Source: a virus
Lineage: Duplodnaviria; Caudoviricetes
Direction: 5' to 3' (one strand)
Length of the DNA: 64,000 bases
IMG/VR virus record: IMGVR_UViG_3300044846_003474
Coordinates: 44,261 to 108,260 of that record
Part shown: positions 1 through 64,000 of the stretch, one piece after another
How positions within the stretch are numbered: the stretch's first letter is position 1
Layout of the letters: each line of letters begins with the position of its first letter
Made by a program: the position numbers and the translations under genes
Notes under the pieces: generated by a model
The model's input: the letters and a program-made list of their open reading frames with translations, nothing else
What the model was told of the DNA's origin: nothing
The model's database searches: none

Positions 1-632
1 CCCTTTAATGCTTGATCATATATATCATAATAAATCGGGTCATAACCATTTGGTGTTGAAACCACAATTACTTTACCCCCTGTGGATAAAGACGCCATAC
101 AAGCCGCCCAAAAATCACCATCCGCTTCAATAAATGCGGCTTCATCAAATACAAGAATTGTGGGGGTAAAACCACGCAAGGCATCTTTTGATGTTGCTAC
201 CGCCTTTACCTCAGACCCATTTGTTAATTTATAGTGTTTTTGTGAATTTTTATCATTTGAGAATCCCGCACCAACCCAACTTGGCCATTGATCAACAAAC
301 GTACGTATTTTATTTGCCATTTCCATTGATGTATCCAATTTGTTGGCAATAATAAGGATTTTTTCAGGTTGTGTTTTTTTAGCAAATACCAACCTTTTTG
401 ATATCCACGCACCTGTTACCGTAGACACACCCGCCTGACGATATTTTAACGCAATATTCTCTTCATATTCCTCATAGTCATTTAATAACGATATCTGATC
501 GGGAAATAACTCCAATGGTACGTATTTTGAAACTGTATTATCGTATGTTTGTAGATATGTTTTTAATGCGTATGGAGTATCTTTCATACACTTCACATAT
601 TCCAACATTACCTGTTCTTTAGTTAAACCCAT
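1..632 (-). CDS. terL: Terminase large subunit (T4 gp17-like), 5' part; runs off window
   Basis: Not in ORF track; manual translation MGLTKEQVMLEYVKC...LKYRQAGVST (Walker A) ...LRGFTPTILVFDEAAF (Walker B) ...VSTPNG (motif III). Confidence 0.9.
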   Translation of the reverse strand, partial: MGLTKEQVMLEYVKCMKDTPYALKTYLQTYDNTVSKYVPLELFPDQISLLNDYEEYEENIALKYRQAGVSTVTGAWISKRLVFAKKTQPEKILIIANKLDTSMEMANKIRTFVDQWPSWVGAGFSNDKNSQKHYKLTNGSEVKAVATSKDALRGFTPTILVFDEAAFIEADGDFWAACMASLSTGGKVIVVSTPNGYDPIYYDIYDQALK

Positions 633-645
633 AAGACATTTATAT

Positions 646-652
646 ATAAATA
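646..652 (-). promoter_or_regulatory. TATTTAT putative phage late promoter (example; recurs upstream of dozens of genes)
   Basis: Same heptamer 5-25 nt before ATG on the coding strand, e.g. 4840-4846(-), 10756-10762(-), ~14100(+), ~27457(+), ~29899(+), ~39785(+) and most genes in 42-64 kb. Confidence 0.7.
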
Positions 653-656
653 TCAA

Positions 657-688
657 AACCCCCAGTTATTTTAATAAAAGGGGGTTTT
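657..688 (-). terminator. Intrinsic terminator
   Basis: AAACCCCC...GGGGGTTTT hairpin downstream of 707..2077. Confidence 0.6.
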
Positions 689-706
689 AAGTATTTGTAG
701 TTTAAT

Positions 707-2077
707 TTAGAAACCTAATTTAGATAAGATATCATCATCTTCATCCTCATCTTCATAGTCTTCATCGTCCCCATCACCTTTATATTTTTTGTAATCTTCT
801 TTCGCCTTAACTAATAATTCATTGAATTTTCGTTTTGCTTTATCATTATCTCTTGGGTCTTCAGAAACAACATTAGCCATAATTTCTTTTAAGAATTCTT
901 CAGCAGGAACTGCATAAAGTAATCTTTCAAAGAATGGTAATAAATCTCTATTTTCAATATTTATCGTTAAATCGTCAGGTAAAAGGAATCTTAATTTTGT
1001 GATTAATTCTCCACCTACTCTAAATTGCATTGGTTCATTTGAAAATACATCTGTTTGTCCCATCACATCTTGAGCCTTTCCTGGTTCCATACCTCTCCAT
1101 TGTTCTCTTGTTGGTATTGCGGCAAAACCTTTAACTAACTCATGTAATAAAATAGGAAATATAACACCATTTGCAATAACTAAGTCTTTGTCTTCATCTT
1201 CACCATCTTCATCAACACCTGATGATCCAGCGGCACTACCACCCATAGCTTCAATTAAATCCTCATCGGTAAAATACATTAAGTCATTTGCCGACATAAT
1301 TTTATTATAAAGTGGGTATAAACGAGGATCAATTTCATCTAATCTATCTTTAAATGCTTGGAAAGCAAATTGACCTTTTTTACCTTTACCTTGAATAATT
1401 GCGTTAATAACATTTCTTTTTTCAACCTCAAGTTGGAATTCTTCTTGTGGAGTTAACTCATCAACATCAAACGAGAAATTTGAAGGAATTTCAAATTCAG
1501 GCTCCTCTTCCTTTTCCATTTGGAATTCGTTAGGGTTAATTCTTTTTTCGTTTAAAAATACCTCAACGTTAATAAATTCAAATTTATACTTTGTTCCAGC
1601 TCCGTTTGATGGTTCTTTTTCAATCAATCCCTCATCCATTGCATCTTCCAAAGTTTTACTATATGGTAACCAACCTTCTTCTTTAGCCGAAATTTCTAAG
1701 GCTAAATCTTTTAATTCGTCTTTTTTAGGTGATTCAATTCCCATAACTTCTCTTACCGCATTCAATTGTTCAACTTGAATCCCGTGTTTAACTCTTGGAT
1801 CAGTAATATTAATACCCTTATTTGGTCTACCTTGATCATCAACCATACCATAATAACGTTTAACGTAATCTACAATATCTTTAAATCGTTTTGATGTTAT
1901 TTTTTCAACATCAGACGTACCACCTCTAAAGGCTTTATTTTTACCATATAAGTTTTTTTCAGGATTCTCAATATTACTTTGAGTTTTTGGATCCATTCTT
2001 TCAGGATAATCTCCATAATCAACAGGAGCTTCTTTAATAACCTTATTAATTAAATGTTGTATATATTTATCTTTCAT
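707..2077 (-). CDS. Hypothetical phage protein, acidic
   Basis: 456-aa ORF next to terminase; LINKVIKE N-terminus; ILLHELVKG segment; acidic tail. Confidence 0.75.
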   Translation of the reverse strand: MKDKYIQHLINKVIKEAPVDYGDYPERMDPKTQSNIENPEKNLYGKNKAFRGGTSDVEKITSKRFKDIVDYVKRYYGMVDDQGRPNKGINITDPRVKHGIQVEQLNAVREVMGIESPKKDELKDLALEISAKEEGWLPYSKTLEDAMDEGLIEKEPSNGAGTKYKFEFINVEVFLNEKRINPNEFQMEKEEEPEFEIPSNFSFDVDELTPQEEFQLEVEKRNVINAIIQGKGKKGQFAFQAFKDRLDEIDPRLYPLYNKIMSANDLMYFTDEDLIEAMGGSAAGSSGVDEDGEDEDKDLVIANGVIFPILLHELVKGFAAIPTREQWRGMEPGKAQDVMGQTDVFSNEPMQFRVGGELITKLRFLLPDDLTINIENRDLLPFFERLLYAVPAEEFLKEIMANVVSEDPRDNDKAKRKFNELLVKAKEDYKKYKGDGDDEDYEDEDEDDDILSKLGF

Positions 2078-2079
2078 TA

Positions 2080-2961
2080 TTATTTAGTTAAAGCCTGTTT
2101 AATTAATCCAATAAAATCTTTTTTCATTTCATCCTTAGTTTTTATTTGTCCTCTTGGTTTTTCTTTTGTACCAGGGTTTGGATTCTTAAATGGATTGTCT
2201 CTTCTTTTTGGTGGAGTTTTAATTCCAGGATCTTTTACGGGAGCCTCTCTTTCTTTAGTATTCTCCTCCATTGTTCCCATAATTGGCATTCCCATTGTTG
2301 GTCTTTTCATACGTTTCATTTCAATTCCTGATTCTTTTGAAAACATAGTATTTTTTAATGGTTTTCTCAATATCATAGAATCTTGTGATTTTTCATTAAT
2401 AGTACGAATTAAATCACCTTTACTCATTCTAGGACTAATATTTTTTTCAATCAATCTAACAATACTTTCTTCTATAAATTTTTCATCAGATTCATTTTTT
2501 TCTTTTTTTTCAGGTGTTGTTTCATAGTCGGTTTTTTTAGAAGATTCTTTTGCCCATTTACACCATTTTTTTTCTGTTTTTGTTTTACCATTACCACATC
2601 TTGCGTAGAACAATCTTTGTTGTGATTTGGATTCAAATTTTTCAAAAATACCCATACCATCTTCGGTAGCATCTGGGTCGTTAACAACATCTAATGTTGC
2701 GTCTTCACCAATTTCAGTCGCTTTAACCATTCCAGTTGGGTCAACTTTTATATTAACATTACCAATATCGGCTCCTGTTGTTTTTGCGGTTTCAGGAGAA
2801 ATCTCATAAGTTGTTGCCACTTTTTTTGTGACTTGTTCTTTATTTTCCTCTTTAGAAATTTTCTCAGATAACACTCTTACCTGTGCCTCATTTAATCTTG
2901 CAACGGTGTCAAATTTAAACCCGTGAGATAATAAGTTTAAAACGTGATCTTTAGTTTTCAT
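2080..2961 (-). CDS. Hypothetical head-region protein with many [IL]xE sites
   Basis: Likely start MKTKDHV; FESKSQQRLFYA basic module; LNEA, IEES, INEK, MEEN sites. Confidence 0.7.
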   Translation of the reverse strand: MKTKDHVLNLLSHGFKFDTVARLNEAQVRVLSEKISKEENKEQVTKKVATTYEISPETAKTTGADIGNVNIKVDPTGMVKATEIGEDATLDVVNDPDATEDGMGIFEKFESKSQQRLFYARCGNGKTKTEKKWCKWAKESSKKTDYETTPEKKEKNESDEKFIEESIVRLIEKNISPRMSKGDLIRTINEKSQDSMILRKPLKNTMFSKESGIEMKRMKRPTMGMPIMGTMEENTKEREAPVKDPGIKTPPKRRDNPFKNPNPGTKEKPRGQIKTKDEMKKDFIGLIKQALTK

Positions 2962-3358
2962 ATACCACTTTTTTTTCAAATTCAAGAACGATATCTCGTT
3001 CATATAGTTTATCTTTTACGTCTTGTTCTGAATCACCAAATTTAAATACTAATCTTTTGACGATTGAGAAATCAACATTGTTATTCTCTTTTTCCCACCC
3101 TAATGCTAATACACCATCCATTGAGTCTATAACTGAAAAAACATCAGAGTCTTGTACTAACTCCAATGTTATCTCCCCGTTAGTCAAAATCCCAACTCGT
3201 TTAATATATTCAACATCAGGAGGAAGTGGGTAACCATTTGCAGGTTTTGACTCCCAATTTTCACCCCAAACTTCTAATGTGTCTGAGAATATAAATTCAT
3301 AAAGGTTGTCACCCTTATAATTAGGACCCATACCATTTATGTAAATTAATTTATTCAT
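2951..3358 (-). CDS. Hypothetical phage protein
   Basis: 135-aa ORF overlapping both neighbours (translational coupling). Confidence 0.75.
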   Translation of the reverse strand: MNKLIYINGMGPNYKGDNLYEFIFSDTLEVWGENWESKPANGYPLPPDVEYIKRVGILTNGEITLELVQDSDVFSVIDSMDGVLALGWEKENNNVDFSIVKRLVFKFGDSEQDVKDKLYERDIVLEFEKKVVYEN

Positions 3359-4806
3359 ATAACTTGTCCGTTTGGTGTTATTCTAAATTCTTTAATTCCT
3401 TCTTTAAATACCAAATTTTTCTTAACGGTAGATCCAACTAAAATTGCTTTTGGATTTTCTTCCATAAACTTTAAAGAAGATCTTTCTTGTTTAATAGATT
3501 CTGATAATTTATAAACTTCTTTTTCGTTTAATTTTTTTAAAGTTTGTTTTTGTTTTTGTTCTTTTATTAATTTTTCATTTTTGTCAACCGAAAAATAGTT
3601 TGAAATAATTTTATCTACTTTAGACTCAGTAAAAAGATCCTCAAATGTTTCTTCATCATCATATCTTCTAAATTTTTCTCTTGATCCGTGTCTTGGGTAT
3701 TCATTTTCATACTCATTATATTCTTCATCATCAAATTCATTCATTAAATTATCTGACATTTTTGATGTGTATGCCGCTCCAAGATAATCATTAAATGCTC
3801 CTCCGAAGTTATCATATTCTTCACCCATCTCAGTTTCAGGTTGTGGTTCAGTTACTTCACCTTCCATTCCTTCTCCTTCTGTGTCCATTTCTTCACCTTC
3901 CATTCCTTCTTCCTCACCATCAATTTCTTCTTCTTCACCTTCCAATCTTGAGATTATATCTTCAACATCATCTTCTTCCAATGTTGTTAAATCAAGTGCC
4001 GATAAAATTGAATTGATTACGTATTTTGTATCATTTGAACTCATTTCTTCTTGACCAGTATAAGTTCTAATTTTTTGAGCTAATTTACCTGTAAGTTTTT
4101 GAATTATTTTAAATGTAACTTCCTCTTCAGTTGCCGGTTCCTCTTCAGGTATTGGTACTTCATCAGTCATTGGTACTTCTTCAGGTGCAGGTGCCGCAGC
4201 AGGATCAGGGGCAGGTGCCGCAGCGGGATCAGGAGCAGGTGCAGGTTGTGGCGCTAATAAAGGATCTAATGCGGGGTCACCTTGTTCTTCCATTGGTTGT
4301 GGAGTTGGTGGTGCCGCAACAGGAGGTGCCGCAACAGGAGGTGCCGCAACAGGAGGTGCCGCAACAGGAGGTGCCGCAATTGTTGTTGTGGTAGTTGTTA
4401 CAGGTTGTTTAGATGTGGAAATTACGTATTTAGTGTCTTTTTTTTTTTCACCCTCTTGTTCAAAAAGAGAAGTACCACTTTCGTTACCGTGTAGTTGATT
4501 GAACTCCCTCGCCATCAAGTTCATTTTCTTCAACGCTTGAGAATAAGAAGAATAATATCTTCTATTTTTCATAGGTGCAATATAATCAGAAACTGATTCA
4601 GATATCGTTTGTTTAATAATATACCCTTGTCTTTCTTTAATTATTTCATATGTGTTACCATCAGACAAAGACAACTTATATTCAGATGATTTGTCTTCAT
4701 TTCTTGGTGTTGGTATATTTTCTTTGTATCTGGCAATTTCCATAATTCTACGGATCTTGTCCATACCGTCTAATTTCTCACTTCCAATAGGTTTTAATCC
4801 TCCCAT
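3355..4806 (-). CDS. Acidic Pro/Ala-rich protein, possible prohead core/scaffold-like
   Basis: Very acidic, AAPPV repeats, many xxE|S/Q sites (ISES, LFEQ, FTES, LSES); TATTTAT upstream. Confidence 0.6.
   Translation of the reverse strand: MGGLKPIGSEKLDGMDKIRRIMEIARYKENIPTPRNEDKSSEYKLSLSDGNTYEIIKERQGYIIKQTISESVSDYIAPMKNRRYYSSYSQALKKMNLMAREFNQLHGNESGTSLFEQEGEKKKDTKYVISTSKQPVTTTTTTIAAPPVAAPPVAAPPVAAPPVAAPPTPQPMEEQGDPALDPLLAPQPAPAPDPAAAPAPDPAAAPAPEEVPMTDEVPIPEEEPATEEEVTFKIIQKLTGKLAQKIRTYTGQEEMSSNDTKYVINSILSALDLTTLEEDDVEDIISRLEGEEEEIDGEEEGMEGEEMDTEGEGMEGEVTEPQPETEMGEEYDNFGGAFNDYLGAAYTSKMSDNLMNEFDDEEYNEYENEYPRHGSREKFRRYDDEETFEDLFTESKVDKIISNYFSVDKNEKLIKEQKQKQTLKKLNEKEVYKLSESIKQERSSLKFMEENPKAILVGSTVKKNLVFKEGIKEFRITPNGQVI
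4307..4379. repeat. 15-bp tandem repeat x5 encoding AAPPV
   Basis: ggaggtgccgcaaca repeated within CDS 3355..4806. Confidence 0.9.
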
Positions 4807-4882
4807 ATCATATTTGTTTTTAAAATATTATTTTTCTATATAAATATATCGATAAATAGGTTTATTTGTTGGTTTTATTTTA

Positions 4883-5620
4883 TTATTGTTTCATTGATAG
4901 TTTTTTATCAATAATTTTAGTTGGTAGGTCGTATAATTTTTCAATATAACCATTTCTTCTAAGGAGTTTAAATACCAAATTTTCTAAAGACATTTCACCA
5001 CCTTTTTCTAATCCACAATTTCTAAAATTTTTTAATTTTTCTTTATATTTTTTTACAATATTTTTTATTTCTTCAGGGTCTTCGTCTTCTATGTTGTCAA
5101 CAACACCATCAATAATTCTCATCCATTGTTTGGATCTTTCTTTAATTAATTCTTTGTCTATAGTTTCTTTATTAATTTTTTTAGGTTCATTAATCCACAT
5201 ATCATAAAGAATTGAATATACCCCACTACTAAATGCTTCTGTGTTTTCATCTTGAACAAAACACTCAACATCATACCCAAACATATTTATATTATGTTTT
5301 TGGTTAAAAATAATTTTTTTCAAATCAAAAAATTCTAAATACAAATCTTTGGTGTTTTCAGAAAATTGATTAAAATTTACAACAATATGTAAATCTATAT
5401 CTGAATATTTTGACCAATTATAGTTAACAAGAGACCCAATCATAATTATGTCGGTGATAATAACATCAACACCTAATGAATCAATAAAAATATTTGAGGT
5501 TTCTAAAAGTTTTTTTCTAACTTCAGATTTTATAATATAAGATTTACCATCTTTTTCCCAAACTTTTGAGTTGAGGTTATCTTGTATTTTAAAACTGTTA
5601 ATTAATTCTGCATCCATCAT
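4883..5620 (-). CDS. Pol-beta-superfamily nucleotidyltransferase
   Basis: IGSLVNYNWSKYSDIDLH (GS...DxD) and downstream VECFVQD. Confidence 0.8.
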   Translation of the reverse strand: MMDAELINSFKIQDNLNSKVWEKDGKSYIIKSEVRKKLLETSNIFIDSLGVDVIITDIIMIGSLVNYNWSKYSDIDLHIVVNFNQFSENTKDLYLEFFDLKKIIFNQKHNINMFGYDVECFVQDENTEAFSSGVYSILYDMWINEPKKINKETIDKELIKERSKQWMRIIDGVVDNIEDEDPEEIKNIVKKYKEKLKNFRNCGLEKGGEMSLENLVFKLLRRNGYIEKLYDLPTKIIDKKLSMKQ

Positions 5621-5644
5621 ATATAAATACAACGTTATTATAAA

Positions 5645-5890
5645 TTAACTTATCTTATTGTACTTGTATTTTTTTGCAATTTGTAAATTAAAGTAATTAC
5701 CCTGAGATGGTGCGGATCTAAATTCCGTATATGATTGATGTGGTACATTATCATATTCATACTTAACCCCATTTTTAAATTCCACAATTAATTTTTTTGT
5801 TGCGGTATCATATTCACTTCTTACAACATTAGACGATTGAACCTCGTTCAATATCTTTGTACCAATATATTCTTCTTTTAAGATTGCCAT
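5645..5890 (-). CDS. KTSC domain protein
   Basis: VQSSNV...YD...LIVEFKNG..YEY.NVP...F.SAPSQG.YFN..I pattern. Confidence 0.85.
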   Translation of the reverse strand: MAILKEEYIGTKILNEVQSSNVVRSEYDTATKKLIVEFKNGVKYEYDNVPHQSYTEFRSAPSQGNYFNLQIAKKYKYNKIS

Positions 5891-5927
5891 AATATTTTTA
5901 TTTTAAATATATTTCTATAAATTAAAA

Positions 5928-5949
5928 AATCCACCCTTTTGGGTGGATC
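5928..5949 (-). terminator. Intrinsic terminator
   Basis: ATCCACCC-tttt-GGGTGGAT hairpin with T-run on minus strand. Confidence 0.7.
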
Positions 5950-5953
5950 TTAA

Positions 5954-6325
5954 TTATTTTAACTTGTTTATCTGATCACGATACTCAATGGACTTTTCAA
6001 ATTCTTGATTCTTTATTGATTCGTCTAATTTAGATTGTAGTTCAAATATTTTTTCTTTATTCTCCTCCAATTTTTTTATCTTATCTCGTAACTCAACAGC
6101 TTCCTCAAAATTTTGATCTTCTATTGCCAAAATTAATTTATCTTTTAAATCAATCAAATCATCACCTTCAGTTTTACGAGTCATGTAGGTATAGGAAAAA
6201 GATCCATCTGAGGATTTATAGGTTTTTTTAGTCCAATTCTTATCATCTAAAAATGATGAACTTAAACTCATTCGTTCTGAGAACATTTCATTAAAAATTT
6301 TATCAAAATTTCTAAAATTAAACAT
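5954..6325 (-). CDS. Tandem UVR (UvrB/C coiled-coil) motif protein, candidate ClpC adaptor
   Basis: AIEDQNFEEAVELRDKI and SIKNQEFEKSIEYRDQI; divergent from clpC. Confidence 0.75.
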   Translation of the reverse strand: MFNFRNFDKIFNEMFSERMSLSSSFLDDKNWTKKTYKSSDGSFSYTYMTRKTEGDDLIDLKDKLILAIEDQNFEEAVELRDKIKKLEENKEKIFELQSKLDESIKNQEFEKSIEYRDQINKLK

Positions 6326-6372
6326 AGTATTATTTTTTATAGTTTATTATTTATACTTTTTTTTACTAAATA

Positions 6373-6435
6373 TGTGCCAAACCATAAAATATGACAAAAT
6401 GTCAGTTAGTATTTTTTTACCATGACAATTTGTCA
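6373..6435. promoter_or_regulatory. Two TGACA-N3-TGTCA palindromes plus sigma54-like TTGGCAC element
   Basis: TGACAAAATGTCA 6392-6404; TGACAATTTGTCA 6423-6435; TTGGCACA on minus strand 6373-6380. Confidence 0.6.
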
Positions 6436-6487
6436 AAAGGTATACTTTTTAAACTTGATTTACTATTTTTTAATAAAACAAAAAGAT

Positions 6488-8548
6488 ATGATTGAATTTA
6501 TGGATGAAAACGATAAAGGTAAAAAAAAGACCGATGGGGGAACACCAGTTTTAGATAACTTTAGTAAGGACTTAAATAAATTGGCAAGTGAAGGAAAATT
6601 AGATCCTGTAATTGGTCGTGAAAAGGAAATTTTTAGAATTGCACAAGTATTATCTCGTAGAAAGAAAAATAACCCAATAATCATTGGTGAGCCAGGTGCG
6701 GGTAAAACTGCAATTGTTGAGGGACTTGCAATGATGATACATAATGGTCAATGTCCAAAAAATTTATCAGATAAAAGAATCGTATCTTTAGATATTAACT
6801 CTATTGTTGCGGGTACAAAATATAGAGGTCAATTTGAGGAAAGAATGAAGATTATCATTGAGGAACTTCAAATGGCCCCAAATATCATCATCTTCATTGA
6901 TGAGATCCACACAATGGTTGGTGCTGGTAATAGTTCAGGTTCTTTAGACGCATCTAACATATTCAAACCTGCATTATCTCGTGGTGAACTTCAATGTATT
7001 GGGGCAACAACTTTAGATGAGTATCGTAGACATTTTGAAAAAGATGGAGCATTAGAAAGAAGATTCCAAAAAATTGTTATTGATCCATCTACCAAAGAAG
7101 AAACCTTTGAAATCCTTAAACAAAGTAAGGGTAAATATGAAGAACATCACAAAGTTAACTATACTGATGAGGCATTGTTATTATGTGTAGAATTGGCAGA
7201 TCGTTATATCACAGATCGTGAATTTCCTGATAAGGCGTTTGATATTTTGGATGAGGTTGGATCAAGAATGCAAATTGACATTAAACTTCCTGAAATTATT
7301 GAAAAATTAAAACAGGATGCTCAAGACATTAAAAAAGAAAAGGTAAATGTCATTAAAAAACAAAACTACGAACAAGCAGCAGAATTACGTGATAAAGAAC
7401 GTAAAATTTTAACTGATTTGGAAAACGAAAAGAAAAAATTTGACAATGAACTTAAAACAAGTAAACGTGGTATTCCAGAAGAGATAATTTATGAGGTAGT
7501 TTCAAATATGACTAAAATACCTGTAAGTAAGATAAATATTGATGAGAAAAATTCTTTAGTTAATTTAGAATCAACATTAAACACTAACGTTATTGGTCAA
7601 GAAGAAGCCGTTGGTAAAATATCTAAATCAATTAGAAGAAATCGTGTTGGAATTAAAGATCCAAATAGACCTATCGGTTCATTCATCTTTTTAGGGTCTA
7701 CAGGTGTTGGTAAAACATTCTTAGCAAAACAATTAGCAAAAGAAATATTCGGTAGTGAGGATAATCTTATCCGTGTGGATATGTCCGAATACCAAGAAAA
7801 ACACACAATATCAAGATTAATTGGATCTCCTCCAGGATATGTAGGACACGAAGAAGGTGGACAACTTACAGAACAAGTTAAAAACAAACCTTATTGTGTT
7901 ATTTTATTTGATGAGATTGAGAAGGCAAATAAAGATATATTTTCAACGTTATTACAGATGTTAGATGATGGACATCTAACTGATGGGTTAGGTAGAAAGA
8001 TCAATTTCAAGAATTGTTTGATTATCATGACATCTAACATTGGTGTTAGAAAATTACAAGACTTTGGTACAGGTGTTGGTTTCAAATCAAGTAACTCAAG
8101 TGAAGTTGTCCAAGAAGAACAAAAAAGAGATGTTCTTAAAAAAGAACTTAGTAAATTTTTCGCCCCTGAATTTTTAAATAGAATTGATGATGTTGTTATA
8201 TTTAACTCTCTAAATAAAGATAACATTGATAAAATTGTAAAATTAGAAATTGATATTTTAGTTAAAAGACTAAAATCTATGAAGTATAATTTCACATATG
8301 AAAATTCAATAATTGATTTAATTTCAAAAGTTGGTTTTGATGAGATATTTGGGGCAAGACCAATTAAAAGAGCAATTCAAAATAAAATAGAAGATTTAAT
8401 ATCTGAAAAAATCTTAACAGGTGAAGTTACAGAAAACAAAGATTATAGGTTATTTGTTAAAACAGAAAATGATGAACAAATAATTGATCTTGAAGAAAAA
8501 GTAATAATGGAACCTAAGAAAAAAGTTAGAAAGAAAAAGGGAGAATAA
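6488..8548 (+). CDS. clpC: ClpC-family AAA+ ATPase lacking the N-terminal repeat domain
   Basis: GEPGAGKT/IFIDEIH and GSTGVGKT/LFDEIEKA; UVR middle domain YEQAAELRD; GVGF ClpP-docking loop; likely start MIEF. Confidence 0.92.
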   Translation: MIEFMDENDKGKKKTDGGTPVLDNFSKDLNKLASEGKLDPVIGREKEIFRIAQVLSRRKKNNPIIIGEPGAGKTAIVEGLAMMIHNGQCPKNLSDKRIVSLDINSIVAGTKYRGQFEERMKIIIEELQMAPNIIIFIDEIHTMVGAGNSSGSLDASNIFKPALSRGELQCIGATTLDEYRRHFEKDGALERRFQKIVIDPSTKEETFEILKQSKGKYEEHHKVNYTDEALLLCVELADRYITDREFPDKAFDILDEVGSRMQIDIKLPEIIEKLKQDAQDIKKEKVNVIKKQNYEQAAELRDKERKILTDLENEKKKFDNELKTSKRGIPEEIIYEVVSNMTKIPVSKINIDEKNSLVNLESTLNTNVIGQEEAVGKISKSIRRNRVGIKDPNRPIGSFIFLGSTGVGKTFLAKQLAKEIFGSEDNLIRVDMSEYQEKHTISRLIGSPPGYVGHEEGGQLTEQVKNKPYCVILFDEIEKANKDIFSTLLQMLDDGHLTDGLGRKINFKNCLIIMTSNIGVRKLQDFGTGVGFKSSNSSEVVQEEQKRDVLKKELSKFFAPEFLNRIDDVVIFNSLNKDNIDKIVKLEIDILVKRLKSMKYNFTYENSIIDLISKVGFDEIFGARPIKRAIQNKIEDLISEKILTGEVTENKDYRLFVKTENDEQIIDLEEKVIMEPKKKVRKKKGE

Positions 8549-8562
8549 CCTCCCTTTTTTTA
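8536..8562. terminator. Bidirectional intrinsic terminator
   Basis: AAAAGGGAG...CTCCCTTTTT between convergent genes. Confidence 0.7.
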
Positions 8563-8563
8563 T

Positions 8564-9349
8564 TTAGTGTTTTTCGTAACCTAATTCCTCAATCATCATC
8601 TTACCAACTTTAATTCCATTGTAAGTGTCCTCTACGACCACATATTCGTTTCTTGTATGGTAGTTGTAGTATCCAATAGATATATTGAAACACGGGATGT
8701 TAAACATAGTTCTAATTGGGTAAATGTCTGTGTAAGGATGTTTGTGATATTTCGTATCAGATGGAAAGTGTTCTGTAATCAATCGTCCACCAACTTCAAA
8801 GAATTTACTATCACGATCAAACATACTTCTTCCCATCAAGAACTCAGAAATCATATTATTCTCAGGAGCGTCAAATTGAATCCCATAACCAACATTTGTG
8901 AAAAACTCAGGATCCGCCTTAAATGAACCTTTACAACCTGTTTCCTCAGATACAAAAAACGCAGCTTTTAAATTAGGTAGTTCATTCAACAATTCCAAAC
9001 AACCGTACACACCACATTTATCGTCACCACCAATACCTGTTGGTTCGTCATTGTCGTTATACGCTTTTAATGATAATTTTACATTGCCCTGAGCGTCAGG
9101 TAACATTTCTTCAAATACATTAATTGTATCAATGTTATGTACCGTATCGGTATGTGCCATCACACAAGGGAAATATGATACGTTTTCATCGGTTTGTTTT
9201 GTTGCATAAATGTTTGACATTTCGTCAACATAAAAGGGAATATTGTTTTTGGTCAACCAATTTGTGATAAATTGAACCATTCTTTCTTCCTGATAAGTTT
9301 TAGTGGGTACAGATAATACCTCCTTCAATAATTCATAATTTCGTTCCAT
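8564..9349 (-). CDS. M28/M20-family zinc peptidase
   Basis: AHTDTVH, GGDDK, EETG, QFD and C-terminal YHT..E metal-binding motifs. Confidence 0.8.
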   Translation of the reverse strand: MERNYELLKEVLSVPTKTYQEERMVQFITNWLTKNNIPFYVDEMSNIYATKQTDENVSYFPCVMAHTDTVHNIDTINVFEEMLPDAQGNVKLSLKAYNDNDEPTGIGGDDKCGVYGCLELLNELPNLKAAFFVSEETGCKGSFKADPEFFTNVGYGIQFDAPENNMISEFLMGRSMFDRDSKFFEVGGRLITEHFPSDTKYHKHPYTDIYPIRTMFNIPCFNISIGYYNYHTRNEYVVVEDTYNGIKVGKMMIEELGYEKH

Positions 9350-9376
9350 AACACAAATATAGACAATTAATTTGAA

Positions 9377-10750
9377 TTATAAAAATTTTTTTCTTACTAT
9401 TCTTCTTTCATTAAATAATTCTGGTTGATTGTCCAATTGATATAAACCATCAACATCCAAAAGTCTTTGATGGTATTTACCGGTCTTATCGTTATGAACG
9501 TTAACTAAAACTTTATTAGTTTCAGGTTGGACCTTTAAAATTAAAAATTGTAGGTTTGGATCCTTTTCTGTATGTCTCCATTCATACCCATATGTTTTTT
9601 CAACATGATCTAACATTTCATTGTAATCATCAATATTAATAAAACGATCATCCTCTTGTACTTTTTCTAACATTGAGTCCAAACTTTTTGAATAATACTC
9701 TTGCATAACATTATCGTCCCAATCATCACAATTTACCTCATACATTAACTCATTCCAATAACCTCTATCTTTCTTATCATAAAGTTTAATTAATTTATTT
9801 AATAACTCACTTAACGTAAATTTATCATTTTCAACATCACTATACCAATGTAATAATACTCCAACAGTTGTTTCAAATCTATATCCTCTATGTATTTCTT
9901 TTATTCCGAATTTATCAAATGGTTTAGCAATCTCACCTAAGATTATATCTTTAACCACATCATCAATACAATCTTGCCATTTGGATGCGTACTCATAAAT
10001 TAAATCATCAACAATTCTTCCAAAGTGTTCACTTAAAATAGCCGCAATACCTCTTTTACTACTAAGTTCAGCTCTATTTCCATAAAATTTGGCAACTTGG
10101 ATAGCTTTACGTTGGTTTTCAGTGTTAAAATGGTATTCAATAAATTCACCCTCTTTCCATCTATCCTCCTCACCATATGTGTCAGTATCACGACCTGAGT
10201 AATTACCAACAAACGTTCTATAAGTATATACATCATCAATAGACTCAACATTAATGGTGTCTAAAAAAACTTCATCATCTTCAAATTTAATAATAACCTT
10301 AGAATTACTTGGGTTCCTTTCATTGAAGTTTATCCCATCAATTATTGGATCGTCACCATTATCATTCCATTTAGGGTCATAACCTTTGGAAACCTCTTTT
10401 AAAAATTCATATGTTTTACCACCTTTAATCAACGGTGATAATATCTTTAATGAAGATAAAAATGCACGTTTTAAATCGTTTACAGTAACAATTTCATTGT
10501 TTTTATTAAGGTCTCTAATAACACTACCATCCTTATCATTAAAAATAGAATATATATTTTTATCCTTTTTACTAATTATAAAATATAGATCACCATTTCT
10601 ATAGTGACTATTCCAATTATCATTACCATAAAAATCAGTTCCAAAATATTGGGCAGATTTTAAATTTAATGTTTTAACAACTTTAACGTTCTCATCATCC
10701 TGTATTATATCAACATCCTCATCGTATGGGTTATATTTTCCCTTTTCCAT
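9377..10750 (-). CDS. Hypothetical protein
   Basis: 457-aa ORF; TATTTAT upstream; C-terminal LFNE followed by a basic tail. Confidence 0.75.
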   Translation of the reverse strand: MEKGKYNPYDEDVDIIQDDENVKVVKTLNLKSAQYFGTDFYGNDNWNSHYRNGDLYFIISKKDKNIYSIFNDKDGSVIRDLNKNNEIVTVNDLKRAFLSSLKILSPLIKGGKTYEFLKEVSKGYDPKWNDNGDDPIIDGINFNERNPSNSKVIIKFEDDEVFLDTINVESIDDVYTYRTFVGNYSGRDTDTYGEEDRWKEGEFIEYHFNTENQRKAIQVAKFYGNRAELSSKRGIAAILSEHFGRIVDDLIYEYASKWQDCIDDVVKDIILGEIAKPFDKFGIKEIHRGYRFETTVGVLLHWYSDVENDKFTLSELLNKLIKLYDKKDRGYWNELMYEVNCDDWDDNVMQEYYSKSLDSMLEKVQEDDRFINIDDYNEMLDHVEKTYGYEWRHTEKDPNLQFLILKVQPETNKVLVNVHNDKTGKYHQRLLDVDGLYQLDNQPELFNERRIVRKKFL

Positions 10751-10771
10751 ATAAAATAAATATCAAAAAAT

Positions 10772-10802
10772 TTTGATTATTGTAGGTTTACACTTATCTT
10801 TG
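10772..10802 (+). promoter_or_regulatory. Bacteroidota sigmaA-type promoter for tmRNA
   Basis: TTTG (10772-10775), 19 nt spacer, TATCTTTG (10795-10802); followed by boxA-like AGTTATTTGACAT. Confidence 0.75.
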
Positions 10803-10833
10803 TATTTATAATATAATAAGTTATTTGACATAT

Positions 10834-11243
10834 GGGGGTGTTTTTGGATTTGACAGGTATTGGCTGAAGACAAAGGGCACGTGGAGACTGAATTAATCTC
10901 CTTAAAAACTGATTCACAAAAACAATCGGCGACGTTTTATCGAAAATGGAAACTCTTGGTTTACTAAGAGAATCTGAAGTTACTGTAGCCTAAGAGGTTT
11001 ACGGAAACGGGGGGTCGGTGGACACATAACCTAGCAACAGAAGTCTTTATGGTGGAATACGATTGAACCATAAATCGAGTCGTCCATTGGTTGTTGATTT
11101 ACGATGGTGAAGAACAAATCAACTTTGTTTTTGGTCAAATTAAAACCAAATATTTTGGGGTATTAGAAAATACCAACCTAAACGTGTAGTCCTTATCTGA
11201 CAGGATATTATGGACCGGAGTTCGAGCCTCCGCACCTCCACCA
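10834..11243 (+). ncRNA. ssrA: tmRNA
   Basis: GGGGGTG/CACCTCC acceptor with G3-U, GGATTTGAC D-loop analogue, GGAGTTCGAGCCTCC T-arm, encoded ACCA; tag ORF 10928-10993 GDVLSKMETLGLLRESEVTVA*. Confidence 0.92.
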
Positions 11244-11248
11244 AATGT

Positions 11249-11276
11249 AAACCTCATCTTCGGATGGGGTTTTTTT
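11249..11276 (+). terminator. tmRNA terminator
   Basis: AACCTCATC-TTCG-GATGGGGTT followed by T-run. Confidence 0.85.
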
Positions 11277-11357
11277 ATGTGTTAATATTATATTTTAGTG
11301 CATAAAAAAAGGGACTAATTGTCCCTGAATGTCTTATATATGTTTTAATAAAAAAAA

Positions 11358-12230
11358 CCTGAGATTACAGTTTTCGTAAGTGTCTTTCGAGTCATTATTG
11401 GTTCTACTCTTATCCACAGGATTTTGTCCTGTAACACTCATTACCGATTGGTTAGACCAATCACTCCTTGACGATACAACTACTCTCTTACTACTCCTGT
11501 CTCCCCAAGATTGCGTCCTGGTTCGGTCTTCGACGACCTAGAGATTTTTCATAAAAATACGGTCAAACTTGCGGTTATCACGTTCCACTGACAGCCAGTG
11601 AATAGGTGGGTAACTTCCGTTATATCGTGACGGACACTTTTGCTTTATAGTTTATAAATGTTACTTCATTAACATTAAAGTTTTTGTGTCGTGGATTGAT
11701 CAAAGTTGTGGTCCGTCTTAAGCTTCATTATCTTTTGAATAACAAAATACCAAACAACTCCGTGAAATGTCCCCATTTCAATATTTCAAGACTACTTCAA
11801 GATTAATCTCTTGGTAGAGATTTATCAAGGACAATGTCAGCACCACCTGTTTGTTGTCATACCTTTCGGTTTTAAGTACCCTATCGTACTGGGATCCGCA
11901 ATAACAACATTGGAAATATTGATTCTTGCATTATCCCTACGAGTTATTCCTATTGGAGTTCCCTCCTCAACAAGATGACCCACATCACCTCGTCATAAAA
12001 TCACTTTCCCTACACCGTTGGCCTCGGTACTAAAGATCTTATGGTATCTCGCCTGTGTACTTGACCTCAATGATCCGAAGATCACTAAGACGCAAACCCG
12101 TTACACTTGGGGGTTCACTTTATCCTACTTTCGTAGTTTATTTTATGGACTATACACGGCCCAATATCTTTATCAGTTTCACTTTTAAACCCAAAGGTTC
12201 TTAACTTAATCCTGAACGGATAATATCTAA
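11358..12230 (-). ncRNA. Large structured ncRNA, GOLLD-like
   Basis: ~870 nt with no ORF, GC-richer than flanks, many hairpins with UUCG/GNRA loops, own promoter, ends GTAATCTCAGG + T-run; boundaries approximate. Confidence 0.65.
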
Positions 12231-12270
12231 AATTTCAAAGAACGTTATCGGACGTTTCCGATTTGTTTTA

Positions 12271-12301
12271 CAAATATAGGACTTTTTTTTAATTTGTCAA
12301 A
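12271..12301 (-). promoter_or_regulatory. Bacteroidota sigmaA-type promoter for the large ncRNA
   Basis: TTTG, 19 nt spacer, TATATTTG on minus strand; boxA-like GTTCTTTGAAAT at 12232-12243. Confidence 0.7.
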
Positions 12302-12318
12302 TACTTTGTGAATTTTTT

Positions 12319-12465
12319 TTAATGTTTTTCTATGTATACTGCTTCCGTACCGTAGTAATACGCTCTTGCTTCAGCAAAAGATGAGTTTGGTGTTGTATAT
12401 TTCTTACCATTATTATCATAATAGTAGAAAGTATAGTTAACCAATACTTGAGTTTCATCACTCAT
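12319..12465 (-). CDS. Small hypothetical protein (48 aa)
   Basis: MSDETQVLVNYTFYYY...IEKH*; TATCTTTG promoter near 12514-12521. Confidence 0.6.
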   Translation of the reverse strand: MSDETQVLVNYTFYYYDNNGKKYTTPNSSFAEARAYYYGTEAVYIEKH

Positions 12466-12558
12466 TTGTGGAGTTTTAAAGGTTAATAAATTAATGAACT
12501 TTTTAATTATACCACAAAGATAGTATATTTATTCCGATAAGACAAATGGGTTTAGTAA

Positions 12559-13425
12559 TTATTTTAATAAATTTTTAATTCGTTGTACGTCTTCTTGTAT
12601 TTTTGACACTTCTTCTTCTTCTTTAAATATACCTCCAAAGTTTTTAAAAAAGTCAAGAAAACCACCTTTTTTGGGATTAGTTTTATCATCATCATTAGTG
12701 GAAGTATCAGTAGTTGTAGTGGTTACATTGTCTTTTTTGTCTTCTTTATCTTCTTTATCTTTTTGATCTTTTTGATCTTTTTGATCTTCTTTATCTTTTT
12801 GATCAACTGATACGTCTACGTTATCATTACCTCCGGGTAATTCGTCTTCAGGTGTGTCCCAATACTTAGTAGCGTATGTCTTACATTTTTTACCTTCAGT
12901 TGCCTGTTTATTTGTGGATACCTCTCCATGACCAAACACATTTGATAGTGAATACCCTAAACTTTTAATTAATAATAATGCCGTTTTACATTGTTTAATT
13001 GTAATATCATCATCGTTTAATCCAATAATTTCAACACCTTCTGAGCTTGAATTATTTATGTGTCCCATACCTGATTTTTGATGGGCAACATGAGCACCCT
13101 TAGATCCTTTTGGTAACGCTTGATATAATTTACCATCTCTATCTATAATCCATTGAATTCCTAAAGTAGTACATTTTGAACTACCCTTGTAATGTCTACA
13201 ATTTAAAATTTTAACAACTTGAGAAGGAGTTCCTTTACCTGCAGTATGATGTATTAAAAAATATTTAGGACTAAATTGTTTTCCTTTGAATTTTGATTCT
13301 CCAGATATATTTGTAATTTGTAAAGAAGACTCATTTAGATATTTAGGTCTATTGGGTACATCAGTGGATGAAAGTTTTTGTTGTAAAACTTTTAAATGTT
13401 CTAATAAAATAAAATCATTTTTCAT
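12559..13425 (-). CDS. N-acetylmuramoyl-L-alanine amidase (Amidase_2-like)
   Basis: LIHHTAG, GAHV, GVEIIG, GHGEV..K motifs; LNES before the catalytic domain; KD-rich repeat linker. Confidence 0.8.
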   Translation of the reverse strand: MKNDFILLEHLKVLQQKLSSTDVPNRPKYLNESSLQITNISGESKFKGKQFSPKYFLIHHTAGKGTPSQVVKILNCRHYKGSSKCTTLGIQWIIDRDGKLYQALPKGSKGAHVAHQKSGMGHINNSSSEGVEIIGLNDDDITIKQCKTALLLIKSLGYSLSNVFGHGEVSTNKQATEGKKCKTYATKYWDTPEDELPGGNDNVDVSVDQKDKEDQKDQKDQKDKEDKEDKKDNVTTTTTDTSTNDDDKTNPKKGGFLDFFKNFGGIFKEEEEVSKIQEDVQRIKNLLK

Positions 13426-13444
13426 AAGTAAGTCATTTTTTATA

Positions 13445-14059
13445 TTATTGTTCTAAGTGTGTCATAAGAACACCACCCAAAGAGGTTGCGTGAACTTGTA
13501 GGTGATTAATAGATTCCATGTCCAATTTCTTCTTACGTTTTGTATAATCCAAACCTAAAGTTCCAATAAACTTATCGTCAATTGTTTTAATTGCAAATAA
13601 ATAACCTGATTTACATCCTGTGTCTTCAGCGATATATTTTAACCCAAAAGTTGCAATAGTTTCGTCTTTATAATCTGAAATTTCAATAATGTCATTACTT
13701 AATAATTCATTTATTGATTTTGAAAATAAATTAACGGGAATATTATGAAAATTACTTTGTACCGATGGTACTCCAGGATGAACCGTTTCATACATTACTG
13801 AGAACTTTGCCATTGATTTACCCGTTGGATAGAAATTACCACCATTGTGGAATTGGGTTATCCAAACACGATCGGCATCAAATTCTTCCTTTATGTGTTC
13901 TATTTTTGTTGTTACCAACTCACTAACACGAAGAGTTTCTCTAACCATATCTGGTTTTTCTTTTTTCTTATCTAATTTACTTTTTATGTAAAGTAAAAGG
14001 ATCGGACCTAAAACACCTGTTATAAACGCAATAATAATTCCTGTCATATTTTCAAACAT
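13445..14059 (-). CDS. Membrane-anchored GAF-like protein, possible holin
   Basis: N-terminal TM helix; ADRVWITQFHNG ... IGTLGLDY; adjacent to amidase. Confidence 0.55.
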   Translation of the reverse strand: MFENMTGIIIAFITGVLGPILLLYIKSKLDKKKEKPDMVRETLRVSELVTTKIEHIKEEFDADRVWITQFHNGGNFYPTGKSMAKFSVMYETVHPGVPSVQSNFHNIPVNLFSKSINELLSNDIIEISDYKDETIATFGLKYIAEDTGCKSGYLFAIKTIDDKFIGTLGLDYTKRKKKLDMESINHLQVHATSLGGVLMTHLEQ

Positions 14060-14110
14060 ATAATTAATAAATACCCAACAATTTAAAAAAATAACCAAGT
14101 ATTTATTATT

Positions 14111-15034
14111 ATGAGAAATTTAATCCATGAATGTCTAATTGAGGAGTTTAGACCTGATCTAATAAAAGAGTGTACAATCGCTGCGGTAAGGTTAGATAAT
14201 GGTGTTGTTTTAGCGAAAAATAGAGACAGAGGATACAAATCAAACGTTGAGGTTATACACGAATTAATAGATGATGTGGAAATTCTTTATTGGAGAGACG
14301 TTGACACCGATTGGAGTGAAGGAATGAACGAATATGGTATTGGGATTGTTAATTCAAGTCTTATGGTTTCTCAGGACGAAAAAGAAGGTAAAGAAGTGGC
14401 AAAAAATAGGAAAGATAAAACCGCAAAAAAAAGACTGTCATACGATGGTAATAAAATTAGAAAAGCGTTAACATATAAAACATTACCTAAAGTAATTAAA
14501 TCAATTGTTGGTTATTCAGGTGAGGATAAGAAAGATGTCGGTTTAAAAGGAGAAACATTTGTTTCAGATTCAAACAACATATATGTTGTTGAGATGACAT
14601 CAAAACATTCACCAATAATAAAAAAATTGAAAAAAGAACAAAAAGTTCTTGTTAGAACAAATCACGGTGTTTACCATAAGGAAGCCGGTTATACAAAAGG
14701 TGAGAAAAAAAAATCATCACATTCAAGGATGAATTTAGCAAAAAAACATTTAAAAGATGTTAAAACACCACAAGAAGTTATTGATAGGTTAAAGGAAAAA
14801 TATAAAGAGGATCCGTTTTTAAATCCATATAGAACCGATAATATGTACCATATGCAAACAACAGGTCAAATTATGATGGATCTTGAAAAAAAAGAAATTG
14901 TAATTAGAATGGATAATGAAATGGGGAACTTAGTTGGGATCAAGAATAAATTACCTAAAGATTATACTCCCAAATTAAAAGTAAAAATTGAGAACGAAAA
15001 AACTCACAATAAAGGTAAAAAATTACCAACATAA
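14111..15034 (+). CDS. Ntn-hydrolase (C45/choloylglycine hydrolase-like)
   Basis: CTIAAV...LAKNRDR, EGMNEYGI, RTNH; nucleophile Cys directly follows LIKE. Confidence 0.7.
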   Translation: MRNLIHECLIEEFRPDLIKECTIAAVRLDNGVVLAKNRDRGYKSNVEVIHELIDDVEILYWRDVDTDWSEGMNEYGIGIVNSSLMVSQDEKEGKEVAKNRKDKTAKKRLSYDGNKIRKALTYKTLPKVIKSIVGYSGEDKKDVGLKGETFVSDSNNIYVVEMTSKHSPIIKKLKKEQKVLVRTNHGVYHKEAGYTKGEKKKSSHSRMNLAKKHLKDVKTPQEVIDRLKEKYKEDPFLNPYRTDNMYHMQTTGQIMMDLEKKEIVIRMDNEMGNLVGIKNKLPKDYTPKLKVKIENEKTHNKGKKLPT

Positions 15035-15063
15035 AAAAACCCACCTTGTGAGTGGGTTTAAAT

Positions 15064-15741
15064 TTAAAAATTGTTTACATCTGTACTATTTTCTTCTTCA
15101 TCTTCTCTTTCTACAGATCCAAGGTTTAAGTCAATAGCTGGTATCGGAGGAGTTTTAGTGGCAAATGTTGTTTTAGCAAAAGATATTACTTGTAAAGTTG
15201 TAAGTGCTATGTTAATCCATTCTTTTACGTTCATTTGGTTTCCTTTCTTTTCTTCCGCCTTCTGTTTCAGTCCCTGCAATACTAACTGTTGTTGATTTAA
15301 AGATTTAAATTTCTCCGTCAACACTTTACATCTTTGTTTATTTGCCCTGTCGCCAAATATTTTTAATTTCTGGCATTTCTTGTCTATTTCGTCCGATGTC
15401 GTCTGTATATTTTTGACTATTGCTTCAACTTGCATTTTAGTATTTTCTATTGCCTGTTGTTGTTTAATTGCACTAATATTAGTATTTAGTTCCGATTGAA
15501 GCGATTTAATATTCTGTAGTTGTGATTCAAGTTTTGATAAAATAGTATTATTTTCAGAATTTGAAATCACTGGTGTCGAAATCTCAGGTTCAGGTTCAGG
15601 TCCAAGTCCAGGTCCAGATTTTTTAATCGGAACTGGTGTTGGGTCTGGTGTATTGTATTCAAATAAAAATTCTTTTTTTATTGCATTCCTATGCATCCCC
15701 AATATTCTTTCTTTTTCACTTTCGCTAATTATTAAATTCAT
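15064..15741 (-). CDS. Leader-bearing coiled-coil protein
   Basis: MNLIISESEKERILGMH leader class. Confidence 0.7.
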   Translation of the reverse strand: MNLIISESEKERILGMHRNAIKKEFLFEYNTPDPTPVPIKKSGPGLGPEPEPEISTPVISNSENNTILSKLESQLQNIKSLQSELNTNISAIKQQQAIENTKMQVEAIVKNIQTTSDEIDKKCQKLKIFGDRANKQRCKVLTEKFKSLNQQQLVLQGLKQKAEEKKGNQMNVKEWINIALTTLQVISFAKTTFATKTPPIPAIDLNLGSVEREDEEENSTDVNNF

Positions 15742-15751
15742 TTTTATATTA

Positions 15752-15922
15752 TTACTTTTTTTTGTTTATAATTGACCAAATAGCTCCCGTTAAAGTTAAA
15801 ATACCACCTGTTAATTCAGTAAACAGACTTTCGTCTATAAGGCCTTTTGTAATTAAAATACCACCGATAAATGTTAATGAGTGTCTTACAATACCTAAAA
15901 GTTGTTCTTTAGAAAATTTCAT
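15752..15922 (-). CDS. Small two-TM protein, putative holin
   Basis: MKFSKEQLLGIVRHSLTFIGGILI...GAIWSIINKKK (56 aa), below track cutoff. Confidence 0.6.
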   Translation of the reverse strand: MKFSKEQLLGIVRHSLTFIGGILITKGLIDESLFTELTGGILTLTGAIWSIINKKK

Positions 15923-16189
15923 AATTTTGTTTTTTATAGTTTATTTATAACAATAAATATATCAAAAACATTATTTAGACCATTTATCTTTTAAAAATAA
16001 ATAAGTATATATTGATAATATAATAATTGGAGTAAGGATTGAGACAATTATTTCTGATGTCATAATTATTGTTTTTATATAAACGTAAATAAAATTTTAA
16101 AGTTTTAGTTAATTAATATTGATGTAAAAATAGTTTTTATTAACCAAGCATTAATTAATATTGTGGACCATATGAGATAAAAGCCCTAA

Positions 16190-16281
16190 GTAATCAAAAA
16201 AGGATTCGAACCAATACAACCGTTTTTAACTCGGTCTCCCCAATAAGATGGGTAGCGTCTACCAATTCCGCCATTTGATTA
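16190..16281 (-). tRNA. Degenerate Leu-type tRNA-like element, anticodon unassignable
   Basis: TAATCAA/TTGATTA acceptor, TGGCGGAATTGGTAGACGC D-arm, GGTTCGAATCC T-loop; anticodon arm irregular. Confidence 0.5.
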
Positions 16282-16286
16282 TAACA

Positions 16287-16559
16287 TTATTTTAACTCCT
16301 GAACTTGTTCCATAATGTTGGTAACTTCTTCTCGGCTCAAGTACCCAATAACATCATTTGTTACAGGAGTATCATAAGTTAAGTCACCATCTTTACCAAG
16401 AACCGCAATCTCAAACAAACCATTTTTACTACCATATGAATGTGTGTGACATACAACAGATACACCGTATCCATTTTCAAACACCATTTTACACTTCACC
16501 CCAATTTGGTATGGAGAATCTTTAATTTCTTCAAACTCTAAATCTTCAAATTTTTTCAT
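16287..16559 (-). CDS. Conserved hypothetical phage protein
   Basis: FENGYGVSVV...GLFEIAVL...YDTPVTNDVIGYL. Confidence 0.75.
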   Translation of the reverse strand: MKKFEDLEFEEIKDSPYQIGVKCKMVFENGYGVSVVCHTHSYGSKNGLFEIAVLGKDGDLTYDTPVTNDVIGYLSREEVTNIMEQVQELK

Positions 16560-16571
16560 AATACTTATTTT

Positions 16572-17096
16572 TTATTTTACTAAATATCTGTAGTGTGGTC
16601 TTTGGATCTCACCTGATGCGATGATCGTGAATGCTCTTACCGTTTTCTCACCGTCAGTCAATGTGGTGTTGATGTTAACACCGATGTGAGAAGTCTCAAC
16701 AACAAGTTTCTCTACGATCAAACCTTTTTTCTCAATTCGGTTTGCAAGTTTCACGATAGATCCTTCGTAGTGTAACTCAGCTTTTTTCTCTTCAGCCAAC
16801 ATGAATCCCTCAACACCCATTTGTTTAACTTTTGACGCTTTGTCTTTGAAGTTATTGTACTCACGACTTTGTTTAGAGTTGTAAAACCCTCTTGGGAATG
16901 ACTTGAACTCAGAAGGTCTTCCTTCGTTATAAACATCTTGTGTCAATCCAAAAAAGTTACACCATTGAAGGTTGTCCCAACCTGATCTCACCATAATTGC
17001 GTCGAACTGATCTTTCGCCCACTCTTTAGTTTTAGCAATGTACTGAACTTTTAATGTTTCAGTCTCTGTCTTCAAAATGTTTATCAAGTTTTCCAT
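16572..17096 (-). CDS. Hypothetical phage protein
   Basis: 174-aa ORF; TATCTTTG promoter near 17116-17123. Confidence 0.75.
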   Translation of the reverse strand: MENLINILKTETETLKVQYIAKTKEWAKDQFDAIMVRSGWDNLQWCNFFGLTQDVYNEGRPSEFKSFPRGFYNSKQSREYNNFKDKASKVKQMGVEGFMLAEEKKAELHYEGSIVKLANRIEKKGLIVEKLVVETSHIGVNINTTLTDGEKTVRAFTIIASGEIQRPHYRYLVK

Positions 17097-17167
17097 ATCT
17101 CTCGTTGTTTGTTTAACAAAGATATAACTTTTAATTCAATTAGCAATGAAAATTATTCATTATTTTG

Positions 17168-17240
17168 CGGTCCCGACGGGATTCGAACCCGTATCTCGCA
17201 CCGTGACAGGGTGGAATTGTAACCATTCAACCACGGGACC
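17168..17240 (-). tRNA. tRNA-Asp(GTC)
   Basis: Cloverleaf GGTCCCG...CTGTCAC...GGTTCGAATCC...CGGGACC; CCA not encoded. Confidence 0.9.
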
Positions 17241-17320
17241 AAGTTTATCAGTCTTTCCTGATCGTCACCCCTAACCCACAGGTATGAACCCGTATCGTAG
17301 TAAAGCTTGGTTGGCTATAG

Positions 17321-17392
17321 TAGTCCCACCGGGAATCGAACCCGACTTTCCAGGATGAAAACCTGACGACCTAACCGATAGTCGATGGGACC
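17321..17392 (-). tRNA. tRNA-Glu(TTC)
   Basis: GGTCCCA...TTTTCAT...GGTTCGATTCC...TGGGACT. Confidence 0.9.
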
Positions 17393-17464
17393 AAAAATAA
17401 GGGTAGACACGGGCCTAGCTAGCCATCTTTCAGGAAAGTCCCTTACGAATATTCTACCCTTTTG

Positions 17465-17538
17465 TAGTTAATACTGGACTCGAACCAATGACCTATTCCG
17501 TATCAGGGAATCGCTCTAACCAACTGAGCTAATTAACT
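17465..17538 (-). tRNA. tRNA-Ile(GAT)
   Basis: AGTTAAT/ATTAACT acceptor, AGCTCAGTTGGTTAGAGC, CTGATAC loop. Confidence 0.88.
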
Positions 17539-17614
17539 ATATTTTCGTCTTTCCGAAGTGTCAATACGGATATTTTGTGTACAATTCAGGACTCTCGTAT
17601 TGCTTCCTTAGTTG

Positions 17615-17768
17615 TAGTCAGGACAGGAATCGAACCTGTATGAACACTTTGAATTTTACCTACGCACTGTGAGGTAGTGTTCTTCATCATTCGCATTGCC
17701 TTTTCAAAATGCACTTATTCAAGGATGCCGTGCGTGTCACTATGTGTCTACCATTCCACCACCTGACT
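17615..17768 (-). tRNA. tRNA-like RNA with ~100-nt expanded central region
   Basis: Perfect AGTCAGG/CCTGACT acceptor, Leu-type D-arm, ACAGG-TTCGATT-CCTGT T-arm; 154 nt total. Confidence 0.6.
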
Positions 17769-17778
17769 ATTTCTTTTG

Positions 17779-17852
17779 GGTGAATGGTGGGTTACGATCC
17801 CACTACCTTCGGTTCCACAAACCGACACTCTTCCGATTGAGCTACACACACC
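17779..17852 (-). tRNA. tRNA-His(GTG)
   Basis: Encoded G-1 and C73, TCGGT-TTGTGGA-ACCGA anticodon arm. Confidence 0.85.
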
Positions 17853-17958
17853 ATTTATTTGTGATACATAGTTGACACACACTCTCGTTTCACCATCTTG
17901 TGCCAACAGGTTAATGTACTTTACGAGTTTCCCGTTTCTTACTCTCACTTGTCTCCTA

Positions 17959-17966
17959 CAAAGATA
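17959..17966 (-). promoter_or_regulatory. TAnnTTTG promoter for the tRNA cluster
   Basis: TATCTTTG on minus strand upstream of tRNA-His. Confidence 0.6.
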
Positions 17967-18011
17967 TGTAATTACTTTTGATTTGCCAAACAATTTGTAA
18001 AATATTTTTTA

Positions 18012-18509
18012 TTATTTTACTTCAAACGCATGAAGTAATATACGTTTTTTCTTGGTTGAATCCTCGTGGTTACCGATCACCACACCATCTTTGATTGTGA
18101 AGGCGTGACGGCTAACTAACATAAAGAATGTCCCAACAGGGTTTTGTTTTGTAAACGTACCCACAGTCATTTTACGGTTAACTTTTTCACCCTTTACGTT
18201 AACAGTATACTCCAAAGTGTGTCTACTACGGTAATTGTTTAATTTACCAATACATTTAACTTTTTTGTAATTTACTTGATTTCTATTTTCTGCAAGTTTG
18301 GTCATTTTATCTACGGTACCATACGTCCCTTTACGATCTCTACGACCAAAATTTTCTCTAACGTATTTGTGAGCGTAATCGTAAGACACATCAAAACAAG
18401 ATGCAAATGCTCTTACAACACAGTCGTTGGTTTCACGTTTTGCAATTACGGATTCTTCATAACCTTTGATTGCTTTTTCTGTAGTACAATATGGTAGTGT
18501 GTCTTTCAT
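18012..18509 (-). CDS. Hypothetical phage protein
   Basis: ETNDCVVRAFA...HAFTIKDG (Cys/His pair); likely start MKDT. Confidence 0.7.
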   Translation of the reverse strand: MKDTLPYCTTEKAIKGYEESVIAKRETNDCVVRAFASCFDVSYDYAHKYVRENFGRRDRKGTYGTVDKMTKLAENRNQVNYKKVKCIGKLNNYRSRHTLEYTVNVKGEKVNRKMTVGTFTKQNPVGTFFMLVSRHAFTIKDGVVIGNHEDSTKKKRILLHAFEVK

Positions 18510-18709
18510 ACTGTAAAGATACGAAATCTTTTTCAATTGGCAAAATGGTTAATCATTTTGTTATATATAATTTTTCTTCTGATTCCATCATTTCTTTAAT
18601 GTATGCTATAAATTCCTCAGAGTTGATAAACTCATTGTGGATCTCTTCAAATATATCTTCCATATAATTTTATTTAATATAAAAACCCCCATTTTACAGG
18701 GGGTGTTTT

Positions 18710-19429
18710 TTAGTTGTACAACATTTGGATCAACTCTTTGTCAATCTCTGTGTATTCAGTAGTCTCAGTCCACCCTTGAAAGAAGATACTCTCAGGGTAG
18801 TCATAAGAGTCGTTACACAAACCCAATGATTGGGTTAACTCCTCACGTAACAAGTGTTTTTGACCGTCATTAGTACTTGTTCTATTAACATCAACATACA
18901 TTGTGGCTTTTGTTAAATTTTCACCTCCGTATGCAATAAATAAACCTTGATTGTTTTCAGTATATCCAATAGACTCTTTATCGTAGTTGTTATAATCTTG
19001 TTGAGACCCAAAAAGAATGAAAAAATTAGCGTCAGACTCATTATCCACAATATTGATATTGATAGTAGAAATAAGTCCGTTCAACTCACTAACAATATCG
19101 TTTAATTCTGACATCAAATAATCACGTTTTTCACCAACAACATAGATATTAATGTCTTGATTCCACTTTTTTAATGAAGTATTTCCACCATCAAACTCAC
19201 TTCCGTAAGCCACTTTATTGAAGTACTCTTTTGCCTCAGGAGAAAATTCTTTTGTTTGGTCACCACCAGAACCAACCGAATTATCCTCGGCAAGAGATTT
19301 GTTAATTTCTTTAGAAACTTCTTCTTTAAGATCTGAAAATTCATGTCTCATACCTTTGTTGACATCACTGTTAACAAAGAAACAATAGATACTGAAGATT
19401 GCGATTGAAACGACTAATAATTTTTTCAT
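18710..19429 (-). CDS. Exported DUF2927-like (zincin-related) protein
   Basis: Signal/TM N-terminus; LREELTQSLGL.NDS...SIF. Confidence 0.65.
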   Translation of the reverse strand: MKKLLVVSIAIFSIYCFFVNSDVNKGMRHEFSDLKEEVSKEINKSLAEDNSVGSGGDQTKEFSPEAKEYFNKVAYGSEFDGGNTSLKKWNQDINIYVVGEKRDYLMSELNDIVSELNGLISTININIVDNESDANFFILFGSQQDYNNYDKESIGYTENNQGLFIAYGGENLTKATMYVDVNRTSTNDGQKHLLREELTQSLGLCNDSYDYPESIFFQGWTETTEYTEIDKELIQMLYN

Positions 19430-19513
19430 AATTTTTTGGGGGGGTTTTAAATGAGTACTCTACAAAGATACAAAATTAATTGGGTCTGCCAAACATATTT
19501 TAAAAAAAAATAG

Positions 19514-19587
19514 TACACCCGCCAGGATTCAAACCTGGGGCCTAATCATTAGAAGTGATTTGCTCTATTCGGCTGAGCTACGGGTGC
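19514..19587 (-). tRNA. tRNA-Arg(TCT)
   Basis: GCACCCG/CGGGTGT acceptor, AATCA-CTTCTAA-TGATT arm. Confidence 0.88.
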
Positions 19588-19593
19588 ATATTG

Positions 19594-19770
19594 TTAAACT
19601 TTTTTAACTTCGTATTTGTGACCTGAATCGGTATTAGTGTTAAAAATATTAACCATATCTTGAGCCTTATCTTTATTGTCAAATTCCCACACTTCTCCTT
19701 GGGTGTCTAATAGAATTACAGGTAATTTCCTGTCATTATGTGTTTTTACGTGTTTGATTATTATATACAT
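19594..19770 (-). CDS. Small hypothetical protein (58 aa)
   Basis: MYIIIKHVK...LPVILLDTQGEVWEF...YEVKKV*. Confidence 0.6.
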   Translation of the reverse strand: MYIIIKHVKTHNDRKLPVILLDTQGEVWEFDNKDKAQDMVNIFNTNTDSGHKYEVKKV

Positions 19771-19806
19771 AAACCAATCATAAAATAAACAAATTATTAT
19801 GTCAAA

Positions 19807-20949
19807 TTATTTATTAATTTTTCTAAAAAAAGTCATCGTAGGATCATTACTCCTCCTATTTTTTTTACCTGGGAAATTTAACTTAACCATTTCTTTATTT
19901 GTGATAATTTTTTTATTCTCAGGAGTATTAGTCACCTGTTTTACTTTAGGTATTGGTTTTGGTATAACTTTATTATTAAGTAAGTTATTAATTTTTTCAT
20001 AATTAATAGATGAAACTTTCTTTTCTATTTTTTCAACGGGAGTTTTGACTCTATAATTTTTTTGGTTAAAAACCTTATCCAAAGATTCTTTACGTAATTC
20101 TCTAATGTACTTTTCTTGTAACTCTTCTTCACTTTCAACATAAGTTTTATCTTCTATTGGTTTGTAAGATAAAATTTGGACTAATTCAGAAATACTTAAC
20201 GTTTGTGAATTTCCGTCCCCTGGTTTGTAATATAAAATTGGGACAAATTCAGAAATACTTAACGTTTGTGGATTTCCGTCCCCTTTTTTGTTTTTACTAA
20301 TTTCCCAATATAATGACCTAAGTTTTGATCCCAAACCTGTATCCTCTCTTTTTGTTAAATTTTCAGAATGAATTCTTCGATAAAATAATATTTCATTTGT
20401 AAAATGAATTTTTAATTTTTTCTTATATAATCTACCCATAAAATCTGAATCAGCCGCGCACATCCATGGTTCAAAACCATTCATAGATAAAAACAATGAT
20501 TTTTTAATAAAAAAAACACCTTCAGCAAACATGGATTTACCTTTAACATTATTAACATTAAAATCACCAACAAAGTTTACTAACCTAAACTTAATAACAT
20601 CAAAATCATTAGATAAATTATTTAAAAATGATATGGAACCTTTTAATATAACATCATCAGAATCAAAAAATAAAATATTTTCAGAAGACGCAATATTCAA
20701 CAAACTATTTTTAATTAAGTATGGCCCTTTATTTTCTTTGAAATAAAATATTTTAATGTTCCCAGGATATAATTTATTTTTGATGTGATCGTATGTTTTT
20801 TGACATCCATCAATACCGATTAAAATTTCATATGACAAACCACTTGAACTTTCCATAAGTGAGCTTATACATTCATCAATATAGTGAGTGTTATTAAATG
20901 TTGGTACTATTATTGAAATGTCGTAATTTTGTTCTTTTTCCTCCCACAT
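19807..20949 (-). CDS. Family 2 glycosyltransferase
   Basis: ISIIVPTFN, IGIDG, ILFFDSDD, DSDF; short internal duplication GDGN.QTLSISE. Confidence 0.85.
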   Translation of the reverse strand: MWEEKEQNYDISIIVPTFNNTHYIDECISSLMESSSGLSYEILIGIDGCQKTYDHIKNKLYPGNIKIFYFKENKGPYLIKNSLLNIASSENILFFDSDDVILKGSISFLNNLSNDFDVIKFRLVNFVGDFNVNNVKGKSMFAEGVFFIKKSLFLSMNGFEPWMCAADSDFMGRLYKKKLKIHFTNEILFYRRIHSENLTKREDTGLGSKLRSLYWEISKNKKGDGNPQTLSISEFVPILYYKPGDGNSQTLSISELVQILSYKPIEDKTYVESEEELQEKYIRELRKESLDKVFNQKNYRVKTPVEKIEKKVSSINYEKINNLLNNKVIPKPIPKVKQVTNTPENKKIITNKEMVKLNFPGKKNRRSNDPTMTFFRKINK

Positions 20950-20952
20950 AGA

Positions 20953-21591
20953 TTACTTAATTAATGTATCTGTTTTAAATATTGTCGATAATTTGTTATC
21001 GTTATGTATTACTAAATGACAAGATCCCTCGTCTAACATAAATACCTTTTCTCCCATTTTTCCAATATCTTTATGGTTTGCACCTAATAACGATTCGTTA
21101 CAATGTCTTTGACATAACGACGCAAACATAGACGTTTGATTATCCCCATATCTTAAGGACATACGGTATTTTTCATTTTTTAGAAAATCGTATTTATATG
21201 GTTGTACGTGTATAACAAATGAATTGTATTTATTGATATTATCAACATAAATTTTCTGAATGTTGTCAACGTATTTATTACACATCCAGTCATCACAATC
21301 GTGTCTTGTTTGAATGTTTATGTTTTCTTTCTTTACGTATCTCACATAATCAGTTAATTTATTCTCAAAAAATATTATTGATGGTCTTTCTTTATTTAAT
21401 CCCAAACATACTTCATTAATTGTTGAACTTATTAAATCTCTATGTTCTTCATTTGCAATAACACCTAACGTGAAGTTTTTATTTGTTTGCAATAAAATAG
21501 ACGGTATAAAAGTTTTTTTTGAGACCTCAAGATATTTTTTTAATAATTCGTAGTCTGTAAATTTTATTCTCGTTGATATTAAATGTTTCAT
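20953..21591 (-). CDS. GT-A-like glycosyltransferase (putative rhamnosyltransferase type)
   Basis: FIPSILLQTNKNF, QTRHDCDD. Confidence 0.55.
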   Translation of the reverse strand: MKHLISTRIKFTDYELLKKYLEVSKKTFIPSILLQTNKNFTLGVIANEEHRDLISSTINEVCLGLNKERPSIIFFENKLTDYVRYVKKENINIQTRHDCDDWMCNKYVDNIQKIYVDNINKYNSFVIHVQPYKYDFLKNEKYRMSLRYGDNQTSMFASLCQRHCNESLLGANHKDIGKMGEKVFMLDEGSCHLVIHNDNKLSTIFKTDTLIK

Positions 21592-22466
21592 ATTATAATT
21601 TTAATTTCTTTTTTTTCATTATAAACAAAACACCCAAAAATTCTTTCCATTGCATGATTAGGAGATGGTTCAGGTACATATCCATATGGTAACACATCAA
21701 GTATTTTATCGATATTTTCATTTGTGAAATATTTTTTCATAACTATGTTGCTAACCCAAAATGTTGTACCACCAACAAAAAAAGGATTCTTTCCTGTTGG
21801 ATGTACGTTAATTAGATCATATATTTTCCCCATTTCCATATGATTAATATCATAATTATTATTTAATTTAAATCCAATCATTCCACATTTAGGATTTAAA
21901 GTAAATTCATTAATAATGTTGTTAACCTGATTTTTATTTTTTAATACACCATTCATTAAATTTTTAAACCAATCTTCACCTATTTTTTTTGCCTTATCAA
22001 TACCATATCGTTTTAAGGTGTTAGAAGGGTTTGCCGTATCACCTAAACCTTTTTTGGTATGTATTTTAAGTATTATGTCGGTATCAGCATCTACGTGTTT
22101 GTAGGTATATAGAAATCCTCCGATGTCCATACCTCTATTTGGGGATTTTATTATAACAGAATTATCTTTATACAATTTTATTTTATCTATAATATCAATT
22201 TGGGTTTGTTTGTAATTTCTTTCTTCTCTTATTCCAAATCTTAAGAAATGTTTGGTTACCTTATCCTTTGTAAGTAAATTATTTAATGATAAGTCAGGGT
22301 ATAATCTTAAATATTCTTCCCAATTAAAGTCAGATGGTAATTCATTTGGAATGTATCCACCAATATTAACATATAATTTATATGGGTGATCAATATTATT
22401 TAAATATTCTTTTATTTCATCCCACATATCATAATGATATAGATGAACGCATACGGCAATCTTCAT
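21588..22466 (-). CDS. Rhamnan synthesis F (RgpF)-like protein
   Basis: VHLYHYD, NRGMDIGGF, LKIHTKK, GGTTFW, HAMER. Confidence 0.75.
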   Translation of the reverse strand: MKIAVCVHLYHYDMWDEIKEYLNNIDHPYKLYVNIGGYIPNELPSDFNWEEYLRLYPDLSLNNLLTKDKVTKHFLRFGIREERNYKQTQIDIIDKIKLYKDNSVIIKSPNRGMDIGGFLYTYKHVDADTDIILKIHTKKGLGDTANPSNTLKRYGIDKAKKIGEDWFKNLMNGVLKNKNQVNNIINEFTLNPKCGMIGFKLNNNYDINHMEMGKIYDLINVHPTGKNPFFVGGTTFWVSNIVMKKYFTNENIDKILDVLPYGYVPEPSPNHAMERIFGCFVYNEKKEIKIII

Positions 22467-22603
22467 AAATTCATTTACAATAAATACACATAAAAACAAA
22501 ATAGGAACCGAAGTTCCTATTTTGATAGATAATTGAACGCCCCCCCTTTCTTTAGATGGTTTATCCTTATTCGGTATCTACACCAAACAAGTGTTTTCAA
22601 GTA

Positions 22604-24031
22604 TTACCTAATGTATCTACGTAAATTCTTTTTGATAATTGAATCTAAGTTTTTGTTGTTGTTTTTATTAATTGTTTCACTAATAACACTTTTAATTGAG
22701 TTGTTTAATGACTCTTCTAATGATCTTGGTGTTTGTGTTACCGGTTCTCTTATACCATAAGGACTTGTTGATCCTTGTAATTGAGATAATTGAGCTTCAA
22801 GGTTTTTTGAGAACATACCTAAACCAACTTTGTTTCGAACACAGGTTCTTACTAATTGTTTAGTTTGTTCCAATTTTTGTGCATATGACGCATCAACTCC
22901 AGCCAAATCTAACGCTTCCGCACAATCTTCATCCGTACCATATTTTTCACAATTTGATAATTGTTGTATTGCCGCTTGACAAGCCGGTTTATTTGCCTTT
23001 TGTTTGTCAAGATCTTTCAATCCTTGTTTTGCTCCACCTCTTCCTAATTCTTTTTGTTGTGCAACTATATCTTTATATGAAACATTTTTAGCCGCCTTTG
23101 CTTGTTCTGGACTCATTTTCCAAATACGTCTTCCTCCATCAGTTTTAATATATTCCATAACTGCCGAATCACAATATGCTTTTCCTTGTCCATCACATAA
23201 TGCTTTTAATGTTGTTTCGCTTCTAATTTCCGCAGTACCTGGTAATGGTCTTGTTCTTGTGAAACCAAGAGTTGATAAGAATGACTCAACCTCTACTGGA
23301 ATATCATAAAGTTTTTCTTGTGTTCCAACATCTGACCATATAAAGAATTTATTTGGTTGTGATTTAAACGGTCCTATTCTTGTCGACAAATTAAATTTAT
23401 CAATGTAATTAACACCATCATCACCAGTACCTGTTGCCAAATCTATTTTCACATAGTTTCTTCCATCTTCAGGTTTTGTTTTGAAAAAACTATATCCAGT
23501 GTCTTGAGTACCTAAATCACTTAACAAAGTGTCAATTTGTTGTTGTTGATCAGCAGTTAAATTATTTCGTTGTGATGCTAAATTTTGAGTTACCTCAAAT
23601 TCATCGCAATACCAACCATGTGCCGCTAAATAATTTAAATTTGGATCGGGACTTGCTTTAACTGCAGTTCTATTAATCGCTAAATAAGCCTTAGGGTTTT
23701 TTGCAAGTGCTACGGGATCCGTAGACGGTCTTTCAAACATATAAAGGTCTCTTCCGTCGGGAGTTAATATTTTCATAAAACTATCTCCAGCTTGAACGCT
23801 AGGGGCAACTTTACTAAAGGCGTAAAGATAATCTTTACCTAACTGGTATATTTTGGGGTCACTAACAGTATATCCTTTCTTTGTCCAACAACCAACATTA
23901 ACAGCTCTTTTTAATGGACTATCAGATACTTCAATAGGTAGTTCACCTTGTTCAGTTATTAAAGGTTTTACGTTACCCAACTCAGACTCAAGTAGGGACA
24001 TCATTCTTTTTATTTCGTTATTAATACTCAT
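22604..24031 (-). CDS. Leader-bearing hypothetical protein
   Basis: MSINNEIKRMMSLLES...LITEQ leader; second LEES...ISE helix at C-terminus. Confidence 0.75.
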   Translation of the reverse strand: MSINNEIKRMMSLLESELGNVKPLITEQGELPIEVSDSPLKRAVNVGCWTKKGYTVSDPKIYQLGKDYLYAFSKVAPSVQAGDSFMKILTPDGRDLYMFERPSTDPVALAKNPKAYLAINRTAVKASPDPNLNYLAAHGWYCDEFEVTQNLASQRNNLTADQQQQIDTLLSDLGTQDTGYSFFKTKPEDGRNYVKIDLATGTGDDGVNYIDKFNLSTRIGPFKSQPNKFFIWSDVGTQEKLYDIPVEVESFLSTLGFTRTRPLPGTAEIRSETTLKALCDGQGKAYCDSAVMEYIKTDGGRRIWKMSPEQAKAAKNVSYKDIVAQQKELGRGGAKQGLKDLDKQKANKPACQAAIQQLSNCEKYGTDEDCAEALDLAGVDASYAQKLEQTKQLVRTCVRNKVGLGMFSKNLEAQLSQLQGSTSPYGIREPVTQTPRSLEESLNNSIKSVISETINKNNNKNLDSIIKKNLRRYIR

Positions 24032-24054
24032 ATTGCTTTGTTTTATTTTTAATT

Positions 24055-24945
24055 TTAATATAATGCGATTTCGCCAGGTATTTCATTTTTACACAACGTC
24101 CAAACTTCTCTTTCGTCAATAGATGTATTACCAGTTTTTTCTTTTAATGATGATTCAGTGTTAGGACCAAATTTACCTGTTTGTTTAATACCTAAACAAC
24201 CTTGTAGTTGCCACACCACATTATTATCTACGTCTTTACAACCAAGTTTATAAGTACCTGAACAACTTTTATATTCAATAGTGTCACCATCTGAAGTTTT
24301 TGTTCCTTCTTCATCACCCTTATTACCACCATCACCCTCATTACCACCACCACCTTCTGTAGACCCATCATCATTAGCCTTTTCAGTTGCTTTAATTGCA
24401 TTTGTTAAGGGTTGTCTAATATATGTGTCCCATTTTGTTGTGGAAAATTTAGAAAAATCACCCACAAACCCGTCATATAAATCTTCACCATATATTGACT
24501 CATATTCTGAGGCAACTTTACAATAATCAGGTATTGATTTAATTTTTAATAATGAACTTTTAATCCCTTCATTATCTGTATCACCAAAAATAAGTAATGT
24601 TTTTCTTCTAAGAGCATCCCCAAGTTCTTTTGCAATTTTTTCATGTTCGCCATTAGGTTGAACTGGGTTACCCAATTTAGACGTATCACAAGAATTATGT
24701 AATAATTTAACTGATTGTTGAGCGTCTCCACCTTCCCATTTGTAAGCCTGAACACCACCAGCAATAACTGCCGCTCCTACCACAACCAATCCAGCCTTTT
24801 TTAAAAGACTCATTGGTTTTTTATCGTCTTCTTCAATTTCACTTTCGTTAATTAAATTAAGGTATTGTCTACCTGTAGATTTTTGGTGCATTTCCAAGAT
24901 TCGATTCTTTTCTTCTCCTGAACTATCAAATGATATTTTTTTCAT
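24055..24945 (-). CDS. Leader + TM + annexin-like repeat + peptidoglycan-binding domain
   Basis: EEKNRILEMH...LINES; GDTDNEGI...YESIYGEDL; VWQLQGCLGIKQTGKFGPNTE. Confidence 0.6.
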   Translation of the reverse strand: MKKISFDSSGEEKNRILEMHQKSTGRQYLNLINESEIEEDDKKPMSLLKKAGLVVVGAAVIAGGVQAYKWEGGDAQQSVKLLHNSCDTSKLGNPVQPNGEHEKIAKELGDALRRKTLLIFGDTDNEGIKSSLLKIKSIPDYCKVASEYESIYGEDLYDGFVGDFSKFSTTKWDTYIRQPLTNAIKATEKANDDGSTEGGGGNEGDGGNKGDEEGTKTSDGDTIEYKSCSGTYKLGCKDVDNNVVWQLQGCLGIKQTGKFGPNTESSLKEKTGNTSIDEREVWTLCKNEIPGEIALY

Positions 24946-24957
24946 ATTTTTTTACTT

Positions 24958-25188
24958 TTAAATTAAGGTATTACCTTTACCTCTTGTTATTTTATATAAT
25001 GATGACCAAGTAACTTTAGCGTCAAGAGTATTCGCAACACTTCTTGATAACCCTGTTTCCCATTTTGTTACGGTTGGGTATGTTGATCCACCACCCGCAG
25101 GTGCCGCATCTTGTTCTCCTAATTCACCATTCCTATCACTATAAGTAAATTTTTTCATTAACATTATAAGATCATCAAGACGTTCCAA
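24958..25188 (-). CDS. Small hypothetical protein
   Basis: LGEQ site, KWETGLSR...RGKGNTL; TATTTAT upstream. Confidence 0.6.
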   Translation of the reverse strand: MERLDDLIMLMKKFTYSDRNGELGEQDAAPAGGGSTYPTVTKWETGLSRSVANTLDAKVTWSSLYKITRGKGNTLI

Positions 25189-25294
25189 AGTAATAAGTTT
25201 TATAATAAATATTCAAATAAGCAAAAAAAGTAAAATATAATCATTAATGTTATCGTACTTTAAAAAATATTTGTATATTTGTAAAAAAAGATAT

Positions 25295-25792
25295 ATGAAA
25301 AGATTAGTTTTTATTTTAGCGATTATACCATTTATTACTTCTTGTTTGAAGTATTCTGAACCTAAATCTTTAAGTTTGAGTGGTGAGTATGTGATTGATA
25401 AAATCACTTACCAAGAAACTGATGGTGAACCATCTCCACAAGATAGTACTTACTTGACAGGATCAGTATATAACGATAATACAGAAATACCCGTATTAAG
25501 TACAATTATTGTTGGTGAGACTAAATTACATATGGATTATAGTATGATTCGTTTTGACCCTGTTCAAAATCAATTTGGGGGTACTAATTGGCAAACAGAG
25601 TATTACTATTTTGTACAAGGACAACGTACCGCATATGATTTGGGTAATATTGTGTTTGATTGTGAGAGCACAAGACGTATTTGGAAGATCCTTGATGACT
25701 CTAACGAATCATTAACTGTAAGAACATCAGGTCAGTGGGTTAATGGTACCAGAAAATCAGTGGTATATTCATTAACAAGAATAGGTCCTTAA
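25295..25792 (+). CDS. Lipoprotein
   Basis: MKRLVFILAIIPFITSC lipobox; TATATTTG promoter upstream. Confidence 0.75.
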   Translation: MKRLVFILAIIPFITSCLKYSEPKSLSLSGEYVIDKITYQETDGEPSPQDSTYLTGSVYNDNTEIPVLSTIIVGETKLHMDYSMIRFDPVQNQFGGTNWQTEYYYFVQGQRTAYDLGNIVFDCESTRRIWKILDDSNESLTVRTSGQWVNGTRKSVVYSLTRIGP

Positions 25793-25808
25793 TGGGACCT
25801 ATTTTCTT

Positions 25809-26108
25809 TTATAATATTTCTGTTTTTGGTAATTTAGTTGGATTTACAATATAATACTCATTTAAGAAATTTATTAATAAATCTTCATCCATATCAATAA
25901 AATCGTCAAAATCTTCTTCTTCTTCATCATCAAATTGGAAGAAATCATTATTATCATTTATTAGTTTATATCCGAATTCCTCGGCTTCTTCTAAATTAAT
26001 AATATCATTTCTGACTTCATCTTCAGAATCAAGTGTTAATCTAAACGTCACCTCAATTCTTTTTGTGTCTTCATAAACATAATATGACACCAATTCCCTA
26101 ATTTCCAT
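25809..26108 (-). CDS. Acidic hypothetical protein
   Basis: 99-aa ORF coupled to upstream gene. Confidence 0.7.
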   Translation of the reverse strand: MEIRELVSYYVYEDTKRIEVTFRLTLDSEDEVRNDIINLEEAEEFGYKLINDNNDFFQFDDEEEEDFDDFIDMDEDLLINFLNEYYIVNPTKLPKTEIL

Positions 26109-26728
26109 TAGTTATATTTTTTAAATCTCCTAAACATATCTAAAGATTCGTTTAACTTATTCAAGAAACCATCTTTTTCTTCTTCATCAACCTCATCAAA
26201 ATTGTCATTATAAATATCATTAACAATACCTTCTTCTTCATCAGACCATTCAGGTTTAAGATCTAAGATTGTATCATCAACCTCATCTAATTCAATATCA
26301 AAAGATTCTTCATCATCAAAATCAAAGTTTTTATCACCATCATATGGGTTATACATACTTAAATCTCTATGATCGTATTCATCTTCATCATCATCGTTAG
26401 TCATACCTAATGATATATAACTATCATCTTCATCATTGTCAATACTTGAGAAATCAACGGTACCATTTCTTAGATCGTCATCCCCATCTCCAATCATATC
26501 CAATCTACCATCTATAGATTCATTGATTCCCACATTTGTATAAGGTTTAACCTCACCTTTGTTGTTCACCGTGATCCCACCTTTATCATTTGCGAAATCC
26601 TGAACATATAAAGGTTGTTTGTTTTCACCTTGTGCATATTCTGTGACATACCCATCATAAATTGTTTTATGTTGGTCAAGGATATTAGTTCTTTCCTCAT
26701 TTGTCATCTTAAAAAAATATTGTGCCAT
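26108..26728 (-). CDS. Leader-bearing acidic protein
   Basis: MTNEERTNILDQH leader; INES and LNES sites. Confidence 0.7.
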   Translation of the reverse strand: MAQYFFKMTNEERTNILDQHKTIYDGYVTEYAQGENKQPLYVQDFANDKGGITVNNKGEVKPYTNVGINESIDGRLDMIGDGDDDLRNGTVDFSSIDNDEDDSYISLGMTNDDDEDEYDHRDLSMYNPYDGDKNFDFDDEESFDIELDEVDDTILDLKPEWSDEEEGIVNDIYNDNFDEVDEEEKDGFLNKLNESLDMFRRFKKYN

Positions 26729-26756
26729 AATTTTGTTTTTATTATAAATAGTTTAA

Positions 26757-27437
26757 TTATCTCAATCTTGCCGAATTACCCTTTAATTGCATCCAAAGAG
26801 TTAAAAGATCTTGAGAGTCTCTTCTCATTTTAGTTTCCACACTACCTAAATATCTACGATCAAGTTCGTCTTCGTCATCATTATCATTACCTTGATTTAT
26901 ATTATCAATAGAACTAAATGCCCCTCGTATCATTTCATCTCTAACCTCTTCTGCCATATCTAAGACTTCATCAAATGCTTCCTGAGTATCATCACTAAAT
27001 TCATTATATTTGTGTTCGTGTTCAATTCTTTCTTTACCTAAATAAAGATACTGGCCCGCTTGGAACATATTAGTAACACTTGAGAGTCTTAAAGCGTCAA
27101 GGAATTTTTTAATCAATCGTATGTCGTAATACTCAGATAAATCATTAAACTTTTCAGATGCTTTTTTTGATTCTTTTATTAGACCTTTTTTAGTCATAAA
27201 AAAACTTTCTTCTATTGTGTCATCTTGGACAACTCTCATCCATTTATCAACACCTTCAATTAAAGCCAATTTAGAACCATTGTCCCATTCAACATAATAT
27301 TGCATATCTCCCATTACATTTGCAACAGATTTAACAACCCCCGGTACTCCACCAGGAACACCATATTCATCTTGCATTTTAATACAGACAACCGTGTCTC
27401 CTTTTTCTAATGGTGCGTTTTTTACGTATTTTTCCAT
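26757..27437 (-). CDS. DUF4314-like domain protein
   Basis: GDTV...MQD...G..G.V..V......VEWDNGSKLALIEGVD; second domain LRLSSVTNMF. Confidence 0.6.
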   Translation of the reverse strand: MEKYVKNAPLEKGDTVVCIKMQDEYGVPGGVPGVVKSVANVMGDMQYYVEWDNGSKLALIEGVDKWMRVVQDDTIEESFFMTKKGLIKESKKASEKFNDLSEYYDIRLIKKFLDALRLSSVTNMFQAGQYLYLGKERIEHEHKYNEFSDDTQEAFDEVLDMAEEVRDEMIRGAFSSIDNINQGNDNDDEDELDRRYLGSVETKMRRDSQDLLTLWMQLKGNSARLR

Positions 27438-27471
27438 AATAATAAATATATCGTAATATTTATTATTCAGT

Positions 27472-28089
27472 ATGAAGATTGTAATAACTGAACATCAATA
27501 TGAAAAATTATTATTAGAGAGTAGTAAATCTATAATCGGTGATGAAATTAAACGTTCTAAAGAGTTTATTAAGAAGATAGTTAGATCTGTAAAAGAAGAT
27601 ACTAAATTGGATTTTAGTTTCTTATTTACATGGGGGGCAGCAATTGGAGGATTCTCAAGACCTGTTTTTAATTATTTTGAAGGTAAGAACCCTGAACTGA
27701 CTAATCAAGATTTGGCTTTATTGTCAATTGCTTGTGCGGTTACTTACTACACATCTAATAAAGAAAAATTAAGTAAATTATTAGGTATCATTAAAGAACG
27801 TGGTTTAGTTACTTCTTTTAACGAAATGTTAGAAAAAACAGATGAATTAAAAAATACTTTCTTATCGTTTGTTGATAGTTTAAAAGTTACAGGTCATAAA
27901 ATATCTAGTATGTTAGCATACACATTTATTATTCCTTTTTTATCAAAATTATTGGATATGAGTGGTGGAGCAACAAGTTCCGATATAACGGTCTTATCTA
28001 AAATAATATTAGGTTACTTGGCGGTTAAAATATCTTCTACGACTTTAACAGAATTAATTACAAAGATTATTGAAAGGTTCAGATCTTAA
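27472..28089 (+). CDS. Leader-bearing membrane-type protein
   Basis: MKIVITEHQYEKLLLES; several hydrophobic helices. Confidence 0.7.
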   Translation: MKIVITEHQYEKLLLESSKSIIGDEIKRSKEFIKKIVRSVKEDTKLDFSFLFTWGAAIGGFSRPVFNYFEGKNPELTNQDLALLSIACAVTYYTSNKEKLSKLLGIIKERGLVTSFNEMLEKTDELKNTFLSFVDSLKVTGHKISSMLAYTFIIPFLSKLLDMSGGATSSDITVLSKIILGYLAVKISSTTLTELITKIIERFRS

Positions 28090-28712
28090 AGTCCTTTTTC
28101 TTTTTTAAAATCCATAATTTTTTTAATCACATATTTTACATCTTTATCATCCATTTGATGTAAATTATGGTGAGTATTAAACCATCTTTTTACAACAACA
28201 TCAAATGGAGTTTTAGTTAATTTAGATATTCTTTTAAATCCAAATATTTGAGCGTCTAACTCATGTGGTTTTGTGTAATATTTTCTTTCTGTTTTTAGTA
28301 ATTTACTAACTTTTGTATTATATGACCCTGTTGTATCTTGATCAATGTGCCTAATTTCGTGTGCGATAATTTCATTTAATTCACCAATTAAATCATATAA
28401 TAATCTTTTTTTATTTTCAGAATTATATTCTATTTTAAGTTCTATAACATCATCTTTTGAAATCCAATCCGCATCAACCTCAAAAGTATCAATTTCATCA
28501 TTAATAGTAATTTTTAATTCAATTGTTAAAAGTGCATCAATTTTATCAAAATCATAAAAGTGTTCATCAGTTATCTCTTCAGGTAAATAAAAATCACCCT
28601 CATCGTTTTTTTTAAAGATTGAAATAATGTCTCTAACGATTTTTCTAATTTCTTCTCTCTTGTTATTATTCTCATTTAATAACGACTTTATTTTTAAATC
28701 TAAAAAACTCAT
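28086..28712 (-). CDS. HExxH zincin-like protein
   Basis: IAHEIRHIDQ ... YYTKPHELDA; LLNE near N-terminus. Confidence 0.6.
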   Translation of the reverse strand: MSFLDLKIKSLLNENNNKREEIRKIVRDIISIFKKNDEGDFYLPEEITDEHFYDFDKIDALLTIELKITINDEIDTFEVDADWISKDDVIELKIEYNSENKKRLLYDLIGELNEIIAHEIRHIDQDTTGSYNTKVSKLLKTERKYYTKPHELDAQIFGFKRISKLTKTPFDVVVKRWFNTHHNLHQMDDKDVKYVIKKIMDFKKEKGL

Positions 28713-28811
28713 ATCAATAAATATTATATAATGTTGATTATACTAATCAATTTAAGTGTCTTTTACAAAAAAGTATATGGAATTATTATATACTTGTTTT
28801 TGTGGTGAAAA

Positions 28812-29426
28812 TTAAAACCTTTTTGGTGGTAACGGGGGATCAAGTAAGAATTTATCGTTAAGCCAATGTCTTAATTCATTTTCAACAAAGTATTCAGGTA
28901 CTTCTTGATCGTCAGGCATTTCTGAAGCTAATTCAGCAACGTATCTTGCAAATTTAACTTTAACTTTATCGTCCATTAATGTTAATAGACCATCTGAGAT
29001 AAAGAATATTTGTGTTAATGGATCTGTAACCCCTAATTCCCCTTCAGCTAAATCAAAAGATCTCATAATAGTCTTACCCCACCAAGTTCTATAGCTTGTA
29101 GTTTCTTCTAAAGTTGGTCTTAATATTTTATTTGCAGCTCTAATAATTGATCCTGTAAAACCAGCGATAGATAATTGAGGTAAAAACCAAGGCAATAATC
29201 TTAACACTGCCTTATAACCCCCTTCTCCAATATGTTTATATAATCGTTTCTTAGTTGCAGATTCAACTAATAATCTTAATTGACCAAACGTTATTTTACC
29301 TTGAGCACTACAAAACTTTTCAGCATCACAAATATTCTTAACTGCCGACTCAGAAGGTTTGATTTCAGTTTCGTTAATATATTGTATAAGATTTTTCCTT
29401 ACGATTCTTTCAATTATCACTGACAT
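28812..29426 (-). CDS. Leader-bearing hypothetical protein
   Basis: Likely start MSVIIERIVRKNLIQYINE. Confidence 0.7.
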   Translation of the reverse strand: MSVIIERIVRKNLIQYINETEIKPSESAVKNICDAEKFCSAQGKITFGQLRLLVESATKKRLYKHIGEGGYKAVLRLLPWFLPQLSIAGFTGSIIRAANKILRPTLEETTSYRTWWGKTIMRSFDLAEGELGVTDPLTQIFFISDGLLTLMDDKVKVKFARYVAELASEMPDDQEVPEYFVENELRHWLNDKFLLDPPLPPKRF

Positions 29427-29430
29427 ATCA

Positions 29431-29841
29431 TTACCAAGTTCTACACGCCCAATATCTTGGTTTCCATCTTGGGCCGGGATTATCACAATTGTGTCTTGCT
29501 CTAAATGATCTTCTTCTTTCAGGATTATTCTTCTTAATCCTCATTATTTTACCTTTGGCTGATTTTCCACCAAAACCAAAGTTTACCTTAACAACCTTAC
29601 CTTTATCATTTTTAACATATACTTTGGACTTTTTAATGTCACCTTGCATTATCTTACCCAACTGAACTTTTCTTCCCTGATATTCCGCTTCGGTTATTAA
29701 ATCGCCAATAATAAAGTTGGTTTCTTCTACTGAACCATATTCATCTTCATATAAAAAATTTGATTCATTAGTTTCTTTTAATATACTTAAAACAATTCTT
29801 TGTATGTCTGACTCGGTTAAAACAACAATATTTTTTGACAT
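29431..29841 (-). CDS. Leader + basic conserved phage domain
   Basis: VVLTESDIQRIVLSILKE; after LITE: AEYQGRKV...KVNFG...RRSFRARHNC...RYWACRTW. Confidence 0.75.
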   Translation of the reverse strand: MSKNIVVLTESDIQRIVLSILKETNESNFLYEDEYGSVEETNFIIGDLITEAEYQGRKVQLGKIMQGDIKKSKVYVKNDKGKVVKVNFGFGGKSAKGKIMRIKKNNPERRRSFRARHNCDNPGPRWKPRYWACRTW

Positions 29842-29921
29842 TAGTATAAATTTATATATTTATTTATATAAATACCTGTAAACTTTACAATTGAAATATA
29901 TTTATAGAAAAACTTTTCACT

Positions 29922-30449
29922 ATGAAAAAAATTAATTTAAACGAGAATACCATTAAAAGGTTAATAAGAAGTATTCTATTGGAGAACGACTCTGAAATAA
30001 AAGATAAGAAAAAAGCTAGACCCACTTGTTTACCTGAAAACACAATTTCATTAGATGAGATGGTTGGTCAGTCAGATGAATTTACCAGATACTCACCTGG
30101 AGTAAGTAAAAGAAGAAATGGGGTTAATTCAATGGTAGATACTTTAGGTATATTAAATAACATTAGATTATTTAAAGATGTAAAAGATGGTGGTAGTCAT
30201 TTAGCATATGAAATGATGAATAATTTGAATAAATTCAGAAATAAAAACTATTTTGATGAAACAAATCAAAAATGTAATAAAGCAATGGATAAAGTAATTG
30301 AGTTATATAAAGAAAATGAACACGGAACAGAATTAGTTAAGGACATTGAACGAGTTTTAAACCTCCAAACAAGGGACGATGAGTATACACCATCACCAAG
30401 AACTAAAGAATACCTTAAACAATGTATTAACTTAGCTAAAGGAGAGTAA
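29922..30449 (+). CDS. Leader-bearing hypothetical protein
   Basis: MKKINLNENTIKRLIRSILLE. Confidence 0.7.
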   Translation: MKKINLNENTIKRLIRSILLENDSEIKDKKKARPTCLPENTISLDEMVGQSDEFTRYSPGVSKRRNGVNSMVDTLGILNNIRLFKDVKDGGSHLAYEMMNNLNKFRNKNYFDETNQKCNKAMDKVIELYKENEHGTELVKDIERVLNLQTRDDEYTPSPRTKEYLKQCINLAKGE

Positions 30450-30540
30450 GATTTTGCTTAGGATCGTTACCGTTAAGGTAACAAACTAAAGGGACAATTC
30501 GCTACTGTCCCTTTTTTATTGCATTAAGATATTTATAAGT

Positions 30541-30858
30541 ATGAAAAACAAAAAATATTTCTTTGGATGGACAAATATTAAGAGATTTATCATGGAGATC
30601 CTTAAATTATACTCAACCACACCTTCTTTTTTTGCCAAAAAACGTGTTGAATCAGGTATTGCGTTCATTATTGCTGAATGGGGTATGGTTTTTTTCCTAT
30701 TAAAGAAGTATCCTGACCTCACAATGACCGATATTATAATGTGGGCATCAATACAATTCACTATTTCAGGTTATATTCTTCACCAAATACAAAAAGAGAA
30801 GAAAAATGGGGAGTCCAAAACGGTAAATGAAGAAGATCCAACGGAAAATAAAGAATAA
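30541..30858 (+). CDS. Small membrane protein
   Basis: Two hydrophobic segments. Confidence 0.6.
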   Translation: MKNKKYFFGWTNIKRFIMEILKLYSTTPSFFAKKRVESGIAFIIAEWGMVFFLLKKYPDLTMTDIIMWASIQFTISGYILHQIQKEKKNGESKTVNEEDPTENKE

Positions 30859-30893
30859 ATTTGCCAATTTAAATAATTTTTGTATATTTGTAT

Positions 30894-31043
30894 ATGCCAG
30901 AAAAGAAAACCCCCATAGAAACTAAGAAATACGAAAGAATTTACGAAACTGAAGACTCAATTAGTATTTGGAAATATGATACTAGTAAGTCAACCACAGG
31001 TCCTTATGAGGTTGAGATAAAACCTAAGAAGAAACAGTCATAA
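30894..31043 (+). CDS. Small hypothetical protein (49 aa)
   Basis: MPEKKTPIETKKYERIYE...; TATATTTG immediately upstream. Confidence 0.55.
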   Translation: MPEKKTPIETKKYERIYETEDSISIWKYDTSKSTTGPYEVEIKPKKKQS

Positions 31044-31046
31044 AAT

Positions 31047-31472
31047 ATGAATATTTTACCTATTTTAAGTGAGATAATACACAAAAAAGTCCTATTAAAC
31101 GACCTAAAAACGATGGATTTTAGTGAAAAAGACGCTGAAAATGAGTTAGAATACCACATAAATAGGGTAAAAAACCTACCAGAAACGATAAAAGCGTACC
31201 GAATTGTGTCTGTAAATGATAAAAAAGACATAAATATGACCAAAATTGGGTCACATTTTGCTCTAAATAGGTCAAATTTGGTCAAAAACCACTCATTTTC
31301 AACAGGATCGGGTGAAAAATACTACATAATTACCGCAAATATACCTAAAAAAGAGGTAAATCAACAAGAAACCATACATAATAACATACTTTATCCCCAA
31401 GAAAACGAGATCACGGTCAAAAATAAGGGTAAAAACGTAGAAATAATATATATTAAAGAAATAAAACCCTAA
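31047..31472 (+). CDS. Possible ADP-ribosyltransferase-fold protein
   Basis: AYR...GSHFA...QENEITV resembles the R-S-E triad. Confidence 0.4.
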   Translation: MNILPILSEIIHKKVLLNDLKTMDFSEKDAENELEYHINRVKNLPETIKAYRIVSVNDKKDINMTKIGSHFALNRSNLVKNHSFSTGSGEKYYIITANIPKKEVNQQETIHNNILYPQENEITVKNKGKNVEIIYIKEIKP

Positions 31473-31483
31473 TTAATAGGGTT

Positions 31484-31714
31484 TTATTGTTTTTTCTTAA
31501 AGAAATCTTGGATTATTTTCATTTGTTGAGTAATATCTCCCATATTACTCATATTACCCATATTTTTAGGGTTAAGCATGGTTTTATTCATATTAGTTAG
31601 GTTTTTGGCCATCTCAAAGAACGATTTACCAAATTTTTTCCACCAAATGTACAAACCAACACCAAAAACTATTAAAACTAGTGTAAAAACACATAAAACT
31701 ACTGTAAAAAACAT
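31484..31714 (-). CDS. Small membrane protein
   Basis: N-terminal TM followed by WWKK. Confidence 0.6.
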   Translation of the reverse strand: MFFTVVLCVFTLVLIVFGVGLYIWWKKFGKSFFEMAKNLTNMNKTMLNPKNMGNMSNMGDITQQMKIIQDFFKKKQ

Positions 31715-31764
31715 ATTATTAAGATTTATACTTAATTTTAATCTATTTTATGGTGTATGTCAAG

Positions 31765-32589
31765 TTATTTAAGTAAATTATAGTACTCTTTGAAGTGTTT
31801 AATACGATCAGGTAGTCCAATTGTGCCTCCATTCACTCTTTTTGTTACTGCAGTTACCGTTGCATCGTCAGATCCCTTGTCACAGATAGACCATAACTTG
31901 TTTGAGTCAAAAAAGAACGCCGCAGAAGCCAATGGATACTTAGTTGCAACCAAATCGGGGTTAGAAATACAATCTTCACCAATAAATTTGGTAAAATTTG
32001 TGTAATTTGACTTACCTGTCAACTGAATATACCCTCTACCTCTGAATTTGAACCCTTCTTTAGTGGTTTCATCCCCATTTCCCATTCTACTAGCGTAAAC
32101 ACGAGCTGCAATCTTTTCAGGTTGACGAGCATATGATTCATTTAGGTTACCAGGGAAGTATTTTCCGAATATTTTCTTCAAACCATCCGCAGAATAGTTT
32201 AAATTCTCAGAAACCGCCTTAAAACCTCCTGATTCGTGACCACATTGAGCCAAAAAGTGAGCCAAACGTAGATTATTTGTAATATTGAACTTTTTTGCAG
32301 TCTCAGGTATCTGTGCAATCACTGCATCAGGTATATGTCCCTTTAATTTTTCAATATTTAATGATCCACCTGAAGGAATTACCACATCTTCTTTGATAAT
32401 TTTAGTAGATCCGAACATTTTTGACCATGTTCCATCACCAACAATACCATCTGCGGTTAATCCATTGGTAGATTGCCATTGTTTTACTGCTTTTTCTGTT
32501 CCAGGTCCAAATGCACCGTCAGCAGTAAGTCCTAATTTTGTTTGGAGTGTTTTTACATCCTCTCCTTTAGATCCATTTTTTAATAACAT
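31765..32589 (-). CDS. Endolysin: peptidoglycan-binding + GH19 domain
   Basis: LKNGSKGEDVKTLQ..DG.FGPGTE; HFLAQCGHESGGF, RGRGYIQLTG, VTKRVNGG. Confidence 0.9.
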   Translation of the reverse strand: MLLKNGSKGEDVKTLQTKLGLTADGAFGPGTEKAVKQWQSTNGLTADGIVGDGTWSKMFGSTKIIKEDVVIPSGGSLNIEKLKGHIPDAVIAQIPETAKKFNITNNLRLAHFLAQCGHESGGFKAVSENLNYSADGLKKIFGKYFPGNLNESYARQPEKIAARVYASRMGNGDETTKEGFKFRGRGYIQLTGKSNYTNFTKFIGEDCISNPDLVATKYPLASAAFFFDSNKLWSICDKGSDDATVTAVTKRVNGGTIGLPDRIKHFKEYYNLLK

Positions 32590-32694
32590 AATATATAATT
32601 TTATTATAAATATAAAATTAAATTGAAAGTAAACACTTTAACAAAAAAAAATGAAATTTTTAAAGTAAAATGATACTTATTATATAAAAGAGTT

Positions 32695-33291
32695 ATGGGA
32701 CACGATAAAGAACAGGTTGAGGCTGCCGTAAAAGCCAAAGGTTACGTTTGGTTTGAAGACGTAAACAACAAAGGATACGATGTTAACATCGTTGGTATTA
32801 GGAACTCGTCTACGGGTGATAAAGTTACAAATTTGTTTGATGATTTATTAACTATTTCGTACAAAGAAAATGGTGAATGGAAATTTCATTCTTGGCCGGC
32901 AACTACAGATCCAGGAACAAAGGGGGTTAAACAATTTGGTAATAAATCTGGAGTTGCTAGACTTGTTGAAGGTCAATACAGAGGTTCTCACATTATTAGA
33001 TTACATGGAGGAAAATACGAAGCTTTAGGACAAAACAAACCAGTTAAAGTTTATAGAGATGCAAACCGTGATATGGTATATGACGAAAAACTAATTCAAG
33101 AAGGTGTTTTTGGAATAAATATTCACAAAGCAGGTGCCGATTCTACATATGTGGAAAATTGGTCTGAAGGATGTCAAGTATTTAAAAAATCTGCCGACTT
33201 TGAGGAATTTATGAAAATTTGTAGAAAGTCAAAAGATATTCACGGTAATTCTTTCACTTATACATTAATAGAATCTTCGGATATAAAATAA
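32695..33291 (+). CDS. L,D-transpeptidase-like (YkuD-fold) protein
   Basis: GINIHKAG...NWSEGCQV (H...WSxGC). Confidence 0.6.
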   Translation: MGHDKEQVEAAVKAKGYVWFEDVNNKGYDVNIVGIRNSSTGDKVTNLFDDLLTISYKENGEWKFHSWPATTDPGTKGVKQFGNKSGVARLVEGQYRGSHIIRLHGGKYEALGQNKPVKVYRDANRDMVYDEKLIQEGVFGINIHKAGADSTYVENWSEGCQVFKKSADFEEFMKICRKSKDIHGNSFTYTLIESSDIK

Positions 33292-33311
33292 CTAAACAAA
33301 AACAACACATA

Positions 33312-35222
33312 ATGAAAAATTTATTTAGATTTATTCTAACTTTACTTTTATTTATCCCATTTATTGGGTTTTCACAAGTACCTGCAGCACCATCTAATGG
33401 TTTATGGGGTATTATCGCATCACAATACCAAGTAGGGACTACTGCTCAGGGTACAACTACCGCTAAAATTACGTTACAAAACACTACACTAACAAAATTT
33501 GCGGGAGTTCAATTCAGAGTATTCTATGATAAGGTAGCTTTTACAAATGCAACTGTATCATTGATAGGATCAACAACAAACTTAGACCTTCAATATATAA
33601 CTAACACAACAAATGGTTATATTACTGTTACTTTAAGTTATACAGGACCAAGTGCGACGTACACAATACCAAATGGTGAGAATTTTTTAATCACATTTAC
33701 TCACGCACCGGCATCCACATTCAATAACTTAGCTTCTATAAGTAATTTAACTTGGACAGGGGTTCAAACTTTCACACCATATGCCGCAAAACAAGATGGT
33801 ATGGATACTACTTTAAGTGTTCATAACTACGGTGGTGTATTTACACCTGTAAACTTTGCATATCACGGAACATTTACAAACGTAACGGGTACGGGAGCAA
33901 AAACCTTAACCTTATCTTTAGAAAAGAAACCATTAGGTGGTAATACTTGGACACAACACTCTATATACACAACAGATAATGATGGTGATTTTGCCATTTC
34001 AGTTCCATTGGATACAACTTTTTGGGATGTTCGTTTATCCGTTCAAGGTGATACTATGGGTGTAGGTAACGTTATCTCATCAACAGATGCTCAATTAATT
34101 AATCAGTGGGTATTGGGTAACGGTACTATGACAGGATTTAACTACTACACTGCAGATGTTAATGGATCGTATAGTACTACAATATCTGATGTATGGGGTG
34201 TGTTTGGTAGAGTTTCGGGTAGATTTACTCAATGGCCTAACAACACTAAAGATGTTAAATTCTTTACATCATCAGAATACACAACAATTAACGGATCACC
34301 AACTAACTACACATCAACAATTGGTGGTGTTACTAACTTTACATTTGATATATTACCGGGTCAACCTGATTCAGTTGTTTATTATGTAATGGTATCGGGT
34401 GATGCAAATGGCACAGGTTATCATATGGCTCGTGTTACTCCTATTGAAGTAGTTGTTGGACCGGCTCCTGGTTTAGAGAACCAAATCTATAATGTTATTG
34501 ACACTAAAGTTGAATACGATTTCCCTACACAATCTATTGAGGTAAACGTACCACACATTTCAGTACAAGCTGGAAATTTGGTTGAACTTCCTGTTAAAGT
34601 TAATACTAACGGGGTGGAGTTAAGTTCATTACAGTTTGGTTTTAAATATGACGACACATTATTAGAATTTAAAGGTATTATTTCTTCGGCAGGTGCTATG
34701 AAATGGATTTCATATGTTAATGCTAACGATAGTGAAATTGATTGGGGTGGATTTGACCCAACAAATAATACAAATACATTAAAAGATGGTGACCAAGTAG
34801 TTACATTACAATTCTTGGCTTTACAACCACAAAATTTATGGGAGGCAAGTCCATTATATACTACAAGAAAATTTGCAGGTAATACTTTATCAAAAGACTT
34901 AACCTTAACTCCCACAAATGGTATTCTTCAAGTGTTAAAAATGGAAGGTGGTGAAATTCTAAATGGTAATAACATGGAAGTTTATCCTAACCCATATCAA
35001 GATGAGGTAACAATTACATTCAAAGTTGAAGAAACTACAAACGCTACGTTATCAATTTATGATATTGTAGGTAGAAAATTAGTTACAATTTTGGATACGC
35101 AAATCCCTAATGGGGTTTATAACTACACTAAAGATTTAGGGCAATTAGTTCCTGGTGTATATGTAGTTAAACTTACTGTAGAAAATGGTGTTTCATCATT
35201 TGAAAGAATAGTAAAACAATAA
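33312..35222 (+). CDS. Secreted cohesin/dockerin-like protein with T9SS type-A C-terminal sorting domain
   Basis: Sec signal ending FSQ; cohesin-like GVQFRVFYD and SLQFGFKYD; dockerin-like ADVNGS...ISD; CTD VYPNP...IYDIVGRK...GVYVVK...RIVK. Confidence 0.8.
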   Translation: MKNLFRFILTLLLFIPFIGFSQVPAAPSNGLWGIIASQYQVGTTAQGTTTAKITLQNTTLTKFAGVQFRVFYDKVAFTNATVSLIGSTTNLDLQYITNTTNGYITVTLSYTGPSATYTIPNGENFLITFTHAPASTFNNLASISNLTWTGVQTFTPYAAKQDGMDTTLSVHNYGGVFTPVNFAYHGTFTNVTGTGAKTLTLSLEKKPLGGNTWTQHSIYTTDNDGDFAISVPLDTTFWDVRLSVQGDTMGVGNVISSTDAQLINQWVLGNGTMTGFNYYTADVNGSYSTTISDVWGVFGRVSGRFTQWPNNTKDVKFFTSSEYTTINGSPTNYTSTIGGVTNFTFDILPGQPDSVVYYVMVSGDANGTGYHMARVTPIEVVVGPAPGLENQIYNVIDTKVEYDFPTQSIEVNVPHISVQAGNLVELPVKVNTNGVELSSLQFGFKYDDTLLEFKGIISSAGAMKWISYVNANDSEIDWGGFDPTNNTNTLKDGDQVVTLQFLALQPQNLWEASPLYTTRKFAGNTLSKDLTLTPTNGILQVLKMEGGEILNGNNMEVYPNPYQDEVTITFKVEETTNATLSIYDIVGRKLVTILDTQIPNGVYNYTKDLGQLVPGVYVVKLTVENGVSSFERIVKQ

Positions 35223-35247
35223 ACAAATAAATAAAAACAAAAAAACA

Positions 35248-35583
35248 ATGAGTGAAGAAACACAAGAGGCAAATGACGGAACTTGGTCAGGTCTAAAAAA
35301 AACAATCATCGGAACACTTACTACTGTTATTGCAGGTGGTGGAGTGTGGGTTAGTACGATAATATTTGGTGGTCATGAAGAACCAAAAGAAGAAACTAAA
35401 ACAGAACAAAATGGAGGTCAAGCACCAATCACTATTAATGTACAACAAAACCAAGAAAATAAACAAAAAACTGAAAACAATGGTGGTGGTACCGTAATTC
35501 GTGAAAGAATTATTGAGAAACCTACATCCAATCCTCAACCAACTCAACCTCAACCTAAAAAAGAGGAAGAAGAATCTTGGTAA
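35248..35583 (+). CDS. Single-TM protein
   Basis: LKKTIIGTLTTVIAGGGVW then a polar tail. Confidence 0.7.
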   Translation: MSEETQEANDGTWSGLKKTIIGTLTTVIAGGGVWVSTIIFGGHEEPKEETKTEQNGGQAPITINVQQNQENKQKTENNGGGTVIRERIIEKPTSNPQPTQPQPKKEEEESW

Positions 35584-35618
35584 TAAACAATTAAAATAAA
35601 CAAATAAAAAAAAACAAA

Positions 35619-35906
35619 ATGTCAGAAAAGAAAACAAAAAAGAAATCATTCTTAGTAAGAATGTTTATGGATCAAAATGATATAAACGAAAAATCAATAG
35701 TAGGTTTTGGTTCATTTTTAATGATGGTGGTGTGTCTTGGTGTTGATATTTGGACAGGATTTCACGGACAAAAAATGCCAATTAACCAATTCATTTATGA
35801 TGGGTTTTTATGGATCACTTTAGGTTGTTTTGGTATTGCATCTGTTGACAAATACTTTGCCGGTAAAAACAAATCTAAATACGAAGAAGAAGAAGTAGAA
35901 GGATAA
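35619..35906 (+). CDS. Two-TM membrane protein
   Basis: NEKSIVGF...ITLGCFGIASVDK. Confidence 0.7.
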   Translation: MSEKKTKKKSFLVRMFMDQNDINEKSIVGFGSFLMMVVCLGVDIWTGFHGQKMPINQFIYDGFLWITLGCFGIASVDKYFAGKNKSKYEEEEVEG

Positions 35907-36646
35907 TGAAAAAAATATTTTACATATTACCATTGTTATTAATTGGGTGTAAAACTTTACAGGCCCAGCCCCCTCAAAATGGAGGGGGTATTGGTTCTGT
36001 TAAGACTGAACAATATCAAGCTGAATTTGAGAAAAAACAATCAATTAATGATGTTGCAAATTATACTGATACAATACAAGTTCCTATCCAATTATTAAAG
36101 ATTGGTATTAACGAAGAATTGTATGAATTATATCCTGAACTTAAAGATAAAAGAGTAGGTTTAGGTGTGACAAACATTGTAATTGAGTATTTGGAGTACA
36201 CAGGTAGATTTGTATTTACCGAAGAAAAGGAAGACATCAAACAACGAATGATTGCTCAGGACAAAGCGTCTGATAAAGGAATTTCAGTTAATAAAATTGA
36301 TGTAAAAGGAAATGTAATCTTGGCTAAGTATTTTGTATACATAGAAGTTTATGACTTTAGTGTATCGGAGGATGAGGTAGTTAAGGTTAATGGTCAACAA
36401 ACAACAACACAAACAACACGTTTAGGATTACAAATTAAATTTGTAGATGCTGAAACAAGTCAAGTGATCGTAGGTTCAGGATTAGGTGAAGCAAGTACAG
36501 TAAAAACCTCAAATATTTTGGGGGACATCTCTGATGATGTTAAATTCAACCAATCAACTATTGGTATAACAACAAAGAAAGCGTTAGAAACCGCATCTTC
36601 AAGAGTGGTGAGTCGCCTTATCACGAAAGGAGTATTTAAAAATTGA
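35906..36646 (+). CDS. CsgG/HfaB-like outer-membrane lipoprotein
   Basis: LLIGC lipobox; GLGVTNIVIEYL..TGRF...E; LQIKFVDAETSQV. Confidence 0.6.
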   Translation: MKKIFYILPLLLIGCKTLQAQPPQNGGGIGSVKTEQYQAEFEKKQSINDVANYTDTIQVPIQLLKIGINEELYELYPELKDKRVGLGVTNIVIEYLEYTGRFVFTEEKEDIKQRMIAQDKASDKGISVNKIDVKGNVILAKYFVYIEVYDFSVSEDEVVKVNGQQTTTQTTRLGLQIKFVDAETSQVIVGSGLGEASTVKTSNILGDISDDVKFNQSTIGITTKKALETASSRVVSRLITKGVFKN

Positions 36647-38208
36647 GACTAAATGTTATCATATTTATATTGTTCTGTTTGTTTAATTTTTTTAAGTTAA
36701 ACGCACAAACATATAATTATAGTTACTCTGATCCCTGTACGGGAAATATTAAAACCATAGTGGTACCAATAAATGGTAATGTTACAGTAGGATACTATGG
36801 CGAAATTGGGTCATTTAGTCAAAACGATTTTACAAACGGGACTTTTGATGCTTGGACTAATAACATATTTTCACAATATGGGACAAATAGTCCTTGTTCT
36901 GAAATAGTAGGTTTAGGTACGGCAATAAATGTTACTCAAGGAACTGCGTTAAATGTTATCGGAATTCTAAACTCATTATCATCAATATCTGATTTAGCTT
37001 CAGGATCCACTAATATATTAGGAGGATCTGTTAGTTCTTTAAGTAATGGGGGATCTGGTAATAACAACAAAAAAGGGAATAATTCTCAAAATGGAAGTGG
37101 GAATGTCACAACCAATAATACTCAAAATCAAACGAATGGAACAAGTAACTCTACTCAAGGAGGTTCAACCACTTCTGGATCAAATGAAGGAACTACAAAC
37201 GGAGGAAATGGAACCACTAATCAAAATGTTGGAACTCAAAATTCAACACAAGCAGGAGGAACTACAACTGAAGGTGGATCAAATGAAACAGGAACTCAGT
37301 CGTCTGAATCGTCTGTAAATGGTGGTACAGGAGAAACTAATGGAAACGGGGAAACACCAATAAACAATCAAACAACAACTGAAAATGGAAATAATAGTAG
37401 TGGGGGTGGGAATGTCTCTAATAGTGGGGGTGGGAGTGGTGAATCTACTTCAGGAAATAACCAAACGCAAGAAACTCAAACAACGGAAGAAGGGGGAGGA
37501 CAAACAAATATAACAGGGGGAGCAACCACAACAATAAAATCAACACCATCAAGTAAAGAAGGTGGGAAACCAACAATTGTTGCGAATGGTGATTTTGTTG
37601 GTTTTAACTTTAGAAACTCTGATGTTAGAACAGGTTTAAAGTTAACAGGTGGATATACTGCAATGAGATGGGACGGTAAAAGAAGTTCAGGGTGTTTAGT
37701 TGATTATACATCAGCACTTAGAGGACCTAACATAACAGGATTTTACGCATTCATTAAACCTAAATCAATTATAATAGGTTCAGGTACATTGACCGTAGGA
37801 TTTGAGGGTAATAAATCATTATATGGAACAATAGCGGTAGGTCAAATGTTCACATTTAAAAAACCTAAATCACTTAAACTTATATATATGGGTACAGTAT
37901 CTTATGGTCAAGTATATAGAGAATCTTTTTTAGGTACTGCGTTAATTGTGGGAGCAACTTATGATATGAATATAGGAAAACGATTAGATATTAAATTAAT
38001 GAACTTAATGGTTTATGCGCCTTATGTTAGTTATTATAATGATGTTGTATTAAAATCTCCTTATGTAATGTTACCAAGTATTGGTACAAATATTAAAATT
38101 ACAAAAAAGTTTAAATTTAACATAAACGCAGGTGGCGCTTGGGATTTAAAAACAAGTGCTTTAAATTATACAGTAACGTGTGGAGCAAGAATGTTAGTAG
38201 GACAATAA
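36643..38208 (+). CDS. Secreted protein with long G/S/N/T-rich linker and probable C-terminal beta-barrel
   Basis: Signal peptide ending LNAQ; ~170-aa low-complexity stalk; alternating hydrophobic beta strands at C-terminus. Confidence 0.65.
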   Translation: MRLNVIIFILFCLFNFFKLNAQTYNYSYSDPCTGNIKTIVVPINGNVTVGYYGEIGSFSQNDFTNGTFDAWTNNIFSQYGTNSPCSEIVGLGTAINVTQGTALNVIGILNSLSSISDLASGSTNILGGSVSSLSNGGSGNNNKKGNNSQNGSGNVTTNNTQNQTNGTSNSTQGGSTTSGSNEGTTNGGNGTTNQNVGTQNSTQAGGTTTEGGSNETGTQSSESSVNGGTGETNGNGETPINNQTTTENGNNSSGGGNVSNSGGGSGESTSGNNQTQETQTTEEGGGQTNITGGATTTIKSTPSSKEGGKPTIVANGDFVGFNFRNSDVRTGLKLTGGYTAMRWDGKRSSGCLVDYTSALRGPNITGFYAFIKPKSIIIGSGTLTVGFEGNKSLYGTIAVGQMFTFKKPKSLKLIYMGTVSYGQVYRESFLGTALIVGATYDMNIGKRLDIKLMNLMVYAPYVSYYNDVVLKSPYVMLPSIGTNIKITKKFKFNINAGGAWDLKTSALNYTVTCGARMLVGQ

Positions 38209-39185
38209 TAACTTTAATGTTATTTGTATTTCCGTTTATGGGGTTTACTCAAAACTTTACATATTCGGGATACATTTATAATGCAGATGGAACAGGCGCA
38301 ATTAATGTACCTGTTAAATTATATAAAAGAACTACACCCGTAATGAATGGGTTTACATCACAAAATAATTTTAATGGGCATTCATACTATAGATCAACAG
38401 GGTCAATGACTTGGACTGCAGCTAAACAAGCCTGTATTAATATGGGGGGACATCTTGTTACCTCAACTACATTGGCTGAAAATAATTTTTTATTCGGATT
38501 ATGGCCAAGTGGGTGGATTGGATTAACCGATGAAGTTACCGAAGGTGTTTGGCAATGGGTAACAGGAGAACCATATTCATGGTCTTATTGGAATGGGGGT
38601 GAGCCAAACAACGCTGGTAACGAAGACTACGTCCAATTTGTTGGTGCAGGTAGATGGAATGACTTACCTAATTCATCATTACCATACGTGTTAGAGTTTG
38701 AATATGTGGTTACATATACCGAATGGGTTTTATTTCAAACCGTATATACTAACTCATCAGGATATTATTCAATATCTCAACCTACAAGCCCTGCGGTTGA
38801 GTGGTACTTACAATACGATGCTACAACACCTGTAACCGCATTACAAATAACAGATATGGTAGAGGTTTCTAAAATAGTATTAGGTACAACCCCAATTAAA
38901 AGTATTCATTACCACAGATATGATGTTAACTACGATGGTAAGATAAACATTGCGGATCAAAATTTTATTAACTTAAGGAGGTATAACATATTAACAAATT
39001 GGATTACAATGACTCCATCTAAATTATATACTTCAGCACAATATACGACATTAACGACAAATACATCTGACATGAGATCAACAATTCCTGGTGTATCATC
39101 TATAACAATAAACTCACCTGTAAGTGGTGGATCACAAAACTATTATTTGATTGCTCCTGGGTATAAAACAACCGTAAATTATTAA
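38178..39185 (+). CDS. Secreted C-type lectin + dockerin-like protein
   Basis: GTG start with signal peptide; WTAAKQAC..MGGHL, WIGLTD, EPNN...EDY...WND; YDVNYDGKINIAD. Confidence 0.8.
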   Translation: MWSKNVSRTIITLMLFVFPFMGFTQNFTYSGYIYNADGTGAINVPVKLYKRTTPVMNGFTSQNNFNGHSYYRSTGSMTWTAAKQACINMGGHLVTSTTLAENNFLFGLWPSGWIGLTDEVTEGVWQWVTGEPYSWSYWNGGEPNNAGNEDYVQFVGAGRWNDLPNSSLPYVLEFEYVVTYTEWVLFQTVYTNSSGYYSISQPTSPAVEWYLQYDATTPVTALQITDMVEVSKIVLGTTPIKSIHYHRYDVNYDGKINIADQNFINLRRYNILTNWITMTPSKLYTSAQYTTLTTNTSDMRSTIPGVSSITINSPVSGGSQNYYLIAPGYKTTVNY

Positions 39186-39186
39186 A

Positions 39187-39780
39187 ATGAAAAAATTATT
39201 ACTAACACTATTATTAACATTACCATTATTTGTTTTTAGTCAGAAAACATTAAGAGATTCAATCTACATTAAAACAAATATGTTTGAGATTGTTTACTCC
39301 GAAAAATTACAACAACCAAAGTTTATTCGTTATACGGTACAATGTCCTAATGGATCCGCACCAAGAAAAGGTATGGATTTCTATACTTGTGATTCAATCC
39401 TTACCTCTGATGATAAAGATTATTTTAATAATCCATACGATAAAGGTCATATGGCACCTGCTGCCGACTTTAATTGTACAAAAGATTTGTTATTTAAAAC
39501 GTTCACATATCTAAATTGTTCATTACAACAAGAAAACCTTAACAGAACTACTTGGAGATTGTTAGAGGTTAGGGAAAGAGAATTGGCAAAAACAAATAAA
39601 ACCGTAATCGTTGAGATCCGTTGTATATATAGTACTAAATCAATTGTATTACCAACAGGTGCAACAGTGCCTGATGGATATATTAAAACAATAAAATATA
39701 GTAATAAAATTGAAAAATATTACTTCAAAAATGAAAAACCTTTATTCACTGACTTTACTAAATACATTATTAAAGGTTAG
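39187..39780 (+). CDS. Secreted DNA/RNA non-specific endonuclease
   Basis: Signal peptide; YDKGHMAPAAD...N...Q...LN...W..LE. Confidence 0.85.
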   Translation: MKKLLLTLLLTLPLFVFSQKTLRDSIYIKTNMFEIVYSEKLQQPKFIRYTVQCPNGSAPRKGMDFYTCDSILTSDDKDYFNNPYDKGHMAPAADFNCTKDLLFKTFTYLNCSLQQENLNRTTWRLLEVRERELAKTNKTVIVEIRCIYSTKSIVLPTGATVPDGYIKTIKYSNKIEKYYFKNEKPLFTDFTKYIIKG

Positions 39781-39806
39781 TGAGTATTTATATATAAACA
39801 AATATC

Positions 39807-40091
39807 ATGGCAGAGAATACAAACCCAATTTCAGGATTCGCAGATACGTTCTTATCTAAACTTAAAGAACAATCTTTTACCATTATTATTATGGTGGGAA
39901 TCATTTGGTATCAAGGTAGAATGATGGAAGAAAGAGTTGTTTATTGGCAAAAGCTATATGAAGAAAGTAAGGATTATATCCAACAAACAACGAAGGATGA
40001 TAGGGAAGAATTGTTAGAAAGAATAAACTATCTTCAAGATCAAAGAGACAAATATGTTGAGGATGCAATAAATGAATTAAAAGATAAATAA
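39807..40091 (+). CDS. TM + coiled-coil protein
   Basis: FTIIIMVGIIWY; TATTTAT upstream. Confidence 0.65.
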   Translation: MAENTNPISGFADTFLSKLKEQSFTIIIMVGIIWYQGRMMEERVVYWQKLYEESKDYIQQTTKDDREELLERINYLQDQRDKYVEDAINELKDK

Positions 40092-40094
40092 ATT

Positions 40095-40244
40095 ATGGAA
40101 ACAAACACAAATTTTGAAAACAATCAATCAGCAGAGGTACATTCAGATGAAATTAATAGACAGGCAAGAGAGACACAAGACGCATTAGATAGAGCGGCAA
40201 GAGACGCAGAAAAATCAAAATGGAATCCTAAAAATTGGTTTTAA
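40095..40244 (+). CDS. Small hypothetical protein (49 aa)
   Basis: METNTNF...KWNPKNWF*, fills the operon gap. Confidence 0.5.
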   Translation: METNTNFENNQSAEVHSDEINRQARETQDALDRAARDAEKSKWNPKNWF

Positions 40245-40246
40245 TA

Positions 40247-40702
40247 ATGAAAAAACTAATATTACTTTTTAGTATTATTTTGTTTAGTATGATCACATAT
40301 TCACAAGAATGTGTTCATGTTGATTCGGTATATTCTACGGCAAAACTAAAAGAACTTGGAAAAAGAGATATAAGATTTGGTATTAAACAAATTGTTGAGG
40401 ATGAACTATCTGAGAAATATTGTTTATCGGATCAAGGAAGTGATATTGGTGTTGAAGTTTATTATTTTGGATTACCTAAAACAACCGTGAGAGTTGTTGG
40501 TGTTGAGAAAACAAATACAACAACTCAGATCGGAGTTAAACTTCATTACAAAGGTAATTGTTATCAAGGTATCGGTGAATCAGATACTGAGATAAGGGCA
40601 ATTATGATTGAGGTACAAGAAGGATCAATTCCATTTGAAAAGATGACTGTTTCATCGGCACTTAAAAAGGCAATTCACGACGCAGTTATTAAATTACCAT
40701 GA
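40247..40702 (+). CDS. Secreted protein, distant CsgG-like paralog
   Basis: Signal peptide; FGIKQIVED...GIGES...SSALKKA echoes 35906..36646. Confidence 0.55.
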   Translation: MKKLILLFSIILFSMITYSQECVHVDSVYSTAKLKELGKRDIRFGIKQIVEDELSEKYCLSDQGSDIGVEVYYFGLPKTTVRVVGVEKTNTTTQIGVKLHYKGNCYQGIGESDTEIRAIMIEVQEGSIPFEKMTVSSALKKAIHDAVIKLP

Positions 40703-41154
40703 AAATATGTACACTTTTATTGTGTATGTTCACTTTTACCTCACTATTTGGTCAAATAAAAATAACTGATGTTGGTGATGGATGGAAAGGTAAAGTAGAA
40801 CAAGCTTTAGATACAATAAAAAAATACGATACCGAAAAGTATAATTTAGTTATTGGATCTTGTATGTTAGTTGGTTATTGGAACGAATCATTCTCCACAA
40901 CTGAAGGGGACACAACTATTCTGATATCAACAAAAGATATGGACTTCAATAACATCTATAATATCGCATCAATACTTGTTCATGAATCAATACATCTTTA
41001 CATCAAACAATTATATATTAAAGTTCCACCAAACAAAGAGGAAGTCCTTGCGTATCAATACGAGTTGGACTTCCTTAAAAAAATTCCTAATGTGGATCAA
41101 TGGTTAATTGATAATTCAATTAAAAAAATCATTTATTATTCAGGTGAAAATTAA
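40699..41154 (+). CDS. Secreted HExxH metalloprotease-like protein
   Basis: Signal peptide; LVHESIH...EEVLAY. Confidence 0.6.
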   Translation: MKICTLLLCMFTFTSLFGQIKITDVGDGWKGKVEQALDTIKKYDTEKYNLVIGSCMLVGYWNESFSTTEGDTTILISTKDMDFNNIYNIASILVHESIHLYIKQLYIKVPPNKEEVLAYQYELDFLKKIPNVDQWLIDNSIKKIIYYSGEN

Positions 41155-41259
41155 TTATCGTATTAAATTTACGTTTTTAAATTTTATTGGTTGTCTTTAA
41201 CTATATTAAATGAACATCTAATCTATTTCTTTTAACAATCGTTAGATTATTTTTATCTT

Positions 41260-41538
41260 ATGAAGAAAAATGAATTACTTGAGGACATAATTAACTCATC
41301 ATTATGTGGTCAACTTGACCTGATGTTTGGTGATGGCAGTTATGTTAAAGTTACCCATTTAAGTTATGTTCAAGGTCAAAAGAAATATATGGCTCACGTC
41401 AATTTATATATTTCAAATATTGAGGACGGTATGACATTTTATCCTGACGGTCTTGAGACTATAGTAAGATTGGGATGGAAAGTTATCGGTAGAAAACAAC
41501 CACTTATGATCTTACCATCCGTAGACATTAAAGATTAA
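41260..41538 (+). CDS. Hypothetical protein
   Basis: 92-aa ORF. Confidence 0.6.
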   Translation: MKKNELLEDIINSSLCGQLDLMFGDGSYVKVTHLSYVQGQKKYMAHVNLYISNIEDGMTFYPDGLETIVRLGWKVIGRKQPLMILPSVDIKD

Positions 41539-42125
41539 TCCCACCACCCTCTCATTCTTTCTTTCAATACTTTATGTAGAAGATCGTGAGCCTTTTCTTC
41601 ATTATGTTGTGCAACCCAAAAACATAAATCTTTTTTGTTAAGGTCAGGTTTTTCCTTTAATACTTTACGAACACTTGACGGATATTTTTTTATATATTCA
41701 TCGTAATTTTCTGAAATAACATCTTGTTCCAATGAGTAATGTTCGTTATCTCCTTCAATTGGTTCAAATCTAAATTTTGATTTAGAGTAATCAAGATATT
41801 CAATCCCATAATAATCTTCCTTAACTCTCTCAATTAAATTAAGAACAATTGTCATATCACGATTATCAAGGTCAACTTGTGTATGTCTATTAGAGTAGAT
41901 TATTTCTTGTCTTTGGAACTGAATTTTTTTTTGTAAGATGTTATAGATATGCCAGTGATCCCAATCTCTATCTTTAAAAATAGTTGGTGACCATTTAATA
42001 ACATTTTTACAACCTGTAAGGAACGATCTAATTCTCCAATGTAAGATTCTCCATATTCTTGCCGATAATGTTTTTCTACCCCAAGCGGAGTCTTTAGGTA
42101 TAATTAAGGGTTTAAAATTTCTCAT
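41535..42125 (-). CDS. Hypothetical phage protein
   Basis: DRDWD...GWWD; TATCTTTG promoter upstream. Confidence 0.7.
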   Translation of the reverse strand: MRNFKPLIIPKDSAWGRKTLSARIWRILHWRIRSFLTGCKNVIKWSPTIFKDRDWDHWHIYNILQKKIQFQRQEIIYSNRHTQVDLDNRDMTIVLNLIERVKEDYYGIEYLDYSKSKFRFEPIEGDNEHYSLEQDVISENYDEYIKKYPSSVRKVLKEKPDLNKKDLCFWVAQHNEEKAHDLLHKVLKERMRGWWD

Positions 42126-42196
42126 ACTACAAAGATATATAAAAAATAATAGAATAATAGTTTTTTAATGTCAAATAAAATTGTATATTTGTTATA

Positions 42197-42559
42197 GTGA
42201 GTAATCAAACAAAATATACTACGATGTCAAAAATTAGAAAAGAGGCTGAGTCATATAAAAACTCTTCATATAAAGAATTAAAAAAAGCAATTAGACAATA
42301 TAAGTTTTTATCTATTGCTAATACAGAAATTTTTAATTTTTTGTTTTACATAGTAACATTTGGTATACCTTTCTTATGTCTTTTTGGAATCACGGTTAAT
42401 ACCTTATTTTTTATGTTATTAATTCACTTTTCATTTTTTTGGGTATTTCTTTTTAAATACAAAAATTTTAAATTGGTTAGTGATGAAGATAGATATGAGA
42501 TTGATGAAATTGTAAAAATTTTAGAAGAATATCTAAAAGAAAATAAAAAAACCCCTTGA
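42197..42559 (+). CDS. Membrane protein
   Basis: Two TM helices; TATATTTG promoter upstream. Confidence 0.65.
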   Translation: MSNQTKYTTMSKIRKEAESYKNSSYKELKKAIRQYKFLSIANTEIFNFLFYIVTFGIPFLCLFGITVNTLFFMLLIHFSFFWVFLFKYKNFKLVSDEDRYEIDEIVKILEEYLKENKKTP

Positions 42560-42610
42560 GTTAAGGGGTTTTTTCTGTCTATTTATAATCTAATATATTT
42601 CCGATATAAA

Positions 42611-43192
42611 TCAATACGAGTTGAATCCATCCCCACGTTTACCTTTTGTATATGGAGTATCTAATCTGTTTGCTCTATCTGAATAACCTTTTAACGCCAC
42701 TACTAATCCTGCCGCAATCATTGCAACAGTTAGTGGACCCGTATATTCAGCGTATCCAAAAGATTGAAAAAACTCGTGAAGTTTAGTCATAAGTTCACTT
42801 TGAGACCATCCTGAAATTTGACTAACAAATCCAACCATTCCCGTAACTGCCGCTGAAATTCCCCCACCAATCATAGTTTTTTCTTTAAAATTTTTAAATC
42901 TACTTTTTAAATCTTCGTTAAGATAGTGTTCATTAATTTCAGGACCTACTTCTCTTGCCATGTGTCTCAATTCAGATTTGTCTTCTGAACTTATGTTAGG
43001 CAATAATTCAGTTTTAAAGAAATCAGCAATAAGGTCAACCGCCTCAGGTTTAGACAATTCTTCTTGTTCCTCACCATATTCCATATCATCTTCTTCATTA
43101 TATTCCATGCTCATGTCTTCTTGAGCTTGTTCTACCATTCTTTTAATTAAGGTAGTTAATTCACTTTCGGTTAATCTTATTTTTCTTTTCAT
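42611..43192 (-). CDS. Leader-bearing protein with C-terminal TM hairpin
   Basis: MKRKIRLTESELTTLIKRMVE. Confidence 0.75.
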   Translation of the reverse strand: MKRKIRLTESELTTLIKRMVEQAQEDMSMEYNEEDDMEYGEEQEELSKPEAVDLIADFFKTELLPNISSEDKSELRHMAREVGPEINEHYLNEDLKSRFKNFKEKTMIGGGISAAVTGMVGFVSQISGWSQSELMTKLHEFFQSFGYAEYTGPLTVAMIAAGLVVALKGYSDRANRLDTPYTKGKRGDGFNSY

Positions 43193-43241
43193 TTTTTTTG
43201 TTTTATTATAAATATTATGTTTTTATAAAAAAATTTATTTT

Positions 43242-44198
43242 TTATTGTTTAGGGGGAACATTTCCTTTAACTCCTTGTTGATATCCTTGAACAGCTCCTC
43301 GTACTCCTTGACCTAATCTTCCAAATGAGGTGTCAGCGGCCATTCCTAATGCGGTTCTAATATCTTTTTTAAGGTTTCTTGTTGTTTGATCACCACTTCT
43401 TTTTTCCAAATTATCTAAACCAGCTTCTCTTTGTTCAGCCGGTAGAGCTAAAATATATTTACCTGCCGGTGATTGAGACCAAGTTGCAACTTGAGATTGT
43501 TTTTGAAAATCTAAGTTTTTAATGTTTGGCATTAGTTTTTGTGCTTCACCAATTGCACCTAAGGCAAGTTGAGGAGGAGCTCCTCCACCACCTATTGTTG
43601 TTCCAGTAGGTGTTGTTCCAGTAGGTGTTGTTGATCCATTTGCGGTTACCGGGGTTATTGGTCCCGGTTTTAAAATTGGTGCCGGAGCCATAAGTTTAGT
43701 AAAACTACCATCACATAAAGCACTAACCAATTCTGTGTTAAATTGAGCTGATCCTTGTTGACAGTTTTTACTTCCATTACAATTCATTTGTTTCCATTGT
43801 TTTTGTGCGTTAACCAATGTCATTTTAGCCTTTGGGAGTAATTGGAATGGTGGAGTTGCCTTACACGCTTTAATGTCCGCAAATCCCATTGATTTAAAAT
43901 CAATCGCAGGTGCCGCAGGTGTGGGAGCTACAGTTGTTGTTGTAGTTGTGGATTTATCTTGTGGATTTTGTGCTTGTAAATAATCAGGAGTACCATTACC
44001 ATCTGAATCAGCATTAAATCCAGACAAACCTGGACCTGCGGGTGTTGTTGCAGTTGCCACGACAGGTTGATTTGGAGGAGGAGTTTGTTCTGATATAATG
44101 ACACCTTTTTTATAAGAAACAAGGTATTTCATCATATTTAATTCTTCACTTAATATTCTTTCTCTTTCATTTTTGCTAATCACTAAATTTTTTTTCAT
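43242..44198 (-). CDS. Leader-bearing Pro/Thr-rich protein
   Basis: ERERILSEELNMMKYLVSYKKGVIISEQ. Confidence 0.75.
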   Translation of the reverse strand: MKKNLVISKNERERILSEELNMMKYLVSYKKGVIISEQTPPPNQPVVATATTPAGPGLSGFNADSDGNGTPDYLQAQNPQDKSTTTTTTVAPTPAAPAIDFKSMGFADIKACKATPPFQLLPKAKMTLVNAQKQWKQMNCNGSKNCQQGSAQFNTELVSALCDGSFTKLMAPAPILKPGPITPVTANGSTTPTGTTPTGTTIGGGGAPPQLALGAIGEAQKLMPNIKNLDFQKQSQVATWSQSPAGKYILALPAEQREAGLDNLEKRSGDQTTRNLKKDIRTALGMAADTSFGRLGQGVRGAVQGYQQGVKGNVPPKQ

Positions 44199-44250
44199 TT
44201 TTTTCTAATTTTTATTGTTATATATAAATATATTAATCTTTAAAAAATTT

Positions 44251-44787
44251 TTAGTTTTTTAAAGATGGAATAACATCATCTTCAAAAAACATTTTTACTT
44301 CATGTTTCATACCTTCAATCTCATCTTGGAACCTTCCAACATTATCGTGAATACTTTTAGGGTCTTCATTTATATCGTAGAAATCAAAATCAATTAAGTA
44401 TCCCATTTTGTTTAAAAATAAACCACCAATGTATTCCTTATTTTTAAAATATATTGTACCATACAATGCCGTTTCATCTTCATTTTGTTCTTCGTAATCA
44501 AAAACAAATTCTATTTTTGGGATATGATTAAAAGAGGATGTGAATTTTTCACCTTCTCTATCATTATAACTTTTAAAAGGAGATCCTTCTTTATCATCAT
44601 AACTTTCAGAAGGATCAACAAACTCATCAGGTCTTCCTTTATGTTTAGAAAATGCATCTAAGTATCTTTTTTCATCAACACTTAAAGATTCGTACCCACC
44701 ATCACCAATTTTATCTAATATCCTATCAACCTCTTCTTGATTTTCAAGAAGAATACGATATTGACTCTCTGTGAGTATTATATTCAT
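44251..44787 (-). CDS. Leader-bearing protein
   Basis: MNIILTESQYRILLE; VDRILDKI...GYESLS..EK. Confidence 0.7.
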   Translation of the reverse strand: MNIILTESQYRILLENQEEVDRILDKIGDGGYESLSVDEKRYLDAFSKHKGRPDEFVDPSESYDDKEGSPFKSYNDREGEKFTSSFNHIPKIEFVFDYEEQNEDETALYGTIYFKNKEYIGGLFLNKMGYLIDFDFYDINEDPKSIHDNVGRFQDEIEGMKHEVKMFFEDDVIPSLKN

Positions 44788-44788
44788 T

Positions 44789-45877
44789 TTATTTACAAAG
44801 TTCTCCGTCTTGTGCTGATTCCAATGCGTCCGCAATAGCATTTAATGTTTCAGGACCAACTTTACCATCTTCTCCAATTTTTTTAGAATAACAACTATTA
44901 ATTTTCTTTTGAAGTTCTAAAACAGATCCTGATTTAAATGAACTTGAATTATTGTCAACAATATAATCAATAATTGCACCTGCGGTTTCTTTTCCTATCT
45001 GACCATCCGCTGATATATCATATCCTTCGTCAGTTAAAAATTTTTGTATATCTTTTATTTTAGCATTTACAGGTTTTATATTACCGTTTCTATTTTCTTT
45101 ATCTGCAAAATCAACATTAGCAAACTCTTTGTCTTCACATGAATAATCTACTTCAACACCTTTACGTAATTTTTTACCATTACCCATATAGTAATCAGTT
45201 CCAATTCTAAAACGAGTTCTTTTACCGTCGGCAAATTTTTCACCCATTGCTTTTGGATGTTCAATAACACACATATACATATTCCAATTATCCTCAGTAC
45301 CACCCCCACCAGGAGTAACTTTTATAGGGTCTACTTTAACATCAGATTTTTTTTCAATTAATTTAGTACTATATCTAATAACATCAACAACAGGTGATAC
45401 TAAATATCGTCTATATTCCTCGTTTTTAAAAAAATCTGCATCCATTGATTCGAAGAAGTCCTCATATTTAGCACTATAACTAGAAATCATATAACAGAAA
45501 TCAGGAAAACTTTTAGTATTACGTATACCATTTGCTACTTTTTTCTCATTAGTTCCAGCACCAAAAGAAATAAACGAATCCCATTCTTCTATTGCATTAT
45601 ATATATTTTCAGCAATACCATCTAAAGCACTTTCACTTTGAGTTATTGGTCCTAACCCTTCTTTACCTGACGTACATACATTACAAATAGATTCAAATCT
45701 GTCTTCAGGATCTGTTTCATTTTCTGTGTATTTTAATTGATCGGCAACGTCTTGTGTGATAGCACCAGGAGATAAACTATTAGTTACTTTATCTTCTTCA
45801 TTAAGTCGTCTTTCATTAAGGACTTTAGTTACGATTCTTTTAAGATCGTTTTCGTTTAATTTAATTATTTTTGCCAT
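44789..45877 (-). CDS. Leader + annexin-like repeat + two peptidoglycan-binding domains
   Basis: IIKLNENDLKRIVTKVLNE; GAGTNEKKV; DGQIGKET and DGKVGPET. Confidence 0.65.
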   Translation of the reverse strand: MAKIIKLNENDLKRIVTKVLNERRLNEEDKVTNSLSPGAITQDVADQLKYTENETDPEDRFESICNVCTSGKEGLGPITQSESALDGIAENIYNAIEEWDSFISFGAGTNEKKVANGIRNTKSFPDFCYMISSYSAKYEDFFESMDADFFKNEEYRRYLVSPVVDVIRYSTKLIEKKSDVKVDPIKVTPGGGGTEDNWNMYMCVIEHPKAMGEKFADGKRTRFRIGTDYYMGNGKKLRKGVEVDYSCEDKEFANVDFADKENRNGNIKPVNAKIKDIQKFLTDEGYDISADGQIGKETAGAIIDYIVDNNSSSFKSGSVLELQKKINSCYSKKIGEDGKVGPETLNAIADALESAQDGELCK

Positions 45878-45883
45878 GTTTTT

Positions 45884-46267
45884 TTATTTTTTAGTTAGAT
45901 ATAATTGACCATATGTTTGTTTAGTTGTTGGTTCAATTGATTTCCATAGTTTACCCAACGCATTATTACAAAATTTTGTTGGTGGATTTTTCCATCTTGG
46001 ATCAGATAATTTAATACCACTAACCGCATTATTGGCGTATGTGGTTTTTACCCATGTTCTAAATTTACCTTCATCTTCTAATGTTTTAAGTTCGGGCGCC
46101 GCAACACAAGTACTAACTTGTTGTGTTCCATCCACTGGCGCAATTGTTTCAGGGGGGATTTGCACCAAATCAAAAAATCCTTCATCTTCTTTTAGTAATG
46201 AAAATTTTTCATTGATATGCATTGATCGTATTCTTAATTTTTCTTCTTCAGTTATTAAACTTTTCAT
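45884..46267 (-). CDS. Leader-bearing protein
   Basis: MKSLITEEEKLRIRSMH. Confidence 0.7.
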   Translation of the reverse strand: MKSLITEEEKLRIRSMHINEKFSLLKEDEGFFDLVQIPPETIAPVDGTQQVSTCVAAPELKTLEDEGKFRTWVKTTYANNAVSGIKLSDPRWKNPPTKFCNNALGKLWKSIEPTTKQTYGQLYLTKK

Positions 46268-46352
46268 AATTTATAGTTTTATAATAAATATATCGTTATT
46301 TTGCTTTTACATTATTAAATATATAATATATACTTAAAAAAAAGAATATATT

Positions 46353-46778
46353 ATGAAAAAAGTTTTAAATGACAGTACCGTTACGGTACATTACACTGGA
46401 AAATTAGAAGATGGGACAATTTTTGACACATCTTTGGCTGAAGGTAGAGAACCATTAACAACAAATTTAGGTCAAGGACAACTTATTAAAGGGTTTGAGT
46501 CAGGTCTTATTGATATGTTAGAGGGTGATAAAAAAACAATTGAGATTGAACCTATTGACGCTTATGGTGAGCATGTTGAAGATATGATCATTGAAGTTAC
46601 TAAGGATAAAGTTCCTGAAGGAGTTGGGGTTGGTCAAGTTTTACAAACGGTAGGACCTATGGGGCCTAGTTTTGTAAAAGTTATGGAAATTAAAGATGAG
46701 GTTGTGGTAATTGATGCCAATCACCCATTGGCCGGTAAAAAATTAATTTTTGAACTTGAGGTTGTTGGTATTTCTTAA
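46353..46778 (+). CDS. FKBP-type peptidyl-prolyl isomerase (SlyD/FkpB-like, no His tail)
   Basis: VHYTGKLEDGTIFDTS, GQLIKGFE, AYG, DANHPLAGKKL.F. Confidence 0.9.
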   Translation: MKKVLNDSTVTVHYTGKLEDGTIFDTSLAEGREPLTTNLGQGQLIKGFESGLIDMLEGDKKTIEIEPIDAYGEHVEDMIIEVTKDKVPEGVGVGQVLQTVGPMGPSFVKVMEIKDEVVVIDANHPLAGKKLIFELEVVGIS

Positions 46779-46803
46779 TACCAACAACTTTTAAGTTGTT
46801 TAA

Positions 46804-47397
46804 TTACACTTCTCCCCATTTAAGGTTTTTTCTACATCCACTTCCGTTACCGCTATCTTTCATTACAATAATAGCAATGATAGTTATAAGTATAATTGCA
46901 CCAATCGCAATTAATGATGACCAACCTACCATAACGGTACCAATCATAATTCCACCTGTCACAATTTGCTCATCAAGTTCTTCAGGTTCTGATGTGTCTC
47001 CAGATTTATTTTTTACAATAGCCATTTTGATACCTTTCTTAACATTCTTAAGAACTTCCCATAATGAGTTCGCCCCCTTTTCTTTTTTTAATCTAAGTAA
47101 CTCAGACTTAACTTTTGACATGATATTATCATTTTCTTGGTTACCAGTAACAATATCACAAACCTGATCATTAGAAACAACATCATCAACACTTGGTACA
47201 TTACTTGCAACCTCACCCAATGAAGAATCATTAACAACTTCTTTTTCAAATATGGATTGGATCTTTTCTTTTGACATAGAACCCATTCCCGACTCTTCTG
47301 AGTCTATATCCGTCTGTTCTGATATAATGACTCCTCTTTTATAAGAAACGAGGTATTTCATCATATTTAATTCTTCATTTAATATTCGTCTTTCCAT
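46804..47397 (-). CDS. Leader-bearing protein with C-terminal TM
   Basis: LNEELNMMKYLVSYKRGVIISEQ; hydrophobic segment after LDEQ. Confidence 0.7.
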   Translation of the reverse strand: MERRILNEELNMMKYLVSYKRGVIISEQTDIDSEESGMGSMSKEKIQSIFEKEVVNDSSLGEVASNVPSVDDVVSNDQVCDIVTGNQENDNIMSKVKSELLRLKKEKGANSLWEVLKNVKKGIKMAIVKNKSGDTSEPEELDEQIVTGGIMIGTVMVGWSSLIAIGAIILITIIAIIVMKDSGNGSGCRKNLKWGEV

Positions 47398-47699
47398 AAT
47401 TTCATATTTTTAACATAAGCCTTTTCAGCATACTCAATAAAGTTATCACCATATATTCTTGCAAGTCTATCCATCATCAACTGAGGATTTTTTCTCATAT
47501 ATCTCAATACATCATTTGGAATCTGATCCTCGTATTTACCAAACATATTTTGTATTTGTTTTTCTCTTGGGATCATCCTAACGTTTGGTTCCACAGTAAA
47601 TGAATTATCTCTTGGTTCATCCAAAAATTCATTTTCATTTAAAATGTTTTTGATAATCTTAGTTAAATTAGATTCTGTTAAGCGTACAACCTTATTCAT
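47379..47699 (-). CDS. Leader-bearing protein
   Basis: MNKVVRLTESNLTKIIKNILNE. Confidence 0.75.
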   Translation of the reverse strand: MNKVVRLTESNLTKIIKNILNENEFLDEPRDNSFTVEPNVRMIPREKQIQNMFGKYEDQIPNDVLRYMRKNPQLMMDRLARIYGDNFIEYAEKAYVKNMKLWKDEY

Positions 47700-47742
47700 A
47701 TAATTGATTTACTATATAAATATAAGTGATTTTGGAAAATAT

Positions 47743-47922
47743 TTACAATTTAGAAGCTGACTCCATAATGAATCTCATTTTCTTTTCCAATTCATGGATA
47801 CGTTGTCTTTGACTATCGTTAAGTTCAAAATTTTCACCTTTAATTGAAGATACTTGATTACTTAGTTGGTCGTACTCGTACATAAATCTGTCGTACTGTT
47901 GCGCTTTTTGATTTTCGTTCAT
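47743..47922 (-). CDS. Small coiled-coil protein (59 aa)
   Basis: MNENQKAQQYDRF...SASKL*. Confidence 0.55.
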   Translation of the reverse strand: MNENQKAQQYDRFMYEYDQLSNQVSSIKGENFELNDSQRQRIHELEKKMRFIMESASKL

Positions 47923-47985
47923 AATTAAATTATAGTTTTTGTTGTTAAAAAGGAAATAAAAAATCCCTCTTGTGGAGGGATTATG

Positions 47986-48564
47986 TTATTTTTTAACGGT
48001 TTTAAGTACATCCCAAATTGCTTTCATTGTCATTGGTCCGATTTTACCATCAGCACCCATTGGCCCAATTTCTTTACCTAATTCTACTAATTTATTCTGT
48101 ATATTTACTGAGGTAGAAGAAATTACATCATTTCGACCCTTTATATTGCATTTCCACCCTGAAGCCTCATATCCTTTCACATCAATTCCCCATCCACATT
48201 TCTTAGCATTAATCAATAAACGTTCTTTTGAGTCAGGTTTACCAAATTTAAGGGTTCCATCCGCAGCGCAAAAATAATCAACCATTTTTATATTAATTGT
48301 ATCCGTGTTACCAGGGACACCAGGTTGAAGTTGTGCTCTATTGTTATTAAAGTACAAATTACCTTGCTTGTCTGTAATAGAAGATCCTCCACCATCACCA
48401 GTACCAACATCCCCTAAATTTTGTACACAAAGAGGATATTCTTCTTTAGTTTTACCATCGGACTCAGTTATTAATGAACCATTTTGTTCTGAAATTACTT
48501 TACCTTTTTTATAATCAAAAAGATATTTGATTAAATTTAATTCTTCGTTTATTTGATTTTTCAT
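47986..48564 (-). CDS. Leader + Cys module + peptidoglycan-binding motif
   Basis: INEELNLIKYLFDYKKGKVISEQ; IQNKL...ADGKIGPMT. Confidence 0.7.
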   Translation of the reverse strand: MKNQINEELNLIKYLFDYKKGKVISEQNGSLITESDGKTKEEYPLCVQNLGDVGTGDGGGSSITDKQGNLYFNNNRAQLQPGVPGNTDTINIKMVDYFCAADGTLKFGKPDSKERLLINAKKCGWGIDVKGYEASGWKCNIKGRNDVISSTSVNIQNKLVELGKEIGPMGADGKIGPMTMKAIWDVLKTVKK

Positions 48565-48701
48565 TATTTTTTATTTTTTAGTCTTTTTATTACTTCTTCG
48601 GTTTTATTAATCCTTTTTAAATTTTTTGCAAGATTTCTACGATTTCTTTTACCTTTACCTTCTTCTTTCGCTTTTGACATAGTTTTTTTATTATAAATAT
48701 A

Positions 48702-49613
48702 TCAATGTATCCAATTACCATCCTCATCTATACAAAAATGTTTACTATCCTCATAGAATTCATGGATTCTATCTACAAAGTTTTCAGAAATCAAATCATA
48801 TATATCTTGATAATATTCATTATGATTGTCGTCCCATTCTAATTTAAATAAGGATTCATATAAATTATCAGCGGTGTAATCCAACACACGATCCACAAAA
48901 TCAATTACATCAGTATATAAACAAACATCATAACGTGAAAGAGCTCTATCAATAAACTCACTAATGTATTGGTATCGTCTTTGTAACATTCTTTTATCAT
49001 AAGATTCATTGATGTTTTTACTGTCAGCCCAATAATGATTTCTATCCCAAAACTCTTTTAATTCCTCGTAGAAATTATTTTTAATGAAACGTATTAATTG
49101 ATTTCTATACATAACATAATCATCTTCAGGTATATTCATTTTACTAACAACATCTTGAGCAACATCCCAACAAATTTCAGTTAAAAAACCATCAAAGGTG
49201 TCCATAACATTTAATTTATGGGTTAGTATAAAATCCTGAATACCATCCTCAATTTCTTCATATCTTCGTTTGAATTTTAATTCATGTGTGGATTCATTAA
49301 TTTTTTTATCCATACGAGAATAAAGATATTCTCTAATCATATCAATATATTCGGTCTCTATAAACCGTTGTATTTGTTTTTTTAATGCCTCTTTTTTATC
49401 GGGATCAAAAATTGATTCATTATTAATAATTTGATTTGAAATCTTAGTGGATATAACGTGAATAAATGTATCATATTCACCCATATTTAAAGGGGTTGGA
49501 TTACCAAATTGTAAATACTCATAAACATTATCCATTACAGGTCTAATTGAATTCTCCACTTGAGAAACTCTACGCATTAAACTGTACTGATTTTCTGTTA
49601 TTATTATTTTCAT
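48702..49613 (-). CDS. Leader-bearing protein with three tandem paralogous domains
   Basis: MKIIITENQ; repeats begin after internal INES...RR sites. Confidence 0.75.
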   Translation of the reverse strand: MKIIITENQYSLMRRVSQVENSIRPVMDNVYEYLQFGNPTPLNMGEYDTFIHVISTKISNQIINNESIFDPDKKEALKKQIQRFIETEYIDMIREYLYSRMDKKINESTHELKFKRRYEEIEDGIQDFILTHKLNVMDTFDGFLTEICWDVAQDVVSKMNIPEDDYVMYRNQLIRFIKNNFYEELKEFWDRNHYWADSKNINESYDKRMLQRRYQYISEFIDRALSRYDVCLYTDVIDFVDRVLDYTADNLYESLFKLEWDDNHNEYYQDIYDLISENFVDRIHEFYEDSKHFCIDEDGNWIH

Positions 49614-49614
49614 C

Positions 49615-50244
49615 TTAACAATGTTTTTTTGCCCAAGATTTAAAAGTTTTTTTTATCTGTTTACCAACCATATCGTTTAATGAAAAATATAAATCATCCC
49701 AATCCCAGTTATTTATATTATGTGTAAACATCATAACATCTGATACTTGTATAAGAATATGGTCTTTAAATTCATCAACGTCATCTGGATATTTATCACA
49801 ATCAAGATTATTTGTCATTAAATGATCCATTTCTTGCATAATAATATTATGTCTTCTAAGAAGTGCATTCCTCAAACTTGTATCATATTCTTTATCCCCA
49901 TATGATTCCTGTAGGTTATATTCTTCGTCATCCACATCATCAAATCTTTCATTACAATTAGAGTCGTACATTATTATCTCAAATTTTTCTAATATGTAAG
50001 TATCAAAATTATCCTTAACCCACTTGTGAACGTTTTCAATCATTCCAACAGTATTGGTAGGTAAATTTAAATGTTCCATTTTATCACTTACTTGCCAACA
50101 AATTTCATTTAAAAACCCAAAAAAATCATAATCACATATATCTGTTTCTTGACTTAACACATCAATCCCTTCATCAACAAGATCTTTGATTTTTTTATAC
50201 CTACGTATAAACTCAATTTGGTTTTCAGTTAATATTATTTTCAT
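49615..50244 (-). CDS. Leader-bearing protein with two tandem paralogous domains
   Basis: MKIILTENQ; internal LQES...RR. Confidence 0.75.
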   Translation of the reverse strand: MKIILTENQIEFIRRYKKIKDLVDEGIDVLSQETDICDYDFFGFLNEICWQVSDKMEHLNLPTNTVGMIENVHKWVKDNFDTYILEKFEIIMYDSNCNERFDDVDDEEYNLQESYGDKEYDTSLRNALLRRHNIIMQEMDHLMTNNLDCDKYPDDVDEFKDHILIQVSDVMMFTHNINNWDWDDLYFSLNDMVGKQIKKTFKSWAKKHC

Positions 50245-50245
50245 C

Positions 50246-50566
50246 TTAACAATTTCCTTCTTCTTCCCACAATTTTACTAAATAATCATAGTACTCTTCG
50301 TTCATTAATTTTTCTATCTGTTCTCTACCGCTATCTTCATTCTCATCCTCATCGGCAAAGGTATCATCCTCTCTCTCATAGTTTTCATCACCATAAAAGA
50401 AACTAATCCCTTCTCCAATACAAAAATCAGCATACTCCTCACCATCCTCAAAATTACAAGGGTCTTGGATTTCAGTTTGGAAATCAATCGTGTCTCTAAC
50501 TTCCTGTATCCTTCTTAATCTTTTAAGGAGAGTTTTGTTCTGTGTTTCTGTTATTATTATTTTCAT
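50246..50566 (-). CDS. MKIIITE-family small acidic protein
   Basis: MKIIITETQ...RR...DPC. Confidence 0.75.
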   Translation of the reverse strand: MKIIITETQNKTLLKRLRRIQEVRDTIDFQTEIQDPCNFEDGEEYADFCIGEGISFFYGDENYEREDDTFADEDENEDSGREQIEKLMNEEYYDYLVKLWEEEGNC

Positions 50567-50567
50567 A

Positions 50568-50819
50568 TTAACTAATTAAATCTTCAAAATTATTCTCAAT
50601 GAATCGTCTTAACATATTTAAATTTTTATCTGTCCACTCAAGTTGTGTGTCAGGGTCATCCAAGTACGTCATTGCAGAATGATCTATTGTAATCTCTCTT
50701 GCATCATATGGTGATTTACCCTGATCCAATAAATAGTTATAGTCAGACCTAACCCAATCTTTGAGTTCTTGGTATCTTCTAATAAATTTATGTTGAGATT
50801 CTGTTATAACAATCTTCAT
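50568..50819 (-). CDS. MKIIITE-family small protein
   Basis: MKIVITESQHKFIRRY. Confidence 0.75.
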   Translation of the reverse strand: MKIVITESQHKFIRRYQELKDWVRSDYNYLLDQGKSPYDAREITIDHSAMTYLDDPDTQLEWTDKNLNMLRRFIENNFEDLIS

Positions 50820-50891
50820 ATAAGATAAATATAACATAAGGGCAAAAATTACCCCCGTCTTTTGAACGAGGACAATCATTACTCCTGTATT

Positions 50892-51203
50892 TTACCTGTT
50901 TTCTTCATAATATCTTTTAGTCTCATCAAAAAAGATTAAATCAAACTCTTTTGATAGTTTTTTACTGATTTCAACCTCATTTTCCTCATCAAGATCATAA
51001 AAATTTGGGATATCGTACATAATAAATTCTACAACCGAATCTTTTACGGTGTCGTAATAACGTTCAAATCCTTCGTTTTTTCCATATTTATTGTTATAGA
51101 ATGCCGGAACCTGATCTTTAAGTTCTCGTTCAAAGATTGGAAGTATATGTAGATACCTCCTTTTTATGTAATTATACTGTGATTCTGTTAGAATTATTAC
51201 CAT
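50892..51203 (-). CDS. MKIIITE-family small protein
   Basis: MVIILTESQYNYIKRRY. Confidence 0.75.
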   Translation of the reverse strand: MVIILTESQYNYIKRRYLHILPIFERELKDQVPAFYNNKYGKNEGFERYYDTVKDSVVEFIMYDIPNFYDLDEENEVEISKKLSKEFDLIFFDETKRYYEENR

Positions 51204-51205
51204 AT

Positions 51206-51514
51206 TTACTCTCCAAAATATTTTGGACACCTTTTGTTAATCTCTTTATCATAAAACACCTTTATTTCATCATTTAACATATAAGAAAGTTCATTTCTAA
51301 AATTTGTCCACGATCTTGGGTCAATTTCCAACCTTTCTTCCTCCGTAACCTCATCAATTGCGGCTTTTAACACATCTCTTTTGTACTTATCAAAATCATG
51401 GTAATCCCTATAATAACAAGGATTGGACCCATCCATACGATTATGAACCTCATTTTTTATTTGGAAGTACCGTCTTGTTAATTTATTTTGATTTTCTGTT
51501 AGTATAATTTTCAT
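51206..51514 (-). CDS. MKIIITE-family small protein
   Basis: MKIILTENQNKLTRRY...NPCYY. Confidence 0.75.
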   Translation of the reverse strand: MKIILTENQNKLTRRYFQIKNEVHNRMDGSNPCYYRDYHDFDKYKRDVLKAAIDEVTEEERLEIDPRSWTNFRNELSYMLNDEIKVFYDKEINKRCPKYFGE

Positions 51515-51517
51515 ATA

Positions 51518-51563
51518 TTATAAATACCATATAAAACAAAAAACCCCACTGATGAGGTGGGGT
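51518..51563 (-). repeat. Terminator-promoter intergenic cassette module
   Basis: + strand TAAATA..ATAAAACAAAAAACCCCAC...GTGGGG; copies also at ~54394, 58581, 58975, 59506, 60041, 61728, 62461, 63039, 63791. Confidence 0.8.
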
Positions 51564-51587
51564 CGTATTATTATTTTTAAATATTAA

Positions 51588-52016
51588 TTAGTTTTTTTTA
51601 AAGTTTTTTATCACCTCATCTTTAGTGATATATCCTTTATTTGGTTTTTTACTTCTAAATACATCATTTTTGGCATAATGTAACAGTTCTTCCAAAACTT
51701 CAACAAGATCGGAAGGTTTAATTTCAGAATAATGTTTATGATTAATTATGTCATTAAAATCACTTTTAAGATCCATTTTTTTATCTGAAAGGTTTTCATT
51801 GACCCTTCTGTTGGGCAATCTACGATACCTTCTTTCTGTTAGGTTTTGTTCAGGGTTATTTTTGTTTTCAACACCTACACTATCGGCATAGATATCGGTT
51901 CTTCCTTCATATTCTGGGAAATCATCTTTTTCGCCATCACCAGGATCTGATTCTCTGATTATTTTTTTAACTAACATATTAATGTCTTTTTCTGTAAGTC
52001 TTACTATTTTTTTCAT
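51588..52016 (-). CDS. Leader-bearing protein
   Basis: MKKIVRLTEKDINMLVKKIIRES. Confidence 0.75.
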   Translation of the reverse strand: MKKIVRLTEKDINMLVKKIIRESDPGDGEKDDFPEYEGRTDIYADSVGVENKNNPEQNLTERRYRRLPNRRVNENLSDKKMDLKSDFNDIINHKHYSEIKPSDLVEVLEELLHYAKNDVFRSKKPNKGYITKDEVIKNFKKN

Positions 52017-52018
52017 TT

Positions 52019-52702
52019 TTAATTTGTTTTACATTTATAATTTGATTTTTTATATTCTTCCCAAGAATTATACCCACACTTTGTTGCTACTTCCTCATTT
52101 GTTCCACCAACTCCCCAAAAATATATTGTACCTCCATTTTCTTCAGGATAAGTAGTACCATCTAATGGACCACCTTTTAGACCATTCTTCCACCAACTCC
52201 ATATTGTTGCGTGACCAGTAGCTCCCTCCCCAAAACCACATGGGGTACATATAAAAACACCACTTCTTCCTGGTCCAATTTTCTGTTGTACTTCTTCTAA
52301 ACTTGTAACCTTATCAATTTTAACGTCAGGGTTACCCCATAATTTTATTAATTTATCTTTAAGACGTTTTGCTGAAGTTACAATACCTTTACCTTTAAAT
52401 TGCCCATTGGTAACTCTAAAACTTGCAGGTAGAGTTCCACCAGCGGCGGTTATCGCTAACGATACTTTAGTTGCACACCCATTGGTAAATTCAACAAATG
52501 GCATTTTTCCTTGTTCTCTTTCATTTTTAAATACTTCATCAAAAGTTCCATCTGAACCCAAATCATTATATGTAGTATAAGTTGATTCTAATTGACCTCT
52601 ATTTAATGAATCGGCAGATGACTCAAGTAGTAAACTTTCAGTTATAATTTTCTTAAGAACTTTTTTTAGTTCATATTCCGTAAGTTTTACTATTTTTTTC
52701 AT
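52019..52702 (-). CDS. Leader + Tae4-like (NlpC/P60-related) peptidoglycan amidase
   Basis: MKKIVKLTEYELKKVLKKIITES; FTNGCATKVSLA and ATGHATIW. Confidence 0.65.
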   Translation of the reverse strand: MKKIVKLTEYELKKVLKKIITESLLLESSADSLNRGQLESTYTTYNDLGSDGTFDEVFKNEREQGKMPFVEFTNGCATKVSLAITAAGGTLPASFRVTNGQFKGKGIVTSAKRLKDKLIKLWGNPDVKIDKVTSLEEVQQKIGPGRSGVFICTPCGFGEGATGHATIWSWWKNGLKGGPLDGTTYPEENGGTIYFWGVGGTNEEVATKCGYNSWEEYKKSNYKCKTN

Positions 52703-52765
52703 ATGTTATAAATATTAGTTAGACCCAGAATGTTTTCGTTTAATCTTCTCATGTTAATAAATATA

Positions 52766-53095
52766 TTACCAACGATATTTATTACACTTACGAACAAAAA
52801 GATTTCTAATATAATTCCCGTAGTTCTCCTCAACAATTTTATTTAACATACTGATGTCCATATCCGAACCACCTTTTTCGGAAGTATCGTGGAAGAAACT
52901 CCAATTATCCCTAATGAATTCTTGAATAGAATGGTCCATTATATTTTCAAAAAAAGTATCCGCATTATAATTACGACACCACCATGAACCATCTTCATTT
53001 AGTTCATACCCTTCAATATGATCCTCAACAATATCAATAAATTGTTGTACTCGTCTAATGAGATAGTTTTGGTTTTCGGTGATAATGATTTTCAT
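52766..53095 (-). CDS. MKIIITE-family small protein
   Basis: MKIIITENQNYLIRR. Confidence 0.75.
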   Translation of the reverse strand: MKIIITENQNYLIRRVQQFIDIVEDHIEGYELNEDGSWWCRNYNADTFFENIMDHSIQEFIRDNWSFFHDTSEKGGSDMDISMLNKIVEENYGNYIRNLFVRKCNKYRW

Positions 53096-53108
53096 ATCTT
53101 ATAAATAG

Positions 53109-53453
53109 TTAATAATCCGAACAATCTTCATCTTCATCACATTCGCAATCCCTATATTCTTCTTTAATTCGGGAACGATATTTACTAACAATTACGTCAG
53201 ATACAAAAGCCACAAGTTCGTCAGAAAATAATTGTTCTTTACCAATAAGGTAATCATATGAATTAATAAATGTTACTGCGGAATCATTTACGAGATTAAT
53301 TTCATAACTATCATAATCTCCGTAGTTACAAGGATCGGTATAATCAAATCCTTCAATAACAATATCCTTTAAGTGATTCATTAATTCACGGTCATTCAAT
53401 CTCCTACGTAACCATAGAATTTTACTTTGAGATTCAGTTATGATTATTCGCAT
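53109..53453 (-). CDS. MKIIITE-family small protein
   Basis: MRIIITESQ...RRR...DPCNY. Confidence 0.75.
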   Translation of the reverse strand: MRIIITESQSKILWLRRRLNDRELMNHLKDIVIEGFDYTDPCNYGDYDSYEINLVNDSAVTFINSYDYLIGKEQLFSDELVAFVSDVIVSKYRSRIKEEYRDCECDEDEDCSDY

Positions 53454-53749
53454 AATTCAAATGATTTATAAAAAAATTCTTTTAGTTTATCGTAATAACC
53501 ATAATCCTCAAAAAATCTATACAGATCTTTATTTTTATATGAATCTTTAATCCCAAGTGTTAGATTAATTTCCCACACAATTCCCAGCATAACGTCATCG
53601 GCAAAATATAATGCGTCTTTTTCTGTGTTTGACCATATTCTACAAATGTCTTTAGGGTCCAACTCGGAAATAATTTTATCCGCAATACTAAGTCTTCGTA
53701 CAAATGAACGAATTTGTTTATCTTGGTCTTCTGTTATTATTATTTTCAT
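53444..53749 (-). CDS. MKIIITE-family small protein
   Basis: MKIIITEDQ...VRR. Confidence 0.75.
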   Translation of the reverse strand: MKIIITEDQDKQIRSFVRRLSIADKIISELDPKDICRIWSNTEKDALYFADDVMLGIVWEINLTLGIKDSYKNKDLYRFFEDYGYYDKLKEFFYKSFELCE

Positions 53750-53750
53750 T

Positions 53751-54158
53751 TTACCAATCATATTCTTTTTCTATATCAATAAAAATTCCATATTCAATGG
53801 TTATTGTATCTAGAGCAAAATTAACTTCACTAACTGTAATACCCCTAAGTGAACCACTACCTTTTACTATATTTAAATTTTGGTCAAAAGTTATTTTACT
53901 AATAGAATTATAAATACTTTTTTGGTACTTATGTATTTCCTCTAATATCCCATCGGGTTCAAAATGACACTCATTACAATCTTGGTCAATAACTTTAAGG
54001 TATAAAGTAATCTCATAGATTTTACCGTTGATTCTATCAGATTCAATTTCTAATTCCCATTTGATGTCATCTCTAATGTTTCTCAATATTGATCTTGATA
54101 CTATAATTTCTTTTATAAGTTCAATTTTATCAATAATTTCGTTTGAATAGTTTCTCAT
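53751..54158 (-). CDS. Hypothetical protein
   Basis: 135-aa ORF in tight operon; CNEC. Confidence 0.6.
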   Translation of the reverse strand: MRNYSNEIIDKIELIKEIIVSRSILRNIRDDIKWELEIESDRINGKIYEITLYLKVIDQDCNECHFEPDGILEEIHKYQKSIYNSISKITFDQNLNIVKGSGSLRGITVSEVNFALDTITIEYGIFIDIEKEYDW

Positions 54159-54159
54159 A

Positions 54160-54390
54160 TTATTTTCTTTTTTTTCTTCCCTGACAATGTGCCCTTTGAG
54201 AAAAACCTTTAGGGTTACTACAATCTATAGATTTTTTATATTTTTGAGTCCATTTTTCAGAAATCTCAACCCAATCCTCAACATTTATTTCTGAATCAAA
54301 CCGTGATACATTATCATCAGATTGTTCATTAACAATTTTATTTATAAGATTAGTTAATTGTGTTTCAGTAAGTTTTATTACTTTTTTCAT
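54160..54390 (-). CDS. Leader + short basic Cys-containing peptide
   Basis: MKKVIKLTETQLTNLINKIVNE; ISE|KWTQKYKKSIDCSNPKGFSQRAHCQGRKKRK. Confidence 0.75.
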   Translation of the reverse strand: MKKVIKLTETQLTNLINKIVNEQSDDNVSRFDSEINVEDWVEISEKWTQKYKKSIDCSNPKGFSQRAHCQGRKKRK

Positions 54391-54426
54391 ATCAATAAAT
54401 ATCCCATAAAACAAAAAATCCCCTTA

Positions 54427-54894
54427 TTAAAAGGGGATCATTTTATCAAGACCTTCAATGACTATTCCACATTGTTCGTATAATTCGTAATTGAGGTCGG
54501 TTGTGTTCTTTGCTCTTGTGGTTACCACCTGATGTTCTTCCTTCGTGATTGCAACTGTGGATCCGTATTCCACCAAGAAAACAACAAACTCATCCAAAGT
54601 CATGTCTTTGTTTTGGGACAACTTCTCAAACAATATTTTCATTGCGTGTTTACGTTGAATAAAGTGGTCGTGTACAGGTTTACCACCTGCAATCACACTA
54701 CTTGATTCCAAACCTGTTCTAAAATAAGAAATATTTGTTAAATCAAATAGGGGGTTTCTATTCAGGGAGAAAAATGCATCCAATTTATTTGGGTCATTCT
54801 TGATTGAATCGTACAATCCAATCTGACATTTAAATATATCCAAAGTTAAATTAATCTTTGTTATCTGTGATTCACTAAGTATAACCTTCATCAT
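54427..54894 (-). CDS. Hypothetical protein
   Basis: 155-aa ORF; VHDH...TKEEH. Confidence 0.65.
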   Translation of the reverse strand: MMKVILSESQITKINLTLDIFKCQIGLYDSIKNDPNKLDAFFSLNRNPLFDLTNISYFRTGLESSSVIAGGKPVHDHFIQRKHAMKILFEKLSQNKDMTLDEFVVFLVEYGSTVAITKEEHQVVTTRAKNTTDLNYELYEQCGIVIEGLDKMIPF

Positions 54895-55042
54895 CTTCCT
54901 TCTTAATTAATTTTTCCATAATTTTTCCAATCCAAGACCCAATCTGCCAACAACCAATAAGATACATAAAAAAATTGGGTATAAAATTTATTGCTAACAG
55001 ACAGGTAACAATTCCTGCAAAAAATATTCCAAGTTTATTCAT
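54875..55042 (-). CDS. Small membrane protein
   Basis: MNKLGIFFAGIVTCLLA... Confidence 0.55.
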   Translation of the reverse strand: MNKLGIFFAGIVTCLLAINFIPNFFMYLIGCWQIGSWIGKIMEKLIKKEDDEGYT

Positions 55043-55556
55043 CCGTTTCTTCAGTATTATTAATATAAGATTTAGGTTCAACAAAATTCATATCAAAGTT
55101 TTCCAACTTTAATTTTTGAGCATCAATATCCTCACGAGTATAGAACGGAGCGAAACTCGGTCTTTGTCTGAATGGAACATTTTCACGTTCTTCCCACACT
55201 TTAAGTTCTACCTCATGTCGGGGAATAGAATTCTTAAGATACATATATTCCTTCCATTTGTTATGGTCCTCCACGGATGGAATAAACTTAAGAGCCCCAT
55301 AGTTATCAATACCAGACAAGTCGGGGTTATTGGAATATACATCAACAATACCGTCGTCACCACCATATTGGTAACATAACTCCTGAAGAGTGTGAGTGTT
55401 ATAAATGTCCCACACTTTCCAATTACGTCCATAAGAACGTGCCTCACAGATATAGAAATATCCATCTTTGAAGTCGTGGATTATACCTGAAGCTTTAGAT
55501 TGTACTTCAAGTAGTTCTTCAATAGTAAGGTTTTTTAAAAAGTTATCAATTCTCAT
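55035..55556 (-). CDS. Hypothetical phage protein
   Basis: 173-aa ORF; TATCTTTG promoter at 55561-55568. Confidence 0.7.
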   Translation of the reverse strand: MRIDNFLKNLTIEELLEVQSKASGIIHDFKDGYFYICEARSYGRNWKVWDIYNTHTLQELCYQYGGDDGIVDVYSNNPDLSGIDNYGALKFIPSVEDHNKWKEYMYLKNSIPRHEVELKVWEERENVPFRQRPSFAPFYTREDIDAQKLKLENFDMNFVEPKSYINNTEETDE

Positions 55557-55657
55557 ACGACAAAGATAGGAATAAAAATCTGATTAATCCAAAAAAATTT
55601 TTATTTTATTTTCTTTTTTTATTCTATTTTTTTTTCTATATTTGTAAAAAAAACAAC

Positions 55658-56470
55658 ATGAAAAAAATTATTTTATCTCTTATTATTTTATTTACCACAA
55701 TATCTTGCGGTGATACATCATCACAAAAAAATAATATAACAACTGAAGTTGTTAGTAATACCATTGTGAAAAATAAACCAATCGTTAATGAAAGTGGAAC
55801 AAACGTTAAGGATCGTTTTAACACACCAGATGGATTTACTCGTGTTAAATCTGAAGGTGGATCTTGGGGATCTTATTTACAAAATCTACCACTAAAACCT
55901 CATGGTTCTCAAGTTTATCACTTTGATGGTACTTTAAAATACAACACATCCGCATATTGTGCAGTAGTTGATCTTCCACTTCGTGGGAATGCAAATCACC
56001 AATGTGCAGATGCGGTTATGAGATTACGAGCTGAATATTTATTTTCCCAAAAACGTTATAGTGAAATAGAGTTTTCATATGTAAGTGGTAAAAAAGCCAA
56101 TTACTTATCTTACTTAGGTGGAAAAACTCCAACCAATGAAAACCTTTGGTCTTATATGTGTGGTGTTTTCTGTTACGCAAATACTTACTCTTTAAACAAA
56201 CAACTAACCTCAAAGAGTACTATTGATTTACAAATTGGAGATGTTTTTATAATTGGTGGATTCCCTGGTCACGCAGTTATCGTTGTAGATAAATGTGTAA
56301 ATGAAAAGAATGAAGTAAAATTTATGTTGGCACAAAGTTATATGCCAGCACAAGACATTCAAATCCTTGTAGGTGATGATGAGAAAAGTCCTTGGTATGA
56401 CCTTAACTTTGGTGAGTACTTGTACAGTGCGGAATATACGTTTTCTAAAAACGATTTAAAAACTTTTTAA
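55658..56470 (+). CDS. DUF4846-like lipoprotein
   Basis: TTISC lipobox; QCADAVMRLRAEY, GGFPGHAVIVVD, LAQSYMPAQ. Confidence 0.75.
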   Translation: MKKIILSLIILFTTISCGDTSSQKNNITTEVVSNTIVKNKPIVNESGTNVKDRFNTPDGFTRVKSEGGSWGSYLQNLPLKPHGSQVYHFDGTLKYNTSAYCAVVDLPLRGNANHQCADAVMRLRAEYLFSQKRYSEIEFSYVSGKKANYLSYLGGKTPTNENLWSYMCGVFCYANTYSLNKQLTSKSTIDLQIGDVFIIGGFPGHAVIVVDKCVNEKNEVKFMLAQSYMPAQDIQILVGDDEKSPWYDLNFGEYLYSAEYTFSKNDLKTF

Positions 56471-56475
56471 AATAA

Positions 56476-56505
56476 AAAAACCCCATCTTTTCAGGTGGGG
56501 TTTTT
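56476..56505. terminator. Bidirectional intrinsic terminator
   Basis: AAAAACCCCATC...GGTGGGGTTTTT between convergent genes. Confidence 0.75.
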
Positions 56506-56521
56506 AATTATATTATATTGT

Positions 56522-56968
56522 TTATTCTGGATTGTAGATTTTAAAAAATGACACAATATCATTTTTTAATTTATCCGCATCTTTAAAGTTTATTGAAATG
56601 TCAGACCCATCCATCTTATAACCTTTGTTTGTCCACCAATTGATCATATCTGTTTGATTTTCTCTATCTTCAGTGTTAAATAAATGCATTCTTTCTTTAG
56701 GTAAGTCTGGAGATGTTGACGAAATTGCAAAACCGTATTTACCTTTAGCCGATTTAGCGGTTCCCCAATTCAAACTTTGAGATGGAATATCATCATAGTC
56801 CGTAAATGTTAATACTCTTGGTGAATAAGAAAGGGTTTTTAATTTAGAAACCAAAGTAATCCAATCAGGATTATTTCTACCAATTTTCACCTGTTCAATC
56901 AATAACCTTCTTTCCAAAATCTGATTGGATTCTTGTATGTGTCTAATTTTACTGTAACTTCTATTCAT
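56522..56968 (-). CDS. Leader-bearing protein
   Basis: MNRSYSKIRHIQESNQILERRLLIEQ, shared with 61803..62444. Confidence 0.75.
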   Translation of the reverse strand: MNRSYSKIRHIQESNQILERRLLIEQVKIGRNNPDWITLVSKLKTLSYSPRVLTFTDYDDIPSQSLNWGTAKSAKGKYGFAISSTSPDLPKERMHLFNTEDRENQTDMINWWTNKGYKMDGSDISINFKDADKLKNDIVSFFKIYNPE

Positions 56969-57007
56969 GTTGTTTTTTATTATAAATAGTTAGATTTTTA
57001 AAAAAAA

Positions 57008-57346
57008 TTACTCATCACAATCTTCATCCTCTAAAACCTTATCATAATATTCTTTAACTTTATCAAAGAATATTTCATACATCCATTCATTCATAGTTTC
57101 AGATAATTCATCAATATTAACCGTATTTTCTTCTGACCAAGGTAAATTTATATCTTTTACAATCATATCGTATATGACTGCGTTACGAACATCACCATAG
57201 TAATCATAAAAAGCGTAGTACGGATCATATGTATAATCACAAGGGGGGTAGTAACGCATCTTTTCATCAACAAGTTGATCAATACGACCAAACCTACGTT
57301 TAAAGAAAAGATCAACAAATTGTGATTCAGTTATAATGATTTTCAA
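57008..57346 (-). CDS. MKIIITE-family small protein
   Basis: MKIIITESQF...KRR...PPCDY. Confidence 0.75.
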   Translation of the reverse strand: MKIIITESQFVDLFFKRRFGRIDQLVDEKMRYYPPCDYTYDPYYAFYDYYGDVRNAVIYDMIVKDINLPWSEENTVNIDELSETMNEWMYEIFFDKVKEYYDKVLEDEDCDE

Positions 57347-57650
57347 AATATTCTTTCAGTTTTGCCTCATATCTTGAGGATATAAATCGTTTAATTGGTG
57401 CGGAGAATTCATCCCAATATTGATCTCCCCAACATTTTTCCACACCATAATCTTCATCAACTCGGTCATATGTGTAATTAATTACCATATCCATAAAACC
57501 TCCAATAGTATCACGAAGTGAAACAAATTCTTCCATGGCCTCATCAACAATATCGTCAATCCCATCAAGATCTATCCTTCTCTTAATACAGTTAGATAAT
57601 TGATAATAATCCAATGATTCTTTTTGACTTTCAGTTATAATGATTTTCAT
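57327..57650 (-). CDS. MKIIITE-family small protein
   Basis: MKIIITESQ...KRR. Confidence 0.75.
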   Translation of the reverse strand: MKIIITESQKESLDYYQLSNCIKRRIDLDGIDDIVDEAMEEFVSLRDTIGGFMDMVINYTYDRVDEDYGVEKCWGDQYWDEFSAPIKRFISSRYEAKLKEYFENHYN

Positions 57651-57652
57651 AA

Positions 57653-58579
57653 TTAAGAAAATGTAACCTTACTTTTAATTGATTCAAGACCTTTACCATT
57701 TGCTTCAACCCATTTATTCTGACCTTTAAGTGAATAATAATATTTATCACCACTTAATTTATAATCATAAGTACTATCATTGGTGGTATTTATTTTTTCT
57801 TGTGGTAAACCCTGTGAGTATCTATCCAAACCAGATTTAACGGATTGTAAAACTTCCGTTGACGGTAAGTAATTGGGGTCTCCCACCTTTACCGAGACTT
57901 TTTCTTGTGGTAAACCCTTCCAAAATCTTACCAACTGAGGCCCCATGGTTTCTAAAAGTTTAATAAAATCATTTAACCATAACTTTTGTTCTTCATTCAT
58001 AACACCTTTAGCTCCAATTTGACCATTATAATATAATTTTAATTGATTTAATACCTTATCAAAACCTCCATTGTCTCCTGCGTGTTGTAATGTAGCTTCT
58101 TTTAACGGACCCATTAGTGTGTTTTTACCAATATCCATCATAGTTTGTCCTGAGGAAACATTAATATTAGAAGCCTCTTCCGATGTTACCCCATACATTT
58201 TTGCAAAATCACTTAAAAAAGTTGCCGATTTGTCTTCCCCTTGGAGGTTCATTGATTGTTTAAGTTTATCCATTTCTTTTGTTGTTACCTCACCCTCATC
58301 ACCATCGGCGCAATATCCATCACCTTTTTTACAAATCCACACAGGTATACCCTTTTCCTCCATAAACTTCTTTAAAGAATCGTTAAAATCTTTATCGGTC
58401 CAACTACCTGTAGTCGCAGATGAAAGATTTGTTCCATAATAATAATTTAAAAATGTTGCTTGGTCTTTCGTACCTTGAGCTTTAGGGGATTGTAATGACT
58501 GAGGACTTAATTTATCACCAACCATTTCGTATAAACCACGAATTCTATTTTTCTCTTCTTCTGTTATAATAAATTTCAT
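57653..58579 (-). CDS. Leader-bearing protein
   Basis: MKFIITEEEKNRIRGLYE. Confidence 0.75.
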   Translation of the reverse strand: MKFIITEEEKNRIRGLYEMVGDKLSPQSLQSPKAQGTKDQATFLNYYYGTNLSSATTGSWTDKDFNDSLKKFMEEKGIPVWICKKGDGYCADGDEGEVTTKEMDKLKQSMNLQGEDKSATFLSDFAKMYGVTSEEASNINVSSGQTMMDIGKNTLMGPLKEATLQHAGDNGGFDKVLNQLKLYYNGQIGAKGVMNEEQKLWLNDFIKLLETMGPQLVRFWKGLPQEKVSVKVGDPNYLPSTEVLQSVKSGLDRYSQGLPQEKINTTNDSTYDYKLSGDKYYYSLKGQNKWVEANGKGLESIKSKVTFS

Positions 58580-58650
58580 ATTAATAAATATCTGAGAAAC
58601 AAAAAAACCCCTCAACTAATTAAGGGGTCTAAATACCATTCATTATTTTT

Positions 58651-58959
58651 TTATGATCCCCACGCAGGATTTGCAATAATCAATTTACCGTCCTCAACTC
58701 TTGGAATTTTTCCCATATCATTGTGATCAGCAATTTCAAAATCATCTTCATAGAATTTCTCACCGTCAAATACAATGTAGAATTCACCTTCATCGTCTTT
58801 ACCTCTATGACTATAACTTTTAGACTTTAAAGATGAATGTGCGGCATCTCCCATAGAATCAAATCCACTTGCGGTATAATCATCTTCGTATTGTTCTCTA
58901 ACAATACGTTTAACCAATTTAGTTAAATCTCTTTCTGTTAATCTTACAATTCTTGACAT
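58651..58959 (-). CDS. Leader-bearing protein
   Basis: MSRIVRLTERDLTKLVKRIVRE. Confidence 0.78.
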   Translation of the reverse strand: MSRIVRLTERDLTKLVKRIVREQYEDDYTASGFDSMGDAAHSSLKSKSYSHRGKDDEGEFYIVFDGEKFYEDDFEIADHNDMGKIPRVEDGKLIIANPAWGS

Positions 58960-59054
58960 AATATTTTTTGTTTATTAATAAATACTTCTATATCCAAAAA
59001 AAACCCCACCGATGAGGTAGGGTTTAATACTTTAATTATTTTTATAAGTATGAT

Positions 59055-59492
59055 TTAAAAAATACCGTTGTATACACAATTTTTTAAATTTGATAATTCT
59101 CCTGATATTTTAGAGTAATTAGATTTATATAATTGATCTAACCCACCAGAAGTTGATTTTTTTCCATTGTTAAATGTTTTTAATGTATTCTTTTCTAAAT
59201 TATCGTATTTAAACTCATCTTCATTGTAAACTACACCATAAACAGTTTGAATAATACCAGAATTTATACCCATAGACATTAAAAGAAGTCCGTACACAGT
59301 ATCCCCATATCCATTAGTTATTTTATATAATTCTGGATATTTTGATTTATTAAAACATTTACCAATAGAAGATTTACCCATTTTAAGTTGTTGTTGACTC
59401 ATTTGTTCCTCACTAATTAATCTACTTTCACTAATAACTCGTTTAACCAATCTAGTTAAATCTCTTTCTGTTAATCTTACAATTCTTCCCAT
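59055..59492 (-). CDS. Leader-bearing protein
   Basis: MGRIVRLTERDLTRLVKRVISESRLISE. Confidence 0.78.
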   Translation of the reverse strand: MGRIVRLTERDLTRLVKRVISESRLISEEQMSQQQLKMGKSSIGKCFNKSKYPELYKITNGYGDTVYGLLLMSMGINSGIIQTVYGVVYNEDEFKYDNLEKNTLKTFNNGKKSTSGGLDQLYKSNYSKISGELSNLKNCVYNGIF

Positions 59493-59600
59493 AGTATTTT
59501 AATTTATTAATAAATAGTACGATAATCAAAAAAAAACCCACTCTTATTAAAAAGTGGGGAGTTTTATATTAATTTTTTTATTATTAAGTAATAACAATTT

Positions 59601-60041
59601 TTACATATCATATATACTTTCATAATAAATATCAATTAAATCATCAATTTTTAAACTCATAACATTAAGTCCGAGCAATTTCATTAAATAATTTTCACTC
59701 CAAAAGTTACCATCTTTGTCCATTAAATCACTTCCACTTTGATACAGATATTTCTTGTTTATAACGTTGTCTTTATAAACGTCTATTGAATACATCGGAC
59801 CAAATTGAATTTTATCTTTAAAAGATTTTGGCGTACTAAGTGATAAATATTGTTCTGTAAACGATTTAGGGATTTCGGAATATCTATTAATTTCTTTAAT
59901 TTTTCCATTAAAGTCAATTTCAAAATTATTTTTAATAATTTCTTTTAATTTTCTACTTTTTGGAGTCAAACTATCTTCTCTAATCACTTGTCTAACGATA
60001 CGACCCAAATCCCTCTCCGTTAATCGTATAATTTTTTTCAT
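59601..60041 (-). CDS. Leader-bearing protein
   Basis: MKKIIRLTERDLGRIVRQVIRE. Confidence 0.78.
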   Translation of the reverse strand: MKKIIRLTERDLGRIVRQVIREDSLTPKSRKLKEIIKNNFEIDFNGKIKEINRYSEIPKSFTEQYLSLSTPKSFKDKIQFGPMYSIDVYKDNVINKKYLYQSGSDLMDKDGNFWSENYLMKLLGLNVMSLKIDDLIDIYYESIYDM

Positions 60042-60091
60042 ATTAATAAATATTACATAAAACAAAAAACCCCACCGATGAGGTAGGGTTT
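60041..60091 (-). repeat. Terminator-promoter intergenic cassette module
   Basis: TATTAATAAATATTACATAAAACAAAAAACCCCACCGATGAGGTAGGGTT; hairpin identical to 59001-59025. Confidence 0.85.
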
Positions 60092-60108
60092 AAAGTTTTA
60101 ATTTTTAA

Positions 60109-60804
60109 TTAGTGTTTTTTCTTTTTCTGAAGTTCCTTACTGTATTCAGAAACGGGGATCGGAGTTCCAACAGGATAAGGAAATCCTACTTTAGCTGCCG
60201 TTACTGATGTCTGCCCATTCTTAACGGGAACTGCTTTACGTAATGGAATTGCCGCCTCATTAAGTGGACCATAAACTTTAGCCAAAACAATACCTGAAGA
60301 TGTTGTATCAAAGATAATACCTGGCATTGCAAACATATTACTTTCACTTGTAGATGGTGAATCCAAGTTAATAACAAACGATCTGTTATATGGTGTCATA
60401 TATTCCCACTCCTTAGTTGAAGGATTAAATTGGGGGATAGTAGTCGTTATATCGTAGTACCAAAATAAAGACCATACAGTATTACTTGTTCCGTCAGGAG
60501 TTTGGAAGTTTTTCTCAACATTGAACTTACCATAAGTTCCACTAACACCTTCCATTGCCAAACTTGAAAGAGATGGTCCGTTCAATACAGGACAGATTGC
60601 ACAACCCTCGTCATACTTAACACCTTGAACAATAATCTTTTTTCCCGTAGGTAACGCTGCCGATGCCCCACAAAAAGCAAAAGACCCATCATGTATCTTA
60701 ACAATTTTATCAGATTTAATATCTTCTAACGTTTCGGTTTTTGTTCCCGTATTACAACTAAATAACATAGTAGCCGTAACAATAAATAATAATAATTTTT
60801 TCAT
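60109..60804 (-). CDS. Lipoprotein
   Basis: MKKLLLFIVTATMLFSC lipobox. Confidence 0.75.
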   Translation of the reverse strand: MKKLLLFIVTATMLFSCNTGTKTETLEDIKSDKIVKIHDGSFAFCGASAALPTGKKIIVQGVKYDEGCAICPVLNGPSLSSLAMEGVSGTYGKFNVEKNFQTPDGTSNTVWSLFWYYDITTTIPQFNPSTKEWEYMTPYNRSFVINLDSPSTSESNMFAMPGIIFDTTSSGIVLAKVYGPLNEAAIPLRKAVPVKNGQTSVTAAKVGFPYPVGTPIPVSEYSKELQKKKKH

Positions 60805-60878
60805 AAGTTTTTTATTATAAATATAAGCATATATAGGAAAAAGAAAACCCCTCCGATTAAGGAAGGGTTAATTTTTTT

Positions 60879-61406
60879 TTATTTTGAATGTTGATGATCA
60901 TATGTATTATCTCCCATACGCATTACTTTATCTGCTTTGAATTGTCCAAATCTTTTTTCATAATCATCGCTCATTCTAGCCTGATCCGAATAATCGTGAG
61001 CAACTTCTAATTTTAAAATTCTTTCAATTCTTTTAGGGTCGTCTCCTTTGAATAATAAAACTTTTCTGTCTCTAAAACCTTGATCTCTTGTATCGTCCGT
61101 AACATCAATACCCCAATATGTTTCATCAGTATCATTATCACGATACTCTTTCATGGTAAAGAAGTTACCTTCTTGGTCACCACCAGTTGATTTTCTAACA
61201 TTACCTGTTGGGGTCATTTTATTTATTAGTGAACGGTTACTTAGATAATCATATGCCCTTTTTATAATTGCACCACCTAACGCAATTCCACCTAAAGTTA
61301 ATAAAACACTTTCGTTAATATTTTTTTTACTTTTCTTTTCTTCTATGATAACTCTTTTAACCAATCTTGTTAAATCTGATTCAGTTAATCTTATAATTCT
61401 TGCCAT
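60879..61406 (-). CDS. Leader-bearing protein with Gly-rich hydrophobic helix
   Basis: MARIIRLTESDLTRLVKRVIIE...INES|VLLTLGGIALGGA. Confidence 0.78.
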   Translation of the reverse strand: MARIIRLTESDLTRLVKRVIIEEKKSKKNINESVLLTLGGIALGGAIIKRAYDYLSNRSLINKMTPTGNVRKSTGGDQEGNFFTMKEYRDNDTDETYWGIDVTDDTRDQGFRDRKVLLFKGDDPKRIERILKLEVAHDYSDQARMSDDYEKRFGQFKADKVMRMGDNTYDHQHSK

Positions 61407-61414
61407 AATATTAT

Positions 61415-61714
61415 TTATTTTGTTTCTCTTATTTCATCAGTTATAGCTCTCATTTCATCAACTAACGATTTTAATGATTTCAAATCCAGTATGATGTTTC
61501 CGATAACAAATGCGGTTTCTTCTCCGTTGCCACTTTCTGCAGTTTGTTGTGCTTGGTGAAGACCTCTCATAATTTTTTTAAATTTCATATCGAATATTTC
61601 AGAACTATTTTCATATATACGATCTCTATACTCTACACTCGTATTGTTCTCATTAATAACTCGTTTAACAAGTCTTGTTAAATCTCTTTCTGTTAACCTT
61701 ACTGTTCTTCTCAT
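61415..61714 (-). CDS. Leader-bearing protein
   Basis: MRRTVRLTERDLTRLVKRVINE. Confidence 0.78.
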   Translation of the reverse strand: MRRTVRLTERDLTRLVKRVINENNTSVEYRDRIYENSSEIFDMKFKKIMRGLHQAQQTAESGNGEETAFVIGNIILDLKSLKSLVDEMRAITDEIRETK

Positions 61715-61727
61715 AATTTATATATTT

Positions 61728-61779
61728 TATTAATAAATATCACATAAAACAAAAAACTCCACCTGATAAAGATGGGGTT
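61728..61779 (-). repeat. Terminator-promoter intergenic cassette module
   Basis: TATTAATAAATATCACATAAAACAAAAAACTCCACCTGATAAAGATGGGGTT; near-identical to 62461-62508. Confidence 0.85.
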
Positions 61780-61802
61780 ATATTCATATAAAATAATGTG
61801 TC

Positions 61803-62444
61803 TTAGTTTTTACTATTACACCCATAAATTCTATTACTACTTCCAATATTTTTAAAATCCAGAAGAAAAATAAAAGTAAAAGTTGCCAATGCTGAAGTCT
61901 TCCAGTCCAATGGACAGTCAAAAAGTTTACTTTCAAGTTTATAAATATAACATTTAAACAATCTTAGTATAACCCAAACAAGTATAAGAGACCAAGCCCA
62001 AATTGGAATTTTTGATCCTGATTTAATCATAATATTTAATATATCTTTTAAAGTTTTTAACACGGGGTCATTAACTTCTTCATTTAGTTTAACGTCTTCA
62101 GACCTGTATTGTTGAGGATTATTTTTTACTTCTTTAATTTTTTTAATTAATTCAATAATCGAATCCGCGGACATTGATCCCAATACTCCATCCAGATATA
62201 TGTTAATATTTTCTTTAATATCATCGTATTTACCTTCAATACTTTTAATATTATTGAGTTCTTGTTTAATATTAATACCTAATGATGTTATATTATTGTC
62301 AATTAACTTAATTTTTTCAAGTCCCGCTCCTGATTCATAATTAATACACATTTGACTATTAGATTCTACTTTATTTAATAAACGTTGTTCCAACATTAAA
62401 TTAGATGATTGTATGTGCCTGATTTTACTGTAACTTCTATTCAT
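61803..62444 (-). CDS. Leader-bearing protein with C-terminal TM segments
   Basis: MNRSYSKIRHIQSSNLMLEQRLLN; IWAWSLILVWVIL. Confidence 0.72.
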   Translation of the reverse strand: MNRSYSKIRHIQSSNLMLEQRLLNKVESNSQMCINYESGAGLEKIKLIDNNITSLGINIKQELNNIKSIEGKYDDIKENINIYLDGVLGSMSADSIIELIKKIKEVKNNPQQYRSEDVKLNEEVNDPVLKTLKDILNIMIKSGSKIPIWAWSLILVWVILRLFKCYIYKLESKLFDCPLDWKTSALATFTFIFLLDFKNIGSSNRIYGCNSKN

Positions 62445-62530
62445 GTTATATTCCTTTTCTAATAAATACTTCATAAAACAAAAAACCCCACCTGATAAAG
62501 ATGGGGTTCATATATTAATTCCTTTATTAT

Positions 62531-63025
62531 TTATAATCCAGAGTCATCATATGATATTGATCTTGGATCGTATTCACTTACACTAAAACCATTATCTTCA
62601 AAAAACCTTAAAACTTTTTTTGCGTCTTTCCTTGTCGCTGGTAAAGATGGATGATTTCCCATCAGAAGAAATTCCATATTATCGAAATATTTACCTATTT
62701 CAAAATCTCTTTTAATACCATTATCAAGGTCTTCTGTTTCCAAAGTATAAGTGTTAGATGTGTTAGATTCTTTTTTGAGACTAATCATTCTTAACTCTAT
62801 TTCTTTTTCTTGCCCCAAATGTTTTACAACCATTGTGATATTATTTTTTTCTTGACCCAAACCAAATTCTTTTCCGTGTTCACGAAATCTATCAGACAAT
62901 TTATTAAATCCTTTTTCACCCGCAACATCAGCAGCTTTTTCATACGTTGATCTATCAAGTTCCGTAATGGTTCTTTTAACAAGTCTTGTTAAATCTCTTT
63001 CTGTTAATCTTACAATTCTTCCCAT
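62531..63025 (-). CDS. Leader-bearing protein
   Basis: MGRIVRLTERDLTRLVKRTITE. Confidence 0.78.
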   Translation of the reverse strand: MGRIVRLTERDLTRLVKRTITELDRSTYEKAADVAGEKGFNKLSDRFREHGKEFGLGQEKNNITMVVKHLGQEKEIELRMISLKKESNTSNTYTLETEDLDNGIKRDFEIGKYFDNMEFLLMGNHPSLPATRKDAKKVLRFFEDNGFSVSEYDPRSISYDDSGL

Positions 63026-63278
63026 AATTTATATATTTTATTAATAAATATCACATAAAACAAAAACGAACATTTTTTCTGAAAGATTCACTTAAGTAGA
63101 CAACAAATAAATTAAAAAAACCCGAAGGGTTCGGTCGGACAGAAAATCCGACGAAGTCGGGACGGGGTTCCGGCGCCCATTAAAAAGGAAGAATTTTAAT
63201 TATCTTCTTCGTTCTCATCTGAATCCTCTTCAGAACCTTGAACTTTTATAAAATGGGGGTTTCTAAATTTATTAATTT

Positions 63279-63779
63279 TTAATGACCAGATACTCCATAT
63301 CCTATGTCGTAAAGATGTCGTGGATCATTACTTGTAATTTCATTATCATCTTCTATCACCTTGTATACGAATTTAAGACGATAAGAATCGTTTCTAAAAT
63401 CATCTGATTCATAACTATGTTGGGCGTGTTTAGCACGCTCATAAGCGACCACATTATGAGAGTTAAACTTAAATTCAATTCCATTTTCTTCACCTATTTC
63501 TTCTATAACCCTATCTACTATATCTTTCAATATATACCCAACTTCTACACTATCCTTCATAAAATTTTCATAACGTATTTCAATATCTACATTTTTACCA
63601 TTAAACCGTACTGACGCTTGAGGAGAATTTGTAAATGGTTTATCTCTATTGATTTCAATTGATCTGTTTAATCTTCTTTCTAACGAATCAACCCATTCAG
63701 GTTCTGAGTTCTCCGTTATAACTCGTCTAATAATACGTTTTAATTGTTTGGACTGTTGTTCTGTTATAATGATTTTCAT
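63279..63779 (-). CDS. Leader-bearing protein (hybrid leader)
   Basis: MKIIITEQQSKQLKRIIRRVITE. Confidence 0.75.
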   Translation of the reverse strand: MKIIITEQQSKQLKRIIRRVITENSEPEWVDSLERRLNRSIEINRDKPFTNSPQASVRFNGKNVDIEIRYENFMKDSVEVGYILKDIVDRVIEEIGEENGIEFKFNSHNVVAYERAKHAQHSYESDDFRNDSYRLKFVYKVIEDDNEITSNDPRHLYDIGYGVSGH

Positions 63780-63790
63780 ATATGGTTATT

Positions 63791-63845
63791 TATTAATAAA
63801 TATCACATAAAACAAAAAACCCCACTCTTATTAGGAATGGGGTTT
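63791..63845 (-). repeat. Terminator-promoter intergenic cassette module
   Basis: TATTAATAAATATCACATAAAACAAAAAACCCCACTC...ATGGGGTTT. Confidence 0.85.
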
Positions 63846-63872
63846 ATAAATATATTATTTATTCGTCGGAAC

Positions 63873-64000
63873 TCATATCTTCCTCTGGATTACCCGTTTA
63901 ACAATACGGGTTAAATCTGATTCTTTCAGAGATTCATTATTATCACTTTCTGTAATATCTTTATAAACATCATTAATAAACTCCCAAATAGGTGAATAAT
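63873..64000 (-). CDS. 3' end of an ORF carrying the leader helix at its C-terminus
   Basis: ...DITESDNNESLKESDLTRIVKRVIQRKI*. Confidence 0.65.
   Translation of the reverse strand, partial: YSPIWEFINDVYKDITESDNNESLKESDLTRIVKRVIQRKI

Follow-up and report, generated by a model that had tools for sequence, protein, structure and literature searches.

A stretch of phage DNA free of sizeable reading frames lies between a tmRNA gene and a 48-aa reading frame in the window analysed here (64,000 nt of the 108,260-nt IMG/VR virus record IMGVR_UViG_3300044846_003474; CheckV completeness 37%). It raises the question of what kind of RNA is encoded there and what this RNA could do for the phage. GOLLD RNAs have been known since 2009 and their cage structure since 2025; they are encoded by phages or prophages, often near tRNA genes, and many members exceed 800 nt. 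The preliminary description of the stretch proposed either a GOLLD variant or a new class of giant RNA in a Bacteroidota phage. The features of the locus are collected in Table 1.

Table 1. Features of the GOLLD locus, in the coordinates of the window
Feature	Position	Strand	Basis and remarks
Clp-type ATPase, ClpB/ClpC-like double-AAA, 708 aa	6422-8548		AAA_2 2.7e-67, ClpB_D2-small
M20/M42-like peptidase, 261 aa	8564-9349
457-aa protein, no family	9377-10750
tmRNA promoter motif	10772-10802	+	Copy of TTTG-N18-20-TAnnTTTG
tmRNA	10834-11243	+	RF00023, 105.8 bits, cut-off 47; convergent, 113 nt from the GOLLD 3' end
tmRNA terminator	11249-11272	+	Terminator scan
Terminator-like hairpin and T7	11303-11326	-	Terminator scan; stem of 6 bp (4 GC pairs) followed by TTTTTTT
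Conserved GOLLD RNA	11351-12266	-	~915 nt: 5' domain, linker, 3' domain, U-run; column identity
Conserved 3' domain	11356-11762	-	Full RF02032 match
Adjacent hairpins P21a (11525-11538, UCGA loop) and P21b (11505-11521)	11505-11538	-	Rfam alignment
A/U-rich variable linker (disordered inner loop in the env-38 cage)	11636-11710	-	Conservation and model alignment
7-bp covarying pairing closing the linker	11717-11711 with 11635-11629	-	Scan of all column pairs; absent from the Rfam structure line
5' domain (cap domain in the env-38 structure)	11763-12266	-	Outside the Rfam model; nhmmer and covariation
GOLLD promoter TTTG-N19-TATATTTG (-33/-7 boxes)	12271-12301	-	Exact motif match
48-aa ORF	12319-12465	-	Ends 18 nt before the GOLLD promoter

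Family membership and extent of the RNA

The Rfam model of GOLLD (RF02032) matches the minus strand at 11356-11762 with 292 bits (cut-off 150, E 1.8e-82), and the match is untruncated, covering model positions 1-416 of 416. RF02032 models the conserved 3' domain only, i.e., 407 of the ~915 nt. The other half of the RNA was compared with further GOLLD loci. A search with the conserved GOLLD 3' motif yielded at least 83 viral contigs; a further locus, taken from a 634,780-nt phage record, brings the comparison loci to 84. With the 5' half of the window RNA (12270-11763) as the nhmmer query, matches were obtained in 55 of the 84 loci listed (E 2.6e-139 to 6.8e-11); the other 29 gave no nhmmer match and represent other 5' types.

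Judged by these matches, the RNA is almost certainly a member of the GOLLD family. No evidence to the contrary was found, and it is very unlikely that a full-length Rfam match of 292 bits is an artefact. A new giant-RNA class that has only its 3' module in common with GOLLD could be argued for from the limited span of the Rfam model and from the named phage collection, where blastn gave a single partial match (LR745206.1, 24% of the query), so that this collection was of little use here as a source of relatives. Such a class is nevertheless hardly credible, since the whole 5' half is homologous to its counterparts in those 55 loci, and the homologous set includes GOLLDs that start after tRNA-Met, like the solved env-38. 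The GOLLD call of the preliminary description is thereby confirmed, at the cost of some novelty, and its new class is excluded by the GOLLD match together with the shared 5' domain. Equally negligible is any other element (a group I or II intron, RNase P RNA, ROOL or a decayed protein gene), for which size, absence of reading frames and rich structure speak and nothing further: the ROOL, RNase P and intron models have no match at E<=10 in the Rfam scan of 11200-12400 and none at the gathering score in the whole window, substitutions preserve base pairs and not codons, and the longest ORF has 56 aa. The RNA is thus an ordinary GOLLD and not a new kind of RNA, and the features of its lineage described below leave its kind unchanged.

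The extent of the RNA is delimited by conservation. Column identity in comparison with 35 relatives defines a conserved block with sharp edges at 12310-11351: identity starts rising at ~12310, amounts to 0.4-0.95 inside the block and is 0.18 just past 11351. The least conserved internal stretches are a variable insert (~12230-12170) and the linker (11690-11651). Promoter spacing would place the start site at ~12266. The length of ~870 nt proposed earlier has to be corrected to ~915 nt (about 12266 to 11351), and position 12301, previously taken as the start, belongs to the promoter. Other traits of the stretch were described correctly. It is free of reading frames, with no ORF longer than 56 aa lying wholly within 11258-12318 on either strand; it is enriched in GC (0.36-0.40 over 11300-12200 compared with 0.24-0.28 in the flanks); and it ends in a T-run, seen as A8 on the plus strand at 11350-11357. 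The terminator-like hairpin is located 25 nt past the conserved 3' end, and a similar hairpin with a U-run is found in most relatives at a variable distance from the RNA. This hairpin is probably the end of the primary transcript.

Removal of 10 truncated loci and 10 exact duplicates left at least 36 distinct full-length sequences, window included. Within this set, identity to the window spans 0.95-0.59 in the 5' domain and 0.98-0.55 in the 3' domain, with a median of 0.69 for both; therefore, the 5' domain does not vary more than the 3' domain within the lineage, and the known 5' variability of GOLLD is variability between lineages. Relatives with the same GOLLD type are found on contigs of 262,603, 281,269, 318,164 and 322,477 nt (among the matches listed) and on the 634,780-nt record, and these sizes indicate a lineage of very large phages. 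Taken together, the segment 12266-11351 of the minus strand is very probably a full-length GOLLD gene of a large freshwater phage, with a predicted cage of the env-38 type. A well-sampled GOLLD lineage is thereby defined, comprising at least 36 distinct sequences, some of them on phage contigs of 260-630 kb.

Structure, promoter and occurrence in RNA libraries

The consensus structure of 12270-11700, obtained with RNAalifold from the 36-sequence alignment, comprises 130 pairs in 24 helices. Compensatory changes are frequent: in 98 of the 130 pairs, at least one sequence has both sides changed and the pair kept, as compared with 70.2 such pairs in shuffled alignments and 30-51 when the structure was slid along the columns. 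Paired cells make up 97.3%, compared with 78.4% after shuffling (reached in 0 of 500 shuffles) and 37-43% after sliding by 1-3 columns. The covariation score is 0.616 in the observed alignment, 0.236 in the 500 shuffled ones and at most 0.118 upon sliding by 1-3 columns. The 5'-domain structure was predicted from the same alignment that was used in the test, which favours it to some degree, and the margin is still large. Covariation among homologs, the absence of which would have spoken against the preliminary description, is therefore present, and the 5' domain has a structure that is conserved and covarying. The 36-sequence alignment could be useful for modelling the 5' cap domain.

Folding of the single sequence is in line with this result: the minus strand folds with -248 kcal/mol (z -2.94; none of 20 shuffles is as good), and the plus strand with -202 kcal/mol (z -2.06). 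The strongest evidence is provided by the Rfam score and covariation, which rank above the single-sequence fold. All six hairpins listed in the preliminary description are found in the sequence at the places given. Of these, TGATC-TTCG-GATCA caps a conserved helix as its variable tip, and the other five are within helices backed by covariation or the Rfam model.

The linker, with an identity of 0.52-0.56 and gaps at 11690-11651, is the least conserved stretch of the 3' domain. It aligns to unpaired positions ~63-128 of the RF02032 model, and no tRNA embedded in 11636-11710 was detected by ARAGORN. The pairing that closes the linker consists of seven consecutive pairs, each at least 92% canonical in the 36 sequences, four of which occur as three or more pair types. 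By its sequence, this pairing may be intramolecular or intermolecular alike. The scan that revealed it, performed over all column pairs, also returns the 3'-domain helices of Rfam. Other long-range pairings, e.g., that of RNA positions 317-321 with 709-713, show little covariation and were treated as chance.

The promoter proposed earlier is present at 12271-12301 on the minus strand, and the site scores 11 of 12 as a sigma-70-like TTGACA-16-TATATT element. Among the loci listed, the exact motif TTTG-N18-20-TAnnTTTG precedes GOLLD in 20 of the 36 sequences, and a further 8 of the 36 have TTG at -33 and the exact -7 box. Three divergent loci (L010, L041 and L002) are devoid of the promoter; in these, GOLLD begins directly after tRNA-Met. 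Ten copies of the motif occur in the window, a number reached in none of 100 shuffles (2.85 +/- 1.57 expected).

We take this motif to be the Bacteroidota promoter consensus. The preliminary attribution to a Bacteroidota phage holds for the phage, as the source is a virus record of IMG/VR; a Bacteroidota host is indicated only indirectly, through the enrichment of the promoter motif. When 185,579 bacterial and archaeal species, each represented by a single genome, were scanned for the 5'-domain motif, one match was obtained (L086), on a 501-nt contig of a Methylocystis MAG, and this lone contig gives no information on the host. The scan hints that the GOLLD lineage of this phage is not prophage-borne.

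The RNA was also sought in public sequencing runs. At least half of its sampled words are contained in 20 runs from 20 studies, of which 14 are probably DNA runs and six are lake or freshwater metatranscriptomes. The latter (six runs, six studies) contain 72-80% of the sampled words of GOLLD. Four of these six RNA runs were mapped on 9300-14200, and contigs were obtained on GOLLD in all four and on the tmRNA in three. Two of them (X16 and X17) cover 11359-12140 without a break, with contigs that each have 0-6 differences. The sequence of GOLLD is thus present in lake RNA libraries, whose contigs reveal neither strand nor ends, level or timing. The flanking protein genes have no contigs or a few low-depth ones in the four runs, and the bin 12252-12415 has none in three of the four, although missing contig cover proves nothing in either case. 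A ranking of GOLLD expression above its flanks was dropped for the same reason. The 3' end of the RNA was not read from contigs either: three runs stop at 11359, which is not evidence of a 3' end because related strains diverge exactly there and the assembly graph would break at this position anyway.

Neighbouring genes and the convergent tmRNA

The convergent tmRNA expected from the preliminary description was found by Rfam model RF00023 on the plus strand (10834-11243, 105.8 bits); ARAGORN missed it. If translation is taken to resume where the RNA aligns with the consensus resume codon, its tag has 21 residues and ends in ...TVA. The usual ending of bacterial tmRNA tags is ...LAA. Among the loci listed, 16 of the 33 that belong to the lineage have a convergent tmRNA downstream of GOLLD, always in the same orientation and at a distance of 113-2,704 nt; the count combines 9 of 16 and 6 of 15 loci with a homologous 5' domain, L002 (no tmRNA above the cut-off) and the window itself, and several of the tmRNA-negative loci are cut close to GOLLD. 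A tmRNA was found in none of the 15 GOLLD loci of other lineages (among the loci listed).

The protein genes on the far side of the tmRNA recur as well. According to tblastn against the 85 other loci listed, the Clp ATPase and the peptidase are each present in 22 and the 457-aa protein is present in 24, and the Clp ATPase recurs even beside the most divergent GOLLDs (L010, L041 and L002). The 'moraphages' have Clp ATPase and peptidase genes in their core set (PMC12619734), which makes that lineage one to compare with this record. On the other side, the 48-aa ORF occupies the same place in 11 related loci listed, with 43-98% identity (tblastn). The ten largest remaining ORFs of the window (e.g., 33312-35222, 36643-38208 and 22604-24031) gave no PHROG match at E<=1e-5; most proteins of this phage, as judged from their sequences, are unlike those of described phage families.

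Six tRNA genes are located at 16190-19587, 4.4-8.2 kb from GOLLD, and at least one tRNA gene is present in 19 of 35 related loci (among the loci listed). Some genes of this kind are tRNA-like, ~90 nt long, with odd or four-letter anticodons. One is found in the window (16190-16280, minus strand, anticodon 'ctta', 31.2 bits) and others in relatives (L078 2855-2946, L012 2005-2096, L057 5918-6009, L018 1474-1564 and L006 2861-2953); in several relatives, such a gene lies just upstream of GOLLD. Two further structured RNAs were noted at other GOLLD loci, namely a Pistol ribozyme (69.4 bits, L013 837-912), ~360 nt from a GOLLD of another lineage, and a skipping-rope RNA (51.2 bits, L038 4824-4909).

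This arrangement could be taken to mean that GOLLD, the tmRNA, the Clp-type ATPase and the peptidase, with the 457-aa protein, constitute one module of lake phages for ribosome rescue and degradation of tagged proteins, in which the cage would store tmRNA or hold stalled ribosomes. The uniform orientation of the tmRNA, the recurrence of the three protein genes, also near the most divergent GOLLDs in the case of the Clp ATPase, and the unusual end of the tag are in its favour. However, the loci come from related phages, whose flank proteins are 45-99% identical, and therefore common ancestry alone accounts for the synteny. In addition, the tmRNA does not extend to the listed loci of other lineages. 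Neither SmpB nor ClpP was found in the 108-kb record, a negative that carries no information as the record is only 37% complete. Base pairing between the linker and the tmRNA was considered and dropped: 16 cognate pairs analysed with RNAduplex show no excess of complementarity (z -0.29 to +2.2) over 100 shuffles per pair that preserved mononucleotide composition only. A report of GOLLD-tmRNA pairing was not found in the literature searched, where PMC6582537, in the part available, handles host tmRNA separately.

The rescue module is accordingly an improbable reading, and a functional link within the GOLLD-tmRNA-Clp block is possible but unproven. If such a module were real, it would give GOLLD its first concrete partner, and the tail-to-tail arrangement of GOLLD and tmRNA is a concrete lead on GOLLD function, be it tmRNA or translation rescue. 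The preferred reading is still a full-length GOLLD gene with a cage of the env-38 type, in a lineage whose own promoter, conserved 5' domain, pairing with a tmRNA, Clp-ATPase/peptidase block and recurrence in lake RNA libraries are worth recording.

Predicted cage assembly and comparison with known systems

The env-38 GOLLD (833 nt) forms a closed 14-mer of D7 symmetry, in which the 5' domains are caps, the 3' domains are rings and the linker is disordered inside, according to the available part of PMC12286853; the structure is cited as PDB 9MEE in the portion of PMC12990946 at hand. This RNA starts right after tRNA-Met and has a 5' domain of 420 nt (PMC12286853, in part). The L21a kissing loop is described in the same partial source as switching between GC and CG, as a symmetric intermolecular kiss predicts. 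In the accessible text of the review PMC12990946, the 14-mer of env-38 is stated to have P21b, and the GOLLD of Streptococcus agalactiae is a 12-mer of 700 nt lacking P9, P11a-c and P21b.

The window RNA retains both P21 hairpins. Both are inside the P21 multiloop. UCGA at 11530-11533 is part of the loop of P21a, and its central dinucleotide is self-complementary in 36 of 36 sequences (CG in 27, window included, and GC in 9). The names P21a, P21b and L21a were transferred through the Rfam structure line and not from the solved model. An env-38-like cage is proposed because P21a and P21b are both kept, together with the self-complementary loop dinucleotide that would bridge the half-shells. The 5' domain is ~85 nt longer than that of env-38, and therefore the number of subunits could differ.

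The gene would be transcribed from its Bacteroidota-type promoter at 12271-12301, and the transcript would stop either at the U-run (11350-11357) or farther downstream, at the terminator hairpin (11326-11303). The 5' and 3' parts of the RNA would then fold as separate domains connected around the A/U-rich linker, and copies of the RNA would assemble into a closed cage made of RNA only, for which 14 subunits are most likely, as in env-38; such a 14-mer would have an estimated mass of roughly 4 MDa, at ~0.33 kDa per nucleotide. By this analogy, a homo-oligomeric cage is probably formed. As a best guess, the role of the cage during lytic infection would be to hold or shield translation machinery (tRNA, tmRNA or ribosomes); an action on translation components is suggested tentatively, with less than even confidence. 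No function has been established for any GOLLD in the literature searched, i.e., in the available parts of PMC12286853 and PMC12990946.

ROOL is comparable in lifestyle, being a large phage-associated RNA found near tRNA genes and forming RNA-only cages (PMC12286853, in part); it is unrelated to the window RNA in sequence and structure, with no ROOL match at E<=10. The GOLLD of S. agalactiae belongs to the same family and has the same 3' domain core, whereas the window RNA possesses the second P21 hairpin and is longer (~915 nt as compared with 700 nt in the source cited above, available in part). The closest known counterpart in these traits is env-38. The likeness comprises the full-length match of the 3' domain, the large structured 5' domain, the A/U-rich linker that follows the first hairpin of the 3' domain, both P21 hairpins with the self-complementary loop dinucleotide, and the location in a phage near tRNA genes, with some members of the lineage beginning after tRNA-Met; the cage itself is predicted from sequence. 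The window RNA differs from env-38 in having its own Bacteroidota-type promoter instead of co-transcription with a tRNA, a 5' domain of ~500 nt in place of the 420 nt given in the part of the source available, with the variable insert at ~12230-12170, a 5' domain as conserved within the lineage as the 3' domain (median 0.69), and a convergent tmRNA as its partner in the genome.
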